A stretch of 63,963 nucleotides of DNA, filler included, from Octopus bimaculoides (lineage: Eukaryota): assembly GCF_001194135.2 (NCBI RefSeq). It is 10 parts of 8 records of this genome, joined end to end, with 100 filler letters (N's around TTAATTAATTAA, not from the genome) between each part and the next. Parts side by side here need not be neighbours in the genome. Positions count along the whole stretch, not along the records: positions 54,498 to 62,810 come from NC_068981.1; 9 more parts are not named here. One strand, written 5' to 3'. Both the position numbers and the translations under genes were made by a program. Below, one piece after another: positions 1 to 63,963 of the stretch; position 1 is the stretch's first letter, and each line of letters begins with the position of its first letter. The notes under the pieces are model-generated. The model did no database searches. It worked only from the letters and a program-made list of their open reading frames with translations, and was not told where the DNA came from.

Positions 1-805
1 ATCATTCAGAGATCAATAAAATTAGTACCAGTCAGGAATTGGGGTCGATTACTTATTCCCATACCCCTAGATTTGAGGCCTTGTGTCTTCATGTATATTT
101 TGTCTTGTCTTTATGTAATGTTGAGTTAAAAACCTTACTTGTTAATGGATTTTGGGAACTCACCATATATCAAGGTTACTTATTTTTGTATCAATTTTCT
201 GTCTATCTGCTTGTCTGTCTGTCTGTCTGTCTTTCTCTCTCTCTGAATGAATGAAGGGTAGCAAAGACACTATCCTTTGTTAATCCTGTTGTAGTCAATC
301 TCTTTTGTGTTGTTGGTGGCACAATAAGATACACCCAGTCTATGTTGTATAGTTGGTGGTGGAAAGGTCATCAAGCTGTAAAGACATTGAAAGAAAAAAT
401 ATACGTGTTAAAATTGAATACAAGAGATGAGATCCTGTGAAACTTATCCAACCCATGTAAAAAGTCGATGTGAAATGATATAGACATCACTATCATAATT
501 TAACATCTACTTTTCCATGCTGGTACGAGTTGGTTGAATTTTCTAAAGCAGTGTTTTGTGATTAAATGACCTCCCATTGCCAATCCTTCTAATCATCTCT
601 TATGATGGAGGCAGGTGGTGTTGGGTGGGTGAGGGGCATGATGTATCTTATTGTAAAAGCTGGGTGACATGTGGCAAGGCTCGAAATCATGAGAGTATGA
701 AGAGATGGAGTGGTGTGATATTTGTGGACTCATTAGTTCATTTTTTTTGTGCTCCTATTTTATTCAGATTAGCCTTTTGTGTTATCTACAGTCTGTTCAT
801 TTTCA

Positions 806-815
806 GAAGCCCTAT

Positions 816-851
<36 letters not shown>

Positions 852-1080
852 GTTTAACGTCCGCTTTCCATGCTAGCATGGGTTGGACGATTTGACTGAG
901 GACTGGTGAAACCGGATGGCAACACCAGGTTCCAGTCTGATTTGGCAGAGTTTCTACAGCTGGATGCCCTTCCTAACGCCAACCACTCAGAGAGTGTAGT
1001 GGGTGCTTTTACGTGTCACCCGCACGAAAACGGCCACGCTCGAAATGGTGTCTTTTATGTGCCACCCGCACAAGCCAGTC
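806..1080 (-). mobile_element. SINE family C (young copy, (GAT)n 3' tail), runs into gap
   Basis: (CAT)n tract followed by cgtttaacgtccgctttccatgctagcatgggttggacg...; near-identical to 62594-62810 (one substitution seen by eye); older copies at ~4255-4415(+), ~24950-25125(-), ~42746-42885(+). Confidence 0.85.
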
Positions 1081-1735
1081 NNNNNNNNNNNNNNNNNNNN
1101 NNNNNNNNNNNNNNNNNNNNNNNNNNNNNNNNNNNNNNNNNNNNNNNNNNNNNNNNNNNNNNNNNNNNNNNNNNNNNNNNNNNNNNNNNNNNNNNNNNNN
1201 NNNNNNNNNNNNNNNNNNNNNNNNNNNNNNNNNNNNNNNNNNNNNNNNNNNNNNNNNNNNNNNNNNNNNNNNNNNNNNNNNNNNNNNNNNNNNNNNNNNN
1301 NNNNNNNNNNNNNNNNNNNNNNNNNNNNNNNNNNNNNNNNNNNNNNNNNNNNNNNNNNNNNNNNNNNNNNNNNNNNNNNNNNNNNNNNNNNNNNNNNNNN
1401 NNNNNNNNNNNNNNNNNNNNNNNNNNNNNNNNNNNNNNNNNNNNNNNNNNNNNNNNNNNNNNNNNNNNNNNNNNNNNNNNNNNNNNNNNNNNNNNNNNNN
1501 NNNNNNNNNNNNNNNNNNNNNNNNNNNNNNNNNNNNNNNNNNNNNNNNNNNNNNNNNNNNNNNNNNNNNNNNNNNNNNNNNNNNNNNNNNNNNNNNNNNN
1601 NNNNNNNNNNNNNNNNNNNNNNNNNNNNNNNNNNNNNNNNNNNNNNNNNNNNNNNNNNNNNNNNNNNNNNNNNNNNNNNNNNNNNNNNNNNNNNNNNNNN
1701 NNNNNNNNNNNNNNNNNNNNNNNNNNNNNNNNNNN

Positions 1736-1830
1736 CCTTTGTCGCCAGCTGAGTGAGAGTCCCTTTGTCGCCAGCTGAGTGAGAGTCCCTTTGTCGCCAG
1801 CTGAGTGAGAGTCCCTTTGTCGCCAGCTGA
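1736..1830. repeat. 26-bp minisatellite (cctttgtcgccagctgagtgagagtc) x3.6 emerging from gap
   Basis: Exact 26-nt periodicity visible. Confidence 0.9.
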
Positions 1831-3737
1831 ATATATATATGGTGGTTGTCTACTCCTTATGCAGAGTTTGACCATCTCTTGTACCTACACCTTAGCACCA
1901 TCATGGCATCTGATGTGGCTTTTTAAACCAGACAATGTTCTGAAAAGTCACCCACATAGATTACACCTCCATGTGTCTATCATTTTCCCAGATTTTGAAA
2001 ATATGATTTGAGAAAGGGCCAATGGAAATGTGTTTCAAATAGAAATTACAAAGATAAGGTCAATGTTGAACATTTCTAAACTATTGTAAGAAAAATAACA
2101 TATTTGCTATTTCTTGCGTATGATGGCTTGTAAATGATATTTGGCAAACAGAAGTATTTAGTGATGTGTAACACCATCGTCACTGCTTATGTTTTGTCAC
2201 CAATAGTATCCTTATGGTGGTAACAATAAAATAGAGTGTTCTAAGTGAATTAATGAGGATATATAGCTAACAGCACATGATGTGACGAGCAGAGGGAGAC
2301 TCTGATTGCTTGGCTTGTTAGAAATAGCTATGAAATCTCATACTCTATTTTGAGAAATGGAAGGGCATATTGGATAATTTAGTCTTTCATACATTTTGTC
2401 TAAATATGAGACAAGATGATGATAACTAAAACACTTTTTGTCATAGCTCAACTGGACCAGAGCTGACCTCATGCTGAACAACTACTACAGTTAGTGCAAC
2501 AAGTAATAAGTGGGGTTTTATATATATATATATATATATATATAGCCAATGTGTTGTATAAATCACATTTGCTGTCATTTACTTGGCATATTCCCTATTA
2601 AAAGCTTATTTATTATATTCAGTAGAGCTTCTTTGATATAACTTTTTTAATGTTTTTTTTATTTTTTTATTATTGATATTGTGGTCTTTGTCGGGTTGCT
2701 TGCGGATCTTAAAAGCCTTATCAGTGACAACTTGATCATTATTTAATTGAAGTACTTACTGATATATTTTAGTACAAAAGTTATGATTTGTTTTGTTTTT
2801 TGTTGTTTTTTTTTCCTTTGTTCCACATAGGATAAAAATAATCTGCTTTAAACAACATCCTTTTTATGTATAAAACTTAACATCTTTAACCCCTTTGTGA
2901 CTGTATTTCTATTGAAATACATTGCCTGTGTTTTTACAGTTTACAAAACAATCAAAGAAGTTGGAGGGGTTTAGTAAAAATGTGTTTTATTTTCTTTTTC
3001 TCATTTTGTTCTGCTGATGTTCAGAAGACGACCTAAAGCGCTCTTATATAAAATTTTGATGGTAGGTTTTAATTTAAATACAAACTCTAAAAGTTATTTA
3101 CTCTGTATCTTAAAACCAAAGGCAATCTTGGGTGGGTTGTTATCAAGTGTTAGAACTATTCCTATCTAACCAACAGATATCTGTCCTCCCCCCACCCACC
3201 AAAAATATTCTTGCTATAAGATAAAGTATGCAAGATCACTTCATATTTATTTATTTACTTTCCAGTTTTTTGTCTGATTAGTAAACACTACTTTGCATCC
3301 TAAATATGCCACGAAATATATTAAATTATCTTCTCATACTGTTCTTATTAAACACTTTTCAATGTGTAACTTTCAAAATATCTAGGACATTTTTTTTTTC
3401 TTTCAAATTCCTTCCTTATATTGACAAATATGGATTTCATTTGCATGCTGTTAACTACAAATATACTTCTTTATTCTCTTAAAAATTTCTTAGTAAGGAA
3501 ATCTCTCTGGGCTGATCTTGCTTCTGTTACTAATTTTAAGTGTTTATTTTAGTTGTAGCTTGTGTTTCTTTCATAGCAACTGATAGGTTAGTTCCAATTC
3601 CTTATTGAAAGAGGATATTACGGGTCTTATTATGGTTGATTGGTTTAGGAATGAAGCTACTTTATATATATATTTTTTCTTTTTTATTCCTATTCTACTG
3701 CAAGCATTTTCATTCTCTTTCTGTCTGTCTATCCGTA

Positions 3738-3778
<41 letters not shown>

Positions 3779-4534
3779 AGAACATGACACTTCATTTTAC
3801 TTGTCCCACTTTGCTTAGATGGAACAGTTAAATACATATGATGGCCATGCTGGGGCATAGCTTTGACGAATTTAAGTTGAGCAAATTGATCCCAGTATTT
3901 TTTTTTTTTNNNNNNNNNNNNNNNNNNNNNNNNNNNNNNNNNNNNNNNNNNNNNNNNNNNNNNNNNNNNNNNNNNNNNNNNNNNNNNNNNNNNNNNNNNN
4001 NNNNNNNNNNNNNNNNNNNNNNNNNNNNNNNNNNNNNNNNNNNNNNNNNNNNNNNNNNNNNNNNNNNNNNNNNACACACACACACACACATAGGCTTCTT
4101 TCAATTTCCATCTACTAAATCCACTCATAAGACTTTTGTTTGACTGTGGCTATAGTTGAAGACACTTGTTCAAGGTGCCGCACAGTGGAGCTGAACCTGG
4201 AACCATGTGGTTGAGAAGCAGTCTTACCACACAGCAATGACTGCCTACACACACTCATACACGCACTACACTCTTGAAGTGATTGACATTAGGAAGGGCA
4301 TATAGATGTAGAAACCATGCCAAATCAGATTGAAACCTGGTGCAGCTTACCAGTTTTCAGTCAAACTGTCCAGCCTATACCAGCATGGAAAACATGTTAA
4401 AGGATGACGATGATAATAAACAAAAATTCTCACCTTGTTCTTGTAGCTGACCAGTGTTTTGCCAAAGAGGAATTTTAGCTTTCTTTTTTCTCACTAGGGA
4501 CTTTGTGTTTGGAGGAAGTCATCCTTAGAACAGT

Positions 4535-4699
4535 GTTTCTATCTCCAATGTTCGTCATCATTTAATGTCCACTTTTCTAAGGTCAGATGCCAGTCTTGTC
4601 ACCAACCCTTAATTGTTTCTATCTCCAATGTTCATCATCATTTAATGTCCACTTTTCTAAGGTCAGATGCCAGTCTTGTCACCAACCCTTAATTGTTTC
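4535..4699. repeat. 80-bp tandem duplication (2 copies, 1 mismatch)
   Basis: gtttctatctccaatgttc(g/a)tcatcatttaatgtcc...cccttaatt at 4535 and 4615. Confidence 0.9.
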
Positions 4700-5116
4700 C
4701 GAGCGAGGTAACATTTCCCATGTTTTTTTTTTACCTGGAAGACTGGAAATAAACGACCTCACTTGTATGAAATAAACAAAGGTGCAGGTTTGGTGATAAA
4801 CATCAATAAAACTATTAAAATCTGTTAAAAGCATCTAAGGCCCAATTTGTGATGTTAAAGTGGGAAAGGATTAATTCTACCATTCAGGAACAGTTCCTCA
4901 GGTGGGCTGCCACATTACTGTCTACCAAATTTCAGTCAACAGGCTTTGTTTGATTCCAGGCTATGAATGAAGACCGTTGCCCTAGGGGGCTGTGCAGTGA
5001 GATTGAAAGCATGTGGTTGTGAAGCAAGCTTCTTAATCACACAACCTTCCTTGTAAATAATACCTTCTAAAAGTTTTGGAAGAAGTCTCTGAAAGTTAAT
5101 ATTTAGCCTCAGTAAA

Positions 5117-5310
5117 GCAGCGAGCTGGTAGAATTGTTAGCATGCTGGGCGAAATGCTTAGCGTTATGAGTTCAAATTCCACCGAGGTCCACTTTGTCTT
5201 TCTTCCTTTCAGGGTTAATAAAATAAGTACCAATTTAGTACTGGGGTTGATGTCATTGACTTACACCCTCCCTCGAAATTGCAGGCTTTGTGCCAAAATT
5301 TGAAATGAAT
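5117..5310 (+). mobile_element. tRNA-derived SINE family B (core resembles Deu/Nin-type domain)
   Basis: gcagcgagctgg...gagttcaaattcc (B-box) ...tttcttcctttcagggttaataaaataagtacc; homologous copies at 13935-14220(-), ~14735-14870(-), ~20595-20735(-), ~47655-47862(+), ~47988-48190(+), ~49960-50160(-). Domain naming is from memory. Confidence 0.8.
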
Positions 5311-6349
5311 ATTTAGCCTCAGTTTTTTAATATTAAATGAGTTTGTTGCTCGTGTCATTTCCAGATGATTTTGTACATATTTTCAGTACCTAAGTGAACT
5401 TGAAGGAATGTAGAATAAATTTTTCTACTCAGAAATGCAAAATGTGGATTTGAATGTGCATTGCAGACCAATGTCTATTGCTCTTAACCAGTACATCTGA
5501 GTCTTCAGTTTTGTTTCTGATTGTTTCTCTCAATCATTTCATCCCTAAGAAAGATTAGTGAAGTACTGCATCATGAACCATTGTGACCTGTGGGGGTGAT
5601 TTTGTTTGACATTCCAATCAAGCTGAAAGGAGATAAACTCAGAAAGTCATGTTCATACATTTTCTTTTACTTCTATAGAACATTTTCTTGTCACTTAAGG
5701 TTGATTGGTTATTTTGTTGTGTTCTATAATGGAGACCACTAGCTGTGAAGTAACAATAAACTAGTGATTATATGGTCATGAATACGACCTTCTTTGTTGT
5801 ACCTCATGAGTAAGGCACCTTTGCTGACCCCCATTCTTCAAAAGCTCCTCTCCTATTTTATGGTTGAATAGTTAATAATAGGATGGGTAATCAACTGTAA
5901 AAACACCTGTTCCTACAAATAATGTTACTCCTACATAAATGACAAAGAACCCTTAAAAACAAGACTAAAATGCATTTTAGAAGGAGAATTTCTATTCTCT
6001 ATATTTCTATATAAATGATATTGTATGCTGTGACAAATCTAGATAATATTTGGTTCAGCAATCATTATTTTGTCCTCATGAAGGTAGAGACACTTACTCT
6101 TTGTCTGTAACTTGTTTTTACATCTGTTTTTCCATGCTAGTATGGGTTAGACGACTATATAAGTCATTGTTTTACAGCTGGATGCCCATCCAGTTTCTAA
6201 CCCTTATCTGCTTTATCAAGTGTGCTCGCTCTTATTCTACATGTCTTAAGAAGTGCAGAACCAGCAGATGGTTTCTTGACAGACAAATAACAGATGTTGC
6301 TGCTTGTAGCTCATTTGATTTTTCAGGAAAGGCTGCAGATGATAAGCAT

Positions 6350-6413
<64 letters not shown>

Positions 6414-6460
6414 AGTGTAAGCACGTAAATGTGCAACAAGGTGGAAAAAAGAGTACTAAA

Positions 6461-6500
6461 ACTGTCCGATGAACGGGAACGTGAAACTCCGAGTAACAGT
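6461..6500 (+). ncRNA. Minimal type I hammerhead ribozyme-like motif (U4C variant core)
   Basis: Stem I ACTGT/ACAGT; core CCGATGA; stem II ACG-GGAA-CGT; GAAA; stem III (A)CTC-C-GAG(T); cleavage triplet GUA. Lies in a ~125-bp insert between two (TA)n tracts. Confidence 0.7.
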
Positions 6501-7965
6501 CTTTTGTTATATTTCTGGTGCTTTTAAATAAAGTATATATATATATACACACATACACACACACACATGTCATGAACTTTGTATAGTTTCTGTCTACCAA
6601 ATCCATTCAAAGCATTGGTTGGTCTGGGGCTATGGAAGAAGCCACTTGACCAAGCTACTGTGCAGTGGGATTGAACCCAAAACCACATGGTTTACAAGTG
6701 AACTTCCTAACCCAACAGCAACAAAGACCTGGCTGTGTTTATATTGGAAGCCTGAGGGTTTTTTATGAATTTTAGTGATTTGTATTAAAGTTATTGGATT
6801 AAATAAATCCATTGTAGTATTCTTTGTTGTTAGTGTTATAGAAAAGACAGCTATTTGTATGTTTTTACAACAGTCTGAAGCTAGTCCCTTTCCAGGTGTA
6901 TCAGTGGAGAACAATAAATAGTTTAAGCTGTGTAGCTTTGTTGTTTTACCTTGCTCTCTGTTGTGGCAGTTTTAGTCATTCATATTTTTAGCCTTTTGTC
7001 ATGTGTCATAATCAACTGCTTTGTTTTGGAGATTTCCTTGTCTTCAGACTTTGGTAGTGGTAAAAGTGAACAAATTAACAGTTAACCCTGACTGTCAGGT
7101 ACAAGTTCTGCACCTGAACTGAGGAGGCTCTGTGGTCATTCAACCTGCTAGAAATAGCAGCGAAATCTTTTTTAAACAACACTTTTTTTTGTAAGGGCAG
7201 ATTTAAAAAAAAAAAAAAACAGGGCGGTCATGGTTGGAATGTCATTGCTCATGGGTCTACTCAATCAGGACTGACCAGGGTTTAACAGCAACAACAACTA
7301 AGTGCTTTTGCTGGTAAAAGTAAGTGCTCAGTATTTTAGTATCAGACTAAAAAAAAAAACAGCTTCAATTTTCTATTCCTCTATAAGATGAATTAATCTG
7401 CTTTGTGAAAAGTATTTTCCTTGTATGTGTAATTTATTAAAAAATGTTTAATTTGTCATAAGATTTATTGATTATGTAATTATCACAAAAAATAATAATC
7501 TGCTTTTTCATCAAAGTTTTTCCTACTAGGATGTAATTTGGTGGAGACCTAGCTGCTATTTTTACCAGGTCGAAGCAATACATAAAGACTGCCTTGTTGA
7601 CTAGTAAATTTTAATGTTAGTGAATTGCTTTTTTTAATTTTTCTATTTACTAATCTTGTAACAATCTGTGTTGGTAGCCTGTAGAGACACCTATTAAATG
7701 GATCACTGGGGAAATGTGTACAGTTGGTTCATGTTTTCAAAGTAGTCGAGGACTGTAATAATAATACTTAGTCTGGTAGGGGGTTTTGAGATGACTATAA
7801 TACTTAGTCTGGTAGGGGGTTTTGAAATGACTATAGAATTTAGCGAGATTAAGGAAAATGATGATAGTAATTAAAAAAAAAAAGTTCCAGGTTTAGTCCC
7901 ACTTTGGGCAAGTGTCTTCTATGGAAACTGAAAGAAGCTCATTGTGTGTGTGTATTGCTTGATAG

Positions 7966-8215
7966 TAGAGACACATGGCTTAGTGGTTAAGGTACTTGGC
8001 TTATGATCGTAAGGTCAGGAGTTCAGTTCCCGGCTGTGCGTTGTGTCTTTGTGTAAGGCACTACATTTCACATTGCTTCAGCTCACTCATCTGGCAAAAA
8101 ACAAGTTGTACCTGTATTTCAAAGGGCCAGCCTTGTCACATTCTGTGTCATGCTGAACCCCATCCCCTGAGAACTACGTTAAGAGTATGCATGTCTGTGG
8201 AGATGTATTTATTTA
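7966..8215 (+). mobile_element. tRNA-derived SINE family D, diverged copy
   Basis: A-box-like tggcttagtgg, B-box-like ggagttcagttcc; body matches 22614-22923. Confidence 0.7.
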
Positions 8216-8454
8216 ATTGTTCCATCTAAGCAAAGGGAATTTGATAGATGGAAGCTGTGTGTGTGTGTGTGTGTGTGGATGTATGTCTTTGTGTTTGTTT
8301 CCACCCACCACTGTCTGACAACTGGTTTGGGGTTGGTTTATATCTCCATAACTTAGTGGTTCAGCAAAAAGAATCAATAGAATAAATTCGACTTCAATAA
8401 AAAAATTGTGGTTATTTTGTTTGACTAAACCCTTCAAGGTGGTACTCCAGAAAA

Positions 8455-8828
8455 AGTGGCTGTGTGGTAAGTAGCTGGCTTACCAACCACATGGTTCCAG
8501 GTTCAGTCCCACTGCATGGCACCTTGGGTAAATGTCTTCTATAGCCTCAGACCAACCAAAGTCTTGTGAGTGGATTTGGTTGGCAGAAACTGAAAGAAGC
8601 CCATTGTATATATGTATATATTTGTATGTGTGTGTCTGTGTTTGTCCCCCTAACATAGCTTGAATTCGATGCTGGTGTGTTTATGTCCCCGTAACCTAGT
8701 GGTTCGGCAAAAGAGACTGATAGAATAAGCACTAGGCTTACAAAGAATAAGTCCTGGGGTTGATTTGCTCGACTAAAGACGGTGCTCCAGCATGGCCACA
8801 GTCAAATGATTGAAATAAGTAAAAGAAA
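8455..8828 (+). mobile_element. tRNA-derived SINE family A, near full length
   Basis: gtggctgtgtggtaag...ggttcagtccc head, internal (TA/TG)n, tail ...ccagcatggcc...gaaataagtaaaaga; homologous to 12771-13131 and 15791-16193. Confidence 0.88.
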
Positions 8829-11800
8829 AGAATAATTTGTTCATGAGTGATGAAAAATACATTTTACTCATAGTGATGTGTAAAATTTAGAAATGAAATG
8901 ACTAAGGTTCTTAAGTGGACAAGGATTATATCTCTTCATAAATTGCATGTTCAGATCCACTTCTGGAGTTGCATTCTGTCTTTGAGCAGGATGTTAATTT
9001 AACTATTGGGGATAGGTTTCAAATCTTTCCAAATGCTATTTGTAATAAATCTGCCAAGGAGTTTTCTCTCTTATTGGCATAAATTTTATGGAATTAGGGT
9101 TAAGTACCAATTCTTGAAACTCCACAGGGTTTAGGAAGTGTTAAATTTTCAGTTCAGTTGGTTTAGATTTTGACTGTATTACATTTGCTGTGTGGTTCTT
9201 CGTTCAATCTCCTTGCTTGCCACTTTCGGTAAGCATTTTCTACTATAGTCTGAGTATGACAAATTGTCAGTGTAATTTGATGGATGGAAATTTTGCAGAA
9301 GCCTGATATATGTGTAATTAATAACTTTTATTAGATTTCACTGTTTGATATTAAACTTAGTTGTCAGGAATTGGTACTAGGTTTTCTGAGAAAATGATTG
9401 CCCATCGGACATATGAATGGACTTCTAGAAGCAGAAGTGCATTAACTAAATGCATATCATCATTTAGAATTATTTCTCTACTTTCTGGTTTCAAATCCTG
9501 CCACCAGCAATCAAATAAAAGAAATCACTTGTTTTGCCCACCTTTCTCTTTCCAGTCAACCTCGGATCATGTTTTCTCCTGTCATTCACAACGGATTAAT
9601 AACGATGTATGATGATTAAGGATTATTGTCCCTTTAGCATTTAAACTGGCCATATCTCGTCCAAACATTCTGCCTGTTTTGTGTTCAAACTGGCCAGATC
9701 TGGCTTCTCATGCCTTACCCATATAGATATACAAAAAATAAGTCATGTCATTGAAATTGCAAAGCTATGTGATACTATGTGATTAATTCAAAATAATGTG
9801 AATAAATAAGCATTACATTTGATAGTAATCTGAATGCTGAAAGTTTAAAATCTGTATAAATTGTATATAATCTCTAAGAGAACAGGGGCTTTTTTTACAT
9901 TGTAGCTGAGGATTCAACTGGATTGATATCACAAGTCTTTTGATAGTCTAGCACATGTATTCTTTTTCAGTGTACATTGAGGCAAGACTAAATAAATATA
10001 TACCACAATTGCTACTAGTTTGTTGTCATAAAACCTGTTTAAATGCAGACCTGCTTGTAAGACACCTTTGTATACCCTTTATACTCAGTTAATATATTTA
10101 CTGTATGTTGTGTAATTATATTAACATATGTTGTTGTCATCTATTTAGTTTAAGGAGGGGGCAACAAACATAGATTTATTGTAAGAACTGCTACTTATTT
10201 TATTTATAATACACACCTTAAATAACAAGATTTTTTTTTTTTTGTTACTGTAGACTTCGGAATTTGTTTTTTAATTTTGTCTTTTTTTTAATAAAGGTGT
10301 TGGCATGGCTGTGTGGCTTAAAAAGTTTGCTTTAGAATTATGTGGTCTTGGGTTTGTTCTCACTGTGTGGACACCGTCAGCTGGTGTCTTTTGTAATAAC
10401 TGTAGGTTCACTAGCTCCTTGTGAATCAAAAATTGGAAAGACAGAAGTTACAGATTTTCTATGGCAGGACACTGTTCCTATTGCCAACCCTTACCTGTTT
10501 CCAAGCAAGGCAATATTTCTCCGTGACTGGACATATTTTCATAGGAATTTGAAAATGAAAGACACCACTTGTAGGAAGATGTCACTCACCTGTAGCAATC
10601 AAGTGATGTCAAGGTAAATAAAAGCCAACCCATACAAATACATGCATACGTACACACGATAGACTTCTTTCAGGTTCCATCTGCTAAATCCACTTTCAAG
10701 GCTTTGGTTGACTGAGGATTATAGCAGAAGTCTCTTGCCCAAGGGATCGTGAGACTGAACCTGGAACCAAGTGGTTGGGAAGCAAGCTTCTCAAACATAT
10801 ATAAAATTGTGTGTGTGTGTGTGTGAGAGAGTTAGTGTGTTCTTGCCTTGATACATACGCATTGATTGTAAACAAACATTACTCCTTGTGCAAAATGGTG
10901 TCATTTGTTCACAATTCTCCACAAATGCCTGTGCAGGTTTTCATTGTTTAACAGATTAGGGAAAATATTCATTACTTTGCTTAGATTCAGGTGAGGGTTA
11001 GTGATAGGAAGAGCATCTGGCTGTAGAAAAAAAACTTCCAACATAATTTTGTTTGACTCCTGCAACTAAGGAAATGTAAACAAACCAGACATTAGCCCTT
11101 TAGCAGTCTAACTGGCTTTTTCCAATCCAAATATTCCATCTACTTTTTTTGCTCAAACTGGCCAGGTCCAGTCTCTTTCACTTACCCTACACTGTCATTC
11201 TAAAATTAAACAATCATATCATTGAATTAATCATGAATTATCTGATAGTTTTCAGATTCCAAAGCTTTGCGAATGAATAAACATTACATTTGACAGTAAC
11301 CTGAATGCTAAAAACAATGATTCTAATGATGAATAAATTAAGGATTTTGTGAAGTTTTTGTGTATAGGCCTAACCTGTTTCTCATTTTAACACTTATTGC
11401 CTGATCTTTGGCTGATAGTTTTTACATGCCATGTAATTTAATAATACTACCTCTTGATCATTATGCTGCCGAAAAGCATCTTGTCTAGCACTACATCCTG
11501 ATCCTTATTTGCCTGAATACTCAACTCAATCTCTAACAACTATGTCAATTTAACAGCAGCATGTCATTTCCTTTCTCTCAATGGTCAGTTATTGATGTTT
11601 ATTGAAGATGTGAATGCTTTCACTGAGGCTAGCTTGTCAAGCCACCATCCCACTTCCTTCACTGCTCTTGATAACATTGAAGCAGTTTTACTCCAACTCA
11701 GCTCAGACTGCTATCTATGTAAGTTCCTTTAAACAGCAGAAATGGCTTTTATTTTGAATGGTTTTAGATTGCTATTTTGTTCACGTCTCTTATATATATA

Positions 11801-12146
11801 TATATATATAATGGGAGAATATACGAAAAAACAACAACAGATGAGGACAGGTGGTGTAAATAACAAAAGGATGTATTAGTATGACGCTCGGGAATACGGA
11901 ANNNNNNNNNNNNNNNNNNNNNNNNNNNNNNNNNNNNNNNNNNNNNNNNNNNNNNNNNNNNNNNNNNNNNNNNNNNNNNNNNNNNNNNNNNNNNNNNNNN
12001 NNNNNNNNNNNNNNNNNNNNNNNNNNNNNNNNNNNNNNNNNNNNNNNNNNNNNNNNNNNNNNNNNNNNNNNNNNNNNNNNNNNNNNNNNNNNNNNNNNNN
12101 NNNNNNNNNNNNNNNNNNNNNNNNNNNNGGGTGGGTGGATGGATGG

Positions 12147-12187
<41 letters not shown>

Positions 12188-12731
12188 CGCTCGCTCGCTT
12201 GCTTGCTTGCTTGCTTGCTTGTGTCTCTCAATCTTACTCAGGCTCCTATGGAGAGCCAATGTAGGACCTCTACTGTGGTTTGGGTAGTGAGGAACTGCAA
12301 CTAAATCTTTCTGTAATCACATCCTACCATCTTTATAAAACGAAGGGCACATTGAGTAATGTAGTCCTAAGTACATTATCTCTAAATAAAAAAAGATGGG
12401 ATGGTCACCGCTGGAATACCTTTTGATGAAAATCTGTTTGGTACAGGCCAAACTGGTGCTAAACAACACTCTCTCTTGGGATTTTTATTCCGCTCTGGCT
12501 CACGTCTTCTCTTTCTCTCTCTGAGTTTTACCTTCAATTATTTAACAAAACTACTGTATGTACAGCATCTATAGATTATTAATGAATTAATATTTCTCGA
12601 GTGCTAATTACCCTGATACAGTTTATTTTCTCAATGCAACTCTTATGGTCATTCAAATAAAATCTCATTTTAGTTGTCAGTATGGTCACTCTTAACATTT
12701 AGAAAGTATGAAGGAATTTCTTCTCTCTCTC

Positions 12732-12770
<39 letters not shown>

Positions 12771-12772
<2 letters not shown>

Positions 12773-13131
12773 TTTACTTGTTTCAGTCATTTGACTGTGG
12801 CCATGCTGGAGCACTGCCTTTAGTCGAGAAAATCGACTCCAGGACTTATTCTTTGTAAGCCTAGTATTATTCTATCGGTCTCTTTTTGCCGAACTGCTAA
12901 GTTACAGGTACGGAAACACACCAGCATCGGTTGTCAAGCGATGTTGAGTGGACAAACACAGACACACAAACATACACACACACACACATATATATATATA
13001 CATATATACGACGGGCTTCTTTCAGTTTCCGTCTACCAAATCCACTCACAAGGCTTTGGTCGGTCCGAGGCTACAGTAGAAGACACTTGCCCAAGGTGCC
13101 ATGCAGTGGGACTGAACCTGGAACCATGTGG
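12771..13131 (-). mobile_element. SINE family A copy truncated at linker
   Basis: Reverse complement of the family A body and most of the head. Confidence 0.88.
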
Positions 13132-13231
13132 NNNNNNNNNNNNNNNNNNNNNNNNNNNNNNNNNNNNNNNNNNNNTTAATTAATTAANNNNNNNNNNNNN
13201 NNNNNNNNNNNNNNNNNNNNNNNNNNNNNNN
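13132..13231. other. Artificial contig-joining linker 1 (44N-TTAATTAATTAA-44N)
   Basis: Exactly 100 bp; the palindromic 12-mer at 13176-13187 gives stops in all six frames; identical structure occurs 9 times. Confidence 0.97.
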
Positions 13232-13934
13232 TATATATATATATATTAAGGCTTATATTTATATCAAGTTACACATATTGAAGAGCGTAGACACGAAACT
13301 GGTGGGAGAGTGAACAGGAGTGGTTTGTATGTAGTCCAGTGGCTAGAATTTTACTGACCCGCAGTAATGGAATTATTATTTTTTTTTTTTTACGCCATGT
13401 AACTTGTCAAACAAGTTTAGATGTATGCTTTGACAGAGCGAGCAACGATTCAGAAAAAATTAATTAAATTCGATATACTTGAAGCTTGAGTCAACATGTA
13501 ATATAATCTTTGATCTATTTATTTGATTGAATCAATGCTTTGATAACAAAACTTGAAAAGGCATGGTTGGTTCATTTCATTCATTCAGAACCTGGTAAGA
13601 ACAAATGGCCCAAGGTTACATGCAAAGTTAAATACAAAACACTCATACATACACACACAAACGTGCACACACACGAACGCACGCACACGCACACATGTAT
13701 ATGTATGTGACAATTCCTCTCTCTCTCTCTCTCTCTGTATCTTTTCTTTTTCTTTTCCTTCTTACAGTCATTAGACTGCAGCCATGCTGAGGCACCACCT
13801 TGAGGAATTTTACTCAGACGAATCGACCCTAGTCCTTATTTTTTAAGTCTATTCTATCAGCTTCTTTTACCAAACTGCTTCTTTACAAAGGTGTACACAC
13901 AAACCCAAACGCACACACACACACGCGCGCCTTA

Positions 13935-14220
13935 GGGGACAAACAAGGACAGACAAAGGGATTAAGTCGATTACATTGACCTCAGTGCGTAACTGGCACT
14001 TATTTTATCGACCCCGAAAAAGATGAAAGGCAAAGTCGACCTCGGCGGAATTTGAACTCAGAACGTAAAGACAGACGAAATACCAGTAAGCATTTCGCCC
14101 GGCGCGCTAACGTTTCTTATTTCTTTATTGCCCACAAGGGGCTAAACATAGAGGGGACAAACAAGGACAGACAAAGGGATTAAGTCGATTACATTGACCT
14201 CAGTGCGTAACTGGCACTTA
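13935..14220 (-). mobile_element. SINE family B head-to-tail multimer (218-bp period) running into gap
   Basis: ggggacaaacaaggacagacaaagggattaagtcgattacattgacctcagtgcgtaactggcactta at 13935 and again at 14153. Confidence 0.85.
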
Positions 14221-14489
14221 NNNNNNNNNNNNNNNNNNNNNNNNNNNNNNNNNNNNNNNNNNNNNNNNNNNNNNNNNNNNNNNNNNNNNNNNNNNNNNNN
14301 NNNNNNNNNNNNNNNNNNNNNNNNNNNNNNNNNNNNNNNNNNNNNNNNNNNNNNNNNNNNNNNNNNNNNNNNNNNNNNNNNNNNNNNNNNNNNNNNNNNN
14401 NNNNNNNNNNNNNNNNNNNNNNNNNNNNNNNNNNNNNNNNNNNNNNNNNNNNNNNNNNNNNNNNNNNNNNNNNNNNNNNNNNNNNNNNN

Positions 14490-14626
14490 GTGAGAGAGTT
14501 AGGGGTTGGGGGTACAACCCACTAAGGGATAGTATCTATCCAGTATACTGCTGGGAGGGTACCCAATTATTGCTACACTAGTGCTATACTAGGTGCAATC
14601 AATGGGAGCGGGTAAAAGTGGAGGTT
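14490..14626. repeat. Palindrome-rich interspersed repeat terminus (copy 1)
   Basis: Near-identical to 40048-40186; diverged opposite-strand copy at ~22152-22230. Confidence 0.85.
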
Positions 14627-15425
14627 TTACCCAAAATTTGTGTAACAATTAGAAAATGGACACACAGATATGTATACGTGCGCGCGCATATACACACGTG
14701 CATCCTTTCTACAATAGGTCAAGGAATGCAATTTTGTAAAAGTAGATTAGTTAATTACATCGACCCCAATGCTCAAATGATACTTATTTCATCGACCCCG
14801 AAAGGATGATAGGCAAAGTCGACCTCGGGGGAAAATTTGAACTCAGAACATAAAGACAGACGAACGCTTGGCCCCTTTTTTTTCCAGCGTACTTAAAAAA
14901 CGATTCTGCCAAGCTTGCTGCTTTAATATACATACATGCGTACCCCCATCCATCCATCCATCCATCCATCCATCCATCCATCCATACATAGGTAAATGAA
15001 CAGGGTTGAGAGTGAGTGAGAGAGAGAGAGAGAGAGAGAGGGGGGGAGAGAGAGGGAGGGAAGAAAGAGGGGATGGGATTTATAACAACGGTTACAGATC
15101 GAGTAAAAAAACTGCACAGCAGTAGTATGCGACAATATAGCATTACATGAAAGGGTAAAAATTAGAATGATGTAGTTAGTGATATATCTAGGGCAAACTG
15201 CAATCTGCAGGAATTAACTTTTAGCAAAGAGAACTATGGTAACGGCAGCAGTAGTCGTGGTGGAGGGGACAATTGTTGTAACTATTGTGAGGTCAACTTG
15301 TAAAGTTAGTTTATAAATAAGCTATTCTCAAAAAAGCTACTAACCACCCCCTTCTGCGAATCAAATATCTTCGGTGATAACTAAGATAACTGAGAGTGGG
15401 TGAAAGAAAGAGAGAAAGTGAGAGG

Positions 15426-15521
<96 letters not shown>

Positions 15522-15790
15522 TCCTTAAATGAAAACAAACACATCAATAACTATGTAAACAAAGTGGTTTGCGTAATCTCTTCCATACCGCAAAACAATT
15601 AATTGGTTATGTATACAAAAAACAAAAACAAAACAAAAACAAGAAAAAAATCAAAACAAAAAGAAGCTGAAATAATCCTATGATTATACTGTAATCCCCC
15701 GAGTATCGCGAGTGTTATGTTCCAAACCTCCCCGCGATAAGTGAAAAATCCGCGAAGAAGAAACAGAACTGTACTCTTTACTCTCTGTAC

Positions 15791-16193
15791 TCTTTTACTT
15801 GTTTCAGTCATTTGACTGCGGCCATGCTGGAACACCGCATTTAGTCGAGCAAATCGACCCCAGGACTTATTCTTTGTAAGCCTAGTATTTATTCTATCGG
15901 TCTCTTTTTGCCGAACCGCTAAGTTACGGGGACGTAAACACACCAGCATCGGTTGTCAAGCGAAGTTGGGGGACAAATACAGACACATAAACATATACAC
16001 ACACACACACATATATATATGTATATATACGACGGGCTTCTTTCAGTTTCCGTCTACGAAATCCATTCACATGGTTTTGGTCGGCCCGAGGCTACAGTAG
16101 AAGACACTTGCCCAAGGTGCCACGCAGTGGGACTGAACCAGGAACCATGTAGCAGGTAAGCAAGCTACTTACCACACAGTCACACCTGCGCCT
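15791..16193 (-). mobile_element. SINE family A, full-length young copy
   Basis: Complete from the 3' tail (tcttttacttgtttcagtc) to the 5' head (cacacctgcgcc). Further partial copies at ~4074-4250(-), ~6590-6730(-), ~10640-10800(-), ~16230-16560(+), ~19380-19625(+), ~22240-22470(+), 46258-46378(-), ~57313-57466(+), ~61100-61200(+). Confidence 0.9.
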
Positions 16194-18064
16194 GTACTCT
16201 ATAATTTAAAAACTATCTTTATAATTTGTATATATGTGCATGACTGTGTTATGAAGAAACTCACTTTGTAACCACGTGGTTACGAGTTCAGTCCCACTGC
16301 GCGGCACCTTGATAAGTGTCTTCTATAGTCAAGGGCCGACCAGAAGCCCCTCGTACAACCCTAACATATATAAAAGTATATATGTGTGTGTGTGTCTATA
16401 TTTATGCTTGTCTCATCATCATCGCTTGACAACCGATGTTGGTTTGTTTACGTTACCGCAATTTAGCAGTTCGACAGAAGATCCTGATGGAATAAGTACC
16501 AAACTTTGGCTAAACTCTATAAAGCGGTGCCCCAGCATGGCCGCTTTCCAGTGACTGAAATATTTATTTAATTTTAGTAGAGAGTATAGGGTCAATAAAC
16601 CTTTTCAGTCCCACCCAAGTTATTCACCAAAGTCATTCAACCGAATCCGTATCCATCTTCCAAATGGATTCGGTTGAATGTACAAAAGGTAATTTTATCT
16701 ACAGGGAGTGTTGTGTTTGACGTATAAAGTCTGCATGTCGATGACCTAGAAAGAAAAAAAAATAAGACAGAGAGACATGCCAGAATGCACATCTAATTGA
16801 ATTTCAGATTAAAAGAAAAAGAATGTCTGTTCATTCTAAAGAGGTTCTCCAATTGCAGTTTATTGTCTCTAGTCAGTCGATAAAGAAAATGACTGTTTAT
16901 TTACAGCGAACATAACTGATCCAGCTCAGATATATTATTGCTCTCAGATAAATTTGCTCGCCCAGCCTTTTTTTTTTTTTCTTGATATTTAAAAAAAATA
17001 TTTTATCTTAATCCTTTACATTCTTAGAAATAACAAAAAAAAAAATCGTAGTGTTTTATGTTTTTTTTAAAGCTCTGTTCTTATTGCATAATATTTGTTT
17101 ATCGTTTTGAAATTTTTTTTTTCAGACATATGACACTGGGGTACCACGTAGAGAAAAACGAACGAATTTATCCGGCAGCCGAATATTTATTTTGTAATTG
17201 TCGAGCAATTGCTCTATCTGTCCTTCCCAACCTCGTTTCTCTGCTTTCTCTAATAATTTTGCATTCTTAGTACAGAAGTACTTCACAGCGAATATGTTAC
17301 CACATACTGAATTAAGTAATGGTTAAGTAATATTAAAGTTATTATTTTTAATATATATATTTTTTTCATATATTTATTTAAGCCTAATAGGAAAAGCAGA
17401 GCCTGTAGCCATCATGGCTCCAAATTGAATGATGTCGATGCGGCTAAATGAACGAAAACTAATATTAACAGAAGATGTTTAATTTGGCCATGGAAATCGT
17501 TGACCTCGGATAAAAGAGTATGAAATATAATCGGACACAGAAACATACCAGAGTAGATATACAGAGTGTCCATAAATTCTCTTAACAACTTCCACAAATT
17601 ATTGTATCTATTCATTGCGTGGAACCAATGGCGCTAACGAGGAAGTATTTCTAACAAAACTTCATTTGTTTGTCTCTATTTTCCAATAAACTCTGCTGAG
17701 TTACCCTTTAAAAAAAATTTTTTTCTCAATATTTTAAATTGTAAAGATAATTTATGTTACCCTGTACTTTTTAACATGAAGTTCATTGATCTCTTATTGT
17801 ATCCTAGTGTTAGAGATGCAACATAGAAACAATGTAACAATTCAATTTCGACGGGCCATAAATATGTGTGCGGTTTTTCAGGGACGCTTGGTTCCAGTTG
17901 TTTGGAGGAAACGATATTCTTCAAAGGCCTGCATCGATGGACTGCTGCAAATTTCACCAGAAGTAAACACTGGGGATATATGAGGCATTGAGTGGTTATG
18001 CGATGATCTCTACCTACAAGATTTATATTGAACAAAATTGTTGACTATTAATTTGGTAGACGTC

Positions 18065-18375
18065 TACCATCAATGCCCTCCCTCATGCGCTTCAAAACAT
18101 TGCAGTAGAACTCTCGATTGACGATTTGGTCCTGGGGGACGAATTCTCGATGCACAATATCACATTTCCGCGGGTGAGGCTCGTGGAAGGCCTTCCAGGT
18201 CGTTCATCGTCTTTCAGGGACAGTCTTCCACTTTTGAAGCACCCGTGTTATTCGAAACATTGCGTACGACCCATTGTCTCGTCGCCGTAAGCTTGCTAAA
18301 GCATGCTCAATGTCTCTATAATAGACTTCCCAAATTTAACGCGAAATTTCACGTTGGCTCTTTGTTCCTGTCCAT
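18065..18375 (-). pseudogene. Mariner (DD34D-type) transposase, internally deleted and mutated
   Basis: Manual translation: EQRANVKFRVKFGKSIIETLSML*QAYGDETMGRTQCFE*HGCFKSGRLSLKDDERPGRPST (mariner N-terminal HTH), joined in another frame to CDIVHREFVPQDQIVNREFYCNVLKRMREGI (catalytic-domain segment). TIRs not identified. Confidence 0.88.
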
Positions 18376-18660
18376 AATAAAATCGCAGTCTATACAATGT
18401 CACTCGGTACATTGCCTCACGAAGGTCACTGGTAGCTCTCATTGTGCACGCAATCCTGTATTGCCATCTGTTAGCGCACTACAGAACTTGGGAAAGACTT
18501 CCGCCCGCCCCCATTTTCTCCCAAATTTATTTATTTTAAAAATTTTGTTTGCCACCCCACCCCCCGTTTTCAGATACGGAGGTTTTGGAAAATTGCCAAA
18601 AATGGGCATTGTTAAATCCCGCTCCTTTCCTCCTCAAATTCTTGACTTTTTTCCCCAACA

Positions 18661-18808
18661 CTAACCCTAACTCTAACCCTAACCCTAAAACCCTAACCCT
18701 AGCCCTAACCCTAAAACCCTAACCCTAAAACCCTGACCCTAACCCTAAAACCCTGACCCTGACCCTAAAACCCTAACCGTAACCTTAAAACCCTAACCCT
18801 AACCGTAA
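18661..18808. repeat. Interstitial telomere-like tract, mixed CCCTAA / CCCTAAAA units
   Basis: About 20 units of CCCTAA, CCCTAAAA, CCCTGA and CCGTAA. Confidence 0.9.
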
Positions 18809-19339
18809 TTACAAAGATGTTTTGAAATTTTTGTCCGAATCATAATGTCCGTATTTTTCCGCATATTTAGATTTTAAAAAATCTTTTTTTAATTTTACAA
18901 AAATGTTTGGAAATATTTTTCAGAATCATAATCTCAGTATTTTTCCGCATATTTAAAAAAAAAAATTCTGAAAAAAGTAAAGAATGAAGGACATTGAGGT
19001 GGTGGTAGTGGTNNNNNNNNNNNNNNNNNNNNNNNNNNNNNNNNNNNNNNNNNNNNNNNNNNNNNNNNNNNNNNNNNNNNNNNNNNNNNNNNNNNNNNNN
19101 NNNNNNNNNNNNNNNNNNNNNNNNNNNNNNNNNNNNNNNNNNNNNNNNNNNNNNNNNNNNNNNNNNNNNNNNNNNNNNNNNNNNNNNNNNNNNNNNNNNN
19201 NNNNNNNNNNNNNNNNNNNNNNNNNNNNNNNNNNNNNNNNNNNNNNNNNNNNNNNNNNNNNNNNNNNNNNNNNNNNNNNNNNNNNNNNNNNNNNNNNNNN
19301 NNNNNNNNNNNNNNNNNNNNNNTATATATATATATATAT

Positions 19340-19396
<57 letters not shown>

Positions 19397-19989
19397 CTTC
19401 TATCTGTATTTGTGCCCGCACCATCGCTTGACAACCAGTGCTAGTAAGTTTACGTCGCCATAGCCTAGTGGTTCGGCAAGACAAATGAGACCGCTGGAAT
19501 AAGCAACAGGCTTGAAAAAAAAGGGAAAAGTATTGGGATCTATTCATTCGATTAAAATTCCTCAAGGCGGTGCCCCAGCATGGCCGTAGTCTAATAACTG
19601 AAAGATGTAAAAGATAAAAGATAACAACAAGCACTTCGATGAGTCAAGTAGCTCTGATAAAAATGAAGACATTTTAACTGCAAGATAAAGTTTCTTGACC
19701 AAATAAACAAATAGGCAATGATTGCTTGCATAATCAGTAAACAAGATAATTAATTGGTATTAATTGGTTATGCACTTGAAAATATTATAATAATGCGAGA
19801 ATTAAAAAACTATAGATTAGAGAGTTAAGGAGAATGTTTCGTAATCAAAGAGTGGCTATTTAACTATATTTGAGGCTCTTTAGTTACAATAAACGTCTGA
19901 TTAAACCTTATCATATTTGCTGTCAGATGACAGATAACTAGGTCATGTTTATGGACTGCGAGACAAATGTGACCCAAAATCACAAGGGC

Positions 19990-20555
19990 GACGGATGCAG
20001 TACCAGGCAGTGACTCTCATGGCTTCTGATCTGAATTGATTGAAAGTGTTATCATGTACATTGTTTTGTCTTGGTATAAAAGATTGGCTACAGTAAATAT
20101 TCTGCTTAATATCACAGATTTGCTTGTCAGTTGTTTGACCATAACCAGTTGAGCATGTCCCTTGGTGGCTGACGATATGTGCATCTCTGATCATGAGAAG
20201 AAGTAGTGGGGGAGCATCATAGCCATGTGTTGAGAGGAATTCTTTGGGGTTTGAATAATTCACCTTTGGAAACATGGGTGTTTTGCTCAACATCCTAAAA
20301 CAAACCTTATTCAGGGACCTTTTGAGCAGGATGGGCTACTCGACCTGAAGAAAATTCTAATTGGGCCCCACCTGCGGGGTCATGCGCTGTTTATCTTGAT
20401 ATGAGATCACCAGTCGCGTAAATATGGTTGTGATGCATGTGCCTGGTGTACCCTTATCAGACGAGTAGTCATGACGGGTATAATGGGCTTCGTATATTTT
20501 ACCCTAGTGTCACTTTGATGGCATGCGCTGCTCTCTCACTCAATAATAATAATAA
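19990..20555 (+). mobile_element. Probable LINE 3' UTR or long non-coding retroposon fragment with (AAT)n tail
   Basis: Non-coding, moderately GC-rich block ending ...ctctctcactcaataataataat; I recall it as a high-copy repeat, family unassigned. Confidence 0.5.
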
Positions 20556-22613
20556 AACAAATTTTAGCAGAAAGCTAGCAATCTCGTGGGGGAGAGAGGG
20601 GCTAAGTTGATTAAATTCGACCCCAGTATTTGACTGGTCTGGTACTTATTTCATCAACCCCGAAAGGATGAAAGGAAAAGCTGACCTCAATGGAATTTGA
20701 GCCGAGAACGCAAAGACGGACAAAATGTCGCCACGAAGTCAGTTTGGTGACGCTTATCTCTATCCAAGTTGTTGCCACAGCAGGCTTAAATGGTCAGTTG
20801 GTTTTAAAATAGCCCCGTACACCTAGCTTTAATTAAGCACTCCGTGACTTCTTTAGAAATAAGCTAATTGGATCATCTGAAGGCACGAGCCTAGTGCTTA
20901 GGGTGTGGTAAATATGATCGTAAGATTGTAGTTTGGGGTCGATTATCGGACCGGGGAGCACGTTGTATTCTTGAGCAAACTACTTCATCTCGTGTCCTTC
21001 TAGGCCACACGGCTGTAAATAAGTAACCTTAAGGCGGTCTGGTGTGCCGTTTAAGTGGAGAGGTTGTGATCTCGATCAGTTAAACGACGTCAGGAGAAAT
21101 TGGTAACCTGTTCTATAAGTCCCAAAACTCGGGACAGTAATGAACAAAACACTTCCATTCTACGATGTTCCTGTTCACTAAGTTGTAAATGAGTAACCCC
21201 GTCACGGAGTAGCGTCTCGTTAAAAAGGGGTTTTGTGGTCTCGATCCTTAAGTTGTGGTACATACGATTGTGAATGAGTAACCCTGTCACAGACTGGCGT
21301 CTTGTTAAAAAGGGGTGTTATGATCTCGATCCTACAGAGGATTTTACTTACGTCATTCCGGGCCTACCAATGCGAGATCTCCTGCAGGCGACGGGATACT
21401 TGCTTGGAGGCCCGGATGAGGAAGGTTAAATCTCTAAAAAGAACTTTTATTGAACTTTATTGAACTTTCATTGAATTTTTGGCTTTTATTGGATTTGTAT
21501 TGAACAATGTTTTCGAGGGGTTATCGGTCGGCGGGCGCCGGTGCCTCTCCTATTTCTATTCATTTTTCTTTATCATCCTCATCACATGAATGTCTTTGTC
21601 CAGCCCGCAGCTACTACTCTGCTTTCAATTCTGTCAGTATACAAGCGGCCGTCAAAAAACTTTCTGTGATTAAAGTGACCCGCAATGTAATTCGAGTTGA
21701 TCAAGTAGTAACATGGAACAGTCAGTCACTTTGATATGGCGACTGACTTTACTTTATATATATGCGTATAAGAAGGGATGACATCCGATATGGACATCCG
21801 ATATGTTAGAAAGAGGTCATCAACGACCCAACCACAAAGAAAAATAATGTTCTCCAGAAATAATTCAGCAAACAATATATGCTAGGCCACTGGTTTTAAA
21901 TTGATGTTGATTAAATTAATATTCAATTTATCACCCTCAGTATATATATATATAGCAATAAGAAAATGGAGGGGAAGATGTGGTACTCATCAACTTGCAG
22001 ACATTGTATTATGTCAATTTGCCTGTTTATTTTTCAACTAAGAGGACAGGACAATAAAAACAATATACAAACACATATGACACATTATGTCATATCAGTA
22101 ATGAAAATTAAAAAGGATATCTAGTGACCGAAAAACACTAGTGTAATAGTAACTGGGTATCCTTCCAGCAGTATATTGGATAGATATTATCCCTTAGTGG
22201 GTTGGATTCACAACCCCTAACTTTCTTATGTATGTGTTTCTGTGTTTGTATGTGTGTGTTTGTTCCCTATCTCCACTTAACAACTGGTGCCGGTGTTTCC
22301 GTCCCGACACCTAGTGGCTCTTGGTGACTGAGACCTATAGAATAAGTACCAAGTATGAAAAAAAAAAAAAAAAAAAGATAAGTACTGTGGACAATTCATT
22401 CAACTAAAGATTCTCCCAGGCGGTGCCCCAGTATGGCCGCAGTCAAATGACTGAAACATGCAAAAGGTAAAAAATACTTAGGTACATCTCCAACTGAGAT
22501 GCATACGAATTCGGTTGTATGCATCTATAAAGACAATATGTAAAAATTTATGAAGCACACATATACACACCTAAGTACTATAAAATTTATATTCCTAAGC
22601 CAGTTTGCGGCAT

Positions 22614-22923
22614 GTGGAGGTGCAATAGTCCAGTGGTTAGGACAGCGGACTCGCGGTCATAGGATCGCGGTTTCGATTCCCCAGACCGGGCGTTGAACTC
22701 TATCACCACAATTTTCTCCCACTCTTTCTTCCTGTTTCTGTTGTACCTGTATTTCAAAGGGGCTAGCTTGTCACTCTCTGTGTCACGCTGGATCTCCCCG
22801 AGAAGCACGTTAAGGGTACACGTGTCTGTGGAGTGCTCAGCCACTTGCACGTTAATTTCACGAGCAGGCTGTTTCGTTGATCGGGTCAACTGGAACCCTT
22901 CTAGTCGTAACCGACGGTGTGCC
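22614..22923 (+). mobile_element. tRNA-derived SINE family D, well-preserved copy
   Basis: tRNA-like head GGTGCAATAGTCCAGTGGTTAGGACAGCGGACTCGCGGTCATAGGATCGCGGTTTCGATTCCCAGACCGGGCG with A and B boxes; opposite-strand copy at ~52425-52790; related heads at ~20880-21030 and ~51575-51870. Confidence 0.88.
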
Positions 22924-23700
22924 GTTGTAATTTGCGACATAGGTCGCGTCTCCACTACTATTGAAAACGGTTAGATTCGAACAGAAATCGTCTGGTAATT
23001 TTGTTTTCACTATAAAACACATAATGCTAGGTTTGTACCCCCACCCTTGAGACCCAACTACACTCTAGCTGAAAAATATAGAATACCTTATAAGTAATAT
23101 AAACGTCCTAAATTCAGTGGCGGCCTTAATGAAGACGTTACGCGTTAATTTAATGTATTAAACTCATCTTTATTAATGTATATCATATTATACATAGATA
23201 TATACAAGATTTACACAGGTATAAGAGTTAGAACTTGTGGTCCGCCCTCAAGACCTTTTTCAATGGAAATTTTTGCCCGCCATACTAAAAAGTTTCCCCA
23301 CCCCTGTACTAAAGAGACATGTTCAAACGACTGCAAGCATGTGAATATATGCACACAATAACACGACATCATATTTACAAACCCGGTAACTGTCTTAATT
23401 CAAAACATCTTGTCACTTTGCTAGTCACTATACATACATACGCACGTACATACATACATACATATACACACACACACACATACACACACACACACACTAA
23501 TAAACAAGTAAGATATCAGGATATAATTTGGCTGGATGGTTGGATGACAATATACAAATGTTATTTCCAAGGCTATTTTGACATGTGCTTGAACACGTGT
23601 CTTGGAAGATTACCTTTGTGACTATAAAGTAAAAGTGAAATAAATAAATACCTCTCTGCCTATGTTTATGTTTATGTTTATGTTTATATATAAATATATA

Positions 23701-23800
23701 NNNNNNNNNNNNNNNNNNNNNNNNNNNNNNNNNNNNNNNNNNNNTTAATTAATTAANNNNNNNNNNNNNNNNNNNNNNNNNNNNNNNNNNNNNNNNNNNN
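23701..23800. other. Artificial contig-joining linker 2
   Basis: 44N + TTAATTAATTAA (23745-23756) + 44N. Confidence 0.97.
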
Positions 23801-23937
23801 TACACACACAGACACATACATACAGAAATACATACATACAGAAATACATACATACAAACATACATACATACATACATACATGCAGACATACACACACACA
23901 TATATATATATACATACATACATACATACATACATAC

Positions 23938-24376
23938 AAGTTCAGATTTATACCTGTAATTATTGGGGCTCTGAGATATGTAACACACTACCTAAATAGC
24001 AATCTTGAGAAATCAGGCTTCTCAAAACCAGAAAGGAGAAAGCTAATTCGAAGACTACAGATCCAATCCATTACTGGAACTGTAAAAATCTGTAAAACTT
24101 TGCAGAAGTTTAGCGTTTAACTATATATGAGCATGTCTAGATATGCAACTATATGCATGGGAATACATACATAAAACAATACATACACACATACGTATAT
24201 ACATGCATCCATACATCTATCCATCCATCCATCCATCCATCTATCCATATATACATACATACAAACAGAAATACGCTGTTGTTGATGCTGAAATTCCAAT
24301 GAAGGACCCTTGGATCTAGGTTAGAAACCGGTTCTTTCTCTATTGGCAAGAAATCTTGAAATAAACTGAACAATGA
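23938..24376 (+). mobile_element. R4/Dong-like RLE LINE, 5'-truncated 3' end (last 60 codons + 3' UTR)
   Basis: 23938-24120 reads KFRFIPVIIGALRYVTHYLNSNLEKSGFSKPERRKLIRRLQIQSITGTVKICKTLQKFSV*, containing the IPVIIGALG-like motif of RLE endonuclease C-termini; begins directly after (ACAT)n. Confidence 0.8.
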
Positions 24377-24385
24377 CGTACATAC

Positions 24386-24860
24386 ATGATGGACAACAAA
24401 TATAGGCTTTGCAAGACCAAGACTGAAGACATCAACCACATTCTTACCAACTGTGGAAGAATGTCTTCCGGATATTATCTTCCCATGAGACATAATGCAG
24501 TGGCCAGAATGGTCTGGAACGGGATTAAAAAAAGAAAAAAATACCTACAAACGAAGTTGACCATTTTGTGATCGATGGGTCAAAAGGATATTGATGGAAC
24601 TTGAAAAAAGTTAAAACACAACTGGCCAGATATCATTGTGTGGGGCCAAAAGGAAAAGATATGTTCTGTTGGGGAGATCAGCTGCCCTCTGGATATGAAC
24701 GGGGTTAGAAAAATACAAGAGAAAGAAGACCATTGGTAAGGAGTTTACAAATCCAGGGCCCAAGATACACTTTCAGTTTCATACCTATTATTATTGGAGC
24801 AATAGGATACGTATGACCCCATCTGGAGCAAAGTATGGCTGAACTTGGGATTTTGGGTAC
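24386..24860 (+). pseudogene. Second R4/Dong-like LINE fragment (CCHC zinc knuckle + RLE endonuclease), frameshifted
   Basis: YRLCKTKTEDINHILTNC...RHNAVARMVW (knuckle-like), then KHNWPDIIVWGQKEKICSVGEISCPLD (PD..E motif) and FIPIIIGAIGYV. Confidence 0.82.
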
Positions 24861-26074
24861 TGAATATCACTGATTATTCTGTCAAATGTAAAGCTTATTT
24901 CTTTGCATTGTTTTGGATTAATCAGTCATTAATCATCAACATTTCAATGATGTCATCATCATCATCATCACCATCATCGTTTAACGTCTGCTTTCCATGC
25001 TGGCATGGGTTGGATGGTTTGACTGAGGACTGGCAAGTCAGGAGGCTGCACCAGGGTACTTTTACGTGCCACCGGCACGAGGGCCAGTCAGGCAGTACTG
25101 GCAACAGCCACGTTCAAATGGTATTTGTGACTGTCTATTTTAAAAATGACATTGTAGGGTAGGTTTGAGAAGCCAGATCTAGCTGGTTTGAAAATAAAAC
25201 GAGTAGAATATTTCAGCCGGGATTGGCCCATTTAAATACTGCCCCTGACCATAAACAAAGCAAGATGCTCTCCTTCACAAACTTGCTACCAAGCAGGTGG
25301 CCCATCAAAATAGACTCTAGATAAAAAAGAGAAACACACACACACACACACACACACAAGACTTGGCAATTGTTTTGTTCACAAATATTCACAGTTTAAT
25401 AGTGTTCTTACTTATATTAATAAATATCTAAACTCAAAATTACAATTTATTCCTGTGTGCTTGCATGTGTGTGTGTGTGTGTTATGGAGAAAGAGAGGAC
25501 AAAATCATTGAAAAGACAGTTAGTATTCGCATGTTGTAGTAACCATTGACCCCCTACTTAACTCTGTCCATCATCAACTTTATGCTACCACTGGACAGTG
25601 GTCAGTATAATACATTTGTAGAAATGTTTATTACAGACCTTAAACCAAGTTAAAATTTCAACCCCTTTCAGACGCATCCCTTCATTTTCTTCTCTCTTGG
25701 ATTCCTTGCTTATCGAATGTCTTCATGTTATTTTATGATTTATGATAAAAAATTAAAATTACATCACAAAGAAAAAAGAAAATGGGACTGAAAATGTTTG
25801 CAGCTGAAGATAGCTTTAGACCATCCTTTCTATCAATTATATACTCATATAATGATGCAACGACAGTTTGTGTATAAAGCTTGAAACACGTGTACCTTGG
25901 AATCCTTTGTGTTCTGTTTTAATTTTACATTTTAATATATTTATATATATGTATATATATANNNNNNNNNNNNNNNNNNNNNNNNNNNNNNNNNNNNNNN
26001 NNNNNNNNNNNNNNNNNNNNNNNNNNNNNNNNNNNNNNNNNNNNNNNNNNNNNNNNNNNNNNNNNNNNNNNNNN

Positions 26075-26109
<35 letters not shown>

Positions 26110-26682
26110 TAGGGTAGTATGATCTGAAAAATAGCAAGTTAGTAAGCTTCAAGTGTGTATACAGCTAGTATAGATGTTGAAAGGTTGACAATATACAATA
26201 AAGAAAGTTTAATAACTGTCGTTTGTTACGTGCTTTGTCCCATATCGAAATCAATGGAAAGTTCAATAACCTGACAGTCACTATACAACTCACTGTTTAG
26301 TAAGTAAAATTGCTAAAAATGCACATAAAATCCAAGAATGTAAGGAATGGGGAAGGTAAATAAATACTACATATGTTTCATAGTTAAACAATATTTGTTA
26401 CATAACTTGTGATGTACACAAAACTCATTTAATTATCCACAGGACTGATTACCCTTTGAGTTGCTTACATCGTCATGTGGAGATAAATAAATGATTCACC
26501 AATTTAGCCACAGCACAAATGGCAAGATGAAAACGAAAACAAAATACCAGAGAACGCTCTAACACTTCTGCCAACTTGCTGAGGTGAAATTCCAGTTATA
26601 ATAAGTTGTGGTTTTGGGACCAGATTTTGTCCCAAGTTTTGTAAGAAAGTGTAAGTGCAGATATGGCTGTGTGGTAAGAAGT

Positions 26683-27967
26683 TTGCTTGGAGTCTGGTTC
26701 GGGCCAGGCCTCCAGATAGAGAAAAATTGGAGCGAGGTGACCAGCAGGGTGACTGCTCTAACCCAGACCTGGTCTGGGTGGGCGTTATCCTTGCTAGGAA
26801 AGGCGGAGGTAGTGCAGATGTTTATAGCATCGGTTATCACCTACCGTCTGACCGTGGTGCCTTGCCCCGATTTGTGGCTGAACAAGTTGGAAAGAATCCT
26901 TTTCCGCTTTTTGTGGAAGGGAGGAAAGCCACTTGTGAAGCGCTCTGTCTGCTGCCAGAAACCACTAAAGGGTGGGCTAGGGATGCCTTGGCTGAGGATG
27001 CGAAAATTCACGTTAAGGTTGAGGCACCTTTGGCTTTACCTGGATGGAGAGCAGGTGTGGTCACCGCATGTCCAGTTCTACCTTCCGCAATTAACGTTNN
27101 NNNNNNNNNNNNNNNNNNNNNNNNNNNNNNNNNNNNNNNNNNNAGTGCAGATGTTTATAGCATCGGTTATCACCTACCGTCTGACCGTGGTGCCTTGCCC
27201 CGATTTGTGGCTGAACAAGTTGGAAAGAATCCTTTTCCGCTTTTTGTGGAAGGGAGGAAAGCCACTTGTGAAGCGCTCTGTCTGCTGCCAGAAACCACTA
27301 AAGGGTGGGCTAGGGATGCCTTGGCTGAGGATGCGAAAATTCACGTTAAGGTTGAGGCACCTTTGGCTTTACCTGGATGGAGAGCAGGTGTGGTCACCGC
27401 ATGTCCAGTTCTACCTTCCGCAATTAACGTTCTTAATGGACGTTGGTAATTGGATCAATTACCAAGACCTAGGCTGGGGGACTGGCAATTGGAATGCCGA
27501 CAGGAACTTCAGCTACTTTCTCGGGCGGGCAATGCCAGCAACAGGAGTTCCACCGCGGATTTTTATAGTGGGTTAGTGGGATTTAGGTCGGAAGATGCCT
27601 TGGGGGAGACCCTGGGCTATGAGGAAAATCAGTTGACCAGCCTGTTCAGGAGAGCTTTCGGGCCGGGGTATCTGGACAATTACCAGAAATCCCTGGCTTG
27701 GCAGTGCTTCCGTGCGGTGTTACCTGTTCGTGATAAACTGTCAAGGCACGGAAGTGCCATATCGCTGACATGTCCGAGGTGCGGGCAGGACAGGGAAACC
27801 GTCTTGCACGCATTCGTGGAATGTCCGGAATTAATGAGACTGATAGCTTTCGCAGAACAACTGTTGACATCGATAGCAAGAGTACAGCTATCAGCTGAAT
27901 CTATCATCGAGATTGTGCTGCCTCCTTCCCTCAACAGGGAGAGGAAGGCTAGCTTTTCCTGCGTAGT
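26683..27967 (+). pseudogene. Tx1/L1-clade LINE ORF2 C-terminal part (post-RT region + zf-RVT), frameshifted, cut by linker
   Basis: LLGVWFGP...WSGWALSLLGKAEVVQMF...LFRFLWKG...KGGLGMP and CPRCGQDRETVLHAFVEC (zf-RVT-like); frame change near 27455. 26811-27098 is repeated identically at 27144-27431 across the gap (likely assembly overlap). Confidence 0.9.
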
Positions 27968-28067
27968 NNNNNNNNNNNNNNNNNNNNNNNNNNNNNNNNN
28001 NNNNNNNNNNNTTAATTAATTAANNNNNNNNNNNNNNNNNNNNNNNNNNNNNNNNNNNNNNNNNNNN
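27968..28067. other. Artificial contig-joining linker 3
   Basis: 44N + TTAATTAATTAA (28012-28023) + 44N. Confidence 0.97.
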
Positions 28068-28098
<31 letters not shown>

Positions 28099-28332
28099 AC
28101 ATATTCATGTGTATAAATATATGTGTATACATATTTATATATATGCACTCTGACACACATATATATATGTACATTATTGATATATGTGTGCGTGTATATA
28201 TGTATAGCTCTGCATATGTAAGTCTATAAGCAAAAACATCCATTCCCGAATTGCTTTGAATTCTTCAGACGTAATTAAGTACTAGCTTTGCAAGAATACA
28301 TACAACTACATAGATATATGCATGCATACAAG

Positions 28333-28370
<38 letters not shown>

Positions 28371-28409
28371 NNNNNNNNNNNNNNNNNNNNNNNNNNNNNN
28401 NNNNNNNNN

Positions 28410-28440
<31 letters not shown>

Positions 28441-29461
28441 ATATATATGATACATATGTATGTATGTATTTGCGGCTAGTTTCTATGCACTCTTATTCAC
28501 AGTTTCATGTATGAAGTATCACCGCCCAATGGACAAACCAACGCCAGTAAAAGCAACAGATAATACCCAATATGCGGAAAAAAACATCGTCTCCAGCCTT
28601 CATATGTTCCCTCCTCACACAACCCCCTCTCAGTTAAATTGCTGCAGCACCTCAATTTTCCTTTGTCTTTCAGATGTGTAAGACAACATCAGGAACGAAA
28701 TTGGATGCTGCAAACATTATTACTTCGCTTCGCTGCCCGCTGTTTTCCTGCTCGTCTTTTCTTCCCTCTTTTTCTCTCAACCAGTGAATTCTGTTAAACT
28801 GGAGATTTTTTATTCTTATTTCTGTCTTAATTTGCAATATCTAACCTCATAACATTTATATATGGTATTTAGATATACATTCTACAAATATTTTTGTTGT
28901 TGCAGTTGTTAGACTTTCATCACCACCACCACACCATCACCATTCTCATTATCCTCATCACTCCCTGAACATGACTGTGCCGAGTCCCAGCGCTCACTCA
29001 TAGCATCGGTTAACCGCCGTTTCCATGGCACACAAGCGACCGACGCCACAACGTTACTCCCGAATGGCTGAGTGAACGGGAGCAACATGAAACGGACTGT
29101 TTTGCTCAAAAACACAAAACACTGCCAGTGCCGGGAATAGACACCGCGATCTGATGTTTGTGAGTGTAACATCCTAACCACTAGGCCACGCGCCTTTCAC
29201 CTGTTAGACTATAGTCTCCATATAAGCCATGGACGAGTGAATCTGTGATCTGAATTCTTCTGTCTGTGACCATCCGGTTTTCTTTTTGAATCTACGTTCT
29301 CTTTCTTTATAAAAAGATGTTGCGATTTGAGGAAAGTTTAGCTGCTGTTTCTCGCAAGCTTTCTTTGTTGTAAATGTAATATTAATAGCGATCGTGTGGC
29401 AAGACTCGGTAACTGCATATATGCCTTTAATTCCCCTCGTTATTTACATCCATTTTCTTCT

Positions 29462-29507
<46 letters not shown>

Positions 29508-30020
29508 CATACTTATACGGACGCATGCATGCACTGACACGCGTATTCATTCTTAAAACTCTCCACCAGATTCGAACGTATGTTAATCGCTGCTGCACTT
29601 CCTCATTGGAGAAGAACTTCTTTGAAACAAATGTATGTTCATAATACATAAACTCATTTCATTAGCTTAAGGAGATTTTGGAACATCGGATGTTTCGACA
29701 TCGTTGTATCACCTCAGGCAAAGGTAGCCATCCCGGCATCATGAATCTAAACAAAAGTTTATGACCCTTGTTTATAACTTCAACTGAAAATTATTCGCTG
29801 ATTTGTGCTGATATTTGCCAATTCCTAATTACCACGTGCAGGCAAACTGCAAGAATAAAAACGATGAGTTATATATTCGTTCTTTAATCCATTTTTCATT
29901 ATACATTTCTCTTGATATAATTGAAACTTCATTGAATCTTATTTTAATATTTTCCAACTGTATACGTATGAATGTGCCTATATACGTACATGTATATATG
30001 CATATATATATATATATATA

Positions 30021-30117
<97 letters not shown>

Positions 30118-30438
30118 TTGTTTGCATACGTGTGAGTGCCTGTATGTGTAGAATAAATGCCTTGAAAGGTATAGTTGTGTATATGCGTTTTCACAAAAGT
30201 TTGTATGAGCATACACACTTATACATGCAGACGCACACACACACACACACACACACACATCTGCATCGTAAATGTGATCATAAATTCGCGTTTTAACTTT
30301 AAAAGGCCGTCGCGTGTCTATTTTTACACGCATTTAACACTCTCTATTTATTTCTATTGATGTCAAAGTACACGCACGTGTGTATATATGCATGTATGTA
30401 TGAATGCAACATCGTATTTAATGTATATGTTGGTTATG

Positions 30439-30477
<39 letters not shown>

Positions 30478-31961
30478 TTTGTGTCTGTTTGTTTATGTGT
30501 AACTTCTGGTGGTCACAGTGAAGCTAGTTCGATACGTGACTGCATAAATCTGCATATAGCCACACAACTGTGAGCGGACAATCAGATTGGCTGACAAACA
30601 TTTTCATTGCTGTCGACACGCGCAGTTCATTGTCACGTGATGCATGCAATTTATGTCACGTGTCCTTTATGGCTCTCATCACTATTAGATAGATATCGTT
30701 GGAGATATGTGTGTGAATGACTGTCTGTGTGTGTATGTGTGTGTATGTGTGTGCAAGTGTTAGAAGATTATGTGTGTATATCAGAGGAAGAGCGTGTGGG
30801 CGCTTGTTCGTGTCTCTGTGTGTGTATGTGTGAATGTGTGCCAGTGTTAGATTGTGTGTATAATGTGTGTGTTTATGAGTGTTCATGTATACGGGTGCAT
30901 CTGACGAGGTAGGATGACAATGTGGTTGTATGTGTGTTCGTAGCGTGTGTATGTGTGCACTAACATGTATGTATACACATTCTGTAGGAATTTCCATGTA
31001 TATATGGACATTTGCCCAAAGTGCTACGCAGTGGGNNNNNNNNNNNNNNNNNNNNNNNNNNNNNNNNNNNNNNNNNNNNNNNNNNNNNNNNNNNNNNNNN
31101 NNNNNNNNNNNNNNNNNNNNNNNNNNNNNNNNNNNNNNNNNNNNNNNNNNNNNNNNNNNNNNNNNNNNNNNNNNNNNNNNNNNNNNNNNNNNNNNNNNNN
31201 NNNNNNNNNNNNNNNNNNNNNNNNNNNNNNNNNNNNNNNNNNNNNNNNNNNNNNNNNNNNNNNNNNNNNNNNNNNNNNNNNNNNNNNNNNNNNNNNNNNN
31301 NNNNNNNNNNNNNNNNNNNNNNNNNNNNNNNNNNNNNNNNNNNNNNNNNNNNNNNNNNNNNNNNNNNNNNNNNNNNNNNNNNNNNNNNNNNNNNNNNNNN
31401 NNNNNNNNNNNNNNNNNNNNNNNNNNNNNNNNNNNNNNNNNNNNNNNNNNNNNNNNNNNNNNNNNNNNNNNNNNNNNNNNNNNNNNNNNNNNNNNNNNNN
31501 NNNNNNNNNNNNNNNNNNNNNNNNNNNNNNNNNNNNNNNNNNNNNNNNNNNNNNNNNNNNNNNNNNNNNNNNNNNNNNNNNNNNNNNNNNNNNNNNNNNN
31601 NNNNNNNNNNNNNNNNNNNNNNNNNNNNNNNNNNNNNNNNNNNNNNNNNNNNNNNNNNNNNNNNNNNNNNNNNNNNNNNNNNNNNNNNNNNNNNNNNNNN
31701 NNNNNNNNNNNNNNNNNAGAGAGGGAAAGAGAGAGAGACGGAGACAGAGAGAAAGAGAAAAGAAGAGAGAGAGAAAGGCAAATTATTGAAAGTGATAGCA
31801 AGAAAATCATTGTTCTATCTTTTTCTCTCACCAAGGGTCCGTGCGTCCGTGCGTGAGTACGCCTGCGCGCGTGTGGGTCAGGAGTTTCGCTGGATCCTAA
31901 GGTAATAAAGGACAAGGTGGTGGGGGCACAAACTGAAAGGATACATATTACGAAATCATTG

Positions 31962-32013
<52 letters not shown>

Positions 32014-32989
32014 TAACAACAACAACAACAACAACAACAACGAACAGTTTAGAAATCTTTTGAACTTGATCTTTTATTTTTGTGACACGTGACCCTTTCC
32101 GTTTAATGGCTGCATTAAAACGGCCAACAAGAGGATGACACCAACAACACACATCTTCAATATTTTCACAGTCATTTGCTAATTCTTTGAGTAATGATGA
32201 TCAGACGGAAGGCTGTTATATTTCATATCGTATTATATTATATTATATTTCACTGTATTATATGATATGATATAATATAATAATAAAATATAATATATCA
32301 TAATATAATATCGAATAATATTTGATGTAGCATATTGTATTATACTCAGCCGAGCGGCTAATTGCAAGACCAGTGATTGTCCAGGCATTGGTTGTCAATA
32401 TGAGCGGCGGCGGTGGATTCCGTCTTTGTATGCGGTTGCCACTGAGTGCATAATTCTGACTTGCATTTCTTTCCCATATGAACAGGGTTGGGTGTGAATC
32501 GAAATATAAAGAAAAGCTCATTTCCAAATAACGTGATTTTAGGTTCAGTGTCTTCTATTGAAACCTCGGGACGACCAGTGTCTTGTGAGTGATTTTGGTG
32601 AGCGGAAACTATGTGGAAGCCTAAAAACCCTGATGGCTGCTGTCCAATGACAGAAACAAGTAAAAGAAAAAAAAAACATATAATATTAAGAAAAACAAAG
32701 ATGTCCAAGAGCTTAAATAAATGGCTTCATCCGATTATATCAGCAAAGTCGTTCTGATTATGAATCGTCGAAAAGTGTGAGAACTTTATTGGAAGAAATA
32801 ATGAAAATTTCACAGACATCATCAACACCCTGATCCACCGCTGTAGCGGAAGTTGAGGTTTACTGGGAGAAAAATAGAAAGTATAATGGTTTAGAAGAGT
32901 TAGAGATGCGAAAATACAATAACACCGCAAGCAAGGCTTATCTATGCCAGGGAGGAATTCAGCAGCACAATAAATACTGAAAAGAAATG

Positions 32990-33930
32990 GAAAGATTCCG
33001 GAATTGACAAAAATTCTAGTTTCTGGCTGAAAGAGTTAATCAATATTTATGCATGTGCGGCAACATCTTTAAATGAATTTGTAAGCAGACTAGAATTAAC
33101 ATCTACCTAATGTTTATTAGAGGGGAAAATAATACTGATTTCTCGAATCAAAAATACAATAGACCCCTGAGACTAAGAGATATATTTTATTTATCAATAA
33201 CATGCAAAAATTCCACCTACACTGCAACAAGCTGTCTGCTTTACTTGAAAGTCATAAGACTTTACTTGATCAGAAGATGTGTCGGAAAAACATGGATGCT
33301 TGTAAAGAGTAATTTCGGGTTAAGCGAGCAATTATTGAAGATAGCAAAAAGAGATAATAAAAAAAGCCTTAGTATGTCATGGAATGATTACCGAAAAGCA
33401 TTTGATAGCATTATACGCTGTTGGATATTGAGAACTGCATATACATAAAGCAGACGTAATATTAACACAGTATCTCATCGTTGCCGTGTTGAAATGGAAC
33501 GCAATGATATCCCCGCAGGCCAAACAGATACAACCAAGCTGATAATAAAAGGAGACTTACAAGGAAAACGCAATATCCATTCTATTCGCTTAATTTTGGC
33601 TCTGTTAAAACATTTGGTTATAAATAGTTAATAACCCACAGTTATAAATATTACGGATAAATTATGAATAATGTATTCTAGAGATGAAATAGAATATCTT
33701 TGCAAGGGATAAAGCCTATCTGGGTTATGTATTAAAACTTGTTCGTGTATTCAGTTAAGATATTAAATTGAATATGGAGCTCGATAAAATATATTGGTCG
33801 AACTTGGCAAATTAATTAAAATTGAGAATATTAAATTAGATCGAGACATCGAAATTAGAAAATTAGACCAGAATGACACAATTTTATATTTAGAATTATT
33901 GCAAAGTGATAAAATACAATGAAAGGGGAA
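32990..33930 (+). pseudogene. Highly degraded R4/Dong-like reverse transcriptase remnant
   Basis: PGIDK..FWLK, EQLL.IAKRDNKKSLSMSWNDYRKAFDS..WIL (WxDYxKAFDS RT motif), and further downstream remnants resembling MEFGLDK and LQSDKI. Confidence 0.72.
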
Positions 33931-34416
33931 AAAATAATAAAATAAACGAAACATTCAAATTTATATAAAAACTGAACGCAATGACAGGAATAACGTGGGA
34001 GATTTAGACATCGCATTTATAAAGCTGTCGGTGTTTAGCCAGCCCACAGAAGGCATTATTGAGCAAACCTCAGATCGAAACCTCAGCAGCCGCGACCTTC
34101 CCGTTTCTTTTGTATAACAAGTATTACATTATCCAATGTGTGCCGCTCCTTAAGATAGTAGGGTCTGATTTAATGCATATTCGGCGAATATTTCTACAAG
34201 ATCGAGCGAATGCGGAGAATTTCTCTCTTTCACGTTATTTCAAGATTAATATATGAATGAAGAAACGTAATGAAACTTATATAATTACTGCATAAAATAC
34301 AATGAAGTCTTTGTTCTTAGAATTGGTCAAGTCTACTTTTTTTAGCATTCTCAATATTATACATACACATACATACATACATACATACATACATACATAC
34401 ATACATACATACATAC

Positions 34417-34609
34417 AAGAGAAATCGACCGGCTGATTCGTACATTACAAGTGCAATCTATGAGTAGAACAGTAAAAATATGTAAAACTTCGCAAGTTCC
34501 AAATGTGAATTTGCCTGTGTTAACTACATCCCAAAGATGGAGCCTGGTATCTTTGTTGGAAACCGCCTCCCTTCTCAGTGGAAGATTTCTAATAATTAAA
34601 AAAATAGAA
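34417..34609 (+). mobile_element. Short 3' end of an R4/Dong-like LINE subfamily flanked by (ACAT)n on both sides
   Basis: REIDRLIRTLQVQSMSRTVKICKT aligns with ERRKLIRRLQIQSITGTVKICKT (23938 element); 3' UTRs are also homologous. Confidence 0.78.
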
Positions 34610-34830
34610 CATACATACATACATACATACATACATACATACATACATACATACATACCGATATACATACACACATGCACCCAGACAACCACACACTCAT
34701 AGCACAACACATACCTTCACGTGTATATGAAAGAGATATGTTCATTTCATCTCCATCTCTCTCTCTCCCTTCCTTCCTCTCTCTCTCTCTCTCTCTCTCC
34801 CTTCCTTCCCCTCTCTCTCTCTCCCTTCCT

Positions 34831-34930
34831 NNNNNNNNNNNNNNNNNNNNNNNNNNNNNNNNNNNNNNNNNNNNTTAATTAATTAANNNNNNNNNNNNNN
34901 NNNNNNNNNNNNNNNNNNNNNNNNNNNNNN
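34831..34930. other. Artificial contig-joining linker 4
   Basis: 44N + TTAATTAATTAA (34875-34886) + 44N. Confidence 0.97.
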
Positions 34931-35527
34931 ATATATATATATATATATACCTATATACATATATACATAAACATGTGTAGGCATATATGAATACGCACAC
35001 ATATGTACATGGAATCACAGACGCACATGTGTGTGGTACATAAGTATGTCTCGTAGTTTATATCCTACACTTCAGTGAACATATATGAATGCACCTCTAC
35101 ACCAAACAATTACATACATACATATATGCACAAATTACATATACAACCACTCAAATACAGCCAAACACAAACGCGCGTACATATAGAAGAACGAGTGTGT
35201 ATAGTTTGATAACGTTTGACACTTTAGATATATTAGACATTTTGACATATGTGTTATGTGTCGAGTTCCCTTCGTTGTCTTCAATAACCTTATAGTATTG
35301 TGAATTGGTAGACTGAGGCAAATTGCTGCTCTCGATACGGTGTCGAATGGTGTATAGAGCTGTAACGGTTGACTGAACAATTTACACACTAGAAATCGAT
35401 TTATTTCGCATGATTACATAGTCTGTCAAGGTATCTGTCTGGAATACTTAGGCATATGCATATATCTATATCTGTGTATCTGCTTGTGTGTATATATGTA
35501 TATATATACATATATATTGAAAGATAG

Positions 35528-35614
<87 letters not shown>

Positions 35615-35616
<2 letters not shown>

Positions 35617-35778
35617 GGTGTGAATTTTGGTAAAAATGACACAGGCAAAAGTTGCTCGGTAAAAATGGCACAGGTGAAAATAGCACAAGTGAAAAAAATA
35701 GGTAAAAATGACACGATAAGCTTTCTGAAATATACACTATGGCTCGTAGTCCGTATTTTGCCAGTTCCATTCTTTACT
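35615..35778. repeat. Short non-autonomous element with internal ggtaaaaatg(g/a)caca sub-repeats, between (TA)n and (ACAT)n
   Basis: ggtaaaaatgacaca / ggtaaaaatggcaca / ggtgaaaatagcaca / ggtaaaaatgacacg. Confidence 0.6.
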
Positions 35779-35805
35779 TCATACATACATACATACATAC
35801 ATACA

Positions 35806-35836
<31 letters not shown>

Positions 35837-35844
35837 TAAAAGTA

Positions 35845-36055
35845 TAATTAAAGGTATCTAAGAGATACCACCATGCTAGCGATAGCAGTCAAAACTTGAC
35901 TCTAAACCACATCATGTATATACAGTACCAGGTGAAAAGTCAAATAAACAAATAAACTAGCAAAAAATTATTGGATAATCCCAGATCTGGATTTCTGGCT
36001 CTGTATACAGACTGCTATCTGTAGCATAGTGGCATCTCTTAGATACATTTAGTTA
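35845..36055. repeat. Fold-back with ~46-bp inverted arms, derived from the same family as 37905-38115
   Basis: taattaaaggtatctaagagataccaccatgctagcgatagcagtc vs the reverse complement of 36010-36055. Confidence 0.8.
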
Positions 36056-36351
36056 TAATTTTAATAATAATTAATACCTATAAGGTTTTCATTCCAATGC
36101 TGGCCACTTGATATGATATTTTAAATACCGGTCTTATCCTTATTTATATAAAAACAGAATGGTATACATATAAGTTTCCTGTGCCACAGGCACAGGAAAC
36201 TTATATGCACATGCACAGGAAACTTCTGCCTAAATAATGGAACTGCAAATACAATATCCATGAATATCTCACGTCTGTTTTCATTCCTCCACTTCACTCG
36301 CTATTTCATATCTTCTCTAGAATAACTATTGCTTAACCATTTTTTCGCACC

Positions 36352-36399
36352 GTCTCCGATGATGGTATATATAAAATATCCTGGAAACAGCTGTAAGAC
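36352..36399 (+). ncRNA. Degenerate minimal hammerhead-like motif (palindromic CAGCTG stem III)
   Basis: GTCT/AGAC stem I; CCGATGA; imperfect stem II; GAAA; A-CAGCTG-T; H17=A. Confidence 0.55.
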
Positions 36400-37775
36400 C
36401 TTCTCTTTATAAATGTTCTGAAATATTTCACAGCCTTGGATTTTTATCTCATTCTGTTAATGTTTTATATATATATATAAATATATATTAAATGTATATA
36501 TACATAGTATCATATAAACATGTACATTCATGTTTAGGTATGATCGTGTTTCGGGCTTAAAGTAATAAAAAAACATTACCTATTGCCTTCATCAGCGTCG
36601 GTATTCCTGGCATAAATATACGAGTAGCCACGGATATGTGAACGAGCTGCGTCTTCGCTCAACTTATATTCGTCGAGACTCGCATAGATATGCTGCGAAG
36701 TAGAATTCATATTCTTCTCTTATAGCCACGTGTAGTGTGTTAAAGATCAAGTCTGCAGTTAATACAGTTTTGATCAAGGAGTAAATATTTTTTTCAAATA
36801 TTAATTATAATAATAATAAAAGGGTACAAATCATTAATGATTCATACCAAGTGGCCAGCGCGGAAATAAAACCTCATAAGTACAATTTATAAATAATTAT
36901 AACAAGGGCTTTGCATGTGCCTCACTACCCACTGAAAAATAGACGTCAAGAGACACTGTCCTCTATCACCGCTTGACAACCGGTGTTGGTATGCTTACGC
37001 ATGGTCACATTCTAGTTACTGCAACAATTAAAAGATATATGATTCTCTTGTCGAATCGCTTCATCGGGAAGCCCCTAATAAAAATTCAAATCCTGCCAAA
37101 ACAAAAAGCAACCTTTCTTGTATGTGTTCTTGATGTCTCGCTAGAGGGTGGGATAGGCCACACCAGCAGCAAGTGGTACTCGTTTACAGGGGAATAGACT
37201 TTAGCAACATTTTGGATACATTATATTATTTTACTGACGATCAACAACGTACGAGCCGGAGCTAGTTTTTCTTCAACTCGTTATAAATCTACACATCGAT
37301 CTATCTATTTGTCCATTTAGCCATCTGTGCACCTCGCCTTTCACCGCACAGCTACTCGTGTTTACTATCATTCTGTTTATCAATTTGTTGCTATCATTCA
37401 GCACGTTCAGGATTATGGCTGAAATCAAAATGTATTTGAATTCCATAAACAGCCAGTTTTCTATCAACAGCCACCTTCACCTCTAAACTTGCCTGATGTC
37501 CAGTGCAATTCATATATATNNNNNNNNNNTTTTGCTGTTATAAATCTTTCTTTTGTTGTTTTTGTTTTACTTGTGTTTACTTGTCTTATATTCCAGGACG
37601 CACCTGCCGATTCTTCTTTTTTTTTTTTTTCGATTTTTTGGGGTGGAATTTATTTATTCATTTATTTCATGTCTGACCTGATTTTCGAGTGTTCTACTAT
37701 ATGCATTAAATATATAAATGTACATACATATATATATGTATGTTTATATATATGTATACATACATACATACATAC

Positions 37776-37809
<34 letters not shown>

Positions 37810-38038
37810 AAATAAGGATAAGATCGATATATAAAATATCGATTTTATCAAGTGGCCAGCATGGGAATAAAAACCATCATAGATAACAATTATTTAAAAT
37901 TATAATATAGGGTATCTAAGAGATACGCCACACTGAAAATAGCAGTCAAATCTTGACTCTAAACCACAATAAATGTTCATATAGCACAAAAGAGCGATGA
38001 CGAAGGCGAAATATATTAGCAAAAAATTACTGGATAAT

Positions 38039-38092
38039 TCCAGATCCTGGATTTCTGGCTTTGCATAAAAAATGCTTTGCCTCATCAGTGGA
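38039..38092 (-). ncRNA. Type I hammerhead-like motif
   Basis: Minus strand: TCCA-CTGATGA-GGC(AAAGCATTTTTTATGCAAA)GCC-A-GAA-ATCC-A-GGAT-C-TGGA; intact CUGAUGA and GAAA, one extra A before G12. Confidence 0.62.
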
Positions 38093-38906
38093 TATGCTTA
38101 CATATATCGTATGTTTANNNNNNNNNNNNNNNNNNNNNNNNNNNNNNNNNNNNNNNNNNNNNNNNNNNNNNNNNNNNNNNNNNNNNNNNNNNNNNNNNNN
38201 NNNNNNNNNNNNNNNNNNNNNNNNNNNNNNNNNNNNNNNNNNNNNNNNNNNNNNNNNNNNNNNNNNNNNNNNNNNNNNNNNNNNNNNNNNNNNNNNNNNN
38301 NNNNNNNNNNNNNNNNNNNNNNNNNNNNNNNNNNNNNNNNNNNNNNNNNNNNNNNNNNNNNNNNNNNNNNNNNNNNNNNNNNNNNNNNNNNNNNNNNNNN
38401 NNNNNNNNNNNNNNNNNNNNNNNNNNNNNNNNNNNNNNNNNNNNNNNNNNNNNNNNNNNNNNNNNNNNNNNNNNNNNNNNNNNNNNNNNNNNNNNNNNNN
38501 NNNNNNNNNNNNNNNNNNNNNNNNNNNNNNNNNNNNNNNNNNNNNNNNNNNNNNNNNNNNNNNNNNNNNNNNNNNNNNNNNNNNNNNNNNNNNNNNNNNN
38601 NNNNNNNNNNNNNNNNNNNNNNNNNNNNNNNNNNNNNNNNNNNNNNNNNNNNNNNNNNNNNNNNNNNNNNNNNNNNNNNNNNNNNNNNNNNNNNNNNNNN
38701 NGTTGAACAAAAAATTGAAGTGCATTTTCTTCTTTTTATAATTTTCACAACAATTCAGCACCTGGAAAAATTTTTTGGAACCTTTTCACATACATACATA
38801 CATACATACATACATGCATACATGCATACATACATATATACAAACATATATAAATAAATACATACACCCGTACATAGATACATTCATATATATACATATA
38901 CATATG

Positions 38907-38937
<31 letters not shown>

Positions 38938-39605
38938 GTGTGTGTGTATTTATTTATTTAATTTTAATTTCCAATTGCTGCTTCAATAATTTCGTGTTAT
39001 TTTTACGTTCAAATCCAACGCATTTTTACTTTTCACGATTTTACAAGTTTTCAAAAATATTTTTTTGTTTTTTATCTTTACTTATTTTTGTTGTATGTGT
39101 TTCTCCTGCGTATTCCTCACATATTTCTCGCAGAAATCTCACTCTACATCTGTTCTCTGGTTGCTCGTAATGTCTACGTACTAATTTCATAAAAACAAAC
39201 TAGGAATATCACAACCACTAGCCAAGATTTACTACCCCCAGTGCCAACAATAACAGGGCTTCTGTCTGCAACTAAATGAAAACGAAATTAAAGCATAATT
39301 CTTATCAGATCTGGCTTCGTGTACCTTATTTTTATTTTATCTTTTTTTGCCTTTTCTTGTTTTAATTTTATTTTATTTTATTTAGCTTTTTTAAAGACAC
39401 TGAAAGACGAGCATAACTACACATTCTCACCGACATACATACATACATACATACATACATACATACATACATGCATACATACATACGTACGTACATACAT
39501 ACATACACATAGCGATATATACACGTATTTTATTGTTAGATTGGGGTTACCGCCAACGTCACCTCAATCCTATATTTTCTGCTCGTTTTTCTTGTTTGTG
39601 TTGTG

Positions 39606-39637
<32 letters not shown>

Positions 39638-52790: not shown

Positions 52791-54397
52791 ACATACATAG
52801 ATTAATTATTATGTTTTTTTTTATGGACTTCAGGTAAAGCATTCACAAAGATATTCATTAACTTTATATATTCTTCGGTTGTTCACAAGCTAGAAAGTTT
52901 GCATTTGTAGAAAATGACCACACAAAAGTTGGGCTCTCAAATGTTTTATTAGCCTGCATCGTTGTTTCACAAATGCACTTTTAATAAATTAATGAATCAA
53001 TCTTCAATGAACACAACGTTTAGGAGTCATGTGTATATAACTTGCTGGATAATATAATGAAGATGGTACAGGGGAATTAAGAATTGAATACAATTAATAT
53101 GCGTTACTGGACATTACATGTAAAGGTTATTGCAGTGTTATTTAAAAGAAAACCTCGTTGCAAGAAACAACATAGACTCCTTTAGACGGTTAAGTAGTTC
53201 ACTGGAATTTGATATATTATATATGCTTTTATTGCTGTTAACCATCATTCTAGAATCTTCAGCCAAAATATTCGGCGGAAAACATCGCTTACCTCTTTTG
53301 AAGATTACTGCCTGAGTCATTACAAGACAGCCAGCGATGATTCGTTGAGCCATATTCATGCAGGCTTTAATACTTTCTATGGTTATACTTTCTCTTTAAT
53401 GGACCAATATCTGTTTCATAACTGGCAACATTTGAGAACTATGTCCTGCTTTAAATTAAAAAACATTTAAAAGCCTATGCAGAAAGGCTATGAAACTTGT
53501 TACAACCATTTGGCTCAAATGAGAAATTGGTTATCATCGAAATCGAGTTGACGCCTACCGCTACTTCCATCATGTATATATGTGTCTGTATGTCAGCTCT
53601 GTTTTTACAGAAGCTAATACCGCAAACTTTGTCTCTAAATGTAAATTAAAACTTTATCATTTCTAATTTCCTAATTAAATATAATACGCGAAGCGCTGTC
53701 TATAGTCGTTATAGTGGTTCTTTGTTTGAAATTGAGACTTTGCATATACAAATGAATGCTTTCTGTTTCCATCATGATATTGACGAAGATTCGTAGTAAA
53801 AATGTAATGTTTAGTGTATTTTTTCATTTTTTCGTACACCATGTTATTATTCAATTTAATTAGTATGTCACTAATAGGTTTCTTAGCATCCACTTCCTTA
53901 CATTTTTGAGTCGTAGACAGAGCTTCATACACTTTTATTCATTTATTTAATACTGAGATATTAATTTACTACTACACTTTCATTTACGTCTTACTCCTCT
54001 AATTAGAAAAATACAGAGTTAGTGTGATATGTAAATGTTTTTGCTTTAAACATTTTTTCCTTCGCTCTACTTAAGCACTTTTTAACGCAAAGAAAGAATT
54101 TCAATGAAAGCAAAAAAATTCGCAATTTTTTCATTCATCTAAGTAATTTTCTTAGGTAGCAATTCTCATTCATTCATTTGCAGAATGTCGACACACGCAT
54201 GTAATTTATAGACAATATAGTTACACTTTAGTAGACATTCAAAGCAGGAATTGTTTCAATTACACTCTCACACAAACACGTAGACAAATTTTTTCCTTGT
54301 GCATATGTGCATTTCTGAACTCACAAATATACGTGTGAGTGTGTATGGATGTATGTATGTATGTATGTATGTATGTATGTATGTATGCATATATATA

Positions 54398-54497
54398 NNN
54401 NNNNNNNNNNNNNNNNNNNNNNNNNNNNNNNNNNNNNNNNNTTAATTAATTAANNNNNNNNNNNNNNNNNNNNNNNNNNNNNNNNNNNNNNNNNNNN
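54398..54497. other. Artificial contig-joining linker 8
   Basis: 44N + TTAATTAATTAA (54442-54453) + 44N. Confidence 0.97.
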
Positions 54498-54509
54498 GGG
54501 CTTATGAAG

Positions 54510-54590
54510 GAGGGTTGACGATGAAGGGGGAAGGGGGGTTGACGATGAAGGGGGAAGGGGGTTGACGATGAAGGGGGAAGGGGAAGATGG
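54510..54590. repeat. G-rich 23-24-bp minisatellite (gggttgacgatgaagggggaagg) x3
   Basis: Direct periodicity visible. Confidence 0.85.
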
Positions 54591-56055
54591 ATATAAGAGA
54601 GGGGCAAGGTGGGTATGGGAGGAGGGAGAAAGCGAGGAGAGAGAAAGAGAAGAAGAGAGAGAGAGAGTAAGAGAGAAGAGAGAAAGAGTAGGGGTGAATA
54701 AAAGTATTATTATTAGTGTAAAATCCTGATTCTGTATCTATTTAGCGTCCAAAGCACACAATTCTACAATATCTTGCTTAAAAACGCTAGAGATCTACAG
54801 AAGATGTGAATGTGTTGAGAAAAGCCCACCTGAGTATTTTTCCATTTGAGATGCAAGAGAAACTTTACATCACAGCAAGAAAGACAAATATGAGTGACTA
54901 TATCCAATTTATTCATTAAGCAAAACCGACAAATGAAATAAGGGTACAATTAACACTGATAGCCCCAGGATAGTCACACTCAATGATTGGAACAAGTAAA
55001 AGAGTGAAAGTGGATGTATGTGTATGTGTGTGTGTGTTATATGTCAAATTACATTACATGCAATGAGGGTCAAGGTTGAATTTGTGCCTAATCTCCAATG
55101 TTAAGTGCTGGAATGTGATACCTGCCTAAACGAAGATAGGCTGTGAGCAATGTTTCAATCATGCTGATATAATATGTGAAATAGAACAAAAGGATAGACA
55201 CGTATCAAGTCAGTTTATAACATATTTATACTTAGAAATGATATATTGAAGAGAAGTACAACTATACATAAAATAAAAATGTATTGCAACAAGTCAAAGA
55301 AATCTGGAAAGTAAAAAGTTTGTCAAAGTTCAGATGTAGATAGTTACATTCCAGGATATGATAGAAAGGAAGTTCATAGTGTTGATGAGACAAAGTTTGC
55401 TAACTCGATCAATAGTGCTACAGATAAAAATTTTGGAATTAACAGAAAAAAGAGGTGTGCAGGTAGTTCTTTACATCTGTTTCTGGAATAGTCGCATGTT
55501 TGATGCATATATCTGCATGTTACCTACACTACCAAAATCTAGTGATAACTTATTCCATCGTCAGAAGAATAATGGTTAGAAAAAGGTTAGAAAAAAAGAG
55601 AGGCTGATATATCAAGGGTCTAAACTTAAATTTGCCTTTTATCTTTCTGTGGTCAGTTGGTTAATAAAATAATGAGCCAATCAAGCACTAAGGTCAAATT
55701 AATCGATCGTATTATCCTAAAACTGTGTAACCATGTGCCAATTTAAAAAATCAATAATTGATTTTGTTTTGATATTGATTATTTCAAAAGTCCAAGAAAA
55801 TTATTCACAAAGTCTTTATATATATTTTTTGTTTCCTTTACGTTCAAGTTGCCATCGTTGCTGCTGCTGCTGCTGTTGTTGTTGTTGTTGTTGTTGTTCT
55901 GGTTACTGTTGTTTTTGTTATTGCTGTTTGGCCCAAGGTCATCAAACAAAACCGAGACTGCTAAAGATGATGACTTTAACGATGATGCTGGTGCTAACGA
56001 TGATGCTGATAGCAACGACGACGATGATGATGACAATGACAATGATGATGATGAC

Positions 56056-56088
<33 letters not shown>

Positions 56089-56465
56089 GGTGGATTTGGT
56101 GGTGGTGGTGGTGCTGCTGCTGATGGTGGTGGTTGTGGTGGTAGTGGTGNNNNNNNNNNNNNNNNNNNNNNNNNNNNNNNNNNNNNNNNNNNNNNNNNNN
56201 CATTTTATAATCAATTATTGAAAAGTACCCAAATCTTAAACAGCAACAACATCTTCAGCAACAAGTAAACGTGTTATTCACAAATAAAATATTAAAAATT
56301 CTTCTATTTCTCTGTTTTTCTATATTTTTCAGTCTATAATTTAATATTTTCCAATATTTTATTTCAAGTGAACAGGAAAATAAGAAGTATTTTAGCACAA
56401 AATTTTATTAAAGAAACACCACTTCAAATTTTTTTCCAAATACAGATGCATGTATGTGTGTGTGC

Positions 56466-56500
<35 letters not shown>

Positions 56501-56719
56501 TGTGTCTGTGTGTGTATGTGTGTGTTTATACGTGTATGGTTGTAAATATATTTCAAGTACATCTCATGCATTTTGAAAAATGTTTGTGTTCATATATGTA
56601 TGTGTGTGTGCATATGCGTGTGTATGCATATGTGTGAGTGTGTATAAAAGTGTCTATGTATATATATATATATGCATGTATATAAGTATATATATATATG
56701 TACATGTATATATATATAA

Positions 56720-56819
<100 letters not shown>

Positions 56820-57466
56820 CTGTGTGTGTGTGTGTGTATGTAAGTAGATATATACACACACATACACACGCACACACACATTTATAAAAGTATGTATATT
56901 GATTGAATTTATATAGACTTCCCTGCCATAAGCTTTTTCGACCATTAGCTCTGTACATCAGCAGTCACAAACTAATTTGCTTCAGGGTCATATTTTTTAC
57001 AGTTAGAATTTTATGTCTGTATCCAAGTGTGCTAATCTTTGATTTGCGTATTGTTTGCATGTTCAGTTTGGCATTGTATTCTAATATGAATGGCTCCCAT
57101 AATTAATCTTCTATTTCTTGTGGGGAATTTTAATAAAACATGTAAATTTTCACCTTTAATATTTCTCAAAAATTCTTTAGTGGTGTTTGATATAAAGTTT
57201 TGCAATAGATCCTTCTTCTAAATGTTTGATAATTCCCCAACAGAGTGTTCTACTAGTATATCCAATGTAATAGTTAGAGTCCTGAAGTTTGCAACTTTCA
57301 AATTTATAATTTAGGCACAGGCGTGGTTGTGTGGTAAGATGATTGCCTTATCACCACATAATTCCAGATTCAGTCCCACTGCATGACATTTTGTCTTCTG
57401 CTATAGCTTTGGGCTGACCAAAGACTTGTGAGTGGATTTGGTTGATGGGAACTGAAAGAAGATCAT

Positions 57467-57959
57467 TGTCTCCCTTGTTAGTCATTAGAAAAATGCTCTC
57501 ACATGGCTAAGAGGTGTTTGACTCTTATTTCTAACAATACCAGTGCTGACTAGCACCCTCCGCCACTTTAGTGACGGCTAAGCTTATTGCCTTTTGGTTG
57601 TAAATTGCAAATAGCCATCTTAATAATTTATAATTCTCACTTCACCATTTTCGGAACCAATTAATGTTTCCTATGGTGTTCTCTATAAGACTGACAAGGT
57701 GTGTTATTTAACCCTTGGCATCAGAGTAATGAGTCACTGATGAAGAGTAATCAACTCTGAAATCAGTGCTGATATGATTCCACCTAGCTTGCCATAGGGA
57801 GTGTGTGTCCCTTGTTAATCCTTAGGAAAGGCTCTCATGTGGCTAAGAGTTGTTTTGCCTCTTATTTCTAACAATGTTGGTACTGACTAGCACCTTCCAT
57901 CGCTTTAGTGACTTTACTTGTTGCCCTTCGGTTGTAAATTGCGAATAGTCACCTGAATA

Positions 57960-57965
<6 letters not shown>
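57467..57965 (+). mobile_element. Partial tandem repeat A-B-A' (period ~335 bp) carrying a hammerhead; PLE pLTR / non-LTR retrozyme-like
   Basis: 57471-57632 aligns with 57808-57965 (clearly diverged); ends in (TA)n; inserted at the internal microsatellite position of a family A SINE. Confidence 0.72.
57731..57780 (+). ncRNA. Type I hammerhead ribozyme, complete canonical core
   Basis: Stem I GAGTCA/TGATTC (6 bp, one G-U); CTGATGA; stem II AGAGT-AATCA-ACTCT; GAAA; stem III (A)TCAG-TG-CTGA(T); triplet AUA; predicted cleavage after 57774. Confidence 0.85.
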
Positions 57966-58001
<36 letters not shown>

Positions 58002-58254
58002 TGGTAAAGTTCAGAGAGTAACTACCTTTGTTTGTTAGTAACAAAGCGCCTTACCCTCAGAATGAAAAGCAGATTGCATGATACCTGTGTATGAACAACT
58101 ATGCTACACACACACACACACACACATATATATNNNNNNNNNNNNNNNNNNNNNNNNNNNNNNNNNNNNNNNNNNNNNNNNNNNNNNNNNNNNNNNNNNA
58201 GGTGTATAAACAAGCAACATGTGTATTAGTTTGATACCCAGGAAGATGAGAAAG

Positions 58255-58292
58255 TCTTTTATGTTTCGAGCCTACGCTCTTCAACAGAAAGG
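58255..58292 (-). ncRNA. Hammerhead-like motif, CUGUUGA family, mutated stem III
   Basis: CCTTT-CTGTTGA-A-GAGC-GTAG-GCTC-GAAA-CAT-A-AAAGA. Confidence 0.5.
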
Positions 58293-58512
58293 AACACGAG
58301 GAAATAAACAGAGGGAGAATAAAAAAAAACTTGTGGATATATATATATGTATGCTTAACACATTTCAACACTGTAAAAAAAAAATTATATTTTTTTAAAA
58401 TACCATAATAACAAATGTGAAAACCAGACCATGTTTTAACTTTATTCAGCTGATATATTATTCTATACACATTCAAACAAATTCAGAAAAAAATATATAT
58501 GTATATATACAC

Positions 58513-61023
58513 TAGGGTAATGACTTTTTAAACTTTTACTAATATTGAACATGACCAGGGCGACTTGCTATGATAAATGATGAGAAAACAGTGACTAGCG
58601 ATTCATTTTCTTTTTTAAACTTTCAAAAACCTCCCCCACCAACTAATATTTCTATTTTCGAATGTGTCACACTTGCATTGCCTTAGTCAAACTCACATCA
58701 CGTTTGGAATTAGTGCTTCACACAATTTTTATTAGATTTAAAGGAGTTTATGACAGAAGTTACTTTCTGGCCAAATGCCAAGAACGATATATACAGTTGT
58801 AAAAGTTGTGTCACATCTTGAGTAGTATTATTTGTCGTTGAGACAATGCATGAATGCATTATTCTTTCTATTACAGATATTAAAATATACTGCTTTAATC
58901 AGTGAAATAAAAGCATCAATCATGTCACTTAAGCAGTCGAGTCAAGCAGTTGCAGCAAACGGAAAAAAGTGGTAAAAAATATGACTAACTTTGAAAAGTC
59001 TGTTAAAAAGCGAAGAATAATACCGAATGTGGAACGTTAATTGGCTGAACTAACTAGAATCCCCAGAAAATCCAAAATCATTGGAAGGTATAACGCATTA
59101 GCAAAAGTTAAAAAATCCAGACATGCAAGAAATCAACTCATTGCTCAAGAACTAGAGAATCTATGGGAAAAAATTGATTTTCCGTGTATAACATTACAGT
59201 CTATTGTAAAAAAAAGTAAATGCTTTGCTGACAGGGTACGAAACCCATTTGAAATGTCTGAAACCAGATCAAAATTTTGAAGATTTGTTTGGACACTACT
59301 AATCAACATGGCAGCTGGTTATCTAAAGAAGACAAAGACTTTTACAGTACACAAATTCAAAGTGGCGGTATAACTGGCTACACCACGTCTCGGTTAGCTA
59401 TGGTTCATCCTTCAAAGCGAACACCTTCCTTGTCAAGACTGTCAGTTTCAACTTCCCAAGCGTTTCTCCCATATGCTGAAGCAGGTAAAGTAGCGTGATT
59501 AAAAAATTCTCAAATATTACATAATTTTTTTTGTATGCATTGATGTCACTCACTAATATGTACGCAACTTCTTGCAGATACATCGTCATCATCATGAGAA
59601 ACCTCCTACTTCTGATTCTGCAGATGAAATCACATTACCAATAGATGAACAAGTTGGCACCTCTAAACAACATCACTCAACTAAGGAGGCAATGAACTTG
59701 TTGAAAAAAATAGAATTTAAGCAGTCATAAAGCAGCTAATGTCTGCAAACAGCTGAGAGAGGAAGGAGTACTTCTTCCCACTCTATCACAGCCAGGGGTG
59801 TACAAAGCTGCTATGAGAGAGGCTGCAAAGATGAAGCAGGAGCTAAACGAAACTTTAAAAAGATGACCAGTGGGTGCTCCATTTTCGATGGAAAGATTAT
59901 GAAGGGTAAAGAAAGAGAAGTTGTGAAAAACAACACAAGAGAAGTAAAATTAGCAGGACTAACTCTGAAGAATGGCAGAGCAGATACCATTTTTCAAGGA
60001 CTAAAAGAAGTTTTGGATGATTACGAATTGTGTCCAGCAATCAAAATGATCATCAGAGACACATGTAGTGTAAATACAGGAAAGCATACTGGAGTGGCCA
60101 TTCAACTGCAGAACGAATTTGTAAAGCGTGGATATCCTACACCTCAATACATCGGTTGCCAATATCATGTGTTAGACTGCCTCCTAAAACATGTGATGGG
60201 TGATACATGAAAGGAAAACTGCATCATCAAATATATCATATCCGTTCATAGACGATTTAATAAAGTCTATGAAGATTTGGTGGCAGAATGGAAATAATGC
60301 AAAGCAAAACTTGAAATGAATGATAATCCAAGTTGAAAGGATGATCTTAAGTTTTTATTTGAACTTGGTCATGCTTTCCGATTTTATCAGCAACAAACCA
60401 TTTTCAAAGAAATCGAGTTTAGAAAACTTCCTAGACTTAGCAATGCACGTTGGAATTCACGAGCAATCTTGGTCACCTTCACATACAGGCTTCTACCACA
60501 AAGTAGAGAAAAACTCTACGACGTGTGTTGTTTTATCAGCGGAAACTGGATGGAAATGTGGTTTTGTGACCAAAGCTTTGACAGCATGGCCTATCAGAAA
60601 CTTTCAGAAGTAGCTTATGGATATACTTAAAGCAAGAGAATGTTTGAAAGTTAATTGGAATCTTGAAGAATCAGTAATTCAAGATGTTCGGCGTTCAAAC
60701 ATGTGCTGAACGTGCAGTAAAAATAATGGAGGAGTTAGATTGCAAGTCTTCTGAAAAATTAAATCTGTGATTTGTTTTAACCAACAAGGGTCTTTGAAAA
60801 CTGCTGTTGTATTAGGCTGCACTTATTACATTAACAATGCATAAGAGTACGTCTTATTACTTGAACAATATATGCATGTCTGTAGTAAAAGTGTTGTCGA
60901 ATATATTGCCATCGGTGGGGGTGGGGTGTCAAAGAAAGAAATGATTGATTTTTTCGTCATTATACCATAAAGTTCACCTTCAAGTACCTTGGCCCTACTC
61001 AACTTGAAAAAATCATCACCCTA
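58513..61023 (+). mobile_element. Full-length degenerate hAT-superfamily (hATm-like) DNA transposon, ~2.5 kb
   Basis: TIRs TAGGGTAATGACTTTTTAAACTT vs TAGGGTGATGATTTTTTCAAGTT (19/23); flanks ATATACAC (58505-58512) and ATACTCAC (61024-61031) match 6/8, consistent with an 8-bp TSD. Confidence 0.85.
59040..60790 (+). pseudogene. hATm-like transposase, multiply frameshifted, probable intron 59485-59577
   Basis: Fragments FDGK, DTCSVNTG (DTTxxNTG-like), CQYHVLD (CxxH), KLPRLSNARWNSRAI, SNMCAERAVKIMEE. Confidence 0.8.
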
Positions 61024-61070
61024 ATACTCACAGACACACACACACACACACACAAAACACACACACACAC

Positions 61071-61105
<35 letters not shown>

Positions 61106-62593
61106 GTACATTTTTGTGCCTGTATTTGTCCCCCATTGCTTCTCGACAACCGGTGTTGGTGTGTTTACATCCCTGTAACTTAGTGGTTCGGCAAAAGAGA
61201 NNNNNNNNNNNNNNNNNNNNNNNNNNNNNNNNNNNNNNNNNNNNNNNNNNNNNNNNNNNNNNNNNNNNNNNNNNNNNNNNNNNNNNNNNNNNNNNNNNNN
61301 NNNNNNNNNNNNNNNNNNNNNNNNNNNNNNNNNNNNNNNNNNNNNNNNNNNNNNNNNNNNNNNNNNNNNNNNNNNNNNNNNNNNNNNNNNNNNNNNNNNN
61401 NNNNNNNNNNNNNNNNNNNNNNNNNNNNNNNNNNNNNNNNNNNNNNNNNNNNNNNNNNNNNNNNNNNNNNNNNNNNNNNNNNNNNNNNNNNNNNNNNNNN
61501 NNNNNNNNNNNNNNNNNNNNNNNNNNNNNNNNNNNNNNNNNNNNNNNNNNNNNNNNNNNNNNNNNNNNNNNNNNNNNNNNNNNNNNNNNNNNNNNNNNNN
61601 NNNNNNNNNNNNNNNNNNNNNNNNNNNNNNNNNNNNNNNNNNNNNNNNNNNNNNNNNNNNNNNNNNNNNNNNNNNNNNNNNNNNNNNNNNNNNNNNNNNN
61701 NNNNNNNNNNNNNNNNNNNNNNNNNNNNNNNNNNNNNNNNNNNNNNNNNNNNNNNNNNNNNNNNNNNNNNNNNNNNNNNNNNNNNNNNNNNNNNNNNNNN
61801 NNNNNNNNNNNNNNNNNNNNNNNNNNNNNNNNNNNNNNNNNNNNNNNNNNNNNNNNNNNNNNNNNNNNNNNNNNNNNNNNNNNNNNNNNNNNNNNNNNNN
61901 NNNNNNNNNNNNNNNNNNNNNNNNNNNNNNNNNNNNNNNNNNNNNNNNNTATATATATATATATATATGCCACTAAAGTGAACAAGAACACTAAAATTGC
62001 GAATTAGCCACCCATATTATTTATATATATCGTTGCTATTATGCAAAAGTGTCGTAAGGCCAAAACGTTGCTTTTTCAGAAAACGAAAGTATAGTTTCAC
62101 CATTCTATAGTAAAACCGTTGTACTACACTTACGACAATTTTTGATATCTTGGCATCTGAAGCAGCTGGAGATACGATAGTTTGACCAAAAGAATCGGCT
62201 ATTGCAATCAAAAATAAATATTGAAAAAAAAACGCATTTGACCAAATTTGGAATACGACAGTTTAACATAATACCAACGATATATATACATATATATATG
62301 ATGTGTTGTGAATTTATGGAAAGAAATCCCATAAAACTCAACAATTCAGTTAGAAATGGAGAAGAGAAGATGTTAAAATGTATAAGAGAATTTTAATTCA
62401 TGCAGACGACCGTTTCGTACAGAGATATAAAATTTACGCCTGTAATCTACCAGCAGAATATGAAGAATCAATATTAGAAATCTTTTTTGTGAAACCTCCA
62501 AATTAAAGGACGAATCTAAATTCAACCTTTTTAGGCCTATATACATATATACATACGCTATATACATACATACATACATACATACATACATAC

Positions 62594-62810
62594 ATCATCA
62601 TCATCATCATCATCGTTTAACGTCCGCTTTCCATGCTAGCATGGGTTGGACGATTTGACTGAGGACTGGTGAAACCGGATGGCAACACCAGGCTCCAGTC
62701 TGATTTGGCAGAGTTTCTACAGCTGGATGCCCTTCCTAACGCCAACCACTCAGAGAGTGTAGTGGGTGCTTTTACGTGTCACCCGCACGAAAACGGCCAC
62801 GCTCGAAATG
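62594..62810 (-). mobile_element. SINE family C young copy truncated at linker
   Basis: Near-identical to 806-1046. Confidence 0.85.
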
Positions 62811-62910
62811 NNNNNNNNNNNNNNNNNNNNNNNNNNNNNNNNNNNNNNNNNNNNTTAATTAATTAANNNNNNNNNNNNNNNNNNNNNNNNNNNNNNNNNN
62901 NNNNNNNNNN
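62811..62910. other. Artificial contig-joining linker 9
   Basis: 44N + TTAATTAATTAA (62855-62866) + 44N. Confidence 0.97.
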
Positions 62911-62989
62911 TGCTTCAATACCGCCTGCACATTTAGAACTTGATCATTTATAAAATTCATTTTGATCCTTTACTTTTCTTTTCTTCTAC

Positions 62990-63720
62990 TGATTTCTCAT
63001 CTCTTTCCTCTTCTTCTTCTTTAACTTCTACTTCCACTTCAACTTCATCTCAATTTCCTCTTCCTTCTCTTCCTTGTCCTTCTTCTTCTTCTTCTTCTTC
63101 TTCTTCTTCTTCTTCTTCTTTTTCTTCTTCTTCTTCTTCTTCTTCTTCTTCTTCTTCTTCTTCTTCTTCTTCCTTATATTTTTCTTCATATTATCCTTCT
63201 TCTTTCCACTCTTCTTCACTTTCTTCTTCTTCATTTTCTTCCTCTACTTCCAATCACACTCTTTCTTCTCCTTCCCATCTCTTTATTTCTGTTCATCAAT
63301 TTAGTTTTCTTCTCCATCTACATATTCTCCTTCATCGTTTTCATATTCTTCTTCCTCTACTTATTCTCTTTATTGTTGTTCCTTTCATTGTTGTTTTTCT
63401 TCTACCTTTCTCCTTTTTCTTTCTCTTCTCCTACTTCGTATCTTCCTGCTCTTCGTCTTCCTTTTCTTCTTCTTCTTTGTTCATTTCTATTTGCTCATGT
63501 TTATCTTCTATTTCTTCTATTTTTCGTCATCTTCATATTTTCCTTAAACTCTTTCATATTCTCGTTCTTACCATTCTTCTTCATTTTCTTCTCCTTCATT
63601 ATCAATTTCTTCGTCCCCCATCATCATTACCGACATCATTCTTTTTCTCAGCCGTCAACATTGTCAAGTTCATCTTCAACCTTATCATTAACTTCATTCA
63701 TTGCCACAGAGTACCGCAAT
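62990..63720. repeat. (TTC)n and degenerate pyrimidine-rich low-complexity tract
   Basis: Pure (TTC)n at ~63075-63170 decaying into TTC/TCA-rich sequence. Confidence 0.9.
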
Positions 63721-63963
63721 AAGTTCACTTCATCATCAAATTTATTCATTACAAAAGACTAACGCGGTCAGTTGCACAAACTTGAACGACATCATCATCA
63801 TTATCAATTTCAACAGAACAGTAATCAACTCTTCGTGTCTCCTATAGTCTAAGTCCTTACTCGAAATATGTTATATGATGCCACAAATCTGTCCCATAAA
63901 AGTTCATTTCATCTCAATTTTATGTTCCAGGGATTTGAGGTATAATAATCTCAATGAAATCAA

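What the first reader, a model, noticed from the sequence alone, without database searches (positions are those of the whole stretch)
57467..57965. Complete type I hammerhead ribozyme with a self-complementary stem III inside a ~335-bp partial tandem repeat (retrozyme / Penelope pLTR-like)
Seen in sequence: all canonical core bases (CUGAUGA, GAAA, AUA triplet) and fully paired stems I and II at 57731-57780. Stem III (AUCAGUGCUGAU) has only a 2-nt loop as a monomer but pairs end-to-end with a second copy of itself (10 Watson-Crick + 2 G-U pairs). The motif lies between two diverged direct repeats (57471-57632 and 57808-57965), and the unit ends in (TA)n. Established: minimal type I hammerheads with palindromic stem III that cleave as dimers occur in Penelope-like element pLTRs and in 150-400-nt tandem non-LTR retrozymes of animals, which produce small circular RNAs. 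Inference: this is a cephalopod member of that class, possibly not yet described.
Basis: partly seen in the sequence, partly recalled or inferred. Interest (0 to 1): 0.85.

Follow-up and report, generated by a model that had tools for sequence, protein, structure and literature searches.

The report
Hammerhead ribozyme repeat in octopus DNA
A complete self-cutting "hammerhead" RNA motif sits inside a one-and-a-half-copy, ~335-bp repeat in octopus DNA; it is most likely an old, dead copy of a known class of small ribozyme-carrying mobile elements (retrozymes), so it is a new example of a known kind.

Summary
At 57731-57780 (+) there is a type I hammerhead with every core base, a 6-bp helix I, a 5-bp helix II and a near-palindromic helix III. 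It lies between two ~83%-identical direct repeats (57467-57632 and 57804-57966, period 334-337) that end in (TA)18.

A covariance model built only from four published retrozyme hammerheads (coral, mussel, two axolotl) picks this site as its only good hit in the piece (19.5 bits, E about 3e-4). Chance expectation is about 1e-4 to 6e-4 per window. Rfam's own hammerhead models do not detect it.

The host is an octopus, because the flanking repeats match Octopus vulgaris and O. bimaculoides. The element starts exactly where an octopus SINE's internal (TA/TG)n normally lies and ends in (TA)n, the preferred target of Penelope-like elements.

Best reading: an old, 5'-truncated 1.5-unit insertion of a non-autonomous retrozyme. 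It has only one ribozyme, so this locus cannot make a circle.

The motif resembles canonical invertebrate retrozyme ribozymes more than minimal Penelope-type ones, so obligate dimer cleavage is not required. No other copies could be retrieved, so family conservation and covariation remain untested.

Verdict: new member of a known kind, of moderate to low interest.

The parts
57313..57468 (+). Flank: 5' 'head' of a tRNA-derived octopus SINE. It is complete at its 5' end and cut off exactly where the SINE's internal (TA/TG)n microsatellite normally starts.
   Evidence: There are 8 copies at 70-78% identity in 40 kb of Octopus vulgaris. ARAGORN finds no intact tRNA.
57467..57632 (+). Segment A, copy 1: the 3' part of a 5'-truncated first unit.
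   Evidence: Direct repeat with 57804-57966, 82.7% identity, 21 transitions and 7 transversions.
57633..57803 (+). Segment B: the single-copy part of the unit, which carries the ribozyme.
   Evidence: It lies between the two A copies. A plus B gives a 334-337-bp unit.
57712..57720 (+). 5' strand of the closing stem (CCCUUGGCA) beyond internal loop 1.
   Evidence: Pairs with 57790-57799 in the RNAfold MFE of 57700-57810.
57731..57780 (+). Type I hammerhead ribozyme. Helix I: 57731-36 with 57775-80. Core CUGAUGA: 57737-43. Helix II: 57744-48 with 57754-58, loop 57749-53. GAAA: 57759-62. Helix III strand: 57762-73. A17: 57774. Predicted cleavage is between 57774 and 57775.
   Evidence: Read. Only descriptor hit in the piece. 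Top, full-length hit of model R1, which was built from published retrozyme ribozymes: 19.5 bits, E about 3e-4.
57735..57768 (+). Competing hairpin: CACUGAU (57735-41) pairs with AUCAGUG (57762-68) and sequesters the catalytic core.
   Evidence: MFE is -16.2 kcal/mol against -7.6 for the hammerhead fold. A comparable gap is computed for the experimentally active mussel ribozyme.
57790..57799 (+). 3' strand of the closing stem (UGCCAUAGGG).
57804..57966 (+). Segment A, copy 2: the end of the complete unit.
57963..57999 (.). (TA)18 microsatellite at the 3' end of the element. It is either the target or a tail.
   Evidence: TRF finds 18.5 copies at 100%. (TA)n is the preferred target of Naiad and Neptune-type Penelope-like elements.

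Best explanation
This is an old, 5'-truncated, ~1.5-unit insertion (A-B-A') of a small non-coding, ribozyme-carrying retroelement of the animal 'non-LTR retrozyme' kind. These elements are now argued to be non-autonomous dependants of Penelope-like elements. The host is an octopus genome.

**Inferred life cycle, by analogy with coral, mussel and axolotl retrozymes**
1. Tandem copies are transcribed.
2. The type I hammerhead in each ~335-nt unit cuts after A17.
3. [quoted passage not shown]
4. A Penelope-like reverse transcriptase/endonuclease copies the circle or multimer by target-primed reverse transcription at a (TA)n site. This gives more-than-unit-length, 5'-truncated tandem cDNA.

**What is shown**
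- The intact ribozyme motif.
- The partial tandem architecture.
- The low GC content.
- The (TA)n end.
- The start of the element at a SINE's microsatellite position.
- The octopus origin.

**What is inferred**
- Self-cleavage.
- Circular RNA.
- The mobilising enzyme.
- The existence of a family.

This particular locus has one ribozyme only, so at most it cuts its own transcript once. It is best seen as a dead 'offspring' copy. The ribozyme could act as a single motif. The near-palindromic helix III also allows a double hammerhead between neighbouring units, and the core-sequestering hairpin may hold monomers uncleaved.
For: - **Motif.** It is complete and is the only descriptor hit in the piece. 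Chance expectation is 7e-5 to 6e-4 per window.
- **Independent model.** A covariance model built solely from four published retrozyme hammerheads gives 57731-57780 as a full-length top hit (19.5 bits, E about 3e-4). The next hit scores 10.5 bits.
- **Shared details.** All four published ribozymes share ...CA|CUGAnGA and cut|UG, a 6-bp helix I and a palindromic helix III. The coral has CAGUACUG where this motif has CAGUGCUG.
- **Unit properties.** The unit is 334-337 bp at 39.5% GC in a partial tandem. This falls within the published 150-450 bp, <45-50% GC and 'dimers to multimers'. Mussel units are 350-390 bp.
- **Insertion site.** The element begins exactly at the position of the SINE's internal (TA/TG)n and ends in (TA)18. 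Penelope-like elements prefer (TA)n targets, occur in Octopus spp., and make tandem insertions.
- **Published models.** Retrozymes are proposed to be copied from circular RNA into tandem cDNA. Monomer derivatives are common.
- **Dimer energetics.** The double-hammerhead energy (-30.2) is close to two inactive monomers (-32.4), whereas the single hammerhead lies 8.6 kcal/mol above the MFE.
- **Other octopus DNA.** A second, unrelated hammerhead-like relic turned up in only 40 kb of O. vulgaris DNA. This suggests that such motifs are not rare in octopus genomes.
Against: - There is only one locus and one ribozyme.
- Rfam hammerhead models do not hit.
- The 10.1-11.1 pair is A-U, whereas G-C is described as highly conserved.
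- No loop 1-loop 2 tertiary motif could be recognised.
- The predicted MFE is an inactive hairpin. The same is true for the active mussel and coral ribozymes.
- The two A copies differ by K2P 0.20. If they were identical at insertion, a 43-45-nt constrained motif should stay untouched only about 1% of the time, or a few percent allowing wobble. So either the copies differed from the start, or the motif was noticed because it survived, or it is under selection.
- No convincing target-site duplication was found.
- The SINE tail is missing downstream.
Confidence: 0.62

Rival explanations
1. The locus is a remnant of an autonomous Penelope-like element: a pseudo-LTR or terminal fragment left after 5' truncation or internal deletion. 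On this reading it is not a separate non-autonomous retrozyme family.
For: Penelope-like elements carry type I hammerheads in their terminal repeats, insert as partial tandems and favour (TA)n. Frog retrozymes are sequence relatives of pseudo-LTRs. Cephalopods carry several Penelope-like lineages.
Against: - No reverse transcriptase or GIY-YIG reading frame lies between or near the repeats. Only 171 bp separate the A copies. No stop-free stretch of 40 or more residues in the piece looks like RT or GIY-YIG by eye; only the transposon-like reading frames at 59041-60627 and their homologues were scanned against Pfam, without any RT or GIY-YIG match.
- Published Penelope-type hammerheads are minimal: no or tiny helix III, long helix II with a bulge after position 9, and G10.1-C11.1. 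This motif has none of these traits.
- Naiads, the lineage noted for (TA)n targeting, lack hammerheads.
Confidence: 0.15
2. The motif is hammerhead-like by chance and sits inside an unrelated local tandem duplication. There is no ribozyme function and no mobile family.
For: - A 2.5-Gb genome is expected to hold about 3-24 chance motifs of this quality.
- Rfam does not recognise it.
- The core overlaps a plain 7+5-bp hairpin that is the predicted MFE.
- There is no second copy of the unit.
Against: - Per-window expectation is only 7e-5 to 6e-4.
- Starting from the hairpin, a further 5-nt helix III strand, H17 and a 6-bp helix I are still needed.
- The helix I base CA/UG and the palindromic helix III match published retrozyme ribozymes.
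- It coincides with a 335-bp tandem unit and a (TA)n end.
Confidence: 0.08
3. The locus is a composite SINE of the schistosome Sm-alpha / Sj-alpha type. On this reading the tRNA-derived head at 57313-57468 and the hammerhead-bearing body are one element, transcribed by RNA polymerase III.
For: - The SINE head is complete at its 5' end, has the same orientation and abuts the element directly.
- Sm-alpha and Sj-alpha are tRNA-derived SINE-like elements of ~335 bp that carry hammerheads.
Against: - The head is not part of the repeated unit, because A' is preceded by B and not by a head.
- In O. vulgaris copies that continue past the head, the head is followed by a short microsatellite and the standard tail, never by A or B.
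- T4 runs at 57592-95 and 57648-51 would stop polymerase III before the ribozyme.
- This SINE is so dense (8 heads in 40 kb) that adjacency is expected by chance.
- Insertion into the SINE's microsatellite, or template switching of the reverse transcriptase onto a SINE RNA, explains the junction.
Confidence: 0.05

Closest known systems
Metazoan non-LTR retrozymes (Cervera & de la Pena 2020, PMC7229834): coral Amil224, mussel Mg353, axolotl Ax330 and Ax353
   Same: - A type I hammerhead with a 6-bp helix I that begins ...CA|CUGAnGA and resumes |UG after the cut.
- A short helix II.
- A palindromic helix III.
- A unit of a few hundred bp (mussel 350-390 bp) with low GC.
- A tandem arrangement with no coding capacity.
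- A model built from these four ribozymes recognises the octopus motif.
   Different: - There are only 1.47 units and one ribozyme here.
- The 10.1-11.1 pair is A-U (Ax353 has U-U; the others have G-C).
- Helix III is longer (4-5 bp).
- H17 is A, as in Ax353.
- There is no sequence similarity outside the ribozyme.
- Expression, circles and copy number are unknown.
- A cephalopod host is not covered in the papers I could search.
Minimal hammerheads in pseudo-LTRs of Penelope-like elements (Cervera & de la Pena 2014, PMC4209133)
   Same: A type I hammerhead in a partial tandem retroelement insertion. Helix III is palindromic, allowing a double hammerhead. The insertion is associated with a microsatellite.
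   Different: Those motifs lack helix III or have a tiny one, carry an extra base after A9, have a long helix II and a conserved G10.1-C11.1, and flank an RT/GIY-YIG reading frame. None of these features applies here.
Newt satellite 2 and axolotl HHR_Amex1 'double hammerheads' (Forster et al. 1988, as cited)
   Same: A ~330-bp tandem unit with a weak monomer helix III and a palindromic loop. Two copies can form one extended helix III and cleave in trans.
   Different: The newt and axolotl helix III is 1-2 bp. Here it is 4-5 bp, comparable to or longer than invertebrate ribozymes that cleave as monomers.
Schistosome Sm-alpha / Sj-alpha SINE-like elements with hammerheads
   Same: A ~335-bp hammerhead-bearing repeat lying next to a tRNA-derived SINE sequence.
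   Different: In schistosomes the tRNA-like part belongs to the unit. Here it is a separate, very abundant octopus SINE whose normal tail is replaced.
Plant LTR retrozymes and viroid-like circular RNAs
   Same: Ribozyme-processed circular RNA intermediates. The ribozyme can be blocked by a competing pairing.
   Different: Those carry type III hammerheads, LTRs, PBS and PPT, have >55% GC, and use Gypsy machinery.

Membership tests
Hammerhead ribozyme, type I | Conserved core CUGANGA ... GAAA ... with A15.1-U16.1 and H17 (not G). | tested here: met
   CUGAUGA, GAAA, A15.1-U16.1, A17. The GAAAY and RUH filters are also met.
Hammerhead ribozyme, type I | Three helices around the core, with helix I open (the 5' and 3' ends leave through helix I). 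| tested here: met
   Helix I is 6 bp, helix II is 5 bp plus a 5-nt loop, and helix III is 4 bp plus a tetraloop (or 5 bp plus 2 nt). Helix I continues through an internal loop into a 9-bp closing stem.
Hammerhead ribozyme, type I | Recognised by the curated Rfam hammerhead covariance models. | tested here: not met
   No hammerhead family is listed at E<=10, either on 8.3 kb or on 131 nt.
Hammerhead ribozyme, type I | G10.1-C11.1 pair at the base of helix II (highly conserved, not absolute). | tested here: not met
   The pair is A-U here. The axolotl Ax353 retrozyme ribozyme has U-U at the same place and still cleaves as a dimer.
Hammerhead ribozyme, type I | Self-cleavage at the predicted site. 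| not testable with these tools
   This needs in vitro transcription. Thermodynamics alone is uninformative: the active mussel ribozyme has a hammerhead-versus-MFE gap of 7.4 kcal/mol against 8.6 here.
Hammerhead ribozyme, type I | Loop 1-loop 2 tertiary contacts. | tested here: inconclusive
   An internal loop (10 and 9 nt) and a 5-nt loop 2 exist, but I could not match them to a defined motif. Mussel retrozyme ribozymes also lack most of these nucleotides.
Metazoan non-LTR retrozyme | The hammerhead lies within a short tandem repeat of 150-450 bp. | tested here: met
   The period is 334-337 bp and 1.47 units are present.
Metazoan non-LTR retrozyme | At least two ribozymes flank a unit, so that a unit-length RNA or circle can be released. 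| tested here: not met
   There is only one hammerhead on either strand of the piece. The first unit is truncated upstream of where its ribozyme would lie.
Metazoan non-LTR retrozyme | Low GC (<45-50%), no LTR, PBS or PPT, and no coding capacity. | tested here: met
   GC is 39.5%. The longest stop-free stretch within the unit is 37 codons.
Metazoan non-LTR retrozyme | A multi-copy, dispersed family in the host genome with a conserved ribozyme. | not testable with these tools
   No octopus genome collection is at hand. There is no copy in 40 kb of O. vulgaris. The apparent third copy is chance: 617 of 1000 shuffles score as well.
Metazoan non-LTR retrozyme | Expressed as ~170-400-nt linear and circular RNA. 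| not testable with these tools
   No RNA data are available.
Metazoan non-LTR retrozyme | The ribozyme resembles those of known retrozymes. | tested here: met
   Model R1, built from coral, mussel and axolotl sequences only, scores it at 19.5 bits, E about 3e-4, full length.
Penelope-like element (pseudo-LTR with minimal hammerhead) | An RT plus GIY-YIG reading frame lies between the repeats. | tested here: not met
   Only 171 bp separate the repeats. No RT/EN-like frame is apparent by eye in the piece's stop-free stretches; the Pfam scans covered only the reading frames at 59041-60627 and their homologues and gave no RT or GIY-YIG match.
Penelope-like element (pseudo-LTR with minimal hammerhead) | Minimal hammerhead: helix III absent or tiny, an extra base after A9, a long helix II. 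| tested here: not met
   One search compared with the description.
Penelope-like element (pseudo-LTR with minimal hammerhead) | Insertion at microsatellites, as partial tandems. | tested here: met
   The element starts at the SINE's (TA/TG)n position and ends in (TA)18. This feature fits a Penelope-dependent non-autonomous element equally well.

The most novel reading that the evidence does not exclude
The motif may belong to a live, cephalopod-specific retrozyme lineage, or be an exapted single copy, whose hammerhead is kept intact by selection.
- The ribozyme shows no disabling change although the flanking repeat copies have diverged by K2P 0.20.
- A built-in switch may exist. A 7-bp pairing of the catalytic core with the 5' half of helix III would keep monomers or circles uncut, while the 12-nt near-palindrome would let neighbouring units form a double hammerhead.
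- If so, octopus tissues would contain abundant ~335-nt ribozyme-derived circular RNAs that nobody has catalogued.
Probability: 0.15. Interest if true: 0.55.

Novelty: new member of a known kind. Interest (0 to 1): 0.35.

Why it matters
Retrozymes are a recently recognised route to abundant small circular RNAs in animals. Their link to Penelope-like elements is still being worked out.

A cephalopod family would extend the known host range within molluscs from bivalves to a lineage with unusual RNA biology. It would also give a concrete ~335-nt sequence to look for in octopus RNA-seq data.

The junction with a SINE microsatellite and the (TA)n end give a small piece of evidence for Penelope-type (TA)n-targeted integration of such elements. 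The case also shows that Rfam's hammerhead models miss motifs that a tiny model built from published retrozyme ribozymes finds.

By itself, one decayed locus changes little.

Tried and rejected
1. **Rfam cmscan.** Run on the piece and on 131 nt around the motif. No hammerhead family was listed. The listed hits (C/D-box snoRNAs, mir-297 and others) are low-scoring or microsatellite artefacts.
2. **Pattern scans.** I scanned viral, metagenome and prokaryote genome collections for the ribozyme and for conserved parts of the repeat. Nothing turned up except two chance matches inside bacterial coding DNA, L001 and L002.
3. **Six-frame 'chimeric' protein query of the unit.** The aim was to fish repeat-derived reading frames out of the 5.8-billion-protein collection. 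There were no hits.
4. **Look-ups of window reading frames and of O. bimaculoides proteins.** None were on record. Only two O. vulgaris loci (40 kb) could be fetched, and they hold no copy of the unit.
5. **Apparent third, 5'-truncated copy at 61969-62035.** It had blastn E = 0.012 and looked plausible in the alignment. I rejected it because 617 of 1000 dinucleotide shuffles of the element score as well once the TA run is removed.
6. **Homology with the O. vulgaris relic.** I tested the unit against the element around the hammerhead-like relic in L005. It is not significant (p = 0.1; the MAFFT alignment is out of register).
7. **The competing hairpin as proof of inactivity.** I rejected this because the same calculation puts the experimentally active mussel and coral ribozymes off their MFE too.
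8. **Structure-pair counting.** I planned it on a MAFFT alignment of six hammerheads and abandoned it because the 3' halves were misaligned.
9. **A target-site duplication.** AATTTATA occurs at 57301-08 and 57959-66, but it is not adjacent to the SINE start and lies in AT-rich DNA. I did not accept it.
Full report
**What is in the sequence.**
Reading 57300-58200 confirms the motif at 57731-57780 on the + strand: GAGUCA-CUGAUGA-AGAGU(AAUCA)ACUCU-GAAA-UCAGUGCUGAU-A/UGAUUC. In standard numbering:
- Helix I is 6 bp (one G-U).
- C3-A9 read CUGAUGA.
- Helix II is 5 bp with a 5-nt loop.
- G12-A14 and the A15.1-U16.1 pair are present, and position 17 is A.
- The predicted cut is after 57774.
- The sequence passes the filter that the retrozyme authors used (CUGANGA / GAAAY / RUH).

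There are two deviations from the textbook motif.
- The 10.1-11.1 pair is A-U instead of the usual G-C.
- Helix III can be drawn either as 5 bp with an impossible 2-nt loop or as 4 bp with a GUGC tetraloop.

The 12-nt helix III strand pairs with a second copy of itself over its whole length (10 Watson-Crick + 2 G-U, -15.0 kcal/mol). As an isolated hairpin it is not stable (0.0 kcal/mol).

Beyond helix I, an internal loop (10 and 9 nt) leads into a closing stem, CCCUUGGCA/UGCCAUAGGG (57712-20 / 57790-99).

**Is it more than chance?**
A descriptor scan (helix I >=5 bp, II >=4, III >=3, exact core) finds this one site and nothing else on either strand of the 8.3-kb piece. In 1.875 Gb of random sequence with the piece's base composition, the descriptor hit 9 times, and once at the observed quality.
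- That is about 6e-4 and about 7e-5 expected per 62.9-kb window on both strands.
- It is also about 24 and about 3 per 2.5-Gb genome (the genome size is my own knowledge).
- So a lone motif of this quality is not proof on a whole-genome scale, but it is very unlikely in one random window.

Rfam 15 lists no hammerhead family here, even at E<=10 on a 131-nt slice.

As an independent test I took four retrozyme ribozymes with mapped cleavage sites from Supplementary Table 2 of Cervera & de la Pena 2020 (coral Amil224, mussel Mg353, axolotl Ax353 and Ax330). I aligned them and built a covariance model with the hammerhead structure. Searched without filters over the piece, the model's top hit is exactly 57731-57780 (+): full length, 19.5 bits, E about 3e-4 (calibration is rough). 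The runner-up scores 10.5 bits and is a truncated non-match.

All four published ribozymes share with this one:
- the helix I base ...CA|CUGAnGA and ...H|UG;
- a 6-bp helix I;
- a palindromic helix III. The coral has CAGUACUG where the octopus motif has CAGUGCUG.

**The repeat.**
Segment A occurs twice, at 57467-57632 and 57804-57966. The copies are 82.7% identical over 162 aligned positions, with 21 transitions, 7 transversions and K2P 0.20.
- The 171-bp segment B between them carries the ribozyme.
- The unit A+B is 334-337 bp at 39.5% GC.
- The locus is therefore A-B-A', or 1.47 units, followed by (TA)18 at 57963-57999.
- The internal A-to-B junction reads AATAATTTATA|ATTCTC, and the right end reads AATAATTTATA|(TA)n.
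- There is only one hammerhead, because the first unit is truncated downstream of where its ribozyme would be.

**Host and surroundings.**
Translations of the flanking repeats hit proteins of Octopus vulgaris and O. bimaculoides (64-96% identity). In 40 kb of O. vulgaris chromosome sequence fetched through two of those proteins (L004, L005):
- the repeat at 57313-57461 has 8 copies;
- the one at 61102-61200 has 7 copies;
- the one at 62539-62790 has 6 copies.

The piece is therefore octopus DNA.

Alignment with complete O. vulgaris copies shows that 57313-57468 is the 5' 'head' of a SINE. After ...GAAACTGAAAGAAGCCCGTCGT, this SINE normally continues with a short (TA/TG)n and then a ~100-bp tail.
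- In the window the head is complete at its 5' end.
- Segment A begins exactly where the microsatellite should start.
- The tail does not follow the (TA)18.

Craig et al. 2021 report that Penelope-like elements insert as partial tandems with a strong bias for microsatellites. They report (TA)n for Naiads and a zinc-finger linker proposed to do the same in Neptune, and they find that Octopus spp. carry several Penelope-like lineages.

Two readings fit the junction, and I cannot tell them apart:
- insertion into the SINE's microsatellite, with later loss of the tail;
- a reverse transcriptase that switched template from the element RNA to a SINE RNA.

**Folding.**
RNAfold does not predict the hammerhead as the ground state of the 50-mer.
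- CACUGAU (57735-41, covering the core) pairs with AUCAGUG (57762-68, the 5' half of helix III). This gives -16.2 kcal/mol against -7.6 for the hammerhead fold.
- I do not read this as evidence of inactivity. The same calculation puts the coral ribozyme (kobs about 0.8/min) 3.6 kcal/mol and the mussel ribozyme (about 0.1/min) 7.4 kcal/mol above their MFEs.
- A double hammerhead between two copies scores -30.2. That is close to two inactive monomers (-32.4) and to the cofold MFE (-34.8). The dimeric form is therefore relatively much more competitive than the monomeric one.
- The full unit folds with z = -1.9 on the + strand and z = -3.2 on the - strand.

**What it most likely is.**
The combination points to an animal non-LTR retrozyme:
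- a canonical-style type I hammerhead that a retrozyme-trained model recognises;
- a ~335-bp, low-GC, non-coding unit in partial tandem;
- a microsatellite-associated, 5'-truncated insertion.

The published life cycle runs as follows: tandem transcription, ribozyme cleavage, circularisation by a tRNA ligase, reverse transcription of the circle into tandem cDNA, and integration by an autonomous element, probably Penelope-like. [quoted passage not shown] A 1.47-unit insertion is what rolling reverse transcription of a circle or multimer with 5' truncation would leave.

This locus, with one ribozyme, cannot itself produce a circle. Self-cleavage, circular RNA, the mobilising enzyme and the very existence of a family are inferred, not shown.

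The motif is not a 'minimal' Penelope-type hammerhead. Those lack helix III, carry an extra base after A9 and have a long helix II. Its helix III is longer than that of the coral ribozyme, which cleaves well as a single motif. Invertebrate retrozyme ribozymes are generally efficient monomers (abstract). Dimer cleavage is therefore allowed by the near-palindrome but not required.

**An unexplained point.**
If the two A copies were identical at insertion, each has taken about 10% substitutions. A 43-45-nt constrained motif would then stay untouched only about 1% of the time, or a few percent if wobble changes are allowed. Three explanations are possible, and I cannot decide between them:
- The copies were already different in the template. 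Retrozyme RNA populations are heterogeneous.
- Ascertainment: the motif was flagged because it survived.
- Selection on the ribozyme.

The central UG of helix III and U11.1 both sit where a CpG would be in a perfect AUCAGCGCUGAU palindrome and in the canonical C11.1-G12. Both may therefore be CpG-decay products (inference only).

**Rivals.**
- *Fragment of an autonomous Penelope-like element (0.15).* It has the same integration signature. However, there is no reading frame and the ribozyme style is wrong.
- *Chance motif in an unrelated duplication (0.08).* This is possible genome-wide but unlikely per window. It does not explain the shared helix I base, the palindrome and the tandem context.
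- *Sm-alpha-like composite SINE (0.05).* Schistosome tRNA-derived SINE-like elements of ~335 bp carry hammerheads. Here, however, the head is outside the repeated unit. O. vulgaris copies that extend past the head continue into the standard tail. T4 runs at 57592-95 and 57648-51 would stop polymerase III before the ribozyme.

**What could not be done.**
No collection at hand holds enough cephalopod DNA. Pattern scans and a six-frame protein trick found no relatives. The 40 kb of O. vulgaris holds no copy of the unit. An apparent third copy at 61969-62035 is no better than shuffled controls.

**Literature and novelty.**
I found no paper describing retrozymes or hammerhead repeats in cephalopods. 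The giant squid genome paper lists 235 Rfam Hammerhead_1 hits without further comment. Mussels are the described mollusc case. This is a new member of a known kind. Interest is modest (0.35) unless the family proves abundant, expressed or under selection.

Noticed in passing
L005 10622-10668 (+) = Octopus vulgaris OX597840.1, about 21,100,061-21,100,107, minus strand of the record: A second hammerhead-like motif, unrelated in sequence: CCACUA-CUGAAGU-GAUC(CAAGAA)GAUC-GAAA-UUACAUGAU-C/UGGUGG. Model R1 scores it at 19.6 bits, E about 0.002 in 62 kb. It has a 6-bp helix I, a 4-bp helix II and a near-palindromic helix III, but U instead of the invariant A9. It is enclosed by an 11-bp closing stem (fold z = -3.6) and flanked by (TA/TG)n and (CA)n. 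It is probably a decayed ribozyme relic, which suggests such motifs are not rare in octopus genomes.
   Followed up: partly
window 59041-60627 (+): A frameshifted, stop-interrupted reading frame of a transposon-like protein of about 500 codons; it contains ...SNARWNSR..., which to my eye resembles hAT transposases. The homologues found (P0001-P0017, 37-46% identity) come from Logan, ENA and JGI assemblies, including a 2.4-Mb eukaryotic contig in ERZ25067590. Neither the window reading frames nor the five homologues scanned (P0001, P0002, P0003, P0009, P0010) match any Pfam family above the curated cut-off.
   Followed up: partly
window 57313-57468 (+) and 61102-61200 (+): The head and (separately) the tail of a very abundant tRNA-derived octopus SINE. 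There are 8 heads and 7 tails in 40 kb of O. vulgaris at 70-86% identity. Complete copies have an internal (TA/TG)n between head and tail.
   Followed up: yes
window 62539-62790: Another abundant octopus repeat, with 6 copies in 40 kb of O. vulgaris at 76-92% identity. Its long open frames are annotated as 'hypothetical predicted protein' or fused to real domains in O. vulgaris and O. bimaculoides protein sets (P0018-P0026). Part of those annotations is therefore repeat-derived.
   Followed up: partly
window 57541-57549 and 57763-57771: The 9-mer CAGTGCTGA of helix III also occurs in segment A copy 1. In the unit's MFE the helix III strand pairs over 13 bp with the diverged counterpart in copy 2 (57875-57887). 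One exact 9-mer in 500 nt is about what chance gives, so I did not pursue it.
   Followed up: no
window 57560-57577: A small hairpin, CCGCCAC-UUUA-GUGACGG, in segment A copy 1. It is hit at 10.5 bits by the hammerhead model on the minus strand and is not a ribozyme. Copy 2 has lost it (CCATCGC...GTGA---C).
   Followed up: no
window 56416-56890: Compound (TG)n/(TA)n/(CA)n microsatellites produce all the 'best' Rfam E-values in the piece (mir-297, mir-466, mir-3688 and others). These are low-complexity artefacts far below the gathering scores.
   Followed up: no
window 55844-56150: A long run of trinucleotide repeats, (TGC)n, (TGT)n, (GAT)n and (TGG)n, giving long spurious open frames on both strands. 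It is cut by an assembly gap.
   Followed up: no
window 56150-56200, 58134-58199, 61201-61949: Three runs of N (51, 66 and 749 bases) are assembly gaps inside the piece. The second lies 134 bp downstream of the element's (TA)18, so the missing SINE tail could in principle be hidden there.
   Followed up: no
window 57301-57308 and 57959-57966: AATTTATA occurs just upstream of the SINE head and at the 3' end of the element. It is a possible 8-bp duplication or microhomology for a chimeric SINE-head-plus-element insertion. However, it is not adjacent to the SINE start and lies in AT-rich DNA.
   Followed up: no
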